Source of the DNA: an uncultured Vicinamibacteraceae bacterium | GTDB taxonomy: Bacteria; Acidobacteriota; Vicinamibacteria; Vicinamibacterales; UBA8438 | NCBI GenBank assembly: GCA_964636705.1 | Contig: CAZWUJ010000003.1 | Coordinates: forward strand, 128,873-192,872 | Direction of reading: 5' to 3' | Length of the DNA: 64,000 nt | Part shown: positions 1 through 64,000 of the stretch, in pieces | How the letters are laid out: every line of letters starts with the position of its first letter | How positions within the stretch are numbered: position 1 is the stretch's first letter | Made by a program: the position numbers and the translations under genes | The notes under the pieces: model-generated | Told to the model about the DNA's origin: nothing | Databases searched by the model: none | The model's input: the letters and a program-made list of their open reading frames with translations, nothing else

Positions 1-469
1 GGATGAACACGTAGCAGTCGAGACCAAGCCGAGCCGCATGCGCGGCAACGCTGTTGGCAAGGTTGCCCGTCGAGGCGCAACCGAACACTTCCGCTCCCAG
101 CTCACAGGCGCGGGTCGCCGCCACGGGGACAACGCGATCCTTGTACGACAGGGTCGGGTGATTGACGGAATCGTCCTTCAGGTACAGCTCGCGCACGCCC
201 AGTTTCGCCGCCAGGCGCTCTGCGCGAACCAGGGGCGTGAATCCGGACGCGAGACCCGTCAGTGGTTCACCATCAATCGGGAGGAACTCGCGATAGCGCC
301 AAAGGCTGGGAGGTCGCCGGGCGATCGCTTCGCGCGAGACGTCGCGCCGGATAGCGTCGCGGTCGTATGTCGTCTCGAGCGGGCCCAGACACTCCGGGCA
401 AACGTAGAACGCCTCGGCCGGAAACGACGCCTGGCACATCGAGCACTGCAGGCCGGTCAGGTAGCTCAT
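1..469 (-). CDS. thrC: threonine synthase, N-terminal part (gene continues past the left edge)
   Basis: Reading the minus strand from the ATG at 469..467 gives MSYLTGLQCSMCQASFPAEAFYVCPECLGPLE...HPTLSYKDR. This has an N-terminal Cys-rich ribbon and the S-[FY]-K-D-R PLP-lysine motif. There is an ATGA overlap with the hom stop. The gene is missing from the ORF track only because it is open at the window edge. Confidence 0.85.
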   Translation of the reverse strand, partial: MSYLTGLQCSMCQASFPAEAFYVCPECLGPLETTYDRDAIRRDVSREAIARRPPSLWRYREFLPIDGEPLTGLASGFTPLVRAERLAAKLGVRELYLKDDSVNHPTLSYKDRVVPVAATRACELGAEVFGCASTGNLANSVAAHAARLGLDCYVFI

Positions 470-1782
470 GAACGATCTCCGGGAGGCAGGATTGGCATCC
501 AGACGGGAGGAAGCGCATGAAAGTCGAGGGCAGCGATTTCCGCGAGCGCCGACTGCACGACATCGGTCCGGCATGGCTCGAGCGTGACGACGAACGGGAG
601 CTCCGATTTCGGGTAGCCCGGCACTTGCAGCACGGAATCGAAATTCAACTGGTGGCGGAGGCACGCCTCCGCGATGGACGCGATGATGCCGGGACGGTCC
701 ACGACGACGAAGCGAAGGTACTGAGGCGATACAAAGTTCGCCTCGATCTCCGCCCGCGGCGGCGGGGGTCTCCGTGGCGACGGAGCTAGGCTGCCGATCC
801 GCGCGATCGCTTCCAGGTCGGAAACCACTGCCACCGCCGTCGGATTGCCGCCGGCGCCGAAGCCGCGAAACGCGGTCTCACCGCCGTGGGAACCTTCGAC
901 CACCACGACGTTCTGGCTCCCCTCTGCGCGCGCCATCGGTGAGCGGATCGGTACCAGCATCGGCTGCACCGAAGCGGTTACGCGGTCCGCATCCGCACCG
1001 TCCGCCAGTTCGGCGTGCGAGACCTGCCGGATCGTGCTGTCGAGGCGCCGCGCATAGACGAAATCGATTGGCTCGACCGGCCGAATGGATCGGAGGGGAA
1101 TCGCCTCGGCGTCAAGACGGCGCCCCAGACCCTCGGCCGCGAGAATGGCCAGTTTGGCGCCGGCATCCCCGCCGTCGATGTCCGCCGTGGGATCCGCCTC
1201 GGCATAGCCCTTCCGTTGCGCCTCGGCAAGGACCGCATCGAACGAAAGCTCCGGGTCCGCTTCCATCCTTGTCAGGATGTAGTTGCACGTACCGTTGAGA
1301 ACGCCCGCGACGCGACACAGCCGATCCCCGGCCAGACCCTCGCGCACCGCGCGGATGATTGGAACGCCGCCAGCGACCGCTGCTTCGAACAACAGGTGCC
1401 TCCGGTGCTCCGCCGCAAGATCGAGCAGTTCGGCGCCAACTTCCGCGATCACCTGCTTGTTCGCCGTGACTACCGACTTTCCTGCCTTGAGCGCCTGCCG
1501 AATCCAGACTGCAGCCGGATCCGTGCCGCCAATCAACTCGACCACAATGTCGGCGTCGGAAGTGAGCACTTCGGCGAAGTCTGCCGTCCAGACAACATCG
1601 TTCGGCGCCCATGTCGCCGCGGCACGCTTCCGTTCCACATCACGGTTGCAGACGTGCGTCAGCCGAAGGGGTCTCCCATCCCCCGTGCCGAGAATTCTGG
1701 CGACCGACTGGCCAACCGTTCCGAATCCGACGAGCGCTACTTTCAACACACTCACGATCCCGCCTTCACGCCTTGCCAACAA
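466..1782 (-). CDS. hom: homoserine dehydrogenase
   Basis: 438-aa ORF with the Rossmann motif KVALVGFGTVGQSV, a homoserine dehydrogenase core and a C-terminal ACT-like region. It lies directly upstream of thrC. The track start is TTG; a GTG near 1755 is an alternative start. Confidence 0.9.
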   Translation of the reverse strand: MLARREGGIVSVLKVALVGFGTVGQSVARILGTGDGRPLRLTHVCNRDVERKRAAATWAPNDVVWTADFAEVLTSDADIVVELIGGTDPAAVWIRQALKAGKSVVTANKQVIAEVGAELLDLAAEHRRHLLFEAAVAGGVPIIRAVREGLAGDRLCRVAGVLNGTCNYILTRMEADPELSFDAVLAEAQRKGYAEADPTADIDGGDAGAKLAILAAEGLGRRLDAEAIPLRSIRPVEPIDFVYARRLDSTIRQVSHAELADGADADRVTASVQPMLVPIRSPMARAEGSQNVVVVEGSHGGETAFRGFGAGGNPTAVAVVSDLEAIARIGSLAPSPRRPPPPRAEIEANFVSPQYLRFVVVDRPGIIASIAEACLRHQLNFDSVLQVPGYPKSELPFVVTLEPCRTDVVQSALAEIAALDFHALPPVWMPILPPGDRS

Positions 1783-1836
1783 ACATCTTCAAGGTCGCTG
1801 AACGACCACCCGCGCCCCGTAGACGTGGCCATAGCC

Positions 1837-1873
1837 AAAAAAAATAGCCATCAGCCGACTGGCGGATGATGGC
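1837..1873 (-). terminator. intrinsic terminator on the minus strand, 55 nt upstream of hom
   Basis: The minus strand reads GCCAUCAUCCGCCAGUCGGCUGAUGGC followed by U-A-U8. The plus-strand A8 run is at 1837-1844. Stem arms are 1873..1867 and 1853..1847, with an inner GCC/GGC pairing. Confidence 0.7.
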
Positions 1874-1902
1874 CATTGGTGCGTCGAGTTGTGCCTCTGG
1901 CG

Positions 1903-1974
1903 TCATCCGCTGCCTGTGCGCCCCGTCATCGGGGTGCCCGGAGTGGCGGTGGCCTTCATTCGGCCAGTCATCAT
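1903..1974 (-). CDS. candidate Thr-rich leader peptide MMTGRMKATATPGTPMTGRTGSG
   Basis: A GAGG sits 5 nt upstream of the ATG at 1974. The ORF has 23 codons, 6 of them Thr. Its UGA stop lies inside helix segment 2. A longer 35-codon version starts at the ATG at 2010 but has no usable SD spacing. Confidence 0.35.
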   Translation of the reverse strand: MMTGRMKATATPGTPMTGRTGSG

Positions 1975-2030
1975 GACGCCCTCGGAGCGATGCACCTTAT
2001 GTGACTCCATTCCTTACGAAGCAACCGTGT

Positions 2031-2060
2031 TTTATACTCCGGCCGCCGCCCGCGCGTCAA
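2031..2060 (-). promoter_or_regulatory. sigma70-type promoter (TTGACG, 18-nt spacer, TATAAA) on the minus strand
   Basis: The -35 TTGACG is at 2060..2055 and the -10 TATAAA at 2036..2031. This near-consensus AT-rich pair is conspicuous in GC-rich DNA. It is oriented toward hom. Confidence 0.55.
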
Positions 2061-2104
2061 ACTACCGCCGCCCGCGCGGTCCGCCCGATGGCGGGGATCG
2101 CCAA

Positions 2105-3610
2105 ATGCCTCTGCTGGACTTCGGGGTCGTTGCCCTCTATCTCGCCTTCTCCCTCTGGTGCGGCCGCCGGTTGCGGCGCGGCCAAGGCGTGCGCGACTAC
2201 TTCCTGACCGGACGAGAGACGCCGTGGTGGGCGGTCATGGCATCCATCGTCGCCACCGAAACCAGCACGGTAACGGTGATCAGCGTGCCGGGCTATGCCT
2301 TTGCCGGCGACCTGACGTTTCTGCAACTGGCTCTCGGCTATCTCGCCGGACGGTTGCTGGTGGCCAGCTTCCTGCTCCCCGCCTTCTTCAACCGTGATTT
2401 GCTCTCGGCGTACCAACTGCTGGCCGAACGCATGGGGCGCGGATTGGGACGCGCCGCCGCCGTGGTCTTCCTTGCCACACGCAACATTGCCGACGGGCTG
2501 CGCCTCTTCGCGACGGCGCTTGTACTGGCGGCCATGGTAGCGGTCGCTGCGGAATCGACCAACGCCGCTGCGCCTTCCCCGAGCGTTGTCCTCGGACTTG
2601 CGATAGCGGCGATTTCGGCCGTGACGCTCGCCTACACGTGGCTCGGGGGGATGCGCGCGGTAATCTGGATGGACGTCGCCCAACTCGCGCTATACCTCGC
2701 GGGAGCGCTGGCGGTGGCGGCGATACTGGCGACTCGATTGCCGGACGGATTGGCGGGCGCCTGGACCGCCGCGGCGGCTGCCAGCAAGTTGACGCTATTC
2801 GATTTTGCCTGGGACTTGACCCGGGACTACACCTTCTGGTCCGGCGTTCTCGGCGGCGCGGTCTTCACTGCCGCGACGCATGGCGCGGACCAGATGTTCG
2901 TGCAACGCTATCTTTGCAGCCGCTCGCTTCGGGAGGCCCGTCTGGCCCTGGGACTGAGCGGCGTTTTCGTCCTGGCGCAATTCGCGTTGTTCCTCGGCAT
3001 CGGTCTCCTGCTCTGGAGTTTCTACGAGACCGCGGCGCCGGCGGGATCCCTGGCGTCCATCACGACGGCGGGTACGGTACAGGCCGATCAGGTCTTTCCC
3101 CGGTTCCTGATGACGAACCTGCCGGCCGGTCTACGCGGGCTCGTGCTGGCGGCGATTCTGGCGGCCGCCATGTCGACGCTCTCATCGTCGCTCAACTCTT
3201 CCGCGGCATCGACGATCGGCGATTTCTATTCCAACCACCGCCGCGGCGGTCCGGGCAGCGACGCGCGCATGCTGCGGGCGTCGCGAATCGCGACCCTTGC
3301 CTGGGCCGTCGTTCAGGTTCTGGTCGCGCTTCTGGCGATTCGCCTGTCGCAACGCGTGATCGACGATGTCTTGCGCGTGCAGTTCTTCGCCGGCGGGCTG
3401 ATGCTTGGCCTGTTCGTCCTGAGCACGGTGCTGTCGCGTCCGACGGCCCGGGCCGGAACCGCAGGGCTGGTGGCGGGGCTGGCCACGCTGATTGCCGTCA
3501 CCCTGTTCACGGAGTTGTCGTGGCAGTGGTACGTCCTGGTGGGCGTTACCGCGACGGTCGGAGGCGGAGCGCTCGCCCAACGCGCGGGGCTGGGCGAAGG
3601 AACGGGATGA
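2105..3610 (+). CDS. sodium:solute symporter family transporter
   Basis: Within ORF 1889..3610. I place the start at MPLLDFGVVALYLAF (ATG 2105). The protein is multi-TM with SSF-type N-terminal motifs (YFLTGRETPWW, ATETST). Confidence 0.8.
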   Translation: MPLLDFGVVALYLAFSLWCGRRLRRGQGVRDYFLTGRETPWWAVMASIVATETSTVTVISVPGYAFAGDLTFLQLALGYLAGRLLVASFLLPAFFNRDLLSAYQLLAERMGRGLGRAAAVVFLATRNIADGLRLFATALVLAAMVAVAAESTNAAAPSPSVVLGLAIAAISAVTLAYTWLGGMRAVIWMDVAQLALYLAGALAVAAILATRLPDGLAGAWTAAAAASKLTLFDFAWDLTRDYTFWSGVLGGAVFTAATHGADQMFVQRYLCSRSLREARLALGLSGVFVLAQFALFLGIGLLLWSFYETAAPAGSLASITTAGTVQADQVFPRFLMTNLPAGLRGLVLAAILAAAMSTLSSSLNSSAASTIGDFYSNHRRGGPGSDARMLRASRIATLAWAVVQVLVALLAIRLSQRVIDDVLRVQFFAGGLMLGLFVLSTVLSRPTARAGTAGLVAGLATLIAVTLFTELSWQWYVLVGVTATVGGGALAQRAGLGEGTG

Positions 3611-4668
3611 CCGATTTCTCTCGCGTGGAACAACTGTTGCGCGACGCGATCGCCGCCGGCGTCGCCCCGGGCGCCGTCGCCGAGGTGAGTGCCGCCGACG
3701 GGCCAATCTGGAGTCACGCTGCCGGACACCTCACGGCGGAACCGGAAAGCCCGGCGGTCACCTCTGAGACCCTGTTCGACCTGGCATCGCTCACAAAGGT
3801 GGTCGCCACGACGACAATCGCCATGCAGCAGGTAGATGCGGGCTTCACGCCGCTCGACCTCCCGGTCGCACACGTCCTTGCAGCGTGGCGCGGGGATGAT
3901 CGCGAACACGTCACGGTGCGCGATCTGTTGTCGCACAGCTCCGGCCTTACCGCGCACCTTCCCTTCTATCGCGACCACGCCGGGCGACCGGAACTCGAAG
4001 CCGCCATCTGCCGGCTGCCACTCGAGTATGCCCCGCGCAGCCGGTCGATCTACAGTGACCTCGGCTTCATGCTGCTCGGCTTCATTCTGTCCGACCGGCA
4101 TCCAGACCGCGCCAGTCTGGCCGAACAGTTCGGCCGCCTCGTCTCGGCGCGGGGCTGGGGCGAGATCGGCTTCCACCCGCCGGTGGCCTGGCGTCCTCGC
4201 ACCGCGCCAACCGAGCTGGATCCGTGGCGGGGCCGGACACTGGTCGCGGAAGTGCACGACGAGAACGCGTGGGCCCTGGGCGGCGCGGCTGGACACGCCG
4301 GCCTCTTCGGCACCGCGTCCGCCGTCGGCGCGTTCGCCCGCGAGATCCTTCGCGCGTTCAACGGCGTTACCACGATTGCCTCGGCCGCCACGTTCGACAC
4401 GTTCCGCCGATGCACGGACGTTCCGGGCAGCTCGCGGGGGCTCGGCTGGGACACCATGCGGCCCTCGTCATCTTGCGGCAGGCGCCTCTCGCCCCGTTCC
4501 ATCGGCCATACCGGGTTCACTGGAACGTCACTCTGGATCGATCCGGACGCAGGCCTCTCCATTGTGCTGCTCACCAACCGCGTCCATCCGTCCCGGAAGA
4601 ATGAAGCGATCCTGCAGTTTCGCCCCGTTTTCCATTCCGCCGTTCACTCGGCGGTGACCCACGGATGA
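3607..4668 (+). CDS. serine hydrolase, beta-lactamase/PBP-like fold (class C / EstB / AmiE-like)
   Basis: In-frame ATG at 3607 inside track ORF 2638..4668. It has an S-x-x-K motif (ASLTKVV) and an HTG box (GHTGFTGTS). ATGA overlaps occur at both ends, with the upstream stop (3608-3610) and with the downstream start (4665). Confidence 0.8.
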   Translation: MTDFSRVEQLLRDAIAAGVAPGAVAEVSAADGPIWSHAAGHLTAEPESPAVTSETLFDLASLTKVVATTTIAMQQVDAGFTPLDLPVAHVLAAWRGDDREHVTVRDLLSHSSGLTAHLPFYRDHAGRPELEAAICRLPLEYAPRSRSIYSDLGFMLLGFILSDRHPDRASLAEQFGRLVSARGWGEIGFHPPVAWRPRTAPTELDPWRGRTLVAEVHDENAWALGGAAGHAGLFGTASAVGAFAREILRAFNGVTTIASAATFDTFRRCTDVPGSSRGLGWDTMRPSSSCGRRLSPRSIGHTGFTGTSLWIDPDAGLSIVLLTNRVHPSRKNEAILQFRPVFHSAVHSAVTHG

Positions 4669-6440
4669 TTCTGACCCCGCTCGACTGGACGCTGTTTGTC
4701 CTGACGCTGGCGCTCCCGATCACGGCAGGCATCATCGCCGGCCGGGGCTCCGGGCGAAGCGTCTCGGACTACTTTCTTTCCGGCCGCAACCTCCCCTGGT
4801 GGATCGCCGGAACATCCATGGTGGCCACGACGTTCGCAGCCGACACCCCGCTGGCCGTGGCCGGCCTCGTGGCCGCAAACGGCATCGCCGGCAACTGGCT
4901 CTGGTGGAACGCCGCCCTCGGCGGCATGCTGACCGTCGTCTGTTTCGCGAGACTGTGGCGACGCGCCGGCATCCTAACCGACGTCGAGTTTGTCGAGATC
5001 CGCTACGCCGGTCGAATGGCCGCAGTCCTGCGCGGTCTGCGCGCGGTCTGGCTTGGCCTCCCGGTCAACTGCCTGGTGATCGGCTGGGTCAACCTGGCGT
5101 TGGCGAAAGTGCTGTCGATCGCTCTGGGCTGGGATCGGTTGACGGCAGTACTCATCGGTCTCGGCGCAACCGGCGCGTACGCGTCGCTTGCCGGGCTGCG
5201 CGGGGTCGTCACGGCGGATGCGGTGCAGTTCGTCCTGGCAATGGCGGGAGCGGTAGCGCTGGCTTACTACGCACTCGGCGCACCGGAGGTCGGCGGAATG
5301 GAAGGCCTGCGGGAGGCGTTGCCGGACTCGACTTTCCGACTCTTGCCGGCTATCGGCGCATCCGGCGCGCCACTCGACGCCGAGACGCTGCTGCTACCCA
5401 TCGGGGCGTTCTTCGCGTACCTCGGTGTCCAGTGGTGGGCCAGTTGGTATCCCGGACAGGAGCCGGGCGGCGGTGGATATGTCGCCCAGCGGATGCTATC
5501 GGCCCGGGACGAACGACAAGCCGTCCTCGCAACGCTCTGGTTTACCCTGGCGCACTACTGCCTGCGCCCCTGGCCCTGGATACTGGCGGCGCTAGCCTCG
5601 CTCGTCCTCTACCCCGGCCTGGCCGATCCGGAGGCGGGCTACATCATGCTAATGCGCGATCACCTGCCCGCCGGCTGGCGGGGCCTGCTGGTGGGCGCCT
5701 TCTTCGCGGCTTACATGTCTACAGTCTCAACCCAGCTGAACTGGGGGACGTCGTATCTCGTGCACGACGCGTACCGGCGATTCATTCGGCCGAATTCAAG
5801 TGAGAAACACCTCGTTACGGTGTCGCGCATGACAACGATCGGGGTGATGCTCGCGAGTGGGGCCGTCACGTTCTGGCTCGAGTCGGTCCGCCAGGCCTGG
5901 GAGTTCATGCTGGAAGCGGCGGCCGGCATCGGCCTCGTGCTGATCCTGCGGTGGTATTGGTGGCGCGTGACGGCGCTGTCGGAAATCGTGGCGCTCGTCG
6001 CGTCGGCCGCCGGATTCGTCCTGCTTCGGACCCTCACCGACATACCGTTCCCCAACTCGCTCCTCTATCTGGTCCCATGGACCACCGCCTGGTGGATCGT
6101 CGTTACTCTCGCGACGCCTCCGGATCCGCTCCCCCACCTGATTGCCTTCTACCGCCGGGCCCGGCCGGCCGGACCCGGATGGCGCTCGATTGCCGCTGCG
6201 GCGGGCGAGGCCGCGCCGGACCCGATCCTGCCGTTCTTGCGACGTTGGGTAGTGGGCTGCGTGGCGGTCTACGCGGTGCTCGCGGCAACCCACCAATGGC
6301 TATTCGGTATGCGTGCGGCCGCCGCCGCCCTGTTCGCCGCCAGTGTCGTGCTGGCTGTCTGGCTGACCCGCGAGGTGACGGCGGCAGACTCGACCGGGGA
6401 CGCTGGCCGCTCCGATGGTCGCCCAGCCACACCTAACTGA
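4665..6440 (+). CDS. sodium:solute symporter family transporter (second, longer paralog)
   Basis: 591 aa and multi-TM. SSF motifs are present (YFLSGRNLPWW, TTFAADTP). Confidence 0.8.
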   Translation: MILTPLDWTLFVLTLALPITAGIIAGRGSGRSVSDYFLSGRNLPWWIAGTSMVATTFAADTPLAVAGLVAANGIAGNWLWWNAALGGMLTVVCFARLWRRAGILTDVEFVEIRYAGRMAAVLRGLRAVWLGLPVNCLVIGWVNLALAKVLSIALGWDRLTAVLIGLGATGAYASLAGLRGVVTADAVQFVLAMAGAVALAYYALGAPEVGGMEGLREALPDSTFRLLPAIGASGAPLDAETLLLPIGAFFAYLGVQWWASWYPGQEPGGGGYVAQRMLSARDERQAVLATLWFTLAHYCLRPWPWILAALASLVLYPGLADPEAGYIMLMRDHLPAGWRGLLVGAFFAAYMSTVSTQLNWGTSYLVHDAYRRFIRPNSSEKHLVTVSRMTTIGVMLASGAVTFWLESVRQAWEFMLEAAAGIGLVLILRWYWWRVTALSEIVALVASAAGFVLLRTLTDIPFPNSLLYLVPWTTAWWIVVTLATPPDPLPHLIAFYRRARPAGPGWRSIAAAAGEAAPDPILPFLRRWVVGCVAVYAVLAATHQWLFGMRAAAAALFAASVVLAVWLTREVTAADSTGDAGRSDGRPATPN

Positions 6441-6562
6441 CAGTCTGCACCGTTCCACAGCGCAGACTGCTAGCCCGACCCTCGTCGCCTGCGGCTCCGA
6501 TGGCCGCCCAACCAGGCCTATCTAGCAGCCTGCACCGTTTCACGGCGCAGACTGCTAGCCTA
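6441..6562 (+). repeat. palindromic intergenic repeat element, copy A (extra hairpin, then core, then hairpin)
   Basis: Sequence: CAGTCTGCACCGTTCCACAGCGCAGACTG-CTAGCC-CGACCCTCGTCGCCTGCGGCTCCGATGGCCGCCCAACCAGGCCTATCTAG-CAGCCTGCACCGTTTCACGGCGCAGACTG-CTAGCC. It fills the whole convergent gap between the stop at 6440 and the stop at 6560-6562. Confidence 0.85.
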
Positions 6563-7417
6563 GGAGGGCAAAGTGACACTGATCGACATCGGCGCTCCAT
6601 CACGGACGATGTCGAGCGTGACGGCGGTGCCCGGGTCCACGGATCGGAGATGCCGCCCGAGCTGGCGGAAACTCTCGAGCGCCGCGCCATCGATCGTCGT
6701 GATGACGTCGCCCGCTCGCAACCCCGCCTCGGCGGCGGGAGTGGACGGTTCGACGTGTGTCACCAGAAGGCCCCGCTCGGTTCCAAAGTAGTCAGCCAGT
6801 TGCCCGCCGATCGAGCGGATACGAATCCCCAATCGGCCCGGCGTCGATTCCAGGCGCAGCAGAGCGTCACCCACGACCTCCGGCAACTCGAGTTGCTCCA
6901 GGCGCTCGGAGAGGTCGCCGAGCCGGACATCGAGATTCTCGAGGTTGCCATCTCCATCCGGAGTGACGAACCTCCATGCATTTCGGCCGGCCGCTGGATG
7001 TTCTACGGTGGTCAGGGTCACGGTCTCGGTGTCGGCGTCGCGCAACACCTCGAGCAACACCTCACTCCCGACAGGCGTCTCCCGAACGACGCGGATCAGG
7101 TGCCGGCTGCCCCGGATCCGCTCGCCATCGAAAGCGACGACGACATCTCCTTCCCGGAGTCCAGCCCGGGCGGCGGGGCTCTCGTCGGCCACGGCCGTTA
7201 CCCTCGCGCCTGCGCCCGGCTCGTCCGTGTCTCGGATCGCGACCCCGATCCAACTGGCGTCAGCGGCATTGACAAGGAGTTCGGGCAGGGCGAATCGGAA
7301 GTTGCCGCGCGACCCGGTTTCCCTCTCGGTCTGCGCGGCTCCGACCGTGGACATGGCAGTCGCGACAAGGAATGCCGCGATCGCGCCGACGTACGCTCCG
7401 TACTGCTTCCGGGACAT
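6560..7417 (-). CDS. membrane-anchored protein with two PDZ domains (possible GspC-like component)
   Basis: It has an N-terminal hydrophobic segment and two PDZ-type segments (ARAGLREGDVVVAFDG and AEAGLRAGDVITTIDG). It is the last gene of the secretion operon. Confidence 0.7.
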   Translation of the reverse strand: MSRKQYGAYVGAIAAFLVATAMSTVGAAQTERETGSRGNFRFALPELLVNAADASWIGVAIRDTDEPGAGARVTAVADESPAARAGLREGDVVVAFDGERIRGSRHLIRVVRETPVGSEVLLEVLRDADTETVTLTTVEHPAAGRNAWRFVTPDGDGNLENLDVRLGDLSERLEQLELPEVVGDALLRLESTPGRLGIRIRSIGGQLADYFGTERGLLVTHVEPSTPAAEAGLRAGDVITTIDGAALESFRQLGRHLRSVDPGTAVTLDIVRDGAPMSISVTLPS

Positions 7418-7501
7418 GGTGCGTCTCCTTTCAAGGTTGCCTGTCGTTGAGACGCACGGCCTCGCCCGATGGTCTGGCGTCGGGGAGACGACCGGGAGAA
7501 T

Positions 7502-8131
7502 CTACTGTTGGGCGTCAGGCCCGACCATCGTCGCCCGGCGAGGGGCGGCTTCCGCGTCGGAGGACATGGCCACGAACCGCCATTCGTCGTAACGTGCCGC
7601 GCCGTTGTACCGGGCGATGGACGCAGCCGTGCTTCGGCTCGCCACCCCGGCTATGCCGCCTTCCACGCCGCCCGGTTCACCAGTTCCTGTCTCCCTTCCG
7701 CTCACGGCGGCGCCGGCGCCCCCCGTACGCTGGGCGCCCGCGGGCAATGCCCCTTCCCCGGCACCGCCAGCCGTAGCCAGTTCCGACTGTGGAATCAGGC
7801 GGAATTCGCCGCCTTCCGTCATCGGATCGCGATACGCCCGCCGGAGGAACCGCCCCTCAACCAGCGTCTCGACATCAGGGGGAAACGCCCCCGGCAACTG
7901 CCGCTGGTAGAGCATGATGGCTCGGGCATACTGCTCTCCCCGGAAGATCAGTTCTGCTTCCCTCTCGCGCTGGGCGGCATGTCGCCAGGCGGGGAGCGCC
8001 ATGGACGCAACCACGGCAAGAATCGCCAGGCTGGCCAGGAGAGCGGCCATCGCAAAACCGGCCTCCGGGGGGCGGGCGGCGCTGGCATCCCCCCCTTCGG
8101 GCCGCGATGCGTCCCGGCTACCACTCCGCAT
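7502..8131 (-). CDS. pseudopilin-like protein lacking Glu+5
   Basis: Within ORF 7502..8290. I place the start at MRSGSRD. The prepilin-like N-terminus reads EAG/FAMAALLASLAILAVVASMALP, with Ala where the conserved Glu5 would be. Confidence 0.55.
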   Translation of the reverse strand: MRSGSRDASRPEGGDASAARPPEAGFAMAALLASLAILAVVASMALPAWRHAAQREREAELIFRGEQYARAIMLYQRQLPGAFPPDVETLVEGRFLRRAYRDPMTEGGEFRLIPQSELATAGGAGEGALPAGAQRTGGAGAAVSGRETGTGEPGGVEGGIAGVASRSTAASIARYNGAARYDEWRFVAMSSDAEAAPRRATMVGPDAQQ

Positions 8132-8519
8132 AGTTGGTTCCGTCGAGCGCAACCGCCTCCGAGCCGCTCCTGACGTCATAGATCCCGCGCGCAAACGGGT
8201 CGGCCGGGTCGGAGGGGGCGAATTCCACCTGCCAAGTCTCCGTTGATCCGGTGAACGGATCGACCGGGACGGCGCGCAGGTAGCCGGCACTCACCAGCGA
8301 TTCCAGCGCCGCCGGGTAGCCACCCCGGTCTGCGTAGTGTTGATCGATCGCGTCGCGCAGCCGGAAGAGGTCTTCCTTCAGCACCGCCTCCCGCGATCGG
8401 GTAACGGCACTCTGGTAGCCGACCAAAGCGATGGTCGACAGCACCGTAATGAGCGAGATCACTATCGTCAACTCGATCAGAGTCCAGCCGTTCGGCGGGT
8501 GCGCGCAACGTCGGCTCAT
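8118..8519 (-). CDS. type II secretion GspG-like major pseudopilin (second copy)
   Basis: MSRRCAHPPNG/WTLIELTIVISLITVL has a class III signal with Glu+5. The body is GspG-like (YPAALESLVSAGYLRAVPVDPF). Confidence 0.75.
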   Translation of the reverse strand: MSRRCAHPPNGWTLIELTIVISLITVLSTIALVGYQSAVTRSREAVLKEDLFRLRDAIDQHYADRGGYPAALESLVSAGYLRAVPVDPFTGSTETWQVEFAPSDPADPFARGIYDVRSGSEAVALDGTNYAEW

Positions 8520-8529
8520 CGTTCCGGTT

Positions 8530-9018
8530 TCACCAGTCTCGGTAGCGCGTCCCGTCGAGCGCGTTGCCGGGAGCACGCGAGTAGACGTCGTAGACGTTCC
8601 GCCCACCCCACCTGGGCGCGTCCGGCTCGTCCTGGTACGACCGGAGCCCCCAATCCGCTTCACGCGTAATCGGATCGATGGGGATCCGGCGGAGGAACCG
8701 GATCACGGCGCCCGCGTTCTCGTCAATCGGCTCGACTCCGTCTACCAATGTCTGAAGATCGGGCGGATAGCCCTGGTTCTGCGCATCAATATCGGGTCCA
8801 CCGATCACGCCGAGGTCGACAGCATCCTTGTAGCTGTCGATCGCCGTGCGCATTTCACGCAGGACGCGACGCAACTCGGTCTCACGCTGCCGCTGCACCG
8901 TCACGCGGGCGAGCGGCGCCGCAGCCGACGCGAGGATCAGCAGGATCACACTGACGATGAGGAGTTCGACGAACGAGTAGCCACGCTCACTACGGCTGCG
9001 TGGGAGTCGCATCGCCAT
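8530..9018 (-). CDS. gspG: type II secretion GspG-like pseudopilin
   Basis: SERG/YSFVELLIVSVILLIL has a prepilin motif with Glu+5. The body is GspG-like (GYPPDLQTLVDG...IPIDPIT). Confidence 0.8.
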   Translation of the reverse strand: MAMRLPRSRSERGYSFVELLIVSVILLILASAAAPLARVTVQRQRETELRRVLREMRTAIDSYKDAVDLGVIGGPDIDAQNQGYPPDLQTLVDGVEPIDENAGAVIRFLRRIPIDPITREADWGLRSYQDEPDAPRWGGRNVYDVYSRAPGNALDGTRYRDW

Positions 9019-9607
9019 TCTCCGCTACCGCGGCGTCCCAGTAGTAAGTCACGAGACTGAGGGTCAGGATCTGCGTCCCTTCCGCTCTCTCCCCGCCACT
9101 CAGCAGGATCTCTTCAATCACCAGAAAGTCGGGTAGCACCTCCACCGCCGCGATGAACTCACGGAGCTGGCGGTAGGCGCCCTGAACCACCATCAAGACC
9201 CGCAGTCGTTCAAGGCCGCTCGCCTCATCAGTATCGACTTCCGATGCGCGTCGCTCCATTGTCAGGCCATGCGCATCGACGAGAGATGCCAGCCCGCCGA
9301 AAGCTACGGTCCGGGCGTCCGTCAGGCCGTCCGGCAGCAGGTCGCGCCGGAACGCGTAAAGGTCGGTATCGACGCGGGTCAGTCCGTCGGCCGCCGCGCT
9401 ACTGCTCTCCAACCGCTGTTCGGCCGTCTCAAGCGCCGCCGCCGCGGCCGCCGCGCGGTGTCCAGCGTTCGCCAGCTTGACCGTCCAGGGATAGACCGCG
9501 AGCGCCCATAGGCCGGCGTCAACCGCCAGCACGATTGCCACCGCCGTCACGGCCACGCGCTTCTCCGCGAGGACGCGCCCCGCGAAAGCGAGGGGCAAAC
9601 CGGTCAT
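8990..9607 (-). CDS. PilO/GspM-like assembly protein
   Basis: It has a single N-terminal TM segment, a coiled region and a ferredoxin-like C-terminus. It sits after the PilM/PilN-like genes. Confidence 0.55.
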   Translation of the reverse strand: MTGLPLAFAGRVLAEKRVAVTAVAIVLAVDAGLWALAVYPWTVKLANAGHRAAAAAAALETAEQRLESSSAAADGLTRVDTDLYAFRRDLLPDGLTDARTVAFGGLASLVDAHGLTMERRASEVDTDEASGLERLRVLMVVQGAYRQLREFIAAVEVLPDFLVIEEILLSGGERAEGTQILTLSLVTYYWDAAVAENGDATPTQP

Positions 9608-10215
9608 GACCGCCCCTCCGCGTCCCCGCTGGTCCGGATCGCGTCGTCCGTGGCAGTCGTGGCAGGGTCTGGTACAACGCGGCCGCGCACCTGAGCCCGG
9701 TACGTTCCCTCTTCGCCAAGTTCCGCCTGACGGGCCAGTACACCGACGAACGCGCCAGTCGCTTCGAGCTGTTCGATGAATCGATCGATCTCGTCCAGAT
9801 TCCGCCCCACAACGTCCAGGTCGAGAGCCAGCGCGCCATCGGTCGCGTCCGGGCGGACCGCCGTCAACATCACCCCGGGCGGCAAGGTTTCGTCAATAAG
9901 GTCGAAGAAACCGGTCCAGGAGAAGCTGCGCTGCGCAATCAGCCGGTCCACTGCCGCCGCGGCGGAGGCGACGTCGTCGACCCGCTCGCCCCCGAGGCCT
10001 TGTTCGAGAACCGTGCTTCTGCTGAGGAGCGCGGTCGCATCGCGTTCCGCCACCTCCGCCTCGCGGCTCAGCAGGTCGGTCGCGCGGGAAAGCTCCACCA
10101 AACGCACCGCTCCCAATGACAAGCTCGCGACGGCGGCAAGTCCGACCGCAGCCAGCCCCAGGTGGACTGCCCGCTCGTTGTAGAAGGGACGTGTCGCCAG
10201 GTTCGTCGTCAGCAT
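9604..10215 (-). CDS. PilN/GspL(periplasmic)-like assembly protein
   Basis: The N-terminus NLATRPFYNER is followed by a TM segment, as in PilN-family proteins. There is a 4-nt overlap with the next gene. Confidence 0.6.
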   Translation of the reverse strand: MLTTNLATRPFYNERAVHLGLAAVGLAAVASLSLGAVRLVELSRATDLLSREAEVAERDATALLSRSTVLEQGLGGERVDDVASAAAAVDRLIAQRSFSWTGFFDLIDETLPPGVMLTAVRPDATDGALALDLDVVGRNLDEIDRFIEQLEATGAFVGVLARQAELGEEGTYRAQVRGRVVPDPATTATDDAIRTSGDAEGRS

Positions 10216-10228
10216 GGAAGCCGTCCGG

Positions 10229-11206
10229 TCAAGCCGCCGGCGCCTCCGCGGATCGGCGGCGGTCGCGCAACAGCATCCCTATCGGCGCTGCCAGCATTTC
10301 CAGGCGCGCCGCTGAACCGGCGCCCGGATCCACCAGAAGTGGCGCCAACCGATCGGCAAGGCGTCCGACAGGGAGATCCGGCAACCGATCCGCGATGACG
10401 GCTTCGACGCGGCCATCTCCCTCGACGAGGGCGCACGCAAGCCCGCGGCCGCCGAGACGGTCCTCGTAGTACATCGCCGTCTGATGTACCAGATCGTCGA
10501 TGCGTCCGCCGTCCGCCGGCAGGTGGCGGAAGAACAGCAGCCTGTCGCCGCGAACAATCGCTACCGAGCCCGCTCCTGCCACGGTGGCAACCAGCATCCA
10601 ATCGTCCCCGTCGTCACCCGCTCCATGCGCCAGCGCGGCGTTGACAAGGTTGTTGCAGGCAATGTCGACTATCCCCGCACGGGCCGACGCGGCATCACTC
10701 GCGGCTTCGTACTCCGCCACAACGTCGCGCCGGGCCACTATCACGACGAACGACTTTCCTCCGTCGTCGCTCTCGACGCCGGGTGTCCACGCAAGTTGCG
10801 CCTCGTCCAGCCGGAACGGAGCCGAACTCCCGACCTGCCACCGGATCAGTTCGTCGAGATCGGCCGCACGAACCGGCGCCTCATCAAAGTGGACAATCGA
10901 CACTTTCGCTGCGCCATCCGGCATCACGAGGGCGATGCGCGACGGACGGCGCGGCAGCCGACCCAGCGCCTCATCGACCGCCCGGGTGACGGCCGACGTA
11001 TCGTGAATGTTCCGGCCGGTTACCGACGGCGTTACCGCACCGTCCGGCAGCCCAACTCGGGCATGGCCCATGAGCTCCGGCGCCCCCCGCGCGCGCTTGA
11101 CTTGCACTGCGGCAACATGGTCGGCAGCAACCGACACCGCGGAGGAAGGCCCCGGCGACACCACGAGCGCCCGCAACACCCGGCCGAACGCTCCCAGCTC
11201 AGGCAA
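10229..11206 (-). CDS. PilM/GspL(cytoplasmic)-like actin-fold assembly protein
   Basis: 325 aa and cytoplasmic. It lies between the GspE ATPase gene and the PilN-like gene. Its start overlaps the gspE stop by 8 nt. Confidence 0.6.
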   Translation of the reverse strand: MPELGAFGRVLRALVVSPGPSSAVSVAADHVAAVQVKRARGAPELMGHARVGLPDGAVTPSVTGRNIHDTSAVTRAVDEALGRLPRRPSRIALVMPDGAAKVSIVHFDEAPVRAADLDELIRWQVGSSAPFRLDEAQLAWTPGVESDDGGKSFVVIVARRDVVAEYEAASDAASARAGIVDIACNNLVNAALAHGAGDDGDDWMLVATVAGAGSVAIVRGDRLLFFRHLPADGGRIDDLVHQTAMYYEDRLGGRGLACALVEGDGRVEAVIADRLPDLPVGRLADRLAPLLVDPGAGSAARLEMLAAPIGMLLRDRRRSAEAPAA

Positions 11207-12833
11207 CGAAAGTCACCTTGTTGATCTCGTGGAGGGTCGTGTGGCCCGCTAGCACCTGTTCGACCGCTGACTCGCGCAGGAACCGCATTCCACTGGCATG
11301 GGCTGCCGCCTTGATATCCGATGCCGGCCGCCTTTCCAGAATCATCTCGCGCAACTCGTCAGTCAAATCCAAGAGCTCACCAATCGCCCGCCGGCCCCGA
11401 TACCCCGTCCCCCCACACTCGATGCAGCCTACTCCCTCGTACAGCGTGTGCCCGGCAGCCATGGCCGGCTCGATCGCCGACTCACCAAGCGCCGCTTCGG
11501 AAACGCTCGCCGGCCGACGGCAATCGCGGCACAGGGTTCGCACGAGGCGCTGCGCGAGCACGCAGTTGAGCGACGAAACGAACTGATACGGCTCGACACC
11601 CATGTTGAGAAAGCGGCCGAGAACGTCGATCACGTTGTTCGCATGCACGGTGGTAAAGACGAGATGCCCCGTGAGAGCCGACTGAATCGCGATTTGCGCC
11701 GTCTCCGGGTCGCGGATTTCGCCCACCATGATCTTGTCCGGGTCGTGCCGCAGGATTGAGCGCAACCCGCGCGCAAAGGTCAATCCCTTCCGCTCGTTGA
11801 TCGGGATCTGGGTAATCCCCTTCAACTGATATTCGACGGGATCTTCGATCGTAACGATCTTGTCCTCCGGCGAGGCGATCTCGGAAAGCGCTGCATACAA
11901 CGTTGTCGTCTTGCCGCTGCCGGTCGGGCCGGTCACGAGCACCATGCCGTACGGCTCCGCAATGGCGCGGCGAAAACGCCGGAGCAGGTCCTCCCGAAAA
12001 CCGAGAATGTCGAGACGCAACTCACGGAACTGCTCGCTGATGGACGTCTTGTCGAGAATACGGATCACCGCGTGCTCGCCATGAATACTCGGCATGATCG
12101 AGACCCGGAAGTCGATCGTCTTGCCGGGCATCTTCAGCTTGAATCGTCCATCCTGGGGTACGCGCTTCTCCGCTATGTCGAGCTCGGCCATCACCTTGAT
12201 CCGGGACAGAACCGCACCATGGAACTGCCGGTCTATGGGCCGCATCGCCGACTGAAGAACGCCATCGATCCGGTACTTGACATGCACCGCGTCGTCCTGC
12301 GTCTCCACGTGGATGTCGCTCGCGCGGCGCTGAATGGCCGTGTAGATGATCGAGTCCACCAGCTTGATGACCGGCGAGAGGTCACTGGTCAGCCTCTCGA
12401 CCGTAAGCGTCTCGTCGCCCCCGTCGTCTTCGCGCAGGAGCTGCAGGCCGAAACTCTCGGTCGCCTCATCGAGAACGCGCTGTGAACTCTCGCTCCTTGC
12501 CAGAATGGCGTCGATCGCCGAGGGCGTGCCAACCGTGACGGTAACCGGCGTTCCAAGCAGGAGCGACAACTCGTCGATCATCGGCAGGTCGGTCGGATCG
12601 GATACGACGACCTCTAGCGCTTCACCGTCGCGGCGGCGTGGGACGAACCGGTAGCGAAGCATGAGGTCTGCCGGGATCGAGCGGAGCAATTCCGGGTCGA
12701 TGACGAATGAACCCATGTCGACGTAGTCGAGCCGGTAGCGCTCGGCGAGCTCGCGCGCGCGCTCTTCCTCGACCGCCGCTTGAAGGGTAGCCTTCTGCGG
12801 GTCGCCTCTCGCGACGGTATCCGTGTCGGCCAT
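11199..12833 (-). CDS. GspE/PilB-family secretion ATPase
   Basis: It has Walker A (GPTGSGKTTTLYAAL), Asp/His boxes and a tetracysteine motif (CRDC...CIECGGTG). Confidence 0.9.
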   Translation of the reverse strand: MADTDTVARGDPQKATLQAAVEEERARELAERYRLDYVDMGSFVIDPELLRSIPADLMLRYRFVPRRRDGEALEVVVSDPTDLPMIDELSLLLGTPVTVTVGTPSAIDAILARSESSQRVLDEATESFGLQLLREDDGGDETLTVERLTSDLSPVIKLVDSIIYTAIQRRASDIHVETQDDAVHVKYRIDGVLQSAMRPIDRQFHGAVLSRIKVMAELDIAEKRVPQDGRFKLKMPGKTIDFRVSIMPSIHGEHAVIRILDKTSISEQFRELRLDILGFREDLLRRFRRAIAEPYGMVLVTGPTGSGKTTTLYAALSEIASPEDKIVTIEDPVEYQLKGITQIPINERKGLTFARGLRSILRHDPDKIMVGEIRDPETAQIAIQSALTGHLVFTTVHANNVIDVLGRFLNMGVEPYQFVSSLNCVLAQRLVRTLCRDCRRPASVSEAALGESAIEPAMAAGHTLYEGVGCIECGGTGYRGRRAIGELLDLTDELREMILERRPASDIKAAAHASGMRFLRESAVEQVLAGHTTLHEINKVTFVA

Positions 12834-14059
12834 CAGACAATCGTCCCCAACTGCAGCAGGGGCATGTACAGCGCCAGCAGCAGACCGGCGATCACGATCC
12901 CCATCACGACCAGCAGCAGCGGCTCGACAAGGGTAAGGAATCGGGCGAGTGTCGTCTCGATCTCCTCGTCGAAGAAGTCGGCCACGGCATTCAACATTTC
13001 GGCCAGCGCACCGGTTGACTCCCCCACTTCCACCATTTCGACGGCCACGGAGGGAAACGCCCCACCCTTGTCCATCGACGCAGCGAGCGGCTGACCTGCC
13101 CTGACCTCGTTCGCCACCCCTTCAAGCTGTCTCGCGACATGACGATTGCCCACCGCACCTGCCGTCACGTCAAGCGCCTGCACCAACGGGATTCCGCCGC
13201 CGAGGAGCGTCGACAGCGTCCGGGCCATCTGGGACGTCGCGAATTTCGTCGCCACGCCGCCGGCAAACGGAATGCGGAGAAGCAACCGATCAAGCAGTGC
13301 GCCCCGCTCCGGTTGCCGCGACCATGCCCAGGCGACTGCCGCTGTACCTGCGCCCGCCAAAAGAATCAGCCAGCCATAGCTCACGGCAATGGTCGATAGG
13401 TTCGTCAGTACGCGCGTCGCGAGGGGCAAGGTCGCACCCATTCCCTCGTAGAAGCTGGCGAACTCCGGGACGACGCGCAGTATGATGATCGCTACCACAG
13501 CGGCAGAAAGCGCCAGGAGGATCGCCGGGTAGATGAGCGCGGATATCGTGCGCCGCCGCACGCCGCTGATCGTGCGCGCGTAGCTCACGTAGCGCCGTAG
13601 TGTCGCTTCGAGACTGCCGCTCTGCTCACCGGCAAGCAGGGAGGCCGCATATACCCCCGGTACGACGTCGCCGTGGCTCGCGAAGGCCTCCGAGAGCGCG
13701 ACGCCTCCTCGCACCTGCTCGTACACGTCGTCCAGAATCGCCTTGAGGACCGGCGCATCGATCCGTCGGCGCAGGATGTCGAGCGACTGGACCAGCGGCA
13801 TCCCCGCCCCGAGCAGAACCGCCAATTCCTGATTGAAGACGGTGAACTCACGCGTGCCGAGCCGCCGGCCCAGGAAACCGGGACGGCGCCCCGCACGGAG
13901 CACTTGCGCCGGCAGACCGAGAACACCGGTCCGGCGCATCGAAAAGACGTACAGTCCTTCCTGTTCTAGATCGGTACGGAGTCGCGCCTCGCTGTCGGCA
14001 GCGCAGACCCGTTCGAGGATCCTGCCGTCCGCGGTTCCCAGTCGGCAACGGAATTCCAT
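12833..14059 (-). CDS. GspF/PilC-family inner-membrane platform protein
   Basis: Within ORF 12833..14143. I place the start at MEFRCRLG. The protein is a duplicated T2SF domain. There is a TGATG overlap with the ATPase start. Confidence 0.85.
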   Translation of the reverse strand: MEFRCRLGTADGRILERVCAADSEARLRTDLEQEGLYVFSMRRTGVLGLPAQVLRAGRRPGFLGRRLGTREFTVFNQELAVLLGAGMPLVQSLDILRRRIDAPVLKAILDDVYEQVRGGVALSEAFASHGDVVPGVYAASLLAGEQSGSLEATLRRYVSYARTISGVRRRTISALIYPAILLALSAAVVAIIILRVVPEFASFYEGMGATLPLATRVLTNLSTIAVSYGWLILLAGAGTAAVAWAWSRQPERGALLDRLLLRIPFAGGVATKFATSQMARTLSTLLGGGIPLVQALDVTAGAVGNRHVARQLEGVANEVRAGQPLAASMDKGGAFPSVAVEMVEVGESTGALAEMLNAVADFFDEEIETTLARFLTLVEPLLLVVMGIVIAGLLLALYMPLLQLGTIV

Positions 14060-14154
14060 TCTGCGGTGAGTTGCGGCCGAACCAGACGCGGCACTGCAAC
14101 AACCCTCTGTCAGATTATCGGCAGGCTTTGACCGCGGCAACAACCGGGCCGCTG

Positions 14155-14862
14155 CTAGTTGGCAGTCTCGCCCGACGCGGCATCGCGGTGGGCATCGACG
14201 AGGGCGAGTACCCGACCGACGTAGTAGCGGGTCTCGCGATACGGAGGTACGCCATTGAACTGGCGAACTGCTGCTTCGCCAGCGTTATAGGCGGCGATCG
14301 CGCCACGGGTACCGAACTTGTCCAGCAGGCTCCGGAGATAGCGGGTGCCGGCCTCGATGTTGGTCGCGGGGTCGTACGGGTCATCCACTCCCAGATGCTC
14401 CACGATCACAGGCATCAACTGCATCAGACCGGCCGCGCCCCGTGCCGAAGTCGCGTCGGCGCGGTACGCCGACTCGGCCTCGATCAGCGCATGCACCAGA
14501 AGTGGGTCAACGCCGTGACGCTCCGACGCGGCCGCGACGATCTCGGCATAGGGTCGAGAAGGCAGGGCAAGTCCGGAAATGGGCACCGTCTTGGCAGACT
14601 CCTCCACCGGACGCGGCAGGCCCGCAGCGTCGACTTCAATGCGGTCGACCAGGTCGGGAGCAACCGCCAACTCGCCACCATCCCGAAGCTGGAGAACGAA
14701 CGTGCCGTCGACAACCGCGCGTCCCGTGGTGGACAGCATCTGTCCGTTGCCGAAGAGGACTCGCTCGGCGGTCGGGGGCGCCTCGGCCGTTCGGCTGGGC
14801 CAAGCGGCCAGCACCACGGCACAGCAGACGCACCTTGCCAGCGTCTTCTTCAGGTCAGGCAT
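14155..14862 (-). CDS. lytic transglycosylase (SLT domain), secreted
   Basis: SLT motifs are present (ES...AGLMQLMP...YNAG). The signal peptide begins at MPDLKK. The ORF could extend to 14898. Confidence 0.8.
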   Translation of the reverse strand: MPDLKKTLARCVCCAVVLAAWPSRTAEAPPTAERVLFGNGQMLSTTGRAVVDGTFVLQLRDGGELAVAPDLVDRIEVDAAGLPRPVEESAKTVPISGLALPSRPYAEIVAAASERHGVDPLLVHALIEAESAYRADATSARGAAGLMQLMPVIVEHLGVDDPYDPATNIEAGTRYLRSLLDKFGTRGAIAAYNAGEAAVRQFNGVPPYRETRYYVGRVLALVDAHRDAASGETAN

Positions 14863-14954
14863 CCCAACAGCGTACCCTGGCCGATCCAACCGGGCCAACC
14901 CTCTGAGCGCAGGTCCGCCCGTACCTTGGTTATCGGCCGTTGAAGCGCACGTCT

Positions 14955-15854
14955 CTAAAGGGGTTCGACGTAAACGCTCAGAACCCGCACGCCGAGCTCG
15001 CGGCTATCCTCCCCCGAACCCAACTCGGCGGGGACGAACGTCTGATCAACGACCAGTTCCATCCGCACCACGTCGTCGGATCCCAGCTCGGCCGCCGTAA
15101 CCGTCCGGTCAATCTCCACGGGTTCCGACGTTTCGAGAGACAGCTCCTCCAGAACCTGCTCACCTATTCGGAGACTGAACTGTTGAGGCGTCTCGAACAC
15201 GTTGGGCTGTCCCGCTACCTCCAGCATCACGCGCGCGTCGCCCCGGGGATTCTGGAAAGACACGACACCCTGACCGTCGGTCCAGCGCCAGAAGGTCTCG
15301 TTGTCCGCCTGCACCTCAACGCCGTGCCAGCCCTCCTCGTACACGAGGAAGCTGCTCTCGTGCTGCGGGGTGAACGTGAGGGACGCGACGCGATACGCAT
15401 TCTGGCCGATATGTTCACCCGCGAGCGCCAACCGCTCGCCGGTCGACGGCAGGTACAGACCAACGGCAACATCTCCTTCCCCGATATAGGGATAGAGAGG
15501 AACCATGACGCGGCGCGAATACTCGATGGTCTGCCCTGGCTCCCACTCGCTCGTCGGCGTCGGGGGCTGGTGATCGTCATTCCAGATCGGCTCGCCGTTG
15601 TTGTCGAGCACATGAACGAAGACCATGTAGTCATCGGTCATCGGCGCGAGGTCCGGCGATGCCCCGAAACGAAGCGTCATCTCGATCGGTCCGCCAATCG
15701 GAACGCTCATGCGGTCCAGCCGCATGTTGACCGTGGCAACCTGCGGACCCGCCGTACCGTTGCCGCAGCCAGCAGTCAGGAGCAACGCTGCCAGCGCCGG
15801 AAAGACGGCGCCAATGGCCACGACTCGCACGGTGCTGGGGTGTTGGTTTCGCAT
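14955..15854 (-). CDS. lipoprotein of unknown function at the head of the secretion operon
   Basis: The start at MRNQHPS gives a signal peptide with the lipobox LLTAGC. I recognise no motif in the mature part. Confidence 0.6.
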
Positions 15855-15871
15855 CAGCCGGTCAGTGTACC

Positions 15872-16171
15872 ATGAGCCGCATGACGCTGGAAGCCCTCGG
15901 GATGATTGAAACCAAGGGGCTCGTGGGCTCGATCGAGGCAGCCGACGCGATGGTGAAGGCGGCAAACGTCATCCTCATCGGCAAGGAGTACATCGGCGCC
16001 GGCTACGTCACCGTCATGGTGCGGGGAGACGTCGGCGCGGTGAAAGCGGCCACGGACGCCGGAGCGGCGGCAGCGCGGCGCGTCGGTGAACTGATTTCGG
16101 TCCATGTCATTCCCCGGCCGCACACCGAGGTGGAGAGGATCCTCCCGCAGGTGAACGCGGCCACCCGATAG
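15872..16171 (+). CDS. bacterial microcompartment shell protein, BMC-H (Pfam00936 type)
   Basis: [27 protein letters not shown]...[21 protein letters not shown] is the canonical PduA/EutM/CcmK-type hexamer sequence. The start could instead be 15881. Confidence 0.9.
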
Positions 16172-16174
16172 CCG

Positions 16175-17911
16175 GTGTCTGCTTCGCCCGACTCCGGCCG
16201 GTCCCCGGAGCACCCTACCCGCGCCGTGGTCGACGCACGGCGCCTGGCCGAGCGTGCCTACGACACACTTCCCCAACTGGCCGAGCTGACGCAGGATCAG
16301 GTTGACGCCATTGTTGACGGGATGGCAACGGCGGCGGCGGGCGAGGCGGAAGCCCTGGCCGCGGCGGCCGTCGCGGAGACCGGTTACGGAGTCGTCGGCG
16401 ACAAGGTCCAGAAGAATCTCTTTGCGGCAAGAGACATCCACCGGTTCATCCGTCCCATGCGCACGGTCGGCGTGATCCGCCGCCTGGAGGGGCAACGGGT
16501 CGTGGAAATCGCCGAACCGTTCGGCGTGGTAGCTGCCATCGTTCCTTCTACGAATCCAACATCGACGGCGATCTACAAGCTGTTGATCGCGCTGAAGGCA
16601 CGTTGCCCAATCGTCCTCAGCCCACACCCCGCGGCGGTCAGTTGCGTCAACCGAACCGCCGCGCTCATGGAACGCGCGGCCCGCGACGCCGGCATGCCTG
16701 ATGGCGCTATCGCTTGTCTGTCGGAAATATCCCTGGAAGCGACGCAGGCGTTGATGACCCACCGCCGAGTTGCCGTAATCCTCGCCACCGGCGGGATGGG
16801 TCTGGTGCGTGCGGCGTACTCCGCCGGCAAGCCGGCCTACGGCGTCGGTCCGGGCAACGCTCCCGCGTACATTGAACGGACCGCCGACGTCGACAAGGCG
16901 GTTGCCGACATTGTTACCGGCAAGACGTTCGACAACGGCCTGCTCTGTTCGTCGGAGAATGCAGTTGTCGTTGACGCCGCTGTCGACGAGAAGGTTCGGC
17001 GTGCCTTCGAAGCCGAGGGAGCCTGTTTCCTGAAGCCCCGAGAAGCGTCGGCGCTTGCGCACCTGCTGGTGACGCCGCAACGCCTGCCCAATCCGGCTTG
17101 CGTCGGCCGGGACGCCGTCACAATCGCGCGGCAGGCGGGCTTGAACGTGCCGCGCGGAACCCGAGTGTTGATTGCGCCGCTCGACGGCGTCGGGCGGGAC
17201 TACCCGCTCTCGATCGAGAAGCTCTGCCCGGTGCTCGCCTACTACGTGGTCGACGACTGGCGTGCGGGTTGCGAGCGCTGCAAGGAAATCCTGCGCTACG
17301 GCGGGATGGGCCACACGATGGCGATTCACTCGCGCGACGAGAAGGTAATCCTGGAGTTCGGCCTCAAGAAACCCGCGTTCCGAATCGTCGTGAATACGCC
17401 CACCACACTTGGATCGATCGGGATGACGACGGGCCTCGATCCATCCATGACCCTTGGCTGCGGCGGCTGGGGTGGGAACATCACTTCCGACAACATCTCC
17501 CCGCGGCACCTGCTGAACGTCAAGCGCCTGGCGTACGAAACGCGTCCCGTGCCGCGCCAGGCCAAACCAAAGGGCGGGGGGGCGGCGGCGCCTGGCGCCG
17601 TTGCGCCGCCAATGGCCACTGCTCCGGCCGACGCCGCAACCCGCCTGGAGACGCGCCAGCCCGGGCTCGATGCCGGGTTGGTCGCAGCTCGGGTCGGCGC
17701 CTTCCTGACCACGCGCGAGCGTGCGCGATCCGCCGGCACAACGGTCACGCCCCCGTCACCGGAGAGCGAGGCGGCGCCGTTCGTCTGCGAGGACGATGTC
17801 CGTGCCGCGCTGCGTGACACTCGAAGGATCGTTGTCGGTCCCCGCACCATCATCACGCCGGCCGCGCGCGATCTGGCGGAGCGTCACGGCGTCTTTGTCG
17901 AAGCGGGCTAG
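16175..17911 (+). CDS. CoA-acylating aldehyde dehydrogenase (EutE/PduP/SucD-like) with a 119-aa C-terminal extension
   Basis: IVPSTNPTST, the catalytic Cys in NGLLCSSEN, and GMGHTMAIHS are present. A GTG start lies 3 nt after the BMC-H stop. The tail is a P/A/G linker, an amphipathic helix, a second linker and a 43-aa terminal module. Confidence 0.85.
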   Translation: MSASPDSGRSPEHPTRAVVDARRLAERAYDTLPQLAELTQDQVDAIVDGMATAAAGEAEALAAAAVAETGYGVVGDKVQKNLFAARDIHRFIRPMRTVGVIRRLEGQRVVEIAEPFGVVAAIVPSTNPTSTAIYKLLIALKARCPIVLSPHPAAVSCVNRTAALMERAARDAGMPDGAIACLSEISLEATQALMTHRRVAVILATGGMGLVRAAYSAGKPAYGVGPGNAPAYIERTADVDKAVADIVTGKTFDNGLLCSSENAVVVDAAVDEKVRRAFEAEGACFLKPREASALAHLLVTPQRLPNPACVGRDAVTIARQAGLNVPRGTRVLIAPLDGVGRDYPLSIEKLCPVLAYYVVDDWRAGCERCKEILRYGGMGHTMAIHSRDEKVILEFGLKKPAFRIVVNTPTTLGSIGMTTGLDPSMTLGCGGWGGNITSDNISPRHLLNVKRLAYETRPVPRQAKPKGGGAAAPGAVAPPMATAPADAATRLETRQPGLDAGLVAARVGAFLTTRERARSAGTTVTPPSPESEAAPFVCEDDVRAALRDTRRIVVGPRTIITPAARDLAERHGVFVEAG

Positions 17912-17965
17912 AGCCCGACCACGCCTATCCGACAGCCTGCACCGTTCCACGGCGCAGCCTGCCAG
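17908..17965 (+). repeat. palindromic intergenic repeat element, copy B (short form)
   Basis: Sequence: CTAGAGCCCGACC-AC-GCCTATCCGACAGCCTGCACCGTTCCACGGCGCAGCCTGCCAG. It lacks the roughly 35-nt central segment found in copies A, C and D. Its first CTAG contains the TAG stop of the aldehyde dehydrogenase. Confidence 0.8.
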
Positions 17966-18020
17966 TTCGCAACCTGCATCCGCCGCCGCATGCGGAACGG
18001 AACTTGCACGTCTGCAAGCC

Positions 18021-19532
18021 ATGCTCGCCACGCTCCGCTCTGCCGCCGTCTTCGGCATCACCGCCACTCCGATCGACATCCAGGTGGACGTCTCCGACGG
18101 CGGACTGCCCACCTTCGCCATCGTCGGTCTGCCTGACTCCACTGTCCGAGAGAGCCGCGAGCGCATCCGGAGCGCGCTCGAGAACGCAGGCTACCGGTTC
18201 CCGCTCCGCCGGATCATCGTCAATCTGGCCCCTGCCGACACACCGAAGAGCGGCGCCTCGTTCGACTTGCCGATTGCCCTCGGCCTCCTGACCGCGATCA
18301 GCGTCCTCCGGCCAACGGTGTTCGAGAAGGCACTGGTTATTGGGGAACTCTCCCTGGACGGCCGCGTGCAGGCCTCCCGTGGGGTGCTGCCAGTGGCTCT
18401 GCTCGCGGCTCGCCTCGGCCAAAGGCTGGTGCTGCCGGCCATCAACGTTCCGGAGGGCCGGATCGTCGACAACGTCGAGTTGGTACCTGCCAGGACCCTG
18501 CTGCAGGTCATGCAGGATCTTCAGAACGACACCCGGACCGCGGGTCCGGCGCCGGACCCCGCGCCGCTCCGCCGTAACGACTCCGCGCTCGATCTCTCGG
18601 ACGTTCGCGGGCAGGTGGGCGCACGACGCGCGGCGGAGATCGCCGCCTCCGGCCGGCACAACCTGCTGATGGTCGGACCGCCCGGCGCCGGCAAGACACT
18701 GATCGCACGGCGCATCCCCGGGCTGCTGCCCCCTCCCACGTTCGCAGAAGCAAGCGCCTCCACGTCAGTCCATTCGGTTGCCGGTCTGCTGGATACTTCG
18801 GCTGGCCTGTTAGCGGAACGGCCGTTCCGCGCGCCGCACCATACCGCGTCGGTGGCGGCGCTCACTGGCGGCGGCCGTGATCCCCGACCGGGCGAAATCA
18901 GCCTCGCCCACGGCGGCGTCCTCTTCCTTGACGAGATCGTCGAGTTCGATCGGCGCGTTCTCGAAGCGCTGCGCGAACCTCTTGAGGAGGGCACGGTGCG
19001 CATCGCCCGCGCCTTGCGCACGGTTCAGTTCCCCGCTCGGTTTCTCCTCGTAGGCGCGATGAACCCCTGTCCGTGCGGATATGCCGGCGAGCCGTCCGGG
19101 CGCTGCCCATGCACGCCAACAGAGGTGCGGCACTATCGTGACCGCATCTCGGGACCGCTGCGCGACCGGATCGACCTGACGGTTCAGGTGGATCCGGTGC
19201 CGTTCGCAGCGTTCGCCCGCGGTGCCGCAGCTGAATCCTCCGCCGCCGTGCGTGAGCGGGTCGCTCGCGCGCGGGAACCACAGGCGGCACGGGACTCGAC
19301 CGGGACGGGACGGACGAACGCCGACCTGGCGGGCGCCGCACTGAAGCGGCACTGCGCACTTGATCCTGCGAGCCTTGCCCTGATCGAGCGGGCCATGAAC
19401 CGGTTGGGGCTGACCGGACGGAGCTTCGATCGGGTGCGTCGTGTCGCCCGGACTATTGCCGACCTTGACGGCGCCGACAGAATCCGCCGTTCCCACGTTG
19501 TGGAGGCCCTGCACTACCGTGGCATCGACTGA
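18021..19532 (+). CDS. comM: YifB/ComM-family Mg-chelatase-like ATPase
   Basis: The in-frame ATG at 18021 (MLATLRSAAVFGI) lies inside track ORF 17721..19532. It has a Lon-like N-domain, Walker A (GPPGAGKT) and a C-terminal Mg-chelatase subunit-like region. Confidence 0.85.
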   Translation: MLATLRSAAVFGITATPIDIQVDVSDGGLPTFAIVGLPDSTVRESRERIRSALENAGYRFPLRRIIVNLAPADTPKSGASFDLPIALGLLTAISVLRPTVFEKALVIGELSLDGRVQASRGVLPVALLAARLGQRLVLPAINVPEGRIVDNVELVPARTLLQVMQDLQNDTRTAGPAPDPAPLRRNDSALDLSDVRGQVGARRAAEIAASGRHNLLMVGPPGAGKTLIARRIPGLLPPPTFAEASASTSVHSVAGLLDTSAGLLAERPFRAPHHTASVAALTGGGRDPRPGEISLAHGGVLFLDEIVEFDRRVLEALREPLEEGTVRIARALRTVQFPARFLLVGAMNPCPCGYAGEPSGRCPCTPTEVRHYRDRISGPLRDRIDLTVQVDPVPFAAFARGAAAESSAAVRERVARAREPQAARDSTGTGRTNADLAGAALKRHCALDPASLALIERAMNRLGLTGRSFDRVRRVARTIADLDGADRIRRSHVVEALHYRGID

Positions 19533-19542
19533 TCCGACGGTT

Positions 19543-19580
19543 TTGACGGATGAACACTTTGTGCTAAAGTTCGCAAACTT
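19543..19580 (+). promoter_or_regulatory. candidate promoter (TTGACG, 16-nt spacer, TAAAGT) with an overlapping inverted repeat AAGTT-CGCA-AACTT
   Basis: This is an AT-rich island between comM and the M23 peptidase gene. The inverted-repeat arms at 19567-19571 and 19576-19580 are exact reverse complements. Confidence 0.3.
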
Positions 19581-19611
19581 CAGCATGCCTTCTGCACGAG
19601 GGGATTAGTGC

Positions 19612-20490
19612 ATGCCATCAAGGCGCTACACGGTCATCGTTGCGGATCGCGACACCGGCGAAGTCCGACGCGGGACCGTAGCCGTTCGTCCGGCGGTGAC
19701 GGGGCTTGCAATCCTCGCGCTTCTTCCGACCGCCCTCCTGGGCGTTTCCCGCTGGGGGGCGCAGGGTGAAATCAATCGCCTCCGCGCCGACAACGCCCGT
19801 CTCCATGTCGAAAACGTGAGTTACCGGTCCGGTGCGGCCGAGCTCTCGGACCAGATCGGGTCGCTCCGGAACGCGGTTGACCGGCTCACTGCGCGTGATG
19901 GCATGAACGAACCGGTGCAGCGGTTGATCGATCGGCTGCCGGCGTCGGTAGATCTCGATGTTCCGGCTACGCCCGCGCCGGGTCCGACATTCGATCGACT
20001 CCGCACGGTGCTTGACTCACTGGACGGTGAACTGTCGGCAATCCGCCACAGCGTGGCGTTGCGGGAGACTCTTGCTGGTGCAACTCCCAGCATCTGGCCG
20101 GCCGACGGCTGGATTTCGAGCGGCTTCGGCTATCGGAACGATCCGTTTACCGGAAAACGGGAGTTCCATCCCGCCCTCGATATCTCGACTCGCGCCGGCG
20201 AGCCGGTGTACGCCACCGCAAGTGGCCTTGTTGCGGCCGCGCATCGCCAGGGCAACTACGGTAATCTGGTCGAGATCAGGCACGGCTTCGATCTCTCGAC
20301 CCGGTATGGACACCTGTCGGCGTTTGCGGTAGGGGTCGGCGACACCGTGGAGCGGGGCGACATCATCGGGTATGCGGGCGCCACCGGACGAGCAACCGGC
20401 TACCATGTCCACTACGAAGTCTCCGTCAACGGCCAGAACATCAATCCACTCCGCCTTCTGACCGATACCGACCCGATTTCAGCGAATTGA
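19612..20490 (+). CDS. M23 (LytM) family metallopeptidase
   Basis: HPALDI...[12 protein letters not shown]...[15 protein letters not shown] matches the HxxxD and HxH motifs. An N-terminal TM segment and coiled coil are present. Confidence 0.85.
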
Positions 20491-20515
20491 CCGCCCCGCG
20501 CCATGCGCGCCCGAT

Positions 20516-23437
20516 GTGATGCTGGACACCGTCCTTGCGAAGGTCTTCGGCACACAGAACCAGCGGGATCTCAAGCGCGTCCAGCCGTTCGTCACGCGGA
20601 TCGGTGAACGCGAACCCGGCATGCGCGCTTGCTCGGACGCCGAGTTGCGCGGGCACACCGCCGGTTTCCGCGAGCAGATTGACCAGGGCGCGACGCTCGA
20701 CGATCTCCTGATCGACGCCTTCGCGGTAGTGCGCGAAGCAGGCCGGCGAGTGCTTGCGATGCGCCATTTCGACGTGCAGTTGATCGGCGGCATCATGCTG
20801 CACCGCGGCAGGATCGCGGAGATGAAGACCGGCGAAGGAAAGACGCTGGTCGCCACGCTCGCCGCCTATCTCAACGCGCTCGACGGCCGTGGTGTCCATG
20901 TCGTCACCGTGAACGACTACCTGGCCCGGCGTGACGCGGAGTGGATGGGACGGATCTACCGCTTCCTCGGATTGTCGGTGGGGGTCATTCAGCACGACCT
21001 GCGAGACCACGAACGGCGGGAAGCGTACGCGTCAGACATCACGTACGGCACGAACAACGAGTTCGGATTCGACTACCTCCGGGACAACATGAAGTTCAAC
21101 GTGTCGCAGTTCGTGCAGCGGGGCCACCGCTTCGCGATCGTCGACGAAGTGGACAGCATCCTGATCGACGAGGCGCGCACACCGCTGATCATTTCCGGAC
21201 CTGCGCAACAGTCGACGGAGCTCTACTACGAGGTGGATCGGATCATCCCGCGGCTCAAGCGGGGCGCGGTCACCCAGGGCAACGTGCCGGCGGAACGGCG
21301 GGAGGAACTCGAAGACACCGGCGACTTCCTGATTGACGAGAAACACAAGACGGTCACGCTGACCGAGAGCTGCATGGCGATCTGCGAGACACTGCTCGGC
21401 CACCGTTTGCAACCGGGAGGTCTTTACGATCCGGTCAACATGCCGCTTCTGCATCACATCAACCAGGCGCTCCGCGCCCACACGCTCTACGAGCGTGACG
21501 TCGACTACATGGTCAAGGACGGCCAGGTCGTGATCGTCGACGAGTTCACTGGCCGGCTGATGCCGGGGCGCCGGTGGAGCGATGGCCTGCATCAGGCGGT
21601 GGAAGCGAAGGAGAAGGTCAAGATCGAGCGGGAAAACCAGACGCTCGCCACCGTTACGTTTCAGAACTACTTCCGCAAGTACGACAAGCTGGCCGGGATG
21701 ACCGGCACCGCTGAGACCGAAGCGACCGAGTTCGCGAAGATCTACGAGCTGGACGTCTTCTCCGTCCCCACCAATCGGCCGCTGATGCGGATCGAGGAAC
21801 CGGATTCGATCTACCGCACGGCGCGTGAGAAGTACAACGCCATTGTCGACGACATCATTGCCACGCAGGAAGCCGGCCGGCCGGTTCTCGCCGGGACGGT
21901 GTCGATCGAGAAGTCGGAACGGCTCTCGGGCCTGCTGAAACGGCGCGGAGTCAAGCACACCGTGCTCAACGCGAAGTACCACGACAAGGAGGCGGAGATC
22001 GTCGCGCAGGCCGGTCGCGAAGGGACCGTCACGATCGCAACCAACATGGCGGGCCGCGGCACGGACATCCTGCTCGGCGGCAACGCGGAGCACATGGCGC
22101 GACGGCAGGCGCTCGCGGAGGGGGTGGCCGAGCGGCTGCCGCCAGGTGAGCAGAAGTTCGTCGACGACGACGAGTTCACATACTTCCCGCACGACGGCTT
22201 CTACCGTGTGCCGCGAGCCGACTGGGAACGAATCTTCACGCAAGCCAGAACGGAAACCGACGCCGAGCACGCGCGGGTAGTCGAAGCCGGCGGCCTCCAC
22301 ATCATTGGTACCGAGCGGCATGAAGCGCGGCGAATCGACAATCAGTTGCGCGGCCGCGCCGGGCGGCAGGGTGACCCGGGATCATCCCGATTCTATCTGT
22401 CGCTGGAGGACGACCTCATGCGCATCTTCGGCTCCGATCGCGTCCAGGGTCTGATGGACCGCCTGGGCATGGAGGAGGGGGTGCCGATCGAGCACGGCAT
22501 GGTGACCAAGGCGATCGAGCGCGCGCAGAAGCAGGTCGAGGGGCAGCACTTCTCGGTTCGCAAACACCTGCTCGAGTACGACGACGTGATGAACAAGCAG
22601 CGCGAGAACGTCTACGCGCTGCGGCGGGAATTGCTCGAAGACCAGATTCGACTCGAAGAGTCTGACGAACCGATCAGCGCCCACGACTACCTGTTTACGC
22701 TCGCCGAAGGACTGCTGGACGACATCATCGAGACCCATTGCGGTCGGGAACTGGATCCGGAAGAATGGGATCTGCCGGCCGTCACGCGACGCGTGGCGGA
22801 GCTGTTCGGTCTGGACGACGAGGCGAGCGCCGCGATCGACCTGAGCGACAAGAGCCCGGACGAGATGCACGATGAGCTATGGAGCACCGTGCAGGCGACC
22901 TACGAAGCGAAGGCCGGGACGATCGACGAAGCGGTCATGCACCGCGTCGAGCGCGACGTCATGCTGCAGGTTGTGGACACGCAATGGAAAGACCACCTTT
23001 ATGGTCTGGACCACCTGAAGGAAGGCATCAGCCTCCGCGGCTACGGTCAGCGCAACCCGCTGGTGGAATACAAGCGGGAGAGCTTCGCCATGTTCCAGGC
23101 CATGAAGGAGCGCATCGACGAGGAGACGATCCGCTACCTGTGGCGCATACGGCCGGTCGTACGCGAGCCCGACGATACCGGTGGCGCGCCCCCAACGATG
23201 CCGGCACGCCAGACGACGCCACTCTCGTTCAACGATCCCGGCGCAACGGAGCCAGCGTTCGCGGGCGCGGGAGCAGCCATCGGGGCGGTTGGCCCTGGCG
23301 CCGGACCTCGCCCCGCGCGCGTCGGCGGGGACGATGCGGCGGTGGTGACCGTGCGGCGCGATTCGCCTAAGGTTGGACGGAACGATCCATGCCCATGCGG
23401 CAGCGGAAAGAAGTACAAGAAGTGTCACGGGGCGTAA
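20516..23437 (+). CDS. secA: preprotein translocase ATPase SecA
   Basis: 973 aa with DEAD-motor motifs ([30 protein letters not shown]). The C-terminal zinc site is [14 protein letters not shown]. Confidence 0.97.
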
Positions 23438-24991
<1,554 letters not shown>

Positions 24992-25045
24992 CCGCCGGGA
25001 GCGGGAGGCGCCAGATCCGGGCAAGCAGCCGGAGGAAGCGCGTCC

Positions 25046-25468
25046 TCAGTTCATGATCGTCACCGTTCGATCGTCGCCGCCGCGATCGTCGATGCGTACC
25101 TGGATCGCGCCCTCCGGGGCCACCGGGAGGCGGTCCGCCCATTCCACCGCCACGATGACATCGCCAGCCGCCAGCTCCAGCAGTTGCGGCTCGAATACCG
25201 TCGTTTCCGCGATGCTGAGGCGGTACAGATCGACGTGGTGGACGGTCCGTCGTCCCGCGTACTCCTGGGCCAGGACGAACGTCGGGCTGCTCACCTCATC
25301 CGGCGACCCACCGGCGCCCTCCACCAGGCCGCGCACAAACGCGGTCTTGCCGGCCCCCAGGTCGCCGTAGAGGAGAATCGTCACCGGAGCGCCGGCGTCG
25401 AGAGATGCTGCCAGGTCGCGCGCGATGCGGTGCGTATCCTCCTCGGAACGGCTCTGGTGCGTCACCAC
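25046..25468 (-). CDS. tsaE: tRNA t6A biosynthesis protein TsaE
   Basis: 140 aa with the P-loop LYGDLGAGKTAFVRGL. Confidence 0.85.
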   Translation of the reverse strand: MVTHQSRSEEDTHRIARDLAASLDAGAPVTILLYGDLGAGKTAFVRGLVEGAGGSPDEVSSPTFVLAQEYAGRRTVHHVDLYRLSIAETTVFEPQLLELAAGDVIVAVEWADRLPVAPEGAIQVRIDDRGGDDRTVTIMN

Positions 25469-27069
25469 GGGTCAACCGCCTCCCCGCGCTGGAGCATCGT
25501 CGTCGCCACGCCAAGCCGGGCAGCAATATCACCGGCGATCAGGCCAGTCTGGCCAACGTCACGCGCCGCAAGATCTCCCGCCAGGCCATGCAGGTAGACG
25601 GCGAGCGCGACCGCGTCGGACAGTTGGTCCGTCTGCCCGATCCAGCCGGCGATCGCCCCGGTGAGCACGTCGCCGCTTCCGCCGGTCGCCATCCCGGGGT
25701 TGCCCGTAGCGTTGATCCGGACACTTCCATCCGGTGAGGCAATCACCGTCCGAGCCCCCTTCAGAACGACGGTCAGTTCGTGCTCCTGGGCAAACGTGCT
25801 GGCGACGCCGATCCGATTCCGCTCCACCGCCGCGCCCGTAGTGCCCGCGAGCCGCGCCATTTCCCCTGCATGCGGCGTGATCACGATCGGACTGCCTGAT
25901 CGGCCGCGCAGACGCTTTGGCGCCTCGCCGCAGGCGTTGAGCGCATCCGCATCCAGGACGAGGGGAGCAGGACTGTCCCGATCGATCAGCGTCTGCACCA
26001 GCTTCAGGGTCCCCTTGCCGATCCCCAGCCCGGGACCGGCGGCGACTACGTCCCACCGCCCGGTCAACAGCTCCGCCAGTCCCTTGCGGGTAATCGCACC
26101 GTCACGCTCCGGCAACGGATACGTCATGTATTCCGGGACCTGGGCGACCAGGTCGAGACATGAGCCGGGGGTCGCCACCGTCACAAGGCCAGCTCCCGCG
26201 CGGAGGGCGCCGAGGCCAGCCAGTCGCGCGGCGCCCGTCATCCCGCGCGAGCCGGCAACAATCAGGACCCGCCCGAACATTCCCTTGTGGGCATCGGCTC
26301 GCCGCCCGGGCACGCGAAGCTGGAGTTCGGATCCGGCCAGAAGATCGATCCGCGGACCCTTCAGAGCGTCTATCAGGCCGCGCGGGATTCCGATATCGGC
26401 AACCGCTACCGCGCCGGCCGGATCCGGATGCAGCAATGGCGCCAGCTTCGGAGCGCCAAGCGCAACGGTGAGCGTCGCCCGGATAGCGGGCCCGTGTACC
26501 TGCGGATCCGTGTCCGCTGTCTCACGCGTGGATGCCGCCACTCCCGGCTGTTCCATGAGGCCAGACGGAACATCGATCGAAACGACCGGCCGGGACGCTG
26601 CATTGACATCCACCGCCACGCGCGCCGGAGTGCCTTCGAGCGGCCGGTTCAGCCCGGTGCCGACAAGGGCGTCGACGATGAGCGACGACGACGCAAGTCG
26701 CGCCGCCATGCCATTCCAGGTATATTCGTCCTCCACTTCGGTGATCGGCACACCGGAGCTTCGCGCCCGTTCGAACATCTCGCGCGCGTCGCCAGCGAGA
26801 TCGCCAAGACGTCCAATCAGCAAGCCCGCGACATCGCACACGCCGCGCTCCTGCAGGATCCGGGCCACAACCCAGCCGTCGCCGCCGTTGTTGCCCCTTC
26901 CGCACAGCACCGTCACCGGCCCGCCGTCGAGCCGGCCGGAGAGGCGGGCGTCCACCGCCGCCACCACTTCACGACCCGCCCGCTCCATCAATTCAATGGA
27001 CGGCACGCCATGCTCCTCTATTGTCCGCCGGTCGACCTCGCGCATCTGCGCCGCCGTGACCACCCGCAT
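25462..27069 (-). CDS. nnr: bifunctional NAD(P)H-hydrate epimerase/dehydratase
   Basis: It has a YjeF N-domain (GRGNNGGDG) and a C-terminal carbohydrate-kinase-like domain (GMATGGSGDVLTG). There is a 7-nt overlap with tsaE. Confidence 0.9.
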   Translation of the reverse strand: MRVVTAAQMREVDRRTIEEHGVPSIELMERAGREVVAAVDARLSGRLDGGPVTVLCGRGNNGGDGWVVARILQERGVCDVAGLLIGRLGDLAGDAREMFERARSSGVPITEVEDEYTWNGMAARLASSSLIVDALVGTGLNRPLEGTPARVAVDVNAASRPVVSIDVPSGLMEQPGVAASTRETADTDPQVHGPAIRATLTVALGAPKLAPLLHPDPAGAVAVADIGIPRGLIDALKGPRIDLLAGSELQLRVPGRRADAHKGMFGRVLIVAGSRGMTGAARLAGLGALRAGAGLVTVATPGSCLDLVAQVPEYMTYPLPERDGAITRKGLAELLTGRWDVVAAGPGLGIGKGTLKLVQTLIDRDSPAPLVLDADALNACGEAPKRLRGRSGSPIVITPHAGEMARLAGTTGAAVERNRIGVASTFAQEHELTVVLKGARTVIASPDGSVRINATGNPGMATGGSGDVLTGAIAGWIGQTDQLSDAVALAVYLHGLAGDLAARDVGQTGLIAGDIAARLGVATTMLQRGEAVDPW

Positions 27070-27117
27070 GACTCCATCCTATCCGGTCGGCGATAATCCA
27101 GGGATCCATCACCTCTC

Positions 27118-27981
27118 ATGAAGACAACCGTCAACGTCAACGGCCGGATCCGCGACGGACGCGAGGCAACCGTGTCTGCGCTCGACTACGGCTATCTCTT
27201 CGGCGACGGTGTCTACGAGACCCTGCGGACGTACAACCGCCGCCCTTTCCTGCTCGACCGGCACCTCGCCAGGTTTCGCGCCTCAGCGGAGCAACTGGCG
27301 CTGCCCATGCCCTTCGACGTCGCGGAATGGGAAACTCGGCTCGCCGAGACGATGTGGGCTCTCGATCACGACGGCGAGGTGACGATCCGGCTGCTGCTGA
27401 CCCGCGGCCTGGGTGACTTCTCGTACGACCCGGCTGCGTGCCCCTCCCCCACCGCCGTGATCATCGTGCGGCCGCTCGCCGAAGTGCCCGCGGATCACGT
27501 GGAGCACGGCATCACGGTCCATATCTCGTCCGTCATCCGAAACCATCCGCGAGCCCTCAGCCCCCGAATCAAGTCGAACAACCTGCTGAACAACATCCTG
27601 GCGATGCAGGAGGCAATTCGCGAGGGGGCCAGCGAAGCGTTGCTGCTCAACGACCGGGGCGAACTGACGGAGTGCGCACAGTCGAATGTCTTCCTGGTTC
27701 TGGACGGCGCGGCGCTGACGCCGCCACTCGAGGCAGGGCTCCTCGAGGGCGTCACTCGCAACTTCCTATTCGAAGTGGGGAAGGCGGCAGGTGTGCCGGT
27801 GCGCGAGCAGACGCTACGGCTGGAGCATCTCGCGATTGCCGACGAACTGTTCGTTACGAGCACGACGCGCGAGGTGCTCGGCGTTACGCGGGTCGACGCT
27901 ATCGAGTACGGTCACGGCCGCCCCGGCCCGATCACCCGCACGCTCGCTACCGAATTCCGCCGTCTGGCAAACGGCGATTGA
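27118..27981 (+). CDS. class IV aminotransferase (branched-chain/D-amino-acid aminotransferase or ADC-lyase type)
   Basis: Fold-type IV motifs are present (YGYLFGDGVYETLR, IKSNNLLNNILA, ELTECAQSNVF). Confidence 0.8.
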   Translation: MKTTVNVNGRIRDGREATVSALDYGYLFGDGVYETLRTYNRRPFLLDRHLARFRASAEQLALPMPFDVAEWETRLAETMWALDHDGEVTIRLLLTRGLGDFSYDPAACPSPTAVIIVRPLAEVPADHVEHGITVHISSVIRNHPRALSPRIKSNNLLNNILAMQEAIREGASEALLLNDRGELTECAQSNVFLVLDGAALTPPLEAGLLEGVTRNFLFEVGKAAGVPVREQTLRLEHLAIADELFVTSTTREVLGVTRVDAIEYGHGRPGPITRTLATEFRRLANGD

Positions 27982-28029
27982 ATCGGACAGCGACCTTACG
28001 CCAGGCCGGGGCATAAGCGAGCCGTCCCG

Positions 28030-30945
28030 TCAGTCCGTGGGATGCGGCTGTTCCCACGCCTGCACCGGCGGGCAGGCACAGACGAGATTTCGGTCGCCCC
28101 GGGCGTCGTCGATCCGGCTCACGGTTGGCCAGAACTTGTAGGCTCCGACGAACGGCAATGGGTATGCCGCCTCCCGACGCGAGTACGGATGTGTCCAGTC
28201 GTCGGCCGTGACATCGGCCGCCGGATGCGGCGCGTTCACCAGCACGTTGTCGTCCCGGTCGGCGCGACCGTCGGCAATCGCCTGAATCTCCTCGCGAATG
28301 GCCAACATCGCGGCACAGAACCGATCGAGCTCGTCGAGCGGCTCGCTCTCGGTAGGCTCCACCATCAGCGTTCCAGGCACCGGGAACGAAACCGTCGGAG
28401 CATGGAAGCCATAGTCCATGAGCCGCTTCGCCACGTCCTGCGCCGTCACGCCGCTCGACTCCCGCAGCGGACGCAGATCGAAGATCAACTCGTGAGCCAC
28501 GCGGCCGTTGGCGCGTGCGTAGAGGACGTCGTAGGCCGACTCGAGCCGCGACTTGATGTAGTTCGCGTTGAGGAGCGCGTACCGGGCGGCGTCCGCCACG
28601 CCATCACGGCCCAGCATCCGGATGTAAGCGTAGGAGATCAGCAGAATGCTCGCGCTCCCCCACGGCGCGGCCGCTATGGGCGCGATGCCGCCATCCGCAT
28701 CCTGCGCGGCCAGCGGATGACGCGGCAGATACGGGGCCAGATGCCGGGCGACGGCAATCGGTCCCATGCCGGGGCCGCCTCCACCATGCGGAATCGCGAA
28801 CGTCTTGTGCAGGTTGAGATGGCATACGTCGGCGCCGATTCGCGCCGGAGAGGTGAGGCCGACCTGCGCGTTGAGGTTGGCGCCGTCCATGTAGACCTGT
28901 CCGCCCGCCCGGTGAATGATCTCGCAAATCTCCCGGATGGGTTCCTCGAAGACGCCATGCGTCGAGGGATACGTGATCATCAGCGCGCTCAGGTGCGAGC
29001 CGTGCCGCTCCGCCTGTGCCTTCAGGTCCGCGAGATCGACGTTGCCATCGCCGTCACACTGGACGATGACCGGGCGCAGCCCTGCCATTGCCGCACTCGC
29101 CGGATTCGTGCCGTGGGCCGACGACGGGATCAGGACCACGTTCCGTTGGGACTCGCCCCGTGCCCGGTGGTAGGCGCGGATGGCAAGGAGGCCGGCGAAC
29201 TCCCCCTGAGCGCCGGAGTTAGGCTGCAGCGAGACCGCGTCGAAGCCGGTTATTGCGCAGAGCATCTCTTCCAGCTCACTGACGATCTGACGGTAGCCCG
29301 CCGCCTGCGACTCGGGTGCGTAGGGATGGACGCGACCGAACGCCGGCCACGTGACCGGCAACATCTCCGCGGCCGCGTTCAGCTTCATGGTGCAGGAGCC
29401 AAGCGGAATCATCGAAGTGTCGAGACCGATGTCCTTGCGCTCGAGCCGCTTGAGGTAACGCATCATCTGCAGCTCGGAGTGGTGGCTGTTGAAGACGGGA
29501 TGCGTCAGGAACGGCGTCGTTCGCAGCAGGGCTGCCGGCCATTCCGGCGGTCGCGCCTCCACTGGCGCGGCGCGCTCGGCATCCAGACCCGCCTCCCTTT
29601 TCGCCCCGCCGCAGAAACAGTTCACGATTGCCGCGACATCCGCATCGGTAACCGTTTCGTCAAGTGCGATTCCGATGTCGCCGTCCTCGTGGTACCAGAA
29701 GTTGATGCGCGCCGCCTCCGCCGCCGCCCGAACGCGCGCCGCGCCATCACTGCCGCCCGCATCGATTCGGAGCGTGTCGAAAAAGGCATCATTGCGCCGG
29801 GAGAAACCGAGCGACGCGAGCCGGTCGGCCAGCCGGCGCGTCAGGCCATGCACGCGCCGCCCAATCCGTCGCAGCCCGTCCGGTCCGTGCCAGACCGCGT
29901 ACATCCCCGCGACGTTCGCCAGGAGGGCCTGCGCGGTGCAGATGTTCGAGGTCGCCCGTTCACGGCGGATGTGCTGCTCACGCGTCTGCAGCGCCATCCG
30001 GTACGCCGTCCTCCCGCGTGAATCTACCGAAACACCGATCAGCCGACCCGGCACCTGCCGCGCGTGGCGCTTCCGCGTCGCGAAGAACGCGGCGTGCGGC
30101 CCCCCACCGCCGACGGGCACACCGAAGCGCTGCGCGCTGCCCACGACAACGTCTGCGCCTGATTCGCCGGGCGGCGTCAGGAGCGTCAACGCCAGCAGGT
30201 CGGAGGCTACCGCCACCAGCACTCCAGCGTCGTGCGCCCACTGGACTATCCGCCGGAGGTCGCGCAGCCGGCCGGATGCATCGGGTGATTGCACCAGGAT
30301 GCCGAAGACGCCGGCCGCGCCCACCGCTTCCGCCGCACGCAGATCGAGTCCATCGAGACGATCGACATCGAACGATTCAACGTCGATGCCGAGCGGCTCC
30401 GCGCGACCACGCACAACGGAGATGGTCTGCGGGAAACAGTCCTTCGACACGAGGAATCGGTTGGCGGCCGGCCGGCGCCGCGCCTGCAGCCGGTGTAACA
30501 TCGCCATCGCCTCGGCCGCGGCGGTCGCCTCATCCAGCAGTGACGCGTTGGCCACCTCCATTCCGGTCAAGTCCTCGACCGTCGTCTGAAACGCAAGGAG
30601 CGCCTCGAGCCGTCCCTGCGCCACCTCGGCCTGATAAGGCGTGTACGGCGTGTACCATCCCGGCTGTTCCAGCATGTTGCGCAGCAGCACCGGTGGCGTA
30701 ACCGTCCCGTAGTAGCCCATGCCGATATACGACCGCCAACTCTCGTTGCATTCGGCGATTCCCCGCATCCGTTCAAGGAAGGCCGCCTCGGACTCCGCCG
30801 CCGGCAGTTCCAGCGGTGCCTCCAGGCGGATGGAGGCTGGCACCACCTCGTCCACAAGCGCGTCCAGGGAAGGCACGCCGACCGACCGCAGCATCACCTC
30901 CAGATCGGACGAGCGTGGACCAATGTGGCGGGCAGCAAACATCAC
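28030..30945 (-). CDS. gcvP: glycine dehydrogenase (decarboxylating), single-chain P protein
   Basis: 971 aa. The PLP lysine context is NLHKTFAIPHGGGGPG. Confidence 0.95.
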   Translation of the reverse strand: MMFAARHIGPRSSDLEVMLRSVGVPSLDALVDEVVPASIRLEAPLELPAAESEAAFLERMRGIAECNESWRSYIGMGYYGTVTPPVLLRNMLEQPGWYTPYTPYQAEVAQGRLEALLAFQTTVEDLTGMEVANASLLDEATAAAEAMAMLHRLQARRRPAANRFLVSKDCFPQTISVVRGRAEPLGIDVESFDVDRLDGLDLRAAEAVGAAGVFGILVQSPDASGRLRDLRRIVQWAHDAGVLVAVASDLLALTLLTPPGESGADVVVGSAQRFGVPVGGGGPHAAFFATRKRHARQVPGRLIGVSVDSRGRTAYRMALQTREQHIRRERATSNICTAQALLANVAGMYAVWHGPDGLRRIGRRVHGLTRRLADRLASLGFSRRNDAFFDTLRIDAGGSDGAARVRAAAEAARINFWYHEDGDIGIALDETVTDADVAAIVNCFCGGAKREAGLDAERAAPVEARPPEWPAALLRTTPFLTHPVFNSHHSELQMMRYLKRLERKDIGLDTSMIPLGSCTMKLNAAAEMLPVTWPAFGRVHPYAPESQAAGYRQIVSELEEMLCAITGFDAVSLQPNSGAQGEFAGLLAIRAYHRARGESQRNVVLIPSSAHGTNPASAAMAGLRPVIVQCDGDGNVDLADLKAQAERHGSHLSALMITYPSTHGVFEEPIREICEIIHRAGGQVYMDGANLNAQVGLTSPARIGADVCHLNLHKTFAIPHGGGGPGMGPIAVARHLAPYLPRHPLAAQDADGGIAPIAAAPWGSASILLISYAYIRMLGRDGVADAARYALLNANYIKSRLESAYDVLYARANGRVAHELIFDLRPLRESSGVTAQDVAKRLMDYGFHAPTVSFPVPGTLMVEPTESEPLDELDRFCAAMLAIREEIQAIADGRADRDDNVLVNAPHPAADVTADDWTHPYSRREAAYPLPFVGAYKFWPTVSRIDDARGDRNLVCACPPVQAWEQPHPTD

Positions 30946-31322
30946 GCCACGCCGATCAGCGCACGGTATCCATCGGCGTCCAGAAGGTCGTCCACTTCCG
31001 CCGGATCATCCACGGCAATCAGAATCATCCAGGCGCCATGCGGATCCTGGTTGACCGACTCGGGCTGATCCCGGAGGGTGTCGTTCACCTCGACGATGCG
31101 GCCGCTTATCGGCGCATACAGGTCGGAGACGGCCTTGACTGATTCGATCGACCCGAACTGCTCCCCTTTCGTCACCGTGCCGCCTGACTCCGGCAGATCA
31201 ACGAATACGACATCGCCCAGTTGCCGCTGGGCGTAGTCGGTGACGCCGATGCGTCCGGTCTCTCCCTCGATCCGGATCCACTCATGGTCTTTCGTATAGC
31301 GCAGGTCGGTCGGGTAAGTCAT
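30942..31322 (-). CDS. gcvH: glycine cleavage system H protein
   Basis: 126 aa. The lipoyl-lysine motif is SIESVKAVSDLY. Confidence 0.95.
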   Translation of the reverse strand: MTYPTDLRYTKDHEWIRIEGETGRIGVTDYAQRQLGDVVFVDLPESGGTVTKGEQFGSIESVKAVSDLYAPISGRIVEVNDTLRDQPESVNQDPHGAWMILIAVDDPAEVDDLLDADGYRALIGVA

Positions 31323-32464
31323 CGTGGCCTCCGATAGAACGGCATCCGGACCACGCGCGCCCGACGGCGCGTACCCCGGACGTCGATCAGCAGTTCCGTA
31401 TCGCGCTTCGCCAACGCCGCCGGAACGTACGCCATGCCAATCGCCTTCTTGAGGTGCGGCGTCAAGGTCCCGCTGGTCACGTGCCCGATCGCCGCGTCAG
31501 AAGGATCCGCGTCAACGGCATGAACGTCACAGCCGGGGCGCGCGATGCCGCGGTCGATCATTTCGAAACCGGCAAGACGCCGCGCCAATCCCGCTTCCCG
31601 TTCCGCTGCGAGTGCTTCGCGTCCGATGAACGGCCCCTTCTCCCAGTTAATCAGCCACCCCAGACCCGCTTCAAGCAACGTCGTCGTCCGATCCATGTCC
31701 TGTCCGTGGAGCCGCATTCCGGCTTCCAGCCTCAGCGTGTCCCGAGCGCCCAGACCCGCGGGAACCAGACCATGCCCGCCGCCTGACGCCAGAACGGCGT
31801 TCCAGACCGCCTCGGCTGCCGCCGGAGCCACGAGAAGCTCGAAGCCGTCCTCACCGGTATAGCCGGTGCGGGCAATCGTCGCGCGGGCGCTTCCCACTTC
31901 GCCGGTCGCGAACGCGAACGCCGGGATCGATTGCAGATCGACGCCGGTGAGCGGCTGCAGGATGGCTTCGGAGCGTGGCCCCTGCAGCGCGAGCAACGCA
32001 TACCGGGAACTGGTGTCGATCACGGCCGCGTCGGCCATGTCGCTCCCGCCATCCGGCCGGACTGCGTCCCTGATCCAGCGCAAGTCGTTGCCGGCGTTGG
32101 CGGCGTTCACGACGAGAAGGAAGTGGTCGGCCGCCAGGCGGTACACCACCAAGTCGTCGACCACTGTCCCCGCTGGCGTCGTCAGCGCGGAGTACTGCGC
32201 TTGCCCCACTTCCAGCCGGGCTGCGTCGTTGGCGGTAACTTGCTGCAACACGGCAAGCGCGTCCGCGCCGGCCAGCTCCAGCTCCCCCATGTGGCTTACG
32301 TCGAACAGACCGGCGGTTGTCCTTACCGCCGCGTGTTCCGCCGCGATCCCCGAATACTGCAGCGGCATCTCCCAGCCGCCGAACGGAACCATCCGGGCTC
32401 CAAGCGCAACGTGGCTCGCGTAGAGAGGCGTTCTTCTCGGGGTATCGGCCGGCGTCCAGGCCAT
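31319..32464 (-). CDS. gcvT: glycine cleavage system aminomethyltransferase T
   Basis: TPLYASHVALGARMVPFGGWEMPLQY and the C-terminus FYRRPR are present. I prefer the ATG at 32464 over the TTG at 32482. Confidence 0.93.
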   Translation of the reverse strand: MAWTPADTPRRTPLYASHVALGARMVPFGGWEMPLQYSGIAAEHAAVRTTAGLFDVSHMGELELAGADALAVLQQVTANDAARLEVGQAQYSALTTPAGTVVDDLVVYRLAADHFLLVVNAANAGNDLRWIRDAVRPDGGSDMADAAVIDTSSRYALLALQGPRSEAILQPLTGVDLQSIPAFAFATGEVGSARATIARTGYTGEDGFELLVAPAAAEAVWNAVLASGGGHGLVPAGLGARDTLRLEAGMRLHGQDMDRTTTLLEAGLGWLINWEKGPFIGREALAAEREAGLARRLAGFEMIDRGIARPGCDVHAVDADPSDAAIGHVTSGTLTPHLKKAIGMAYVPAALAKRDTELLIDVRGTRRRARVVRMPFYRRPR

Positions 32465-32662
32465 CGGCGTGGGAAGGGTCAACCGGCACGCGGCAGTGAG
32501 CCGCGCACCGGACGCGTAACCCTACTACGCACCCGTCGACCGGTCAAGAATTGCCCGGACGGAGTATCATGGTGGGAGTCGGACTCAGTCGCCATGCCGT
32601 GTGTAAACAACGGGCGGAGATGCGACTTCTTAGAGGGAGACGGCCGTGATTCCGCGACACCG

Positions 32663-33328
32663 ATGACGACTGCCAACATCACGACAACCGATCAACGCAC
32701 CGTCGCGGACTCGGAACTGGTGGCGGAAACCAAGGCGCTCCTCGCCTCGGGCAATCGAGTCGCCGCCGGCGAGCGGTTCGCGACGCTGATCGAACGTCAT
32801 CAGCGTCGCGCCACGCGGATCGCCTACTACTACCTGCGGGACCCGGCGGAGGTCGACGAAGCGGTTCAGGATGCGTTCCTCAAGGCATTCACCCATCTGC
32901 CATCGTTCCGCGAACAGTTGCTTTTCGAACTCTGGCTCACCCGCATCCTGACCAACGGCTGCTTCGACCGCCTCAAGGCGCGTACGCGGCGCCTTCGCTG
33001 GATGGTGCCGGTGGACGAAGCCGAGTCCGACCAGCAGGACTGGATTGCACGGCAACCCGCGGCTGGTTTGTCTCCTGAAGCCGCGCTCCTGGAAGCCGAA
33101 CGGCGCACCGAACTGCTCGCGGCGGTCGACCGCTTGCCGCAACGGCAACGGGCTGTCGTAGTGTTGAGCCAGTTTGAGGGGCATCCGACCCGCGATGTGG
33201 CCGCGATGCTGGAATTGAGCGAGGCAACCGTCAGGGTTCACCTGTTTCGGGCCATCCGGTCGTTGCGCCGTCACCTGTCGGGTGCGGCGTGGCTGGCGGA
33301 ACGTCGCGGCGGGGAGGCAAGGGCCTGA
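32663..33328 (+). CDS. ECF (sigma-24 type) RNA polymerase sigma factor
   Basis: The in-frame ATG at 32663 lies inside track ORF 31931..33328. Region 2 (DAFLKAF...WLTRILTN) and region 4 (AMLELSEATVRVHLFRA) are recognisable. Confidence 0.85.
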   Translation: MTTANITTTDQRTVADSELVAETKALLASGNRVAAGERFATLIERHQRRATRIAYYYLRDPAEVDEAVQDAFLKAFTHLPSFREQLLFELWLTRILTNGCFDRLKARTRRLRWMVPVDEAESDQQDWIARQPAAGLSPEAALLEAERRTELLAAVDRLPQRQRAVVVLSQFEGHPTRDVAAMLELSEATVRVHLFRAIRSLRRHLSGAAWLAERRGGEARA

Positions 33329-34014
33329 TGGGTCTGCGTGGCTGGCGGGAGATCGGAGGCTGGTCGTCCTGTCTGCGCCGCCTGCGCCCGTCGCGGCATC
33401 TGACCGAGCGGGAACTGGCGTTGGTGGCGGTCGAGGATGGCCGGAAGACGGATCCGATCATGGCGGCAATCACCACGCATCTGGCGGTCTGCCCCGACTG
33501 CGCTGTGAAGCGTTCCGATACCCGGGGGCTCCTCGCCCGCATCGCCGACGAGGCGGAAGCGGCATTTGATGCGGAAACACCGTCCCACCGTTTCGCCAGG
33601 CAGCGCCGCCGCATACTGCGCCGGGTCGGAACCGCGTTCGGTTCGGGTCCGGCCCGTATCCTCCTGTTCCCGGCGAGCGCCCCGCGGGCAGCACGCCGTG
33701 CATCGAGCGCCCCCCGCTGGCTGGCCGCCACCGCCGCAGCCGGCTTGTTGCTCAGCCTGGCACTGGTGCAACCCGGCGACGTTCCGCGTTCCGAATCGAA
33801 CGGCACCCGACCCGGGGAGAGTGTGGCGAGCGCGGAGAACCGCGCTCTGGCAACGACCGGCGAACCCGCATCGGAGCGGGGACTCGCCTCGCAGACGGAC
33901 GAGGAGTTGATGCGCGATCTGGAAGCAGCGCTCGCCACCTGGCGAGTCGAGCCGTTGATGGCTCTGGACGAAATGACGCCCCGGCTCCGTGCGGCGTCGA
34001 TAGACGTCCGCTGA
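33328..34014 (+). CDS. anti-sigma factor (zinc-finger type N-terminus, single TM)
   Basis: There is an ATGA-type overlap with the sigma stop. An H-x3-C-x2-C motif (THLAVCPDC) and a central TM segment (WLAATAAAGLLLSLALV) are present. Confidence 0.7.
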   Translation: MGLRGWREIGGWSSCLRRLRPSRHLTERELALVAVEDGRKTDPIMAAITTHLAVCPDCAVKRSDTRGLLARIADEAEAAFDAETPSHRFARQRRRILRRVGTAFGSGPARILLFPASAPRAARRASSAPRWLAATAAAGLLLSLALVQPGDVPRSESNGTRPGESVASAENRALATTGEPASERGLASQTDEELMRDLEAALATWRVEPLMALDEMTPRLRAASIDVR

Positions 34015-35225
34015 TGCGCGATCCTGGCGCCAACCATCATCCCGTGACCACGATCTTCCGCAAGGGCCTCGACGTCAAGCACCTTGTGGCCGACGAACTG
34101 GCCCGCGACTATCACAGCCAGTTGATCGACCGTATCCGCGAGAACGGCCATGCCCACCAGAGCGGGCGGGTAACGATTCATGTGGCGCAGGAGTTCGGCT
34201 TTTGTTACGGGGTCGATCGGGCGGTCGACTACGCCTACCAGACCAGACGCCGGTTTCCCGACCGACGCGTGTATCTGACCGGCGAGATCATCCACAACCC
34301 GCAGGTGAACGGGCGCTTGCGTGACGCCGGGATCCAGTTTCTGAGCGACGACAGCGAGTCCATCGACGGCGTCCGCCCGGACGATGTGGTGATCCTGCCG
34401 GCCTTCGGTGTCACTGTCGGCGACCTTGCCGAACTGGACCGGCGCGGCTGCACCCTCGTCGACACGACGTGCGGCTCCGTCCTGAACGTCTGGAAGAACG
34501 TCCGCCGCTATGCGCGGGACGGCTACACGTCGGTGATTCACGGCAAGGTCGGCCACGAAGAGACGCAGGCAACCGCCTCTCAGGCGGCGTTGACTCCCGG
34601 CGGACGCTACGCCGTGGTGCGCGACGAGGCGGAGGCGGCGCTGCTTTGCGACTGCATCCGGGAAAACGAGACACCGGAGGCGTTCCAGGAGCGGCTTGGC
34701 CATGCCTGCTCCCCGGGCTTCGATCCTCGTCGCGACCTCCGCAAGGTGGGCCTCGCAAACCAGACGACGATGCTGATGAGCGAATCGCTTGCGGTAGGCG
34801 AGATGGTTCGCCGCGCCATGATCGACCGGTACGGTGAAGCGGCGCTCGGCGAACACTACCGCGCGTTCGACACGATTTGCAGCGCCACTCAGGATCGCCA
34901 GGACGCCGTCATCGCGCTGCTTGACAGCCGGCGGCTCGATCTGGCGGTCGTCATCGGCGGCTACAACAGCAGCAACACGCGGAATCTTGCCCGCATCTGC
35001 TCGGACCGGGTACCCACGTACCACATAGCAGGCCCCGGGTGCCTGGAGTCGGACGCCGTCATTCGGTATCTTCCGGCGTCAGGCTCCCCTGCCCGGACGG
35101 CGGAGTCGACGGCGAGGGACTGGCTTCCACCCAATGGCGCGCTCGCCATCGCCGTCACCGCCGGCGCATCGACCCCGGACACCGTGGTGGGCGAAGTGAT
35201 CGAACGGCTCGTAGAATTGGCTTGA
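34014..35225 (+). CDS. ispH: 4-hydroxy-3-methylbut-2-enyl diphosphate reductase (long form)
   Basis: FGFCYGVDRAV, TCGSVLNVW and SSNTRNL are present. There is a TGATG overlap with the anti-sigma stop. Confidence 0.9.
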   Translation: MRDPGANHHPVTTIFRKGLDVKHLVADELARDYHSQLIDRIRENGHAHQSGRVTIHVAQEFGFCYGVDRAVDYAYQTRRRFPDRRVYLTGEIIHNPQVNGRLRDAGIQFLSDDSESIDGVRPDDVVILPAFGVTVGDLAELDRRGCTLVDTTCGSVLNVWKNVRRYARDGYTSVIHGKVGHEETQATASQAALTPGGRYAVVRDEAEAALLCDCIRENETPEAFQERLGHACSPGFDPRRDLRKVGLANQTTMLMSESLAVGEMVRRAMIDRYGEAALGEHYRAFDTICSATQDRQDAVIALLDSRRLDLAVVIGGYNSSNTRNLARICSDRVPTYHIAGPGCLESDAVIRYLPASGSPARTAESTARDWLPPNGALAIAVTAGASTPDTVVGEVIERLVELA

Positions 35226-35236
35226 GGAGCACTACC

Positions 35237-35686
35237 ATGCGGAACCGAGTCCCGCGCATCGTCTCCTTCGTGTTGCCGGCCATCGTCTGCGCGGTGGCGG
35301 GCAGTCCCTCGGAATCCGAGGCGACGCAACGCTACAAGTGGTGGCAATCCACCGAGGTACAGACGGAGCTCGAACTCACCGACGATCAGGGCGTTCGGAT
35401 CGAAGCAGTCTTCCAGGAACTGCGACCGACCCTGCGAAAGATGGTGCGCCGCCTCGATCGGGAGGAAGAGGAACTGAGTCAGCTCATCCGTGCCATGGCG
35501 GCCGAAGAGTGGGAAGTCACCCTGAAGATCGATGACGTGGAGGCAGCGCGTAGCGCGCTCAGCAAGACTCGGACCCTGATGCTCTACCGGATGCACAAGG
35601 TGCTGACGCGACAGCAGATCGAGGCGTTGCACGACTTCCTGGAGCGGCGCGAAGGCCGGTCGTCACGCGGATCCGACCAGCGCTAG
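35237..35686 (+). CDS. periplasmic Spy/CpxP-like (LTXXQ motif) protein
   Basis: The ATG at 35237 lies inside track ORF 35039..35686. It has a signal peptide and the motifs LTDDQ and LTRQQ in helical, charged sequence. Confidence 0.6.
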   Translation: MRNRVPRIVSFVLPAIVCAVAGSPSESEATQRYKWWQSTEVQTELELTDDQGVRIEAVFQELRPTLRKMVRRLDREEEELSQLIRAMAAEEWEVTLKIDDVEAARSALSKTRTLMLYRMHKVLTRQQIEALHDFLERREGRSSRGSDQR

Positions 35687-35785
35687 CGTTCCGAACCGGG
35701 ACGGCGGTCTTGGCGTCTAACGGATTGACGCGGAAAGAAAACCGCTGCGAGTCGGGTCCAAGTTATCGGAGCTGGAGGTAGTGCC

Positions 35786-37438
35786 TTGACCACTGATGTC
35801 CGTCGTCTCTGCGCCGTGTGCCTTGCCGCTGCCGCGACCCTCGTCGCGCCTGCGGCTCAGGCCCAGATTCTCGTTCCCACCGGGACCGTCGACCCCGAAG
35901 AAGTCGCATCGGCCCGCCAAAGCGCCCAACCGGATCCATCGTTCGGTCGTTACGACCTCACGCTCGACGACGCGATCGAGCGGGCGCTCGAGCGCAATCT
36001 CGATATTGCAGTTCAGCGGATCAACCCGCTGGTGCAGGATCTTGCGATAGTTACCGCGAACTCCGCGTTCCTGCCTTTCGCCTCGTCCAGCTTCGGCCTC
36101 AATCAGTCCACTTTTCCCAATCGGACCCTGTTCGACGGCGGCGGGCTGGAGGGCAGCTCGATCGTTACCGACCGGGGCAACTACGACGTCGGGATCAATC
36201 AGCAGGTCAAGTGGGGCGGCGGTCAGTACAGCATCGCCTGGGACAGCAACCGTTCAGAGTCGACCAACATCTTCAACAGCTTCAACCCGAGCTACTCGGC
36301 CAACATGAGCCTGTCGTACACGCAGCCGCTTCTGCGCGGGTTCCGAACCGATCAGCGTCGAACGCAGCTCGTGGTCTCCCAGATCAACCGCGACGTTTCC
36401 GACATCAATCTGGAACAAACCATCACCAACACGCTCTCCAACGTCCGGTCGCGGTACTGGGATCTGGTCTATGCGAACGCCTCGGTCGGAGTACAGGAAC
36501 AGGCGCTGGCTCTGGCCGAGCAACTCGTCCGCGACAACCAGGTGCGCGTCGAGATCGGCACGCTGGCGCCCATCGACGTCGTACAGGCCGAGTCCGAGGC
36601 GGCCGCGCGGCGACAGGCATTGGCTCAGGCGATGCAGGTGCTGCGAACGGCGGAACTCGCCCTGAAGCAGCTCATCGTCGGCGGAACGTCGGATGAGCTT
36701 TGGACCGCCGAGTTGAATCCCATCGACGAACCGCAGATCGAGGCGACACCTATCGATCTGGAGGCAGCGATCGCCGGAGCGCTCGAACGGCGTACCGATA
36801 TCGAGCGCGTTCGGCGGCAACTCAACATCAATGACGCGAACGTGGAGAACCTGCGCAACTCCACACTGCCCGCACTCGACCTGATCGGCTCCTATCAGGT
36901 GACGGGACAAGGCGGCCCCCGGGTGATCCGGGACAACATCTTCGGTGGCGGTGTGGCAACCGAGATCCCGGGAGGCTACGCCGATGCGCTCGGCAGCGTC
37001 GTCAGGAACGAGTACCCCTTCTGGAGCGTCGGGCTCCAGATGAGTTATCCGCTGGGCCAGAGCGCCGACAAGGCGGCGTACGAGCGGGCGCGGCTGCAGT
37101 TACAGCAGACGACTGCGCAGATCCGTCAGATCGAACTCCAGATCGCGACTGAGGTCAGCAATGCCGCGCTGCAGATCGACGCCATTCAGGAACGGATCGA
37201 GGCGGCGTCGGCGGCGCGCGAGCTGGCCGAGGAGCAGTTGCGCGCCGAAGAGAGCCGGTTCGAGGTCGGCTTGTCGACCAATTTCTTCGTCGTTCAGGCA
37301 CAGCGCGACCTGGCAACCGCGCAGGACAACGAGCTGCGCGCGATCCTTGACTTTCAACTGGCCCTGATCGAGTTCGAGCGGGCACAGCGATCGTCGCTCG
37401 GCGCGGCGGGGATCACCGTAATCGGCGGGGGAGGATAA
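35786..37438 (+). CDS. TolC-family outer membrane efflux protein
   Basis: 550 aa with the signal peptide ...APAAQAQ. The duplicated OEP repeats carry the typical coiled segments. Confidence 0.85.
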   Translation: MTTDVRRLCAVCLAAAATLVAPAAQAQILVPTGTVDPEEVASARQSAQPDPSFGRYDLTLDDAIERALERNLDIAVQRINPLVQDLAIVTANSAFLPFASSSFGLNQSTFPNRTLFDGGGLEGSSIVTDRGNYDVGINQQVKWGGGQYSIAWDSNRSESTNIFNSFNPSYSANMSLSYTQPLLRGFRTDQRRTQLVVSQINRDVSDINLEQTITNTLSNVRSRYWDLVYANASVGVQEQALALAEQLVRDNQVRVEIGTLAPIDVVQAESEAAARRQALAQAMQVLRTAELALKQLIVGGTSDELWTAELNPIDEPQIEATPIDLEAAIAGALERRTDIERVRRQLNINDANVENLRNSTLPALDLIGSYQVTGQGGPRVIRDNIFGGGVATEIPGGYADALGSVVRNEYPFWSVGLQMSYPLGQSADKAAYERARLQLQQTTAQIRQIELQIATEVSNAALQIDAIQERIEAASAARELAEEQLRAEESRFEVGLSTNFFVVQAQRDLATAQDNELRAILDFQLALIEFERAQRSSLGAAGITVIGGGG

Positions 37439-37487
37439 GCGAATCCGCGGGGAGGAACCTGCTGTAACGCGCACGGGGCATCAGATC

Positions 37488-39146
37488 ATGAAGAAACTGC
37501 TCATCGTCATCCTTCTGCTCGGTGGCGCGTCGGTAGCCTACGGCTACTACTACGGTTTCCGAACCGTCGAGTTCGTGCCGGAAGTGAGCACAACCCGCAT
37601 CAACACCGGGGACGTGGTCGATACCGTCGGCGCCACCGGGGCGCTGGAGGCGGTCACGACGGTGCAGGTAGGCAGCCAGGTTTCCGGCATCATCCAGGAG
37701 TTGCATGTCGACTTCAACTCCATCGTCCGCGAGGGCGACGTCATCATGCGGCTCGACCCGTCCCTGTTCGAAACCCAGATAGAGCAGTCGCGAGCCAACC
37801 TGCTGCGCGCCGAGGCGGATGTCGAGCGGTTGCGAGTCGCGGTCGACGACTCGGAAACCCAACTGCGCCGCTCGCGCGAACTTGCCGCCGCCGATCTGAT
37901 CTCTCCGACCGAGCTTGAAGCAGCCGAAGTGGCGCTCCGCTCCGCCGAGGCGCAGCTCAAGTCGTCCGAGGCGCAGGTGACCCAGGCCCAGGCCTCACTG
38001 AACCAGAGCGAGGTGAACCTGGAGCACACCGTCATCCGAGCGCCGATCGACGGCATCGTGACTTCCCGCCTGGTCGATGTCGGGCAGACCGTCGCGGCCA
38101 GTTTTCAGGCCCCAGAGCTGTTTGTCATTGCCGCCGATCTGACGAAGATGCGGGTCATCGCCGACATCGACGAGTCGGACGTCGGACGCATCCGTCCGAA
38201 CCAGCGCGTGACGTTCACGGTCGACGCCTACCCTGGCGAGTTGTTCGAGGGCAGCGTGTCGCAGATCCGCCTCGAGCCGATCCTCACGCAGAACGTCGTG
38301 ACCTACGCCACGGTCATCGATGCTCCCAACCCGGAGTTGAAGCTGAAGCCCGGCATGACGGCGACCGTCACGGTTGAGGTCGCGCGGCGCAACAACGCCC
38401 TCCGCGTACCGAACGCCGCGATCCGCTTCCGGCCCACCCCGGCGATGTTCGCCGCGCTTAATCAGCCCGTCCCGGCCGAATTGCAGGGAGGCCAACCACG
38501 CAACGCGATGGCGGGCCCACGGGGGGGGGCGGGCGAGCCCCCTGCGGCAGCGGACACCGCCGACCCGGGCGGCGAGCCCGCAGGCCCCGGCGCCGCAGTC
38601 GGAGGTCCCGGCGGTGGATTCGGAGGCTTCGGCGGGCAGGGTGGTCCGCCGACCGAGGAACAGCGGCAGCAGATGCGCGAGCGCATCCAGCAGATGTCGC
38701 CGGAAGAGCGCGAACAGTTCTTGGCGGAGAGGCGCGGGCGCGCCGGCGGCCCGGGGGGATTCGGCGGGCCAGGCCGTGGGGGCGGCCGGCCAGCCGCCGC
38801 GCGACAGGCGGCTGCCGCCTCGGCCCCGGATGCTGTTCCGGCCGTCGAGAGAGGTGCAACGACAATCGATGCGCTGTTCGCGCCACTTGAAGTCGTCGAG
38901 CGGGACGTGAGCGTCTGGCTCCTGGAAGACTCCGGCCGACTTCGCAGTGTTGAGGTCCGCCTCGGCGTCACCGATGGGTCGGCGAGTGAACTGGTGGATG
39001 TGCTCGCCGAGGACGTGTCGCTCGCTGACGGCGCGCTCCTGGTAACCAACGTAAGCACACCCGAGTCGGGTGCGGGTCCCCCGTCCAGCACCGCCAGCAG
39101 CTCCCCGCTCATGCCGCAGTTTCCGTTCGGTCGCCGAGGACGCTAG
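37488..39146 (+). CDS. MacA/HlyD-family periplasmic adaptor with a Gly-rich C-proximal insert
   Basis: It has an N-terminal TM segment, a lipoyl/hairpin/beta-barrel pattern (VQVGSQVSGII...HTVIRAPIDGIV) and an insert of about 115 aa of G/P/A-rich sequence. Confidence 0.85.
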   Translation: MKKLLIVILLLGGASVAYGYYYGFRTVEFVPEVSTTRINTGDVVDTVGATGALEAVTTVQVGSQVSGIIQELHVDFNSIVREGDVIMRLDPSLFETQIEQSRANLLRAEADVERLRVAVDDSETQLRRSRELAAADLISPTELEAAEVALRSAEAQLKSSEAQVTQAQASLNQSEVNLEHTVIRAPIDGIVTSRLVDVGQTVAASFQAPELFVIAADLTKMRVIADIDESDVGRIRPNQRVTFTVDAYPGELFEGSVSQIRLEPILTQNVVTYATVIDAPNPELKLKPGMTATVTVEVARRNNALRVPNAAIRFRPTPAMFAALNQPVPAELQGGQPRNAMAGPRGGAGEPPAAADTADPGGEPAGPGAAVGGPGGGFGGFGGQGGPPTEEQRQQMRERIQQMSPEEREQFLAERRGRAGGPGGFGGPGRGGGRPAAARQAAAASAPDAVPAVERGATTIDALFAPLEVVERDVSVWLLEDSGRLRSVEVRLGVTDGSASELVDVLAEDVSLADGALLVTNVSTPESGAGPPSSTASSSPLMPQFPFGRRGR

Positions 39147-39153
39147 CCAAGCG

Positions 39154-39915
39154 ATGCCAATGATTGCCGTCGAGAACCTGACGAAGACCTATTCGATGGG
39201 TGATATCGACGTGCACGCCCTGCGTGGCGTCACCCTTTCCATCGAGGCGGGCGAGTTCGTCGCGGTCACCGGCCCGTCGGGGTCCGGCAAGTCTACGTTC
39301 ATGCACATCCTCGGTTGCCTCGACCGGCCGACCAGCGGTCGCTACCTGCTGGATGGACGGGACGTGTCGCGCCTTTCGCGCGATCAGCTTGCCGAGGTAC
39401 GCAATCGGAAGATCGGCTTCGTCTTCCAGGGCTTCAACCTGCTGGCGCGAACGACGGCGCTTGACAACGTCGAGCTGCCCCTGTTGTACGGCGGATCCAA
39501 GCTGCGGGGCGCGAAGCGTCGCCAACAGGCGGAGGCGGTGCTGACGGCGGTCGGTCTCGCCGACCGGATGGACCACCTTCCCAACCAGCTCTCGGGTGGC
39601 CAGCAGCAGCGGGTGGCGATCGCCCGCGCGCTGGTGAACCAGCCTGCGATTCTGCTGGCGGACGAGCCGACCGGCAATCTCGATTCGCACACCAGTATCG
39701 AGGTGATGGAGATCTTCCAGCGGCTCAATCAGGAAGACGGGATTACGGTACTGTTGATTACCCACGAACCGGATATTGCCGAGTACGGCAAGCGGATCAT
39801 CCGCTTCCACGATGGCCTGGTGGCGTCCGACGAGTCGAATGTCCAGGTACGGGCCGCGCGCGAGATGCCCACCGACCCGGAACCTGCCCGCAGTCCCGTG
39901 GTTGCCGCGTCGTAG
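39154..39915 (+). CDS. MacB-type ABC transporter ATP-binding protein
   Basis: The ATG at 39154 is in frame. Walker A (GPSGSGKST), the signature LSGGQQQRV and Walker B (LLADEPTG) are present. Confidence 0.9.
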
Positions 39916-39929
39916 CGAAGGAGTCACTG

Positions 39930-41156
39930 ATGTCGATCTTCATGGTGCTGCGTGTTGCGCTCAAGGCGCTCGGCCGGAACAAGATGCGAACCAGCCTGAC
40001 GATGCTCGGCATGATCATCGGCGTCGCCGCCGTCATCACGATGGTGGGACTCGGCCGGGGCGCGCAGGATGAGATCGAGCAGCAGATCCGCGCCGCCGGC
40101 ACGAACATGATCAACATCCGGGCCGGCAACTTCCGCCGTGGCGGAGTCAGCATGGGGATGGGCCAGTCGCCCCGCTTGAAGGCGGATGATGTCGACGCCA
40201 TCCGTGAACAGGTCCCCGACGCCGTCTACCTGGCGGCGGGCGTCCGAACCCGAGACCAGATAGTCGCCGAGGGCCAGAACTGGAACACCAACATTCAGGG
40301 CACGGACGTCGAGTTCCCGCAGATCCGGTTCTGGGGGATCGAGTACGGGGACTTCTTCACGGAGACCCACGTTCAGAGCGCCGCCAAGGTTGCGGTTCTC
40401 GGCTCCGTCGTGCGTGACAACCTGTTCGGCGAAGGGGTCGATCCCGTCGGCTCCCGGGTCCGAATCCGCAACCAGTCCTTCCAGATAATTGGCGTGATGG
40501 AAGCGAAGGGATCGGGTCAGTTCGGCGAGGATCAGGACGACGCGGTCTTCGTGCCGTACACGACCGTCAACCGGAAGCTGCGAGGACGTGACGGGACCAA
40601 CATTTCGGAGATCGTCATTTCGGCGTCGGACGCCGACCGGATCAACGAGATCGCGGACGAGATCTCCGCCGTGCTGCGCGTGGAGCATGAACTGCAGCCG
40701 GGCCAGGACGACGACTTCTTGGTCCGGACGCAGGAAGACATGACGAGCATGAGGACGCAGACCACACAGACCATGACGGGCCTGCTGGCAAGCATCGCCG
40801 GTGTTTCGCTGATCGTCGGCGGTATCGGCATCATGAACATCATGCTGGTCTCGGTCACCGAACGGACCCGCGAAATCGGGCTCCGGATGGCGGTGGGCGC
40901 CAAGGGACGCGACGTCCTGCTGCAGTTCCTGGTCGAGGCGATTGTCCTGAGCCTGGCGGGTGGCCTCGTCGGCGTGGGACTTGGATTCGGCCTCTCCGAA
41001 GGCCTGACCCAGTTCCTCGCCTGGCCTACCGAGATTCCACCCGATGCCGTGATGATCGCGGTCGGCTTCGCTGCGGGAACGGGGATCTTCTTCGGCTTCT
41101 ACCCCGCGCGGAAGGCGGCCCAGCTCGACCCGATCGAGTCGCTCCGGTTCGAGTAG
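39930..41156 (+). CDS. MacB-type ABC transporter permease (FtsX fold)
   Basis: 408 aa with a MacB periplasmic domain and a C-terminal FtsX motif (ERTREIGLRMAVGA). Confidence 0.9.
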   Translation: MSIFMVLRVALKALGRNKMRTSLTMLGMIIGVAAVITMVGLGRGAQDEIEQQIRAAGTNMINIRAGNFRRGGVSMGMGQSPRLKADDVDAIREQVPDAVYLAAGVRTRDQIVAEGQNWNTNIQGTDVEFPQIRFWGIEYGDFFTETHVQSAAKVAVLGSVVRDNLFGEGVDPVGSRVRIRNQSFQIIGVMEAKGSGQFGEDQDDAVFVPYTTVNRKLRGRDGTNISEIVISASDADRINEIADEISAVLRVEHELQPGQDDDFLVRTQEDMTSMRTQTTQTMTGLLASIAGVSLIVGGIGIMNIMLVSVTERTREIGLRMAVGAKGRDVLLQFLVEAIVLSLAGGLVGVGLGFGLSEGLTQFLAWPTEIPPDAVMIAVGFAAGTGIFFGFYPARKAAQLDPIESLRFE

Positions 41157-41225
41157 CGCCGGCATCGAAGCTCCCAAGCGACCCTGAATACGACCAAAGG
41201 AACATCCGAAGGAGGGCCGGCACCC

Positions 41226-41618
41226 ATGCGCTTCCTCGACCCCTGGGCCAACTGCATTCTCGCCACGCTCCGCATCGTTGCGGGGTACGGCTTCATGCTC
41301 CACGGCCTGCAGAAGCTCTTCGGCATCCTGGGAGGCACGCAACAGGAGATCCTGTCGTTGCTCGGCACGGCCGGAGTCATCGAACTGGCGGGAGGAACAC
41401 TCATCGCCCTCGGCCTGTTCACCCGCCCGGTGGCGTTCGTCTGCAGCGGAGAGATGGCTGCCGCCTACTTCCTCGGTCACGTGTCGCGTTCCGGGGCGTT
41501 CCTGTTCCCGGTGGTGAACGACGGCGAGCGGGCGGTGTTGTACTGCTTCCTGTTCCTCTATATCGCCTCGCGCGGCCCGGGCGAGTGGAGCGTCGACGGG
41601 CTGCTCGGCAAGGGTTGA
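41226..41618 (+). CDS. DoxX-family membrane protein
   Basis: 130 aa with four hydrophobic segments. LRIVAGYGFMLHGLQKLFG matches the family. Confidence 0.75.
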   Translation: MRFLDPWANCILATLRIVAGYGFMLHGLQKLFGILGGTQQEILSLLGTAGVIELAGGTLIALGLFTRPVAFVCSGEMAAAYFLGHVSRSGAFLFPVVNDGERAVLYCFLFLYIASRGPGEWSVDGLLGKG

Positions 41619-42121
41619 TCCGTCCCACCCAGTGCGGCCAGCAACTCTCGCACGGTTCGGCCGCTCACTGGATCGGCGAGATCCGGGGCCACGGCGGCGA
41701 GCGGTTCCAGTACGAACCGCCGCTCCCGGAACCGTGGGTGCGGCAGCACGAGATCCGGTGTGCGCATGGTGAGGTCGCCCATGAGGATCAGGTCGAGATC
41801 GAGCGTCCGGGGCGCGTGCGCGTGAGGTCGCGCCCGGCCGCGGGCCCGTTCAATCGCCTGCAATTCGCCCAGCAACGCAACCGGGTCGATACTGCTCGCG
41901 CCGACCACGACGCCGTTCAGGTAATCGGGCTGCGGACCGGCGGCGGGACTTCCGATAAAGGCGGAATTGATGTACGGGGAGATTCGCGGGCGGGCCAAGA
42001 GAACCTTGAGGCGGCTGACAGCGTACGCGAGATGGGCGCGACGGTCGCCCAGGTTGCTGCCGAGGGCAACGACGGTCAGGCGCGTTGCCGTTCCTTGCAG
42101 GTGATGCAGACCCGCGTCCAT
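41558..42121 (-). CDS. folK: 2-amino-4-hydroxy-6-hydroxymethyldihydropteridine diphosphokinase
   Basis: VALGSNLGDR, LDLDLIL and LPHPRFRERRFVLEPL are present. Confidence 0.88.
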   Translation of the reverse strand: MDAGLHHLQGTATRLTVVALGSNLGDRRAHLAYAVSRLKVLLARPRISPYINSAFIGSPAAGPQPDYLNGVVVGASSIDPVALLGELQAIERARGRARPHAHAPRTLDLDLILMGDLTMRTPDLVLPHPRFRERRFVLEPLAAVAPDLADPVSGRTVRELLAALGGTDQPLPSSPSTLHSPGPREAI

Positions 42122-42459
42122 GGAATCGCGTTCAGGCGGGCAGGGGCGATGGGCTCACCGCAATCCCGGCAGATGCCGTAACTGCCCTCGTCCATGCGCC
42201 ACAACGCTTCTTCGATCGCGTTGAGGATCTTGGCGTCGGTCTGCTTCAGCTTAAGCTGAATGTGCACCTCGTTGTTGCCGTTGGCCTGATCGGCCATGTC
42301 GCCCTGGCGGGTATTGTTCTCCATCGGCGTGGTGAGCGTGTGCCCTCCCCGCTCGTTCAGAATCTCCCCCCGCTTCCGCAACAACGCGTCCCGATATGTC
42401 TCGTAGGCGGCCTGCTCCATGGCCAGCCCTCCTTGCGGGCCGTTTCGGCGCCCGCTCAT
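42076..42459 (-). CDS. dksA: DksA/TraR-family zinc-finger transcription factor
   Basis: It has a coiled-coil N-part and a four-Cys finger (CRDCGEPI...CITC). Confidence 0.85.
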   Translation of the reverse strand: MSGRRNGPQGGLAMEQAAYETYRDALLRKRGEILNERGGHTLTTPMENNTRQGDMADQANGNNEVHIQLKLKQTDAKILNAIEEALWRMDEGSYGICRDCGEPIAPARLNAIPWTRVCITCKERQRA

Positions 42460-42489
42460 CTGGTCAATGTATCACGCCGCCGCCGTGCG

Positions 42490-45060
42490 CTACTCGGCGC
42501 GCAGCGTCAGCAGCGGCTTCTGTCTCAACACGCCCGCGCTCGCGGCCACTCCCACCACCAGAACCGCTGCCGCCGTCAGCATCATGCCGATGAGATTGAT
42601 CCCCGGCGCTGGCGTCCAGGGCACCTCGAGGACCTGCCGGGTGAGCACCCACGTCAGGCCGATGGCGCCGGCTGACCCAATCACCCCGGCCAGGAGGCCG
42701 AGCACACCGTACTCCAGTACGTACATCGACGTCAGCGCTCGCGTGTTGGCTCCGAGGGTCCGGAAGACGGCGGCGTCGTACAGTCGCTGGAACCGCGTCA
42801 TCGCTACCGATCCGATCAGAATCAACACTCCGGCAAAGAGTGCTATGGCCCCTACCGCTGTGACCGCGAGCGTGACGTAGTCCAGCACGCGCCGGAAGGT
42901 CCGGAGGATCTCCAGTCCGTCGATCACCGACACGTTCGGGAACTGATTGGCGAGCTCCCGCTGCATGGCGCCGCGGGCCTCCGTTCCCGCCGGACCCCGC
43001 AGAAACGCAATATAGGAGTGCGGTGCGTCGTCGAACGCGCCGGGCTGGAAGACGAAGATGAAACCACCGCTCCTCGAGTCGTCCCAGTCGACCTCGCGGA
43101 CGCTGGTGACCCGCGCTTCGACAGGCCGGCCGAGCAGGTCGAAACGGATCGTGTCGCCCAACTGAACGCCGCGCTCGATCACGCTGTCCTCGACCGAGAC
43201 TTCCAGCAATCCGTCGCGATCCCCGGACGGCGTCGCGTCCCAGAATCTCCCCGCCACGACACGCTCGTTCTCGGCCATCCGGGCCCGGTAGGTGACGGTG
43301 TACTCACGGCCAAGCCCGGCGCGGCGGATAGCCCGGCGTCCCTCGATGCGGGTCTGCGGTCCACTGACGCCGGTGACGCGGGCGCGCAGGACGGGAAGCA
43401 GCTCCGGCGCCGAATCCATGCCGTCCGGGCCGAGCGGAGTCGCCTCGAGCAACCGTGCGACACCCGGCGCCTGATCCTGCTGAATGTCAATCAGGAACAT
43501 GTCCGGCATGTCGTCCCGCAACTCCAGCGAGAAGGCGGTCAGCAGGTTCTCCTGCACGGCATGGACGCCGATGATGAAGAAGCTCCCGAGACCGACCGCG
43601 AGGAGCACGACGCGGGTCTGGTTCCCCGGCCGCCGGAGGCTGCGCGCCGCGTGCCGCAGGGGGAACCACTGAGAGGTCTCCAGTGGGCGTACAGCGCGAA
43701 TCAGGCCCCGGCCGACCAGATGCAGGAGCACCGCCACAACGATGAATCCGCCCGCCACCCACGCCCCCACCTCGAGCGACGCCGCCTGCCACGCGGCCGC
43801 CAGAACGAGGCCCGAGACGGCGACGGCTATGGCGGCCAATCGAAGGGGATCGCGACGCGGCGCGCTCGGCACGTCCCCCGGCCGCAGCAGGAGCAGCGGC
43901 TTCGCGTGTCGTGTCTCCAGCAACGGCACGAGCGCAAAGAGCATGGCCACGATGACGCCGACGGCAACGCCCTGCACGACGGCCGACAAGGTCAGTCCGG
44001 GCGCAATGTTGCCGGATCCCGCGATTGCGGCGGCCTGTTCGGTCAGTGAATCCGGAAGCGACCAGATCGCGCCCTGTGCGACCGCGACACCAAGCAGCGC
44101 CCCGCCCAGGCCGAGAACCGCTACCTGAACGACGTACACAGCCAGAACACGACCGTGTGTGGCACCGAGACACTTCAGGATGGCCGCGCTCCGGAGGCGC
44201 TGCTGGACGAAGACCCGCGTCACGCTCCATACCCCAATGCCACCGAGGATGACGACAACGAAACCGATCAGGCTGAGGTAGTTCTCCGCGCGGCCGAAGT
44301 TCCGCTCGATCCGTTCCTCCGTGCGCCGGTACGACCCGATCCGAACGAACGCCTCCTGCAGATCCTCGCGCAAGGCATCGACCAGCGGGTTGATCGCCGG
44401 CTCCGGGACCCGCATCAGGATCTGCCGCTCCGCCCGGCTGGCGAGACCGACCAGGCCGGTCGCCTCCAGCTCCGCGAGATCAACCAGCACGCGCGGACCA
44501 AAGCTGAATCCCCCCAACTGGCGGCCCGGCTCGCTGATAATGGCGTCACGGATCGTGAACGCCCTGTCGCCAATGACGATCTCGTCGCCCACCTCGATGT
44601 CCAGTTGCGGCAGTAGTTCCCGCCCCACGAGCACGCCGTTGTCCCGGATCAACGCGGGCGAATACTCGGCGCCGCTCTCCAGTACGAACTGCCCGTAGAA
44701 GGGGAACGCCGCCTCGACTCCCCGCAACTCGACCACCTTGGTCTGCGGCCCTTGTCCTTCCGGCAGGCGCGCCACGGTAATCGTGTCAATCGTCTCCGTC
44801 CTCGCCAGTCCGGGGATGGCGCCGGTCCGCGCGTCGATGCGGGCAAGCACATCTTCGGTCCAGGGCTGCTCCGACTCGACGTAGACATCGCCCCCGGTCA
44901 GGCTCCGTGCCTCGCCGGCAAGCGCCGTCCGGACGTTCTGCACCAAGGAGCGGAGCGCCACGATCCCGCCGACACCGATCGCGACGCAGAGAAAGAAGAA
45001 GATGAGCCGGCGCCAGGACGCGCGCAACTCGCGGACCGCCATGCGCAGGATGAAACTCAT
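42490..45060 (-). CDS. YbbP-like ABC transporter permease (double FtsX domain)
   Basis: 856 aa with two FtsX-type four-TM modules. It lies downstream of its ATPase gene. Confidence 0.85.
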   Translation of the reverse strand: MSFILRMAVRELRASWRRLIFFFLCVAIGVGGIVALRSLVQNVRTALAGEARSLTGGDVYVESEQPWTEDVLARIDARTGAIPGLARTETIDTITVARLPEGQGPQTKVVELRGVEAAFPFYGQFVLESGAEYSPALIRDNGVLVGRELLPQLDIEVGDEIVIGDRAFTIRDAIISEPGRQLGGFSFGPRVLVDLAELEATGLVGLASRAERQILMRVPEPAINPLVDALREDLQEAFVRIGSYRRTEERIERNFGRAENYLSLIGFVVVILGGIGVWSVTRVFVQQRLRSAAILKCLGATHGRVLAVYVVQVAVLGLGGALLGVAVAQGAIWSLPDSLTEQAAAIAGSGNIAPGLTLSAVVQGVAVGVIVAMLFALVPLLETRHAKPLLLLRPGDVPSAPRRDPLRLAAIAVAVSGLVLAAAWQAASLEVGAWVAGGFIVVAVLLHLVGRGLIRAVRPLETSQWFPLRHAARSLRRPGNQTRVVLLAVGLGSFFIIGVHAVQENLLTAFSLELRDDMPDMFLIDIQQDQAPGVARLLEATPLGPDGMDSAPELLPVLRARVTGVSGPQTRIEGRRAIRRAGLGREYTVTYRARMAENERVVAGRFWDATPSGDRDGLLEVSVEDSVIERGVQLGDTIRFDLLGRPVEARVTSVREVDWDDSRSGGFIFVFQPGAFDDAPHSYIAFLRGPAGTEARGAMQRELANQFPNVSVIDGLEILRTFRRVLDYVTLAVTAVGAIALFAGVLILIGSVAMTRFQRLYDAAVFRTLGANTRALTSMYVLEYGVLGLLAGVIGSAGAIGLTWVLTRQVLEVPWTPAPGINLIGMMLTAAAVLVVGVAASAGVLRQKPLLTLRAE

Positions 45061-45078
45061 GGTTGAGAGTACCGATCC

Positions 45079-45795
45079 CTAACCGCCCGCGGCGGCGGCG
45101 GGCGCCGAATCCAATGCGGGGTCGCGCACGACCGTGCGGCCATCCAGCATCGCCAGCGTGACGTCGGTGCGGGCCGCCAGATCCCGATCGTGGGTTACCA
45201 GGACGATTGTCGTCCCGCGAGAACGATTCACCTCGATCAACAGGTCGATGACGTGCCGGCCGTTCGTGCTGTCGAGGTTCCCGGTCGGCTCGTCCGCCAG
45301 GAGGATCGGTGGATCGTTGGCCAGGGCTCGCGCGATGGCGACCCGCTGCTGCTCGCCACCGGAGAGCTGCGACGGGTAGTGGTGCCCGCGGTCGGTCAAG
45401 CCGACCTCCTCCAGCAGTGCGCGTCCCTTGCCGAATGGGTTGGCCACACCCGCGATCTCGAGGGGCACAATGATGTTCTCGAGCGCGCTGAGCGACGGCA
45501 GAAGGTGAAAGAACTGAAAGACGAAACCGATCCGCTCACCGCGGAACCGCGCGAGGCGATCCTCGTCGAGGGACGTGATCGTTGTCCCGTCGATCACGAT
45601 CTCGCCGGTCGAGGGCATGTCAAGACCAGCGATGAGACCGAGCAGCGTCGACTTGCCGCTTCCCGAGGGGCCGACAACCGAGAGCAACTGCCCCACCGGC
45701 ACGGCGAGGTCGAGCGGATGCAGGATGGTCAGCGGCTTGCCGCCACTCTGGACGGTCTTGGAAACGCCGCGCAGCTCGATCATCGGCGCGCTCAT
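45079..45795 (-). CDS. YbbA-like ABC transporter ATP-binding protein
   Basis: Walker A (GPSGSGKST), LSGGEQQRV and LLADEPTG are present. Confidence 0.9.
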   Translation of the reverse strand: MSAPMIELRGVSKTVQSGGKPLTILHPLDLAVPVGQLLSVVGPSGSGKSTLLGLIAGLDMPSTGEIVIDGTTITSLDEDRLARFRGERIGFVFQFFHLLPSLSALENIIVPLEIAGVANPFGKGRALLEEVGLTDRGHHYPSQLSGGEQQRVAIARALANDPPILLADEPTGNLDSTNGRHVIDLLIEVNRSRGTTIVLVTHDRDLAARTDVTLAMLDGRTVVRDPALDSAPAAAAGG

Positions 45796-46529
45796 TGCGC
45801 GGCCCCGATCGATGCTGCCGGCTCCGCCGCGATCTCCGCCAGTAGCGGCTCCAGCGTCGACCAGAGATGAGCAGCCATCCGCTCCGCTCCGGCAGCGTTC
45901 GGATGAATGCCGTCGCGCTGGTTCAGGTCGGGATCGCCTGCGACTCCTTCCAGCAGGAACGGAATCAGCACGACCTCGCGCGTCTCCGCCAAGGTTCGAA
46001 ACACCTCCCGGAATTCAGACGTGTAGATGGCGCCGAAGTTCGGCGGCGCTTCCATCCCGGCCAGCACAACCTCGATATCGCGTTCCCGTGCGCGGTCGAT
46101 TATGGTGGCGAGATTGTCATGCATCTGCTCGACCGGCAGCCCGCGCAGCCCGTCGTTCCCGCCGAGGGCCACCACCAGCATGCGGACATCACCGTCGACT
46201 GCCCAGTCGAGCCTTCTCAGGCCACCCGCCGTCGTATCGCCAGACACCCCGCGCGGCGCAATCTCAATCGGCCAGCCTGCAGCGTCGACCCGTGCCTGCA
46301 GGCGCGCGGGAAACGCCTCGTTCTCCGGCAGACCGAGGCCCGCAGTCAGCGAATCACCGAGGATCACCACGCGGGCGAGCAGGCCGGCGCCAGGTGGCGG
46401 GTCGGGTCGCAGCCCGCCTTCCGTGGCGTCCGGAACGGCCCGGAGCGCCGACGAAACCACGTTCTCCGGCGGGGCGGACCCGCACGCGGCCATTCCCGCC
46501 ACGAACAACACCATCGGGGCAAACCGCAT
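45792..46529 (-). CDS. SGNH/GDSL arylesterase-thioesterase (TesA-like), probable lipoprotein
   Basis: The GDSL block (ILGDSLTAG), GGNDGLRG and the C-terminal DGIHPN are present. The start at MRFAPMVLFVAGMAAC gives a lipobox. There is an ATGA overlap with the ATPase start. Confidence 0.85.
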   Translation of the reverse strand: MRFAPMVLFVAGMAACGSAPPENVVSSALRAVPDATEGGLRPDPPPGAGLLARVVILGDSLTAGLGLPENEAFPARLQARVDAAGWPIEIAPRGVSGDTTAGGLRRLDWAVDGDVRMLVVALGGNDGLRGLPVEQMHDNLATIIDRARERDIEVVLAGMEAPPNFGAIYTSEFREVFRTLAETREVVLIPFLLEGVAGDPDLNQRDGIHPNAAGAERMAAHLWSTLEPLLAEIAAEPAASIGAAQ

Positions 46530-46598
46530 CTCCGCATTGTACCTTTCCGTGAGGCAACGCACTCCGAAGACCCGATTTCAGGTAGCATTGACCGCCCG

Positions 46599-47692
46599 AT
46601 GAGTGGAGTGCCAGTGCGCCTCGGGTGCGCCGTTCTCTGTGCCGCGGTGGCAGGCGCCGTAGCGGAACACGTCGGCGTGGCAGCCCAATCGATGACCACA
46701 CGCGGCCTCACGGCGATTGACGGCCTCGCCGTAGGCCACCACACCCTGGCCACCCGGCCCACCGGATGCACGGTCGTTCTGGCCGAGGCGGGCGCAACCG
46801 CCGCCGTGGACGTTCGAGGCGCCTCCCCGGGGACACGCGAGACCGCGCTGCTCGACCCCGCCAACCGGGTGCAGCAGGTACATGCCATCGTCCTTTCCGG
46901 CGGCAGCGCGTTCGGCCTCGCCGCCGCCGACGGGGTCATGCGCTACCTCGACGAGCGGGGCGTCGGTTTCCCGACCCGCGGCGGCCCCGTACCCATCGTG
47001 CCCGCCGCCATTCTCTTCGACCTGACGGTAGGCGACGGCGCCATCCGTCCGGGGGCGGAGTGCGGCTACCGCGCCGCGAAGACGGCTACCAGCGGCGCTA
47101 TCGCGGAGGGAACGGTCGGAGCCGGGGCGGGGGCTACCGTCGGCAAGCTGGCAGGTCCCGGACGGGCAATGAAGGGCGGAGTCGGCACCTCGCTGATCGA
47201 GTTGCCGGACGGCGTCCGCGTCGCCGCGCTGGTGGCGGTCAACGCCGTGGGAGATGTCTACGACCCGGAGACCGGTGCGCTGATAGCTGGAGTCCGAACG
47301 GAAGACGGTCGTGGCCTCGAAGGCGCCGGCGCCCTTCTTCGCCAGCCGCCGGCCGCAGCCCCCGGCGGTGAGAACACGACGATCGGCGTCGTGGCCACGA
47401 ACGTTTCGCTGACGCAGGCGGAACTGGGAATCGTTGCCCGAATGGCCCACGATGGCCTTGCGCGGGTTGTCCGGCCGGCCCACACGCCGGTCGACGGGGA
47501 TACGATCTTCGCTCTCTCCACCGGGGCCGTCGAGGCCACCGAGTGGACAAGCGACATCGGGCGACTGCGGATCGGCGCGCTGGCGGCCGATGCGACGGCC
47601 GAGGCAATCGTCCGCGCGGTGCGCGAGGCGACAGGAGTGCCGGGCTACCCCGCGGCACGTGACTTGATCGACGACGCGAAGGAGGACGGACG

Positions 47693-47696
<4 letters not shown>
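46599..47696 (+). CDS. P1/S58 (DmpA-type) aminopeptidase, secreted
   Basis: The in-frame ATG at 46599 lies inside track ORF 45867..47696. It has a signal peptide, GHHTL...TGCTVVL and the GS/T self-processing region (LSGGSAFGL). Confidence 0.8.
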
Positions 47697-49378
<1,682 letters not shown>

Positions 49379-49423
49379 CAGGCATCACGCCGCGCCGCCC
49401 GCCGTCGGAGGATTCGCCGGGTA

Positions 49424-49684
49424 GTGAGCGCTTCACGCCGCGACACGCTGCGGTCCCTGCTCCGGGAGTTCTACATGGCGCCCTACCGCGGCGCCGTGGC
49501 GAGGGCACGCCGCGACGAGGACGACCTCTTCATGTTGTTCGTCTACGCCGAGCTGATGGGCGTGCCGAACCCGGCGACTTACTACACGCTGGAACTGCAG
49601 CCGATCCTGCTTGAGCGGTTCCACGAGTGGCATACCCGCATGGGCCTGGAACACTCGCCGCTCGACCACTTCCGCTGTTGCTAG
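49424..49684 (+). CDS. small CstA-associated protein ending in ...FRCC (alternative start ATG 49475)
   Basis: The composition looks protein-like (F, Y, M, H, E rich) and unlike the shadow ORFs. A GGGAG SD lies 6 nt before the ATG at 49475. The protein ends in vicinal Cys-Cys followed by the stop. Confidence 0.6.
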   Translation: MSASRRDTLRSLLREFYMAPYRGAVARARRDEDDLFMLFVYAELMGVPNPATYYTLELQPILLERFHEWHTRMGLEHSPLDHFRCC

Positions 49685-49695
49685 GCCGGAGCATC

Positions 49696-49726
49696 TTGAC
49701 GCCTCATTCATAGTGCATCATGATGC
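49696..49726 (+). promoter_or_regulatory. candidate vapBC promoter with a perfect 12-bp palindromic operator GCATCATGATGC
   Basis: TTGACG is at 49696-49701 and, after a 17-nt spacer, CATGAT. The palindrome at 49715-49726 spans the -10 and ends 4 nt before the vapB ATG. Confidence 0.45.
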
Positions 49727-49730
49727 CTCC

Positions 49731-50009
49731 ATGCGAACCACGGTCACGTTGGAACCGAACGTCGCGGAACGATTGAAGGACTACGCCCGGCGCAATCGAC
49801 TGTCGTTCAAGGAAGCACTCAACACGGTCCTGCGGCGGGGGCTTGGTTCGCAGGACTCCAGGGCGGGCACCTTGCCTCGGTTCGTCGTCGAGCCGGCGCC
49901 CACCGGGTTCACCCCCGGCGTCGATCCCAGACGGCTCAACCAGCTCGTCGATGAGCTCGATGTGGACGACTTCATCCGAGAGACCCGCGATCTGTCGTCG
50001 CAGCGATGA
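49731..50009 (+). CDS. type II antitoxin (VapB-like)
   Basis: 92 aa starting MRTTVTLEPNVAERLKDYARRN (a ribbon-helix-helix-like N-terminus). There is a 4-nt overlap with the PIN toxin gene. Confidence 0.75.
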   Translation: MRTTVTLEPNVAERLKDYARRNRLSFKEALNTVLRRGLGSQDSRAGTLPRFVVEPAPTGFTPGVDPRRLNQLVDELDVDDFIRETRDLSSQR

Positions 50010-50434
50010 TTCTGCCGGATATCAATCTGCTCGTTTACGCCTACGCCCAGCAGGCGCCGCAGCACGCGTCCTCGCGGCGCTGGTGGGAATCCCTGCTGAA
50101 CGGCTCGCGGCCGGTCGTCATTCCGTGGGCCGTAACGTGCGGTTACCTTCGTTTGATGACAAGCCCTGCGGTCCTCGCGCCACCGCTTCCCCCAGGAGCT
50201 GCAAGCGAGCACGTACGCGCGTGGTTCGAACGGCCGGTCGTGGAGGTCATCGAACCTGGCCCGCGTCACCTGAACATTCTGGCGCGGCTGCTCGATTCCG
50301 CCGGCACCGCCGGCAGCCTGACATCGGACGCGCACCTCGCCGCCATCGCAATCGAACACCAATGCGAACTGCATTCCAGCGACACCGATTTCGCTCGTTT
50401 TCCCGGCCTCCGCTGGACCAATCCACTCGCATGA
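50006..50434 (+). CDS. vapC: PIN-domain toxin (VapC family)
   Basis: The N-terminal acidic residue is in MILPDINLLVYA, and later ones in TSDAHLAA and SSDTDF. Confidence 0.85.
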   Translation: MILPDINLLVYAYAQQAPQHASSRRWWESLLNGSRPVVIPWAVTCGYLRLMTSPAVLAPPLPPGAASEHVRAWFERPVVEVIEPGPRHLNILARLLDSAGTAGSLTSDAHLAAIAIEHQCELHSSDTDFARFPGLRWTNPLA

Positions 50435-50447
50435 CAAGACCGCACTG

Positions 50448-51452
50448 ATGTCGTACGACCCGCTGGCGCACCAGCTTCTTTTCGTCGGCGGCAAGGGCGG
50501 GGTCGGCAAGACAACCACGGCGGCCGCCATCGCGCTGGCCGCAGCGGAGCGGGGTCGGCGCTGCCTCGTGGTGTCCACCGATCCGGCGCACTCGCTCGGC
50601 GATGTCTTCGAACGGGCGATCGGCGATCGCGAGACTGCGCTCGCGCCCAACCTGACCGGCCTCGAGGTCGATCCGGAGGCCGCCGCCACGGCGCACATCC
50701 AGACAGTGTCGACACAGATGAAGCGGCTGGTCCATGCGCGCCTCTACGACGAGATAGACCGTCAGATGGCGCTCGCCCGGGAAGCGCCGGGCGCCGTCGA
50801 GGCCGCCCTCCTCGAGCGTGTGGCGGCGCTGATGAGCGAGGCGGGGTCGCGTTTCGATATGGTGGTGTTCGACACGGCGCCGAGCGGCCACACCGTGCGG
50901 TTGCTGACGCTGCCGGAGGTGATGGCGGCCTGGATGGATGGCCTGCTTCGACAGCGCGAGCGTTCATCTCGGCTGGGAGCGATGCTGGGAAACCTCGGGG
51001 GTGGCCGGGTGCAGGGGGATGACCTGTCGTTGATCGATCAGGCCGCGGACCATGCGCCGAACAGTCCGGAGGCGCGCGTCACGGCCCTGCTGCACGCGCG
51101 CCGGCGCACGTTCCTGCGGGCGCGCGAGCGGCTGCTCGACACCGCGCGGACCGCGTTCCTGCTGGTCGTCAACCCGGACCGTCTCTCGATACTGGAGAGC
51201 CGCCGGATCGCCGCTACGCTGCAACGGTTCGACCTGCCGGTCACCGCGCTGGTCATCAACCGGGTTCTCCCCGAAGCGGCCGACGCATCCGGGTCGTTCT
51301 TCAAGGATCGGAGAAACCAGGAACAGGTCCACCTGCGCGAGATCGCCACCGCGTTCGCCTCACTCCCGCAAGTCCAGGTCCCGCTGGGGCCGCGTGACGT
51401 GCACGGTATCGACGCGCTGCGCGACGTGGGCGCGCACCTGTGCGCCACGTGA
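50448..51452 (+). CDS. ArsA/Get3(TRC40)-family P-loop ATPase, single domain
   Basis: The deviant Walker A GGKGGVGKTT, STDPAHSL and DTAPSGHT are present. The protein has only two Cys (RRCLVV and HLCAT). Confidence 0.85.
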   Translation: MSYDPLAHQLLFVGGKGGVGKTTTAAAIALAAAERGRRCLVVSTDPAHSLGDVFERAIGDRETALAPNLTGLEVDPEAAATAHIQTVSTQMKRLVHARLYDEIDRQMALAREAPGAVEAALLERVAALMSEAGSRFDMVVFDTAPSGHTVRLLTLPEVMAAWMDGLLRQRERSSRLGAMLGNLGGGRVQGDDLSLIDQAADHAPNSPEARVTALLHARRRTFLRARERLLDTARTAFLLVVNPDRLSILESRRIAATLQRFDLPVTALVINRVLPEAADASGSFFKDRRNQEQVHLREIATAFASLPQVQVPLGPRDVHGIDALRDVGAHLCAT

Positions 51453-51462
51453 CGGTCGCGCC

Positions 51463-53157
<1,695 letters not shown>

Positions 53158-53189
53158 GATGACGGCGCCGGGAATCCCTGGTGGGCGAC

Positions 53190-53930
53190 TCAGAAACGAA
53201 GTCGGAGACCGGCGGTTACCTGGAGGCCGCCGGTGTCAATCGCGACGGCACCGCCGTCGGCGGACTCAACCGACATCGATGCGCGGTTGAACTGCACCGT
53301 GCTGCCCACGCCAACGAGTCGGGAGACGTAGTACGTCACGTCGGCGCCCGCCACGAAACCCACTGTGGACTCCGTTCGCAGCGAGTGGACGTCACCGGTG
53401 TACGACGCCTCCAGGTACGGATAGGCGTGCACATACTCGACACCGTCGACCAGATCCTGCTTGAGACTGACGAATGCCGGGCCGCCAAAGAGCGTGAGGT
53501 CGGCCGACGCGGCGACCGGCACGATCCAGGCCGCTTGGATACTAACGGTCAGCTCCTGTCGCTGCAGGGACGCCGACGCTCCTTCGACAACACGATGCCG
53601 TTCGAACCGGAAGGGATAGGGGATGCGGGCCGCAAGGTCGGCGTTCCCCTGGCGTGACACCATGGAGACACCCGCGCCGACAGCGAGGTGCCCGACGAGG
53701 CGAACTCGGGCGTTCACGTCGAACAGCGGGCCGTTGGCGCCCGGATAGCTCGCGTCGAAGTCCCCCTGCTCCGCGAACTCCGTAAAGACGACGTTGTCGG
53801 TGGTGCTGGCGGACTGCGTCTGCTGGCCGCCGTTGATGGCAATCGAAACCCGTGGTGTCTGTGCGGCAGCCGGTACAGCGGAGAGAATCAACAGCAACGT
53901 CCCGAGCCCCGCCGCCGGCCGCTTCCACAT
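53190..53930 (-). CDS. outer-membrane beta-barrel protein
   Basis: It has the signal peptide ...AVPAAAQ, alternating beta-strand sequence and a C-terminal ...GLRLRF. Confidence 0.7.
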   Translation of the reverse strand: MWKRPAAGLGTLLLILSAVPAAAQTPRVSIAINGGQQTQSASTTDNVVFTEFAEQGDFDASYPGANGPLFDVNARVRLVGHLAVGAGVSMVSRQGNADLAARIPYPFRFERHRVVEGASASLQRQELTVSIQAAWIVPVAASADLTLFGGPAFVSLKQDLVDGVEYVHAYPYLEASYTGDVHSLRTESTVGFVAGADVTYYVSRLVGVGSTVQFNRASMSVESADGGAVAIDTGGLQVTAGLRLRF

Positions 53931-53967
53931 GGCGAATCGCGTCCCTTCCACAAGCCTGCTCCGACGC

Positions 53968-55866
53968 CTACTCCAGATCTACCGCCGTCAACGCTTCATC
54001 AATCGCGCGATAGACATCGCTGCCGCGGCCGAACAGGTCATCGGCCGATTGCCGAATCAAGTCGGCGGCCATGAACATGTGGACCCGCGCCGCCGGCATC
54101 AGGTCGGTCATGGCGCGCACGAACGCCCGCTCCACGTCTCCGCGGTTGGCCGCCCCCACACCCTCGACCGAGCGGCCGGTCGTCCGGTTCTCTCCTCCCT
54201 CGACCGCCAGATAGAACGCATGGCTCAGGATCGTGGAGTTCCAGTGCAGGCCGGAGTAGTCGAAGGTCGGCAAGCGCACGATCGTCCTGCCGCGATCGGC
54301 CGAGCCGTAGGCGTGGAAAACGTCGAACTGGCCGTCGTTGAGGAGCGCGATGAAGATCGCGTCACGGTAGGCCGCGGGATACTCGATGTTCACTTGCGCG
54401 CCGGGGCGTGCACGGATCGGCAACTCGGGCGGGTCCGCCATGGAGCGAAGCGGCCACCTGGCGTCCTCGCCCGTCAGGTAGTCGGCCCGGAGCGGACCAT
54501 CGGCCGGCTCGTGGAACATGAATTCGATCGCGGTCCCGACAATGTCCGAGTACGCCTCGTTGATCGCGCCGCCGTGGTTCATGAACAGCAGAATCCTGCC
54601 GTCCTCGCTGCAGCGCATGCGAAACGTCCGGTTGTCCGGTGCTCCGCCGGTCACCCGCCAGTTCGTACTGCAATCCACCCGTTGGCCGTCTTCCCGCACG
54701 AAGCTCGACGGTCCCTCGACCACGTAGTAACTGTTCAGAAACGGCAATCCGGTGCGCTGCAACACTGAATGAAACGTCACGCCGTGCATCAGCTCGTGCC
54801 CGACGATGTCCAGTGTGGTGAGGGGGGTGCCGTCCGGTAACTGTCCGAATCCCACCACTCCGCGCTTGTCGGGACCCTGCGGCGGCCACATGTAGAACGC
54901 GCTGGTGACGTGGCCGATGTTGGCCATCCCCATGATCCGGGTGTTGCGGCCATCGACGCCGTCCCAGTCGTGGCGGGCCGCCAGGTAGTCGTAGGTGAAT
55001 CCCGCGTGGACGTGGAGGTCGACCACCGCCGGATCCTCCCAGGTATTGTCCCCATCGCTCGCCACATCGCTCGGCGCCCAAACCGGTCCCCTCGGATCGA
55101 TCAGCGCGTCGAATCGCGCCAGGTCGTGGCGCAGATCCAGCGTGATGATCTCGGCCGGACGCAGGCGGTCGTGGGCCTGGTAGACGCCGCCGCTTCGCGA
55201 CGCGCTCACCTTCTTGGTCTGGCCCTGAACCCCGTACCCCAAGCCGACGCTGCTCTGTTCGTCGCGCGCCGGTTCCCGCCACACCACGTCTCCGGTATGT
55301 GCGTCCACGAAGTAGATGTAGCGGTCGCGCATGAGCGCCTGGTAGGCCAGCACGAAGCGGCCCGAGGGCTGCGGCAGGATGAACAGTTCGGGCAGATCGT
55401 CCATCGCCGGGCCGGCCCCGGACCACGCTTCCATCCGCGCCAGCGCTTCGCCGGGTGAGATGCCGGGAACCGCGCTCACGCCGATTCCCTCGTGCAGGGT
55501 CCCGAAGATCGAAACCGTCACGCCGTCCTGCAGTTGGCGCGAGACCCCGCCGCCGTACACCCGCAGCCCCTGGTGGTACTGCTGAAAGTACTCATGCGCG
55601 CGTCCCGGCACCTGTCGATCCGCCTGGCGCGAGACAAGACCGGCCTCTCCGGCCCGGGCCATTGCATCCACACGGGCATCGAGCCGGCGCAGTTCCGACA
55701 ACTCCGCGGTCGCACCCAGCAGCGCGATCTGGCCCGGATAGCGGTCCAACCGCGACACCGGTTCCTGCGCGGCGAGCGCCACCAGAGCGGCGCCAGCCAG
55801 CGCGGCCGTGAACGTGGCGGCAACCCGCCATCGCAAGGCAGTCGTTGCGGAAACGAAACGGCGCAT
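53968..55866 (-). CDS. secreted M4 (thermolysin-like) metallopeptidase
   Basis: HExxH (VGHELMHGV) is followed by GGAINEAYSDIVG (the third zinc ligand Glu). An N-terminal signal and propeptide-like region are present. Confidence 0.85.
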   Translation of the reverse strand: MRRFVSATTALRWRVAATFTAALAGAALVALAAQEPVSRLDRYPGQIALLGATAELSELRRLDARVDAMARAGEAGLVSRQADRQVPGRAHEYFQQYHQGLRVYGGGVSRQLQDGVTVSIFGTLHEGIGVSAVPGISPGEALARMEAWSGAGPAMDDLPELFILPQPSGRFVLAYQALMRDRYIYFVDAHTGDVVWREPARDEQSSVGLGYGVQGQTKKVSASRSGGVYQAHDRLRPAEIITLDLRHDLARFDALIDPRGPVWAPSDVASDGDNTWEDPAVVDLHVHAGFTYDYLAARHDWDGVDGRNTRIMGMANIGHVTSAFYMWPPQGPDKRGVVGFGQLPDGTPLTTLDIVGHELMHGVTFHSVLQRTGLPFLNSYYVVEGPSSFVREDGQRVDCSTNWRVTGGAPDNRTFRMRCSEDGRILLFMNHGGAINEAYSDIVGTAIEFMFHEPADGPLRADYLTGEDARWPLRSMADPPELPIRARPGAQVNIEYPAAYRDAIFIALLNDGQFDVFHAYGSADRGRTIVRLPTFDYSGLHWNSTILSHAFYLAVEGGENRTTGRSVEGVGAANRGDVERAFVRAMTDLMPAARVHMFMAADLIRQSADDLFGRGSDVYRAIDEALTAVDLE

Positions 55867-55927
55867 GCAAGAGGTCCTTGGCGTCCAGCAATCCGGTGGC
55901 AGGCAGGTAGGCAGTACGAGTATATCG

Positions 55928-56935
55928 CTACCGCCGTTCGAGGATCAGGACGTGGCGGTCCTCTCCCTCGCGCTCGCTGTCGCCCACGACGACCAGCACC
56001 AGACCGTCGCGAGCGGCAATGTCGCGGGCGGGACGGGGGGTGGCGAAGGCGCCGGCCGTCACCGGATTGGCGGGATCCGACAAGTCGACGACCTGCACAC
56101 CCTGCCGGGTGTCGGCGACGTAGACCAGTTCCCCGTCCAGCGACACGCTCACCGCATTGCCCGGCGTATCGAATGAAGACAGCTTGGCTGGCGCCGACGG
56201 GTCGGAGACATCGTAGACCTGCACGTCCCCGCCGCCGGCGCCCACGATCAACGTCGGGCGTCCGCCCGTCCCCGCCGATACCTCGATATCACGCGGCGCG
56301 GCCGGCGCGTGCACCACGCCGACCGGTTCCGGCATGCCGGGCCGCGAGAGATCGAAGACGTACAGCCCGGAGGGGGAATCGGTCGCATAGGCGATTGTCC
56401 CTGCCGTCACCACGTCGCGCGCGTAGCCGTCCAGGAAGAACGACCCGATCGCCGCGGGCGCGGTCTCGTCCGAGAGGTCGACCAGGACGAAACCCTCCAT
56501 ATGGTCGATGACACCCACCTTGCCGGAGGCGACGGCGCCTATCTTCGCCTGCCCGAGCGTCTGGTGATGGCCCAGCAGCCTCGGGTTGTCGGGATCGCCG
56601 ATATCGACGATGCCAAGTCCGAAGAAGTTGGCGCCGACATACGCCCGGTCGCCGGCCAATCGGAAGCCCCAGATCTCCTGCGGAAAGGCGTGCGACCCGC
56701 GCGCCACCGGACTGGCCGGGTTCGACAGGTCGTGCATGGTGAAGTTGTGCCCTCCCGCGATGTATCCGATGCCGTCGCGAACCCGCACCAGGTTGGCCGG
56801 TCCCGGAATCTCCCCGACCTGCTCCAGGGTTACGCCTTGCGCAGCGGGCTCCGGCGCCGGCCACCCGGCCACGAGCAGCATCGCCGCGCCGAGCGCCCAC
56901 CCGTTCCTCGAGGCGGCCGCACCCCAAGCCGTCAT
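55928..56935 (-). CDS. secreted LVIVD-repeat beta-propeller protein
   Basis: The ATG at 56935 overlaps the upstream stop as ATGA. The repeats are GLGIVDIGDPDNP, GFVLVDLSDETAP, GLYVFDLSRPGMP, DVQVYDVSDPSAP and GVQVVDLSDPANP. Confidence 0.8.
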   Translation of the reverse strand: MTAWGAAASRNGWALGAAMLLVAGWPAPEPAAQGVTLEQVGEIPGPANLVRVRDGIGYIAGGHNFTMHDLSNPASPVARGSHAFPQEIWGFRLAGDRAYVGANFFGLGIVDIGDPDNPRLLGHHQTLGQAKIGAVASGKVGVIDHMEGFVLVDLSDETAPAAIGSFFLDGYARDVVTAGTIAYATDSPSGLYVFDLSRPGMPEPVGVVHAPAAPRDIEVSAGTGGRPTLIVGAGGGDVQVYDVSDPSAPAKLSSFDTPGNAVSVSLDGELVYVADTRQGVQVVDLSDPANPVTAGAFATPRPARDIAARDGLVLVVVGDSEREGEDRHVLILERR

Positions 56936-58350
56936 GGCTCGGTTCCGACCGCTTCCGCGCCGCCATTCGCAATCCGGTACAGCTTCGACTGGGTCCGGAT
57001 GAAGAGGCTGCCGCGGGCGATGGCGGGCGTGGCGAGGGTCATCTCGTTCAGCGCGTTCTTGTGCAGGATGTTGAACTGCCGCCCCGCCTCGACCACGTAG
57101 GTTTCCCCGTCCTCGCTCAGCAGGAAGAGCTTTCCGTTGTAGGCCCACGGCGAGGCGGTGAAACCGTTGCCGATCTCGAGCCGCTGCCGGCCGTAGACCT
57201 CCTCTCCCGTTCGCGCATCGTGCGCTACCAGGAAGCCGCGATCGAGCAGCGTGTAGTAGATGTCGCCGTAGACGATGGCGGTGGTGTTGTACGTCCCGAG
57301 CAGCGGGTACGACCAGGCGATGTCCTCCGACGCCGTGAGCGGCCCGGGAAACCCGGAAGTGATCCCGTTCCGCATCTGCTCCGGGGTGAAAATCGAAATG
57401 TCGCCCGCCGCGCCGGGCCTGACGGCATATACCGGACGTAGCCCGCCGCCGGGATAGCCGGAGCTGATGTACACCAGGCCGTGCGCGGTGAACGGCGTCG
57501 GGATGGTAAGGCCCGACATGCCGTGCAGCTCCCACAACAGTTCGCCCTCGAGGGTGTACGAGCGAACCCCCTGCGTACCCGCCGTCACCAGTTCGGTCCG
57601 CAGGTCGTGCTCCCAGACGAAGGGCGTTGACCAGTTCTGGCCCCGCTCGTCCCGATCGATGCGCCACACCTCCTCGCCACTGTCCTTCTCGAACGCGGCG
57701 ACGAACGAACGGGTCGTGTTGTCGTTGACGATGTACAGGCGATCGTCGTGCAGGATGGGAGAAGCGCCGGTGCCCATCTCCAGCGTCGTGTTGTACGCCT
57801 CCAATTCGCGGGTCCAGATCAGCTCCCCGCTCATGTTGAAGGCTCCCAACTGGCCGATGGCGCCGAAGTACACGTACACGCGGCGGCCGTCGGTCACCGG
57901 CGTCTCCGACGCGAAACTGTTCTTCAGGTGCCGCTTGTTCGGAGGCGTGGCGGCGTGCAACTCCCGCTGCCACCGGACCGCGCCGGTATGGAAGTCGAAT
58001 GCGTAGAGCATCCACCGGTGCTGGTTCGCCGATGCTGCCGAACCGTTTTCCATTCCGGGGTCGTAGAGCCCCTTGATGGGGGCCGGCTCGTCACCCGCGC
58101 TGATGGCGGTGGTCACGAAAACGAGGTCGCCCGCCACGACCGGCGAACTCCACGCCAGCCCCGGGATGTCGATCTTCCAGACCACGTTCTCCATCTCGCT
58201 CCAGTGTTCCGGCAGCACCGGATCGTCCGGCACGACGCCGGCCGCCGGCCCCCGGAACTGACGCCAGTCCTCCTGTGCATGAGCGGCCACCGGAAACAGC
58301 AGCAAACCGGCCAGAAGCGGAATAGCCAGGGTGGCGGCGGTGCGGCGCAT
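56932..58350 (-). CDS. secreted PQQ-like (BamB-type) beta-propeller repeat protein
   Basis: I place the start at MRRTAATLAIPLLAG (ATG 58350) inside track ORF 56932..58956. It has a signal peptide and repeated W/G propeller blades (WSSPVVAGDLVFV, ASPILHDDRLYIV). Confidence 0.75.
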   Translation of the reverse strand: MRRTAATLAIPLLAGLLLFPVAAHAQEDWRQFRGPAAGVVPDDPVLPEHWSEMENVVWKIDIPGLAWSSPVVAGDLVFVTTAISAGDEPAPIKGLYDPGMENGSAASANQHRWMLYAFDFHTGAVRWQRELHAATPPNKRHLKNSFASETPVTDGRRVYVYFGAIGQLGAFNMSGELIWTRELEAYNTTLEMGTGASPILHDDRLYIVNDNTTRSFVAAFEKDSGEEVWRIDRDERGQNWSTPFVWEHDLRTELVTAGTQGVRSYTLEGELLWELHGMSGLTIPTPFTAHGLVYISSGYPGGGLRPVYAVRPGAAGDISIFTPEQMRNGITSGFPGPLTASEDIAWSYPLLGTYNTTAIVYGDIYYTLLDRGFLVAHDARTGEEVYGRQRLEIGNGFTASPWAYNGKLFLLSEDGETYVVEAGRQFNILHKNALNEMTLATPAIARGSLFIRTQSKLYRIANGGAEAVGTEP

Positions 58351-58476
58351 CGGTCTCCCTCCCTCGCACGCAACAGGTTGCGAAACGGCCTTCGCTCCTA
58401 GACTGCCCGCCCGCCAATCGTCTGTCAAGAATGGGCCATTCGGGGCATAATGGGCGGAAGTCAAGGAGTTGAGTCG

Positions 58477-59517
58477 ATGCACATGACCCCGACGCGCCGC
58501 TACGTTGTGATCGCGCTGATCGCCGCCGGCTGCGCCCTCACCATCGCGCCCGCTGCGACCGCGCAGATCGACCGCGTCGTCGATCCCAACTGGACCATGC
58601 CCCGTCTTCCGGACGGGTCGCCAGACCTTCAGGGGCTCTGGGGCAACAAGACGATCACGCCGATGGAGCGTCCTGACGGCGCCGGCGCGTTCCTGACCGA
58701 CGAGGAAATCGCCGAGCGCAACGAGCAGCGGGCGTTGACCCGGCAGCGACAGGACGCGGCACCGGCCCGGCGCTACGAAGCGGGCGGCAACGTGGGGGGC
58801 TACGGCAGCTACTGGCTCGACGCCGGCGATACCGTGCTCCGTACAGGCCAGACGTCGCTGATCGTCGATCCGCCGGAAGGCCGCGCGCCGATCCGGCAAT
58901 GGGCCCTGGACACGAAGGCATACAACCTGGCCCACAACGGCGACCACTATCTGCACATGAGCGTATGGGACCGCTGCCTCTCGCGCGGCGTCCCCGGATC
59001 AATGCTCCCGGCCGGCTACAACAACGCCTACCGGATCCTGCAGACCCCCGGCTACGTCACGATTCAGCACGAGATGATCCACGACGCCCGGGTCATTCCG
59101 GTCGTCGCCGGCCCGGCGGATCGGGTGTTCATCCACGAGAACATCCGCCAATGGATGGGTGACGCGCGCGCCTGGTGGGAGGACGATACCCTGGTCGTCG
59201 AGACCAGGAACTTTCACAACCGCGGCTGGATTGCGTCGAGCGCCGCGGGCGCGCGATTGAAGGGCATCCCGACCAGCCGGGCGTTGCATGTGGTCGAGCG
59301 CTACCGGCGCGTGGCCGAGGACACGATCCTCTGGACCGTCACGATCACCGACCCGAACGTCTACACGCGGCCCTGGACGATCCAGATGCCGCTGACGGCG
59401 GAGCCGGACTACGAGATCTACGAGTACGCCTGCCACGAGGGGAACTACGCGGTTCCCAACGCCTTGAGCGGCCAGCGCACGCTCGATGCGCACGCCGACG
59501 CGTCCACCGAACCATAG
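58477..59517 (+). CDS. secreted protein, unrecognised family, paralog 1 (most divergent)
   Basis: An AGGAG SD lies 8 nt before the ATG at 58477. It has a signal peptide or possible lipobox (IAAGC) and the family motifs PDLQGLW, SLIVDPPEGRAP, DRC, GYNNAYRILQTPGYV, IRQWMGDA..W..DTLVVETRNF and YEYACHEGNY. Confidence 0.8.
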   Translation: MHMTPTRRYVVIALIAAGCALTIAPAATAQIDRVVDPNWTMPRLPDGSPDLQGLWGNKTITPMERPDGAGAFLTDEEIAERNEQRALTRQRQDAAPARRYEAGGNVGGYGSYWLDAGDTVLRTGQTSLIVDPPEGRAPIRQWALDTKAYNLAHNGDHYLHMSVWDRCLSRGVPGSMLPAGYNNAYRILQTPGYVTIQHEMIHDARVIPVVAGPADRVFIHENIRQWMGDARAWWEDDTLVVETRNFHNRGWIASSAAGARLKGIPTSRALHVVERYRRVAEDTILWTVTITDPNVYTRPWTIQMPLTAEPDYEIYEYACHEGNYAVPNALSGQRTLDAHADASTEP

Positions 59518-59533
59518 CCACAGGAGGAATCAC

Positions 59534-60406
59534 ATGTCGCGCATCCGCCCGAACAGCTTCGTGGCCTCCGCCCTCGGCGCCGTAGTCGTCGCGCTTGCGG
59601 CCGTCGTCGCACCCGCCGGGGCGCTCGACGGCGCCATCTTCAACGTGGTCGAGCACCGCGATATCGACTACATCGCGGGCGAGGACTACGCCGACGACAA
59701 GGACAAGCTCGATCTCTTCATGCCGGAAGGTCTGACCAACGCGCCTGTCGTCGTCTACTTCCACGGCGGAGCGCTGCAGAACGGCACGAAGGCGATCGGT
59801 GAAGGACTCGGCCGGCAGCTCGCGGCGCGCGGCATCGGCCTGGTCACTGCGAACTATCGGCTCTCCCCGGCAGTGATGCATCCCGCGCACATGGAGGACG
59901 CAACCGCCGCGTTCGCATGGACGAAGCGGAACATCGCGAGCTATGGGGGCGACCCTGACCGGGTGTTCGTCTCGGGCCATTCGGCCGGCGCCTACCTCGC
60001 GGCGCTGATGGCGCTCGACCCCCGGTACCTCGACGCGCACCGCCTGCGGCTTTCCGACATCCGCGGCGCCATCCCGATCAGCCCCTTCCTCTTCGTTGAG
60101 GATCCTGACGTCGCGCCGAGCCGTCCGAAGACCGTGTGGGGAACCGACGAAGCGGTCTGGCTCGACGCGTCGGTCACTCCCTACATCGGGGAAAACAAGC
60201 CGCCCATGCTGTTCATCTATGCCGACGGCGACGACGACTGGCGGCGCGAGCAGAATCAACGGCTCGCGGCGGAATTGAGCGACGCCGGAAACGAAGCGGC
60301 GGTGATCGAGATCGCGGATCGGACCCATGGCAGCGTGAACTCGAATATGGGCGAGGATCTCGACAACGGCATGATGAAGGTTGTTTCGTTCGTCGAAGCG
60401 AACTGA
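59534..60406 (+). CDS. secreted alpha/beta-hydrolase (esterase/lipase type)
   Basis: I place the start at MSRIRPNS. The oxyanion HGGA (VVYFHGGAL), the nucleophile elbow GHSAGA and a late His (DRTHGS) are present. Confidence 0.8.
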   Translation: MSRIRPNSFVASALGAVVVALAAVVAPAGALDGAIFNVVEHRDIDYIAGEDYADDKDKLDLFMPEGLTNAPVVVYFHGGALQNGTKAIGEGLGRQLAARGIGLVTANYRLSPAVMHPAHMEDATAAFAWTKRNIASYGGDPDRVFVSGHSAGAYLAALMALDPRYLDAHRLRLSDIRGAIPISPFLFVEDPDVAPSRPKTVWGTDEAVWLDASVTPYIGENKPPMLFIYADGDDDWRREQNQRLAAELSDAGNEAAVIEIADRTHGSVNSNMGEDLDNGMMKVVSFVEAN

Positions 60407-60441
60407 CTGGACCAGGCTACGGGATTTTCGGAGGAGGTGAC

Positions 60442-61452
60442 ATGATGAGACGCATCCTGACCATCGCGACGGCCCTGATGGCCATCACCGCGCTCGCCGC
60501 CGGGACCGCGTTGGCGCAGAACGGGGACGGCTCGTGGACGGCGCCGAAGACTCCGTTCGGGCACCCCGACCTGCAAGGCGTCTGGGCGAACAACAATGCG
60601 ACGCCGCTGCAGCGGCCCGAGGCGCTCGGGGAACGCGAGTTCCTGACCGAAGAGGAACTGGCAGCGCTGCAGTCGCGCGCCAGCGAGCTGTTCGCACTTG
60701 ACGCCGGCGACGCTGCGTTCGGCGACAGCGTGTTCAACGCGGCGCTCAACGACGTGCAGGAATTCACGTCACGCGACCGCGCCACCGGGAACTACAACCA
60801 GTTCTGGCTCGTGGAGCGTGACTGGGACAACCGCACCTCGCTCATCATCGACCCGCCCAACGGCCGGCTCCCGGAGACGACCCAGGCGGCCAAGATGCGG
60901 GCCGCCGACCGCAGCATGCGACGGGCGCGGCACGCCGAGTGGACCGATGATCGGAGCCTCGGCGAGCGCTGCGTCAGCTTTGGGACACCGAGGCTCGGAG
61001 CCGGCTACAACAGCTATTACCAGCTCTTTCAGACGCCCGACCACGTCGTCATCCTGATGGAGATGGCCCACGACGCACGGATCATTTCCCTCGACGGCCG
61101 GCCGCACGTGGACGATGGCATCCGGCAGTGGCTGGGCGATTCCAGAGGCTACTGGGACGGCGATACGCTGGTCGTCGAGACGCGCAACTACTCTCCGCTC
61201 GCCAACTTCCAGGGCGCCGCCGAGCACCTGGAGATCACCGAGCGCTTCACGCGCGTCAGCGAGGACGTGCTGCAGTACGAGATCACGGCGAACGATCCGA
61301 CGACCTGGACGCGTCCCTGGACGGCCATGATCCCGTTGCGCAGCAGCCCGGATGCGCTGTACGAGTACGCCTGCCACGAAGGCAACATCGGTATGGAGGG
61401 CATCCTGGCGGGCGCGCGGGCCATGGAAGCCGAGGAAGCGGCGACGCGCTAG
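60442..61452 (+). CDS. secreted protein, unrecognised family, paralog 2
   Basis: A GGAGGAGG SD precedes the start. It has a signal peptide and the motifs PDLQGVW, YNQFW, SLIIDPPNGRLP, ERC, GYNSYYQLFQTPDHV, IRQWLGDSRGYWDGDTLVVETRNY, ERFTRV and YEYACHEGNIGMEGILAGARA. Confidence 0.85.
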   Translation: MMRRILTIATALMAITALAAGTALAQNGDGSWTAPKTPFGHPDLQGVWANNNATPLQRPEALGEREFLTEEELAALQSRASELFALDAGDAAFGDSVFNAALNDVQEFTSRDRATGNYNQFWLVERDWDNRTSLIIDPPNGRLPETTQAAKMRAADRSMRRARHAEWTDDRSLGERCVSFGTPRLGAGYNSYYQLFQTPDHVVILMEMAHDARIISLDGRPHVDDGIRQWLGDSRGYWDGDTLVVETRNYSPLANFQGAAEHLEITERFTRVSEDVLQYEITANDPTTWTRPWTAMIPLRSSPDALYEYACHEGNIGMEGILAGARAMEAEEAATR

Positions 61453-61537
61453 GGGTCTGCGCCGTGGAACGGTGCAGACCCCTAGATAGGCGCGGCTGGG
61501 CGGCCATCGGAGCCGCAGGCGACGATGGTCGGGCTAG
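61449..61537 (-). repeat. palindromic intergenic repeat element, copy C (inverted orientation)
   Basis: Sequence: CTAGGGGTCTGCGCCG-TGGAA-CGGTGCAGACCCCTAG (a 16-bp stem with one G-U pair), then ATAGGCGCGGCTGGGCGGCCATCGGAGCCGCAGGCGACGATGGTCGGGCTAG. The first CTAG contains the TAG stop of paralog 2. Confidence 0.85.
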
Positions 61538-61570
61538 AAGGCGACTCGATTCGGCCCAGGAGGTTGAGCG

Positions 61571-62575
61571 ATGCATAAGGGATCGTTTCGTATTGTGTCC
61601 GGCCTTGCCGCCGCGCTGCTGATCGCGGCCACCCCTGCCGTTGCGCAGCAGGCCGGCGGATGGTCGCCGCCGCGCACCGCCGACGGCCATCCGGATATCC
61701 AGGGGATCTGGGGGAACAATAGTGTCACCCCCCTGGAGCGGCCCGAGTCGCTTGCCGACCGCGAAACGCTGACCGACGAGGAGCTGGCGCGCGTCGAGAC
61801 GAGAGCGAACGAACTGTTCGCGCAGGACGCGGGCGACGCGGTCTTCGGCGATCAGTTCTTCAACGTCGCGGTGAGCGATGTCGAGAACTTCACGTCGACC
61901 GACGGCGGCACCGGCAACTACAACCAGTTCTGGCTGGTGGAGCGGGAATTCGACAACCGGACTTCACTCATCGTCGACCCGCCGAGCGGCCGGCTGCCCG
62001 AGTCTACCTCTGCGGCAAGGCTGGCATTCGAGACGACGATCGCGAACTTTGGCCGGCCCGCCGCCTGGACGGTGGACCGGGGCCTGAGCGAGCGCTGCAT
62101 CACGTTCGGACTCCCCAACCTGCTGGCGGGCTACAACAGCTACTATCAGATCTTCCAGACCGCCGATCATGTCGTGATCGAACAGGAACTGATTCACACC
62201 ACCCGGATCATTCCCATCGACAACCGCGACCACGTTCACGACAGCATCCGGCAGTGGCACGGGAACTCGGTCGGCTACTGGGAGGGCGACACGCTGGTCG
62301 TCGAGACAAGGAACTTCTCGCCGCAGAGCAACTTCCGTGGCGCGCGGGAACATCTGGAGCTGACCGAACGATTCACCCGGGTCGGACCGGACGAGTTGCG
62401 CTACGAGTTCACGGTCAACGACCCGACCGTGTGGGCGGCGCCCTGGACTGCCGTGATGCTGTGGAAGCGGACTGACGAGCCGATCTTCGAGTACGCCTGT
62501 CACGAAGGGAACATCGGCATGGAAGGCATCCTCGCGGGCGCCCGCGCCGAGGAAGCGGAGGCGGGCGCGCGCTAG
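61571..62575 (+). CDS. secreted protein, unrecognised family, paralog 3
   Basis: It has the same motif set as paralog 2 and can be aligned with it by eye along the full length. Confidence 0.85.
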   Translation: MHKGSFRIVSGLAAALLIAATPAVAQQAGGWSPPRTADGHPDIQGIWGNNSVTPLERPESLADRETLTDEELARVETRANELFAQDAGDAVFGDQFFNVAVSDVENFTSTDGGTGNYNQFWLVEREFDNRTSLIVDPPSGRLPESTSAARLAFETTIANFGRPAAWTVDRGLSERCITFGLPNLLAGYNSYYQIFQTADHVVIEQELIHTTRIIPIDNRDHVHDSIRQWHGNSVGYWEGDTLVVETRNFSPQSNFRGAREHLELTERFTRVGPDELRYEFTVNDPTVWAAPWTAVMLWKRTDEPIFEYACHEGNIGMEGILAGARAEEAEAGAR

Positions 62576-62627
62576 ACGTTGACGGCCGCGTCCGGCGCCT
62601 GGAGTCCGTCGGAAGAGGGATCGCCAA

Positions 62628-63620
62628 GTGCACAGGAAGACTTCGCCAATCAATCTGCTGGCGCTCCTGGCGGCGGGGGCGGCGCTGATTCCCATGGCGG
62701 CCACGCTCAATGCCCAGTCGGAGGACTATGCGGCGCCTCGCACCGCCTGGGGCGTCCCCGATCTCCAAGGCATCTGGACGAATGCGACGCTGACGCCGGT
62801 CGAGCGTCCGGAATCGATGAGCGGCCAAGTGCTTACCGCCGAGGAAGCAGCCGCGTTCGAAGCGCGTTCCGCCGAGGCGCGCGCCGCGTCGGACACGTTC
62901 ATCCCGGGCAACGTCGGCGCCTACAACCAGTTCTGGATGGACGGCGGCAAGGTGGTGACGGGCGACCGCCGGACGTCGTTGATCGCCGATCCTCCCGACG
63001 GGCGGATCCCGTGGACGCCGGAGGGACGGGAGCGGTTCGAGAACGACTCGGCGCGGTACGGCGTGGGGCCGTTCGATTCGTGGATCGACGCCGACACCGG
63101 TGAACGCTGCCTGACCGACGGCCTTCCGTTCGTTCCCTTGCAGGGTTACAACATGAACTACCACATCCTGCAGGGTCCCGGGTGGGTGGCGATGCTGAAC
63201 GAGATGTTCCACGAATACCGCCTGGTTCCGACCGATGGACGGCCCCATGTCCCGGCTCATGTCGGCCAGATCCTGGGTGATGCGCGGGGACGGTGGGAAG
63301 GCGACACCCTGGTGGTCGAGACGACGAGCTTCGCCGACAAGCGCCACTTTCTCTGGCGCGCCACCTGGCGCGCGGCGCGTCCCTCACTCCATCTGGTCGA
63401 ACGATTCACGCGCGTCAACGAGACGACGCTCGACTACGAGTTCACGATGACCGACCCGGAGATGTTCACGCGGCCGTGGACGGCCCTCGTCCCGATGACG
63501 ACCGACCACGCCTCGCGCGGCGTCACGTCCGGGCCGATATTCGAATACGCCTGTCACGAGGGGAACTACGGCCTGCTCAACATCTTGCGGGGAGCCCGCG
63601 CGGAGGAAGCGGAACCCTAG
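62628..63620 (+). CDS. secreted protein, unrecognised family, paralog 4
   Basis: A GTG start follows a GAGGGA SD. The motifs are PDLQGIW, YNQFW, SLIADPPDGRIP, ERC, GYNMNYHILQGPGWV, LGDARGRWEGDTLVVETTSF, ERFTRV and FEYACHEGNYG. Confidence 0.8.
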   Translation: MHRKTSPINLLALLAAGAALIPMAATLNAQSEDYAAPRTAWGVPDLQGIWTNATLTPVERPESMSGQVLTAEEAAAFEARSAEARAASDTFIPGNVGAYNQFWMDGGKVVTGDRRTSLIADPPDGRIPWTPEGRERFENDSARYGVGPFDSWIDADTGERCLTDGLPFVPLQGYNMNYHILQGPGWVAMLNEMFHEYRLVPTDGRPHVPAHVGQILGDARGRWEGDTLVVETTSFADKRHFLWRATWRAARPSLHLVERFTRVNETTLDYEFTMTDPEMFTRPWTALVPMTTDHASRGVTSGPIFEYACHEGNYGLLNILRGARAEEAEP

Positions 63621-63707
63621 CGCGACCATCGTCGCCTACGGCTCCGATGGCCGCCCAACCAGGCCTATCTGGCAGGCTGCACCGTTCCACGGCGCAGCCT
63701 GCTAGCC
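63617..63707 (+). repeat. palindromic intergenic repeat element, copy D (full unit)
   Basis: Sequence: CTAGCGCGACCATCGTCGCCTACGGCTCCGATGGCCGCCCAACCAGGCCTATCTG-GCAGGCTGCACCG-TTCCA-CGGCGCAGCCTGC-TAGCC. The first CTAG contains the TAG stop of paralog 4. Confidence 0.85.
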
Positions 63708-63754
63708 GCATGTTAGTATCTGGCGGCCCTTGGCGGGGCCGAGGAGGCATGTTG

Positions 63755-64000
63755 ATGACAAGTCGATTCGCTCTGATCACCTGGGCGGCGTTCGCCGCAC
63801 TTGCGCTCGCGCCGTTGACGGCCGGCGCGCAGCAAACCGAAGTGATGCGGACGCCGGATGGCCAGCCGGATATCTCGGGCATCTTCACCTTCCGGACGCT
63901 CACGCCGCTGCAGCGGCCCACCGCGCTGGAGGGACAGGACACGCTCGATCCCGAGTCGGCCGCGCAGTTCGAGGCGGCGGAGCGGATTCGGTTGAACCGC
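63755..64000 (+). CDS. secreted protein, unrecognised family, paralog 5 (N-terminal 82 aa; runs off the right edge)
   Basis: A GAGGAGG SD lies 7 nt before the ATG at 63755. The sequence is MTSRFALITWAAFAALALAPLTAGAQ...PDGQPDISGIFTF.TLTPLQRP, which has the same N-terminal motif order as paralogs 1-4. Confidence 0.7.
   Translation, partial: MTSRFALITWAAFAALALAPLTAGAQQTEVMRTPDGQPDISGIFTFRTLTPLQRPTALEGQDTLDPESAAQFEAAERIRLNR

Follow-up and report, generated by a model that had tools for sequence, protein, structure and literature searches.

The DNA analysed here, called the window, is a stretch of 64,000 nucleotides (G000:C3:128873-192872) from a Vicinamibacterales MAG of Acidobacteriota subdivision 6, of which 3.83 Mb have been assembled at 96% completeness. 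On the forward strand of the window, positions 15872 to 16171 encode a BMC-H shell protein of 99 amino acids. This protein consists of a single full BMC domain, as PF00936 is covered over the whole model (1-75 of 75, E 1.6e-28), and among the NCBIfam families it scores nearest to EutM and CsoS1. Furthermore, the motifs of such shell proteins are intact, namely DAMVKAA with the edge lysine, IGAGY as a pore loop of small residues and VIPRPH with the PRPH motif.

Just 3 nt past the stop codon of this gene, a GTG codon starts a second gene on the same strand (16175 to 17911), which encodes a CoA-acylating aldehyde dehydrogenase (AldDh) of 578 amino acids with a C-terminal extension. The protein matches the acetylating acetaldehyde dehydrogenase family TIGR02518 (E 8e-165), the N-terminal domain of AdhE (4.5e-157) and PF00171, and its best solved relatives are the acetylating acetaldehyde dehydrogenase of PDB entry 5j78 (E 3e-137) and 3k9d. 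The codon of the catalytic cysteine, Cys258, lies at 16946 to 16948 within the motif NGLLCSSEN, which aligns with the catalytic-site motif of 5j78, and this cysteine is invariant among 42 aligned AldDh orthologues. With an ALDH fold, a catalytic cysteine and acylating enzymes as its nearest relatives, the predicted enzyme is placed in the acylating class (EutE/PduP/AdhE-N). With its C-terminal extension, it is of the kind that the catalogue of Sutter et al. (2021, Nat Commun 12:3809, PMC8217296) describes as type I / IPR013357.

A first-pass annotation of this DNA had described the pair as a canonical BMC-H gene followed after 3 nt by an acylating AldDh, and both open reading frames together with their PF00936 and TIGR02518 matches bear this out. 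The same holds for the neighbours it had named, a divergent gene upstream and comM downstream of the AldDh gene. The divergent gene encodes a lipoprotein of 300-336 amino acids, for which no Pfam family match was obtained; with Met38 as the start, the ATG would lie 17 nt from that of the BMC-H gene. Beyond it, genes for an SLT transglycosylase and a T2SS-F protein are located. The lipoprotein gene is syntenic in 74 of the best 80 related AldDh loci. Between AldDh and comM, relatives were inspected for further BMC-related genes; this idea was rejected, as a LysM/SLT-type protein or a glycosyltransferase is encoded there instead. A scan of positions 15300-18300 for promoters and terminators gave no match, which is uninformative because the genome has a GC content of 65-68%.

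Both genes of the pair are under purifying selection. In comparison to orthologues of the same genus, the dN/dS values are 0.04-0.17 for the BMC-H gene and 0.12-0.15 for the AldDh gene; the BMC-H value against L009 is left out here, as the slice used for it was out of frame. The possibility, also raised in the first-pass annotation, that the BMC-H gene is a decayed fragment is contradicted by this selection as well as by the full PF00936 coverage and the intact motifs. Among species-representative genomes, the best 80 relatives of the AldDh are 60-83% identical (the nearest ones 80-83%) over nearly the full length including the tail. According to their titles, the loci belong to Acidobacteriota, mostly to Vicinamibacterales, with one exception labelled Acidimicrobiia.

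The tail of the AldDh was dissected by an alignment of 80 tails and an AlphaFold model (mean pLDDT 73.5, built on a shallow alignment). Here, the catalytic part is followed by a linker rich in proline, alanine and glycine at about residues 464-499 (17564 to 17671), which is predicted to be disordered (pLDDT below 50 at 464-498) and varies in length and sequence among relatives. Next to it, a helix resembling an encapsulation peptide (EP) is predicted by AlphaFold at residues 500-518 (GLDAGLVAARVGAFLTTR; 17672 to 17728). Its motif G-I-x-A-x-x-L-A-R-R-I-D-x-F-L is kept in relatives, where the consensus reads GIAAxxLARRIDxFLASRGY. After a second variable linker, the protein ends with a conserved module of about 45 amino acids (residues 534-578, FVCEDDVR...TIITPAARDL...; 17774 to 17908), which is recognized in the alignment as well as in the model. 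The residues F536, C538, E539, D541, V542, T561, P562 and A564 are invariant, and AlphaFold predicts a beta-alpha-beta-alpha-beta arrangement with a pLDDT of 82-90.

Searches with the AldDh tail against Pfam returned nothing significant, for the terminal module either, the only matches being E3_binding (0.021) and PDU_like (0.12). Matches of the tail to dynactin p27, obtained by phmmer against PDB sequences, were rejected as they are at chance level (E > 0.3). For 31 representative terminal modules, the NCBIfam matches were solely to BMC families: 28 match the C-terminus of TIGR02536 (best 9e-5), 17 the C-terminus of PduM and 18 positions 7-44 of EutQ, the latter weakly (best E 0.015).

To place the pair in its genomic context, the whole genome was scanned in all six frames. 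Two genes with PF00936 were detected, the one in the window and a second one at C19:34898-35125. Two genes with PF03319, encoding BMC-P proteins, are present at C19:35186-35431 and C19:35485-35736, beside the second BMC-H gene, and PF06130 (PduL) is absent from the whole genome. BMC-T is likewise absent from the genome, as the PF00936 scan gave two single-domain matches only, and neither Pta nor acetate kinase was found in the whole genome. Since PF00936 elsewhere and PF03319 occur on C19 only and PF06130 does not occur at all, the window contains no other shell or PduL gene, in agreement with the first-pass annotation, which had seen no BMC-P, BMC-T or PduL gene within about 15 kb on either side. 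Its label "orphan", in contrast, does not hold because a main BMC locus is present on C19 of the same genome. The annotation had offered two readings, a satellite that depends on another locus and a minimal assembly of shell and enzyme. It had proposed a genome search for PF00936, PF03319 and PduL, stating that a complete BMC locus found in this way, with these two genes as obvious satellites, would reduce the pair to an ordinary satellite. The complementary locus on C19 is what this search revealed. By that standard, the satellite reading is confirmed and the orphan or minimal one refuted, in line with the published split architecture described below.

The main locus spans about 33.7-36.0 kb of C19 (G000:C19), with all genes on one strand and separated by short gaps. 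A GC3-based gene finder, which misses genes, served as a map only, and genes were confirmed by tblastn or Pfam (Aldolase_II 5e-48, BMC 2.6e-30, EutN_CcmL 5e-33 and 1e-23). In the coordinates of locus L005, the housekeeping gene pdxJ in the upstream flank is followed by a PP0621/YHS-like protein of 84 amino acids (11703-11957), a class II aldolase (11927-12859; PF00596 at residues 24-197, 5e-48), the main BMC-H (12890-13174), a first BMC-P (13184-13456), a second BMC-P (about 13483-13770) and a cysteine-rich protein of 84 amino acids (13767-14021), before the housekeeping genes nth, queE and queC form the downstream flank. The aldolase carries a C-terminal extension of about 90 amino acids ending in an amphipathic helix, the C-terminal EP (RELATLVEDAISRL). 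The cysteine-rich protein starts with an EP-like helix (LRSAIDASIRAHLARR) and displays C-x8-C-x2-C-x2-C at its C-terminus; homologues are located at the same position in the related loci L094 and L095. Pfam gave nothing significant for the aldolase tail or for this small protein. The aldolase did not reach the cut-off of any NCBIfam subfamily; its best matches, 3-oxo-tetronate-4-phosphate decarboxylase, FucA and ribulose-1-phosphate aldolase, are all far below the cut-offs.

The separation into two loci is conserved among relatives. In the own genome, contig C3 carries the AldDh gene and C19 the BMC-P genes, and in closed genomes both loci are 1.8-4 Mb apart, with the satellite and the main locus at 0.69 and 2.49 Mb (G002), 1.60 and 4.19 Mb (G004) as well as 5.55 and 1.48 Mb (G008). 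A BMC-P cluster adjoins a BMC-H gene in 31/31 genomes of the order, that is the own genome and 30 relatives. An AldDh orthologue was detected in 29 of these 30 relatives, in at least 27 of them beside a second BMC-H gene according to the listed coordinates. Under a strict count, a BMC-H gene on the same strand lies directly upstream of the AldDh gene in 70 of the best 80 loci. Seven of the remaining ten dropped out of this count only through a coordinate artefact, the extrapolated start of the AldDh, although here, too, the BMC-H match stops shortly ahead of the AldDh gene, and three lack upstream DNA; the adjacency thus holds for essentially all 80 loci. Within the genus, the gene pair is present in all seven genomes (the own and six others).

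The BMC-H proteins of the window and of C19 share 80% identity. In a tree of BMC-H proteins across the order, the copies fall into two clades, satellite and main, supported at 100/100. Therefore, they are old paralogues that have been maintained separately.

A metabolosome with this split architecture is known. In the catalogue of Sutter et al. (2021), the ACI microcompartment is exclusive to Acidobacteria, mainly to subdivisions 4 and 6 (PMC8217296). Its main locus contains a PF00596 aldolase bearing an EP at its C-terminus, a hydroxyacid dehydrogenase (PF00389/PF02826), a side-by-side triplet of BMC-P genes and at least one BMC-H gene, and a protein of about 80 amino acids with an N-terminal EP and conserved C-terminal cysteines is also described for ACI (PMC8217296). 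The AldDh is consistently encoded by a satellite and carries, close to its C-terminus, an EP and then a domain of unknown function of about 50 amino acids. A further BMC-H is sometimes encoded "with an AldDh" and falls into the H_fuchsia or H_royalpurple clade. The catalogue treats satellite and main locus as one consolidated locus. For 125 ACI loci, it recorded in 2021 the division into two loci, the AldDh with its tail and the BMC-H beside it (PMC8217296). In the tree of BMC AldDhs, the ACI enzyme groups only with that of MIC3, and the ACI aldolase and AldDh are nearest to those of HO/MIC3 (PMC8217296). The AldDh described here, of the IPR013357/TIGR02518 type with a C-terminal EP, and the satellite BMC-H clade apart from the main copy are indirectly consistent with the published AldDh and BMC-H placements. 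Experiments on any ACI compartment were not found in the searchable literature.

The system described here shares with ACI the host from Acidobacteria subdivision 6, the position of the AldDh gene away from the main locus with a BMC-H gene adjoining it, and the EP-like helix near the C-terminus of the AldDh followed by a module of about 45 amino acids, where the catalogue lists a domain of about 50. In the main locus, the PF00596 aldolase with its C-terminal EP, the BMC-H, the adjacent BMC-P genes, the cysteine protein of about 80 amino acids and the lack of a PTAC are likewise common to both. In contrast to the published description, two BMC-P genes instead of a triplet are present and the locus has no hydroxyacid dehydrogenase; no counterpart of the ACI protein "with three conserved histidines" was recognized here. 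Judged against this description, the BMC-H/AldDh pair is almost certainly the satellite locus of an ACI-type metabolosome whose main locus lies on C19. Gene content, orthology, the conserved split architecture and the conserved anatomy of the tail are direct observations of the present analysis. The pair is an ordinary example of a catalogued system, neither an orphan nor a minimal organelle.

Both departures from the ACI description can be followed through the relatives. Two PF03319 genes are found in 7/7 genomes of the genus, four of which are single-contig genomes, and three in 22/24 genomes of other genera. By similarity, this is read as a loss of the middle BMC-P paralogue at genus level. 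In relatives, a hydroxyacid dehydrogenase resembling glyoxylate reductase is encoded after the BMC-P genes (L093 9311-10267 and L094 9268-10209, 61% identical to each other). Between BMC-P and nth, this gene is absent in G000 as well as in G002 of the same genus, and nth follows directly. A copy of the ACI dehydrogenase elsewhere in the own genome was considered and rejected, as the best matches are distant paralogues of 40% and 37% identity. The main loci of the relatives are orthologous and syntenic, with pdxJ, the small protein, the aldolase, BMC-H, the BMC-P cluster and nth in common, and they carry the BMC-P triplet together with the hydroxyacid dehydrogenase and/or the small cysteine protein. 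Because the main locus on C19 is orthologous and syntenic with such full ACI loci, it is read as a reduced ACI locus and not as another type. Since the locus is devoid of a hydroxyacid dehydrogenase, and PduL, Pta and acetate kinase are absent from the genome, the enzyme core appears to consist of the aldolase and the AldDh only.

These same departures are what an assignment to another metabolosome type (HO, MIC3, FRAG or PVM-like) could build on, since no hydroxyacid dehydrogenase and no more than two BMC-P genes are encoded in the consolidated locus, and the nearest neighbours of the ACI aldolase and AldDh in the catalogue are those of HO/MIC3. Such an assignment is nevertheless extremely improbable, as the host belongs to the Vicinamibacterales, the genome lacks the BMC-T typical of HO and MIC3, and the orthologous main loci of the relatives contain the full triplet with the dehydrogenase and/or the small cysteine protein. 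That one BMC-P and the hydroxyacid dehydrogenase have been lost in the genus, and that phosphotransacylase and acetate kinase are absent from the genome, might also be taken as signs of decay, in which case the pair would be a functionless relic of a former microcompartment. However, both reading frames are intact with full-length domain matches, the catalytic cysteine and the motifs of the tail are invariant, dN/dS is 0.04-0.17, and the pair is kept in every genome of the genus and across the order; the probability of a remnant is therefore regarded as negligible.

A third reading is that of an autonomous assembly, in which the BMC-H of the window would alone form sheets, tubes or a scaffold and carry the AldDh via its tail, independently of C19. 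The tight coupling of the conserved two-gene unit with its gap of 3 nt, the distinct and anciently separated BMC-H paralogue and the putative shell-docking module of the AldDh itself would fit such an assembly. Yet, a main locus with BMC-P genes is present in the same genome and in 31/31 genomes of the order, the own one including the EP-tagged aldolase. Moreover, the AldDh needs a source of aldehyde, for which the aldolase on C19 is the only EP-tagged candidate, and the catalogue counts both loci as one. An autonomous assembly is thus considered very unlikely, and the satellite of an ACI-type metabolosome remains the preferred reading.

In the catalogue, the terminal module of the AldDh is a domain without assigned function. 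An hhalign comparison of the module with residues 5-42 of E. coli EutQ gave a probability of 67% (E 5e-5), although the likeness to EutQ is weak, with single-sequence E values of 0.015-0.03. Over these EutQ residues, which include the N-terminal H1/H2, the pattern hydrophobic-x-x-D-[IV]-R-x-A ... I-[IV]-T-P-x-A-R-[DE] is shared. The two differ in their context: in EutQ, the module is N-terminal on a cupin or acetate-kinase protein, whereas here it is located at the C-terminus of an enzyme, behind an EP-like helix. For the Eut BMC of Salmonella, binding of EutQ H1/H2 (residues 9-41) to the shell proteins EutM/EutL has been demonstrated experimentally (PMC12487888, Sci Adv 2025). Since the module resembles EutQ, PduM and TIGR02536 and EutQ H1/H2 binds the shell, a shell-docking role of the module is plausible from sequence. 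A further reading, considered less likely than not, takes the last approximately 45 residues as a portable module for docking on the shell that shares ancestry with EutQ H1/H2 as well as with the ends of PduM and TIGR02536; this would relate the "domain of unknown function" of the AldDh to the shell-binding part of EutQ. If this docking reading is true, the satellite would encode two docking partners inherited together, a BMC-H tile dedicated to the enzyme and the enzyme that tethers itself to it. The genus would then operate a metabolosome among the most reduced in nature, built of two hexamer types, two pentamer types, the aldolase and the AldDh.

Mechanistically, the two BMC-H paralogues would presumably co-assemble as facets of one shell, with the BMC-P pentamers at its vertices. 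The aldolase would be taken inside via its C-terminal peptide and might split a ketose-1-phosphate, yielding DHAP along with a short aldehyde, for which acetaldehyde, lactaldehyde and glycolaldehyde are candidates. The AldDh, with the helix close to the C-terminus as its putative targeting signal and perhaps docked on the shell via the EutQ-H1/H2-like terminal module, would trap this aldehyde as acyl-CoA using NAD+ and CoA. Because PduL, Pta and acetate kinase are absent and the hydroxyacid dehydrogenase of the locus has been lost, the acyl-CoA is presumed to exit the shell without further conversion. The same logic applies to PVM and GRM5, the systems for fucose and rhamnose, where a PF00596 aldolase frees an aldehyde within the shell that is used by an acylating AldDh. 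These single loci, in contrast, add a PTAC, an acetate kinase and a lactaldehyde reductase, while the genome described here is without PduL, Pta and acetate kinase.

For other genomes, this shows that windows in Acidobacteriota with an apparently orphan BMC-H and AldDh should be read as ACI satellites. The naturally reduced ACI set of this genus, comprising two BMC-H, two BMC-P, the aldolase, the AldDh and one small cysteine protein, could furthermore serve as a convenient minimal set with which to reconstitute this organelle of soil bacteria.

The main locus of the Acidobacteria-type microcompartment (ACI), which comprises aldolase, BMC-H and BMC-P genes, lies outside the window on another contig of the source genome (G000:C19:33700-36020, corresponding to 11703-14021 of the extracted stretch L005). 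This locus is reduced, since it harbors two BMC-P genes in comparison to three in most genera of the order, and it lacks the hydroxyacid dehydrogenase. The BMC-P doublet is common to all seven genomes of the genus. The locus is flanked by pdxJ on one side and by nth/queE/queC on the other, an arrangement also present in relatives.

Directly 5' of the ACI aldolase gene, a gene for a small PP0621-family protein of 84-91 aa (E 3e-5) is kept in G000 (L005 11703-11957) as well as in the main-locus stretches of two relatives (L093 6852-7127; L095 6632-6889). The protein displays a hydrophobic N-terminus and a YHS-like end containing a cysteine, and in G000 its gene shares 31 nt with the longest aldolase ORF. 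It might be one of the "proteins without known homologs" of the published ACI description (Sutter et al., 2021; PMC8217296).

Neither PduL (PF06130), Pta (PF01515) nor acetate kinase (PF00871) was found in the whole genome (assembly 96% complete), and no pathway is recognisable by which the metabolosome could recycle CoA or carry out substrate-level phosphorylation.

Within the window, the satellite BMC-H gene and a lipoprotein gene diverge from a shared start region (15852-15874). Here, only 17 nt separate the BMC-H ATG (15872) from the likely lipoprotein ATG (CAT, 15852-15854), and therefore the promoter of each gene must lie inside the opposite gene. If the lipoprotein gene instead began with its longest ORF (TTG at 15965), it would have 94 nt in common with BMC-H. 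Downstream, the longest comM ORF (17721-19532, GTG at 17721) shares 191 nt with the gene of the CoA-acylating aldehyde dehydrogenase (AldDh); homology with relatives favours the ATG at 18021 (MLATLRSAAV...), and with this start comM is separated from the AldDh stop codon by 109 nt.

Variant main loci were observed in two genomes of the order (G020:C129:69-3524; G025:C9:233199-236402), where tandem-domain BMC matches resembling BMC-T are interposed between the BMC-H/BMC-P genes. An AldDh orthologue is absent from one of these genomes, and the other has only a 44%-identical one. In a third relative, G027, the orthologue (G027:C33:192115-193746) lies within a 1288-aa open frame and the second BMC-H on a separate contig (C101); this could represent a fusion or a rearranged satellite.

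Follow-up and report, generated by a model that had tools for sequence, protein, structure and literature searches.

A five-copy array of paralogs from an unnamed family of exported proteins with a predicted calycin-type barrel

Which family is encoded by the five same-strand genes located at the end of the window (here, the whole 64 kb stretch of DNA that was analysed), and what might such a set of paralogs do? A previous sequence-only reading described them as five secreted paralogs of one unrecognised family, and both parts of that description were borne out. When a family hidden Markov model (HMM) was run over the window, it matched exactly five ORFs on the plus strand, and nothing else (Table 1). 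The copies are 41-62% identical to one another and carry Sec-type signals. The four complete copies score 376-608 bits, while the 82-residue fragment of copy 5, cut by the end of the window, scores 40.6 bits (E 6e-12); on these scores, the similarity of the five copies lies far beyond chance level.

Copies 2-5 are arranged head to tail, with intergenic gaps of 118, 52 and 134 nt, and an Abhydrolase_3 esterase gene sits between them and copy 1. A GGAGG-like Shine-Dalgarno sequence is found 6-13 nt 5' of the start of all five copies. A promoter and terminator scan of the array was uninformative, with one promoter-like site (0.5 expected) and zero terminators on the plus strand. Signal peptides were called heuristically from (i) an N-terminal region with K/R; (ii) a hydrophobic core; and (iii) an AxA site. 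By this heuristic, each N-terminus combines 1-2 K/R with a hydrophobic core, and residues 25-30 contain an A-x-A|Q site. The signal peptide of copy 1 includes AAGC (residues 16-19), which resembles a lipobox and whose Cys19 is additional to the mature pair. The divergent beta-propeller gene upstream of copy 1 is part of the context of the array and at most a candidate partner.

Table 1. Features of the array, with positions in the window and counterparts in the related genome L001
Feature	Position	Strand	Evidence	Counterpart in L001
Exported beta-propeller (PQQ_2/BamB-like repeats), immediate upstream neighbour, divergent	56932..58350	-	PF13360 E 1.3e-17	472-aa ortholog
Copy 1, long form, 346 aa, mature Cys167 and Cys319	58477..59517	+	Family HMM 376 bits	6969-8012, 89% identical, dN/dS 0.14
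Alpha/beta-hydrolase esterase (Abhydrolase_3 / BD-FAE)	59531..60406	+	PF07859 E 2e-24	Position identical, dN/dS 0.12
Copy 2, 336 aa, Cys177 and Cys311	60442..61452	+	Family HMM 608 bits	8945-9952, 90% identical, dN/dS 0.14
Copy 3, 334 aa, residue-numbering reference and modelled protein	61571..62575	+	AF2 pLDDT 88.6, pTM 0.85	P0002, 10001-11005, 86-87% identical
Copy 3, predicted Sec signal peptide, residues 1-26, cleavage AVA|QQ	61571..61648	+	Heuristic; model helix 6-19, low pLDDT	
Copy 3, Cys176 codon (ERC motif), loop preceding the barrel	62096..62098	+	Invariant in family alignment A3	
Copy 3, predicted eight-strand antiparallel barrel core, residues 191-301	62141..62473	+	DSSP strands in AF2 model, pLDDT 94-98	
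Copy 3, A309-C-H-E-G-N314, start of C-terminal helix	62495..62512	+	Family alignment, AF2 model, long/short comparison	
Copy 4, 330 aa, GTG start, Cys161 and Cys309	62628..63620	+	Family HMM 385 bits	11071-12069, 89% identical, dN/dS 0.10
Copy 5, first 82 codons, cut at window end	63755..64000	+	Family HMM E 6e-12	12119-13120, complete, 333 aa, 84% identical

The family itself is unnamed in any database, being among the larger ones without a curated model, a name, a structure or a paper. It comprises 25,210 clusters (50% identity, E<=1e-3), of which 2,564 are retained at E<=1e-30, and, among species-representative genomes, those of Acidobacteriota and Gammaproteobacteria contain at least 589 loci; sphingomonad plasmids carry the family too. 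Its members belong mainly to Acidobacteriota, Gamma- and Alphaproteobacteria and are always annotated as 'hypothetical protein'. Novosphingobium humi and Croceibacterium atlanticum are cultured carriers. Pfam gave no match at E<=1 for the five copies and no family-wide match for 128 diverse members tested one by one; NCBIfam returned noise only (10-14 bits, against cut-offs of 382-988); and PDB sequences were not matched by single sequences, the 128 members or a profile. Short forms of the family (see below) and sphingomonad members likewise remained without matches in curated family libraries. Literature searches on ACHEGN, DUF6152, DUF6644 and DUF1552 plus DUF1592 yielded nothing relevant, and a search on Vicinamibacter and PQQ gave no result bearing on the array family. 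Domain fusions (SQHop_cyclase_C, PCMT, cupin, Lipocalin_5) were discarded as a clue to function: they are heterogeneous and probably gene-call mergers or one-offs.

The ordered motif set proposed for the copies is essentially right, if slightly too strict. PD[LI][QS]G[ILV][WF] and TPx[EQ]RP are matched in all five copies, and SLIxDPPxGRxP, [ED]RC, DPxx[WFY]xxPWT and [FY]EYACHEGN in the four complete ones. Copy 1 departs from YNQFW (YGSYW) and from ERFTRV (ERYRRV), the GYN motif has no exact match in copies 2 and 3, and the IRQW motif has none in copies 1 and 4. The motifs are no artefact of recent duplication, being retained by 271 long-form relatives with 37-50% identity.

Two subfamilies can be distinguished. 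The short form (about 270-280 aa, e.g., L032:9641-10477, P0271-P0390; at least 8,000 clusters, also unnamed) is homologous to the long form, scoring 110-180 bits with the long-form HMM. Both forms have in common the N-terminal PD/N-L-x-G-x-W, two Cys, WEGDTLVV, ER[YF]T, DPxxFTxPW, E307 and E312 (numbering of copy 3). In the short form, by contrast, the N-terminal wrap is shorter by about 60-100 residues (at profile positions ~57-150), most of the C-terminal helix is missing, and H311, H209 and R175 are replaced by V, S and K, respectively. The long-form signature residues are invariant or at least 90% conserved over the 271 long-form sequences. All four complete copies have R175-C176, H209, E266, E307, C310-H311-E312-G313-N314, PDLQGxW and TPxERP, and on these signature residues the window copies can be placed in the long-form subfamily.

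How old the array is was judged from L001, a related genome with a syntenic array that also allowed reading beyond position 64000 of the window and whose family copy number is 7. Every window copy has a one-to-one positional ortholog there, 84-90% identical, against 41-62% between paralogs. Furthermore, copies and orthologs differ with a dN/dS of 0.10-0.17, resembling the adjacent esterase. Positional orthology and dN/dS thus indicate an old array under selection, made up of five ancient paralogs, each under purifying selection; recent duplication and pseudogenes are ruled out on the same grounds. Most differences between the copies fall in three indel-prone segments (~81-126, 151-170 and 249-260). 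From ancient, selected paralogs whose variation is concentrated in a few such segments, the array may be 'substrate-diversified', as first suggested.

Structure prediction and search, proposed along with the initial description, were carried out on copy 3. An AF2 model built from 29 close homologs was poor over the motifs (pLDDT 67.6), gave insignificant Foldseek matches and was superseded by a confident model from a 128-sequence alignment, in which DSSP assigns eight consecutive strands. The predicted fold is one globular unit: a small calycin-type (FABP/lipocalin-like) barrel at residues 191-301, around which some 160 conserved N-terminal residues are wrapped and which is closed by a C-terminal helix. 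Only the barrel was matched by Foldseek in the PDB (SAHS/CRBP/CRABP/FABP, E 8e-5 to 1e-3, 115-122 columns), and the top matches were all FABP, CRBP, CRABP, SAHS or streptavidin barrels, with a TM of about 0.5 (best 0.54) on the target and 0.20-0.24 on the query, and 12-18% identity. The approximately 160 N-terminal residues and the C-terminal helix had no match in PDB or BFVD; viral structures gave nothing for the model, and no characterised structure in either set matched the whole protein.

The predicted structure therefore shows the 8-10-stranded antiparallel up-and-down beta-barrel of calycins, but neither a TM>0.5 over most of the protein nor sequence-profile homology was found, the Pfam lipocalin and FABP models being without a match. 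In its C-terminal third, the array protein resembles FABP/CRBP/CRABP and the tardigrade SAHS proteins (PDB 5xn9, 5h9a, 5z4g, 5l8o), the latter also being secreted. Unlike FABP-type barrels, which match only about one third of it, and weakly, the array family adds its strongly conserved N-terminal region, the C-terminal helix and a conserved Cys pair, and the residues that it conserves are polar (His, Glu, Arg, Asn), in contrast to a purely hydrophobic lipid pocket. Its barrel is also similar in size to the exported bacterial barrel domains Lipocalin_5 (PF13924) and Lipocalin_4 (PF13648), and its hairpin motif G-x-W-x-G-D-T-L may resemble these domains. Homology of the barrel to Lipocalin_5 was rejected, since hhalign of the family profile against the Lipocalin_5 domain of P0213 gave a probability of 0.4%. 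In that family member, Lipocalin_5 is fused at the C-terminus; hence, the family barrel and Lipocalin_5 are separate modules.

As had been stated, the four complete copies contain exactly two Cys in the mature part, one in ERC and the other in ACHEGN, at a distance of 134-152 residues. Neither is part of a haem-attachment motif (CxxCH, CxxxCH or CxxCK); a haem c site was accordingly rejected, in agreement with the original remark on ACHEGN. Cys176 and Cys310 are both present in 384/385 long and short relatives, and exactly two mature Cys are found in 238/271 long forms and 119/120 short forms. Within ACHEGN, where conservation of Cys, His and Glu was at issue, C310 and E312 are conserved superfamily-wide, while H311, like G313 and N314, is specific to the long form: position 311 is Val in 120/120 short forms. 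As the short form keeps both Cys with Val in place of His, a disulfide is favoured over a Cys-His dyad, and of the two roles initially offered for the cysteines the latter is weakened. Cys176 and Cys310 probably form a structural disulfide in the periplasm.

Going by the strand direction assigned by DSSP, the loop 206-210 (beta2-beta3) and the segment 302-314 after beta8 lie at one end of the barrel. A polar cluster at this mouth is a candidate functional site, deduced from the topology of the model. It would bring together long-form-specific residues (R175, Y188, N189, H209, H311 and N314) and superfamily-wide acids (E206, E307 and E312), although several of the conserved Glu/Arg could instead be structural salt bridges.

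The gene neighbourhood was surveyed over 80 homologous loci. The following neighbours recur: (i) PQQ dehydrogenases, the largest cluster, in 24/80 loci (a raw count); (ii) DUF6152, tightly linked in at least 20/80; (iii) DUF1592/DUF1552 pairs; (iv) metallo-beta-lactamases; and (v) NHL propellers. Secreted hydrolases had been reported next to the array, which is correct here (M4 peptidase, esterase) but is not general over these loci. DUF6152 (PF19649) is co-encoded with the family in Acidobacteriota, Gamma- and Alphaproteobacteria, and is fused to a family member once. Although exported like the array family, it is small (about 110 residues when mature) and not related to it. In other genomes, the three genes for short form, long form and DUF6152 follow one another in this order as a conserved cassette, with PQQ dehydrogenases often close by. 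The short form usually stands immediately 5' of the other two, and a long form is directly downstream of 11/25 short forms. Neither DUF6152 nor a short form was detected by the corresponding HMMs in the window or in L001, and this cassette is thus missing from both. A 150-aa gene after the L001 array was considered as a divergent DUF6152 and rejected, being a multi-pass membrane protein without a DUF6152 HMM match. The window array is a long-form-only expansion. Since no neighbour is consistently operonic except DUF6152 and the short form, both absent here, the link with catabolic enzymes is statistical and loose.

Taken with some reserve, as it falls a little short of an even chance, the explanation that we prefer is that of a periplasmic small-molecule-binding or catalytic barrel protein, held by a disulfide and with diversified loops, present as tuned copies beside exported catabolic enzymes. 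The long form would work in the periplasm, and variation in its three indel-prone segments would tune specificity, so that the array could supply several related activities or binding specificities. These may serve the surrounding exported catabolic enzymes (propellers, PQQ dehydrogenases, esterases and lactamase-fold hydrolases). Where the three-gene cassette is present, as in many other genomes, the long form would act jointly with its shorter His-less paralog and DUF6152.

It is unlikely, if conceivable, that the long form is instead a metalloprotein in which H209 and H311, at least one of E206/E307/E312 and possibly Cys bind a metal, for metal handling or redox together with DUF6152 and sometimes DUF6644. 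These two His are exactly what separates the long form from the short one, and they are placed amid invariant carboxylates. The tightly linked DUF6152 has a His-His mature N-terminus (HH[SA]F directly after the predicted signal cleavage site in 18/18 aligned members, which also have an NPH motif in common), and the family is often found near quinohemoprotein PQQ dehydrogenases and c-type cytochromes. The membrane protein DUF6644 recurs beside the cassette, with faint DUF2214 and CopD matches (E 0.0015-0.19, below threshold); however, the CopD-like matches fall far under the curated cut-offs, no known metal-binding family or motif was matched, and the window and L001 keep five to seven selected long forms without DUF6152, DUF6644 or the short form.

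A purely protein-binding role is more doubtful still. According to this proposal, there would be no small-molecule site, and each paralog would be an accessory (chaperone, scaffold or inhibitor) for a different exported beta-propeller enzyme, such as a PQQ dehydrogenase or a PQQ_2, NHL, SGL or LVIVD protein. Several observations speak for it: both in the window and in L001, the array is flanked by propeller proteins (LVIVD, SGL and three PQQ_2 proteins); PQQ dehydrogenase, NHL and GSDH turn up repeatedly beside the family; the family copies in L001 and the propellers close to them are comparable in number; and long and short forms may pair with each other. Nevertheless, a family member is found within 500 bp of only 5/33 PQQ-dehydrogenase ORFs, with inconsistent orientation; 37/80 loci have a single copy, and many are without a nearby propeller. 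Moreover, a polar set that is nearly invariant and includes His, Glu and Asn fits a chemical site better than it fits diversified protein interfaces. Finally, a catalytic thiol-imidazole dyad of Cys310 and His311, which would make the protein a cysteine hydrolase or transferase and leave Cys176 free or regulatory, is very improbable: the adjacency is kept in 261/266 aligned long forms beside an invariant Glu, but the short form retains both Cys and Glu312 with Val311, so that Cys conservation is independent of His, neighbouring Cys and His on the first turn of a helix would face different ways in a poor geometry, exactly two Cys in an exported protein are the classic disulfide signature, and no Cys-protease or transferase family was matched.

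Being exported, multi-copy, strongly conserved, tied to DUF6152 and near periplasmic PQQ dehydrogenases, the family probably marks unrecognised periplasmic chemistry. A more far-reaching idea, which we hold to be quite unlikely, is that of an undescribed periplasmic system with several components, in which the long form would be the chemically active subunit and which would act as an enzyme or carrier of a new kind, metal-dependent or redox. If so, the partners of the long form would be the short His-less paralog, DUF6152 and sometimes the CopD-like DUF6644 and quinohemoprotein PQQ dehydrogenases; Acidobacteriota and Proteobacteria of soil and sediment would widely possess the system, and in an array like the present one its catalytic subunit would have expanded into substrate-specialised copies. 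In any case, the family has its main concentration in Acidobacteriota (Vicinamibacterales, Bryobacterales), a group abundant in soils but poorly understood. The present analysis defines the family and its division into two subfamilies, along with the residues that are invariant and the partner in the cassette; this definition, together with the cultured carriers, makes the question experimentally tractable and would justify a new family model.

Within the 64 kb, a profile HMM of the family detects exactly five members (Table), and the five same-strand ORFs listed by the sequence-only reading are all present as described. Pairwise, they share 41-62% identity. An esterase gene lies between copy 1 and copies 2-5, which are arranged head to tail with intergenic gaps of 118, 52, and 134 nt. 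Every start codon in the array is preceded by a GGAGG-like ribosome-binding site and no terminator-like site was found on the + strand within it, an absence that fits co-transcription without proving it. The proposed Sec signal peptides are borne out by an n/h/c organization in all N-termini (A-x-A|Q at residues 25-30). Likewise, the mature part of each of the four complete copies does contain exactly two cysteines; the ordered motif set is essentially correct, except that one or two copies deviate from the exact pattern at four of the motifs. In copy 1 and its ortholog, the signal peptide has a Cys at residue 19 in the lipobox-like context I-A-A-G-C, so that copy 1, alone among the paralogs, might be a lipoprotein rather than a soluble protein. 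Apart from this array, the window carries ordinary chromosomal genes (SecA, IMPDH, GcvP, SSF and CstA transporters, a MacB/HlyD/OEP efflux system) and has no tRNA or Rfam matches. A short way downstream of a pair of CstA paralogs (carbon starvation, peptide/pyruvate transporter), which are about 2 kb apart, come an OMP-barrel gene and a gene for a secreted M4 (thermolysin-like) peptidase; together these genes suggest a peptide-scavenging neighborhood.

Table. Coordinates of the family copies, associated genes, and compared loci
Feature	Sequence	Positions	Strand	Remark
CstA paralogs	window	47663-49375; 51430-53157	+	
Intergenic gap	window	58350-58477		where L001 has its extra copy
Extra family copy	L001	5907-6887		
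Copy 1	window	58477-59517	+	
Copy 1, residues 1-30	window	58477-58566	+	
Ortholog of copy 1 residues 1-30	L001	6969-7058		
Abhydrolase_3 esterase	window	59531-60406		
Copy 2	window	60442-61452	+	
Copy 3	window	61571-62575	+	
Copy 3 insertion	window	61841-61900	+	residues 91-110; equivalent part in copy 2
Copy 4	window	62628-63620	+	
Copy 5	window	63755-64000	+	cut by window end
Three-gene cassette	L032	9641-11929		
Three-gene cassette	L083	8001-10363		
Three-gene cassette	L082	8001-10266		
Three-gene cassette	L079	5304-7666		
Three-gene cassette	L081	1331-3645		
Three-gene cassette	L035	6017-11320		
DUF6152, His-His after signal peptide	L086	7522-7905		
DUF6152, His-His after signal peptide	L087	5871-6674		
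DUF6644 pair	L083	10393-11379	-	
DUF6644 pair	L086	3930-4905	-	
Quinohemoprotein, then DUF6152	L083	2045-5015		
Quinohemoprotein, then DUF6152	L085	1796-4766	-	
DUF1592-type/DUF1552 pair	L076	2866-6674		
DUF1592-type/DUF1552 pair	L026	4305-8221		
DUF1592-type/DUF1552 pair	L042, L031, L034, L044			

L001, a syntenic contig of 4.18 Mb from a related genome, matches the window in gene order (CstA, OMP barrel, M4 peptidase, LVIVD, PQQ_2, family copies, esterase, family copies). For every window copy it holds a positional ortholog, with 84-90% identity versus 41-62% among paralogs, and dN/dS values against these orthologs are 0.10-0.17, the same level as for the esterase (0.12). Judged by these divergences, the array is ancient and has been kept under selection; orthology and dN/dS together exclude both recent duplication and pseudogenes. 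Upstream of the copy 1 ortholog, between it and the PQQ_2 gene, L001 carries one additional copy at a site where the window shows just 126 nt of intergenic sequence, which indicates that the array is still gaining or losing whole genes. Past the copy 5 ortholog in L001 come genes for a 150-aa membrane protein, PQQ_2, SGL, a further minus-strand copy, PQQ_2, and an ABC exporter; by synteny, one more copy and no long further array probably follow position 64000.

That the family was unrecognised held up: an HMM search of Pfam-A and NCBIfam with the five copies returned no match, 128 diverse members scanned individually against Pfam gave no family-wide match, and neither a single sequence nor a profile matched PDB sequences. 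Homologs are called "hypothetical protein" in their sources in every case, and full-text literature searches on the motif and the linked DUFs yielded nothing relevant. A word-indexed search gave at least 8,000 candidate homologs, and when HMMER was run exhaustively over 1.84 billion cluster representatives, it recovered 25,210, 13,192, and 2,564 clusters at E<=1e-3, E<=1e-10, and E<=1e-30, respectively, counts which take in fragments and the sister (short) subfamily. Species-representative genomes hold at least 589 confirmed loci; those listed belong mostly to Vicinamibacterales, Bryobacterales, and other Acidobacteriota, with several in Gammaproteobacteria (Pseudomonadales, Pseudohongiella, Steroidobacter, Rariloculaceae). 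Cultured sphingomonads carry divergent members on plasmids. Two or more copies occur in 43 of 80 loci (about 20 kb each), some with up to eight. Three family-bearing contigs have labels that are implausible for a family of Acidobacteria/Proteobacteria type, namely L004 and L021 (Bifidobacteriaceae/Bifidobacterium) and L027 (a Klebsiella pneumoniae MAG), and are probably mis-binned or mislabelled. This is a real family of very large size that has not been described before.

In Bryobacterales, other Acidobacteriota, and Gammaproteobacteria, a short-form paralog (about 275 aa), a long form (about 330 aa), and DUF6152 (about 145 aa) follow one another on the same strand with gaps of 15-80 nt, and independent gene calls agree. 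HMM searches for the short form and DUF6152 found neither in the window nor in L001. Variants include (i) Novosphingobium humi, where a family member precedes DUF6152 with two DUF6644 genes alongside; (ii) Croceibacterium atlanticum, with two DUF6152 genes, a family member, and a TonB-dependent receptor; and (iii) a single protein fusing signal peptide, DUF6152, and family domain. In the two cultured carriers, the relevant genes are NYQ05_RS20625 and RS20620, on the N. humi G5 plasmid, and WYH_RS16155 to RS16165 in C. atlanticum. In all 18 aligned DUF6152 proteins (from L061, L032, L079, L049, L076, L035, and other loci), HH[SA]F directly follows the predicted signal cleavage site (context [AS]HH[SAG]) and an NPH motif is conserved. 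Cleavage would thus leave a histidine at the mature N-terminus, which would be reminiscent of histidine-brace metal sites. A metal site built from long-form histidines and carboxylates, acting together with DUF6152, is an unlikely reading.

Tandem DUF6644 membrane-protein genes adjoin the cassette in distant taxa; against Pfam, DUF6644 gives faint matches to DUF2214 and CopD, all sub-threshold. In L083 and L085, a quinohemoprotein gene (721 aa; a PQQ propeller and a cytochrome c domain) precedes a same-strand DUF6152 gene and is convergent with a second short-long pair, and the cassettes there are surrounded by IS110/DDE transposases, group II intron reverse transcriptases, and DruA-like genes.

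When the non-family ORFs of the 80 loci were clustered and annotated, the largest cluster comprised true PQQ-dependent dehydrogenases (PF01011; 24 of 80 loci, 16 of 33 ORFs within 2 kb). Other neighbors were DUF6152 (at least 20 loci by HMM), DUF1592-family and DUF1552 pairs (13 and 10), metallo-beta-lactamase (12), NHL propellers (11), a cytochrome-c-containing protein (11), and amidohydrolase, amidase, GSDH, FAH, and putative cyclase (5-6 each). Propellers being among these neighbors, the family could be a protein-binding accessory for propeller enzymes, an explanation we consider rather improbable; the only consistently operonic neighbors are DUF6152 and the short form. The DUF1592/1588/1585/1587/1595 genes (with a cytochrome c domain) pair with DUF1552 (HXXSHH) beside family members, and the literature search found no paper treating both families together.

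Copy 3 (334 aa) was modelled with AF2. A first model from 29 close homologs was mediocre (pLDDT 67.6); a second, from 128 sequences at 37-51% identity, was confident (pLDDT 88.6, pTM 0.85). It comprises a signal helix, some 160 mostly irregular but confidently placed residues (pLDDT about 96 at residues 30-80; helices 69-82, 95-101, and 147-160), eight consecutive antiparallel strands (191-301), and a C-terminal helix (311-333). Foldseek against the PDB matched the barrel alone, to SAHS, CRBP, CRABP, and FABP (best E 8e-5; 115-122 columns, 12-18% identity, TM 0.20-0.24 by query and about 0.5 by target), and BFVD gave no match. The predicted core is therefore a calycin-like barrel, a variant of a known superfold; the N-terminal wrap, C-terminal helix, and whole-protein architecture have no counterpart in the PDB or BFVD. 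What is new in the family is the elaborations on this core together with the conserved residue set.

Among 128 diverse long forms, R175, C176, G231, E266, E307, C310, and E312 (copy 3 numbering) are invariant, and H311 and N314 are conserved at 90% or more. The loci also contain the very large, unnamed sister subfamily (about 270-280 aa, 110-180 bits). When 271 long forms were aligned with 120 short ones, both cysteines were found in 384 of 385 sequences, and in most proteins they are the only two of the mature part. Both forms share Q196, E206, R212, W229, G231, W237, E266, R267, D284, W292, E307, and E312; specific to the long form are H311 (Val in all short forms), H209 (Ser), R175 (Lys), Y188/N189, and G313/N314. 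Cys conservation is thus independent of the His. Of the two options first proposed, a disulfide or a Cys-His site, the former is favored by this independence, by export, and by there being just two Cys, and the latter is weakened; a catalytic Cys-His dyad now seems very improbable. A Cys176-Cys310 disulfide would anchor the loop before the barrel to the C-terminal helix. Strand directions in the DSSP string put the beta2-beta3 loop (E206, H209, R212) and the post-beta8 segment (E307, C310-N314) at one barrel end, where the disulfide would also place R175, so that a polar cluster is predicted there. Variation and indels concentrate at residues about 81-126, 151-170, and 249-260; the most indel-prone region contains a helical insertion of about 20 residues, common to copies 2 and 3 and absent from 65-84% of the 128 diverse members, which marks a sub-lineage.

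Our preferred reading, held tentatively at somewhat under even odds, is that of an exported, disulfide-stapled calycin-like barrel which would bind or transform a small molecule at a polar barrel-mouth site, its paralogs diversified in three loop segments, and which would serve the surrounding periplasmic catabolic enzyme sets. A more novel but improbable reading, drawn from gene linkage, is that the family would belong to a new multi-component periplasmic system.
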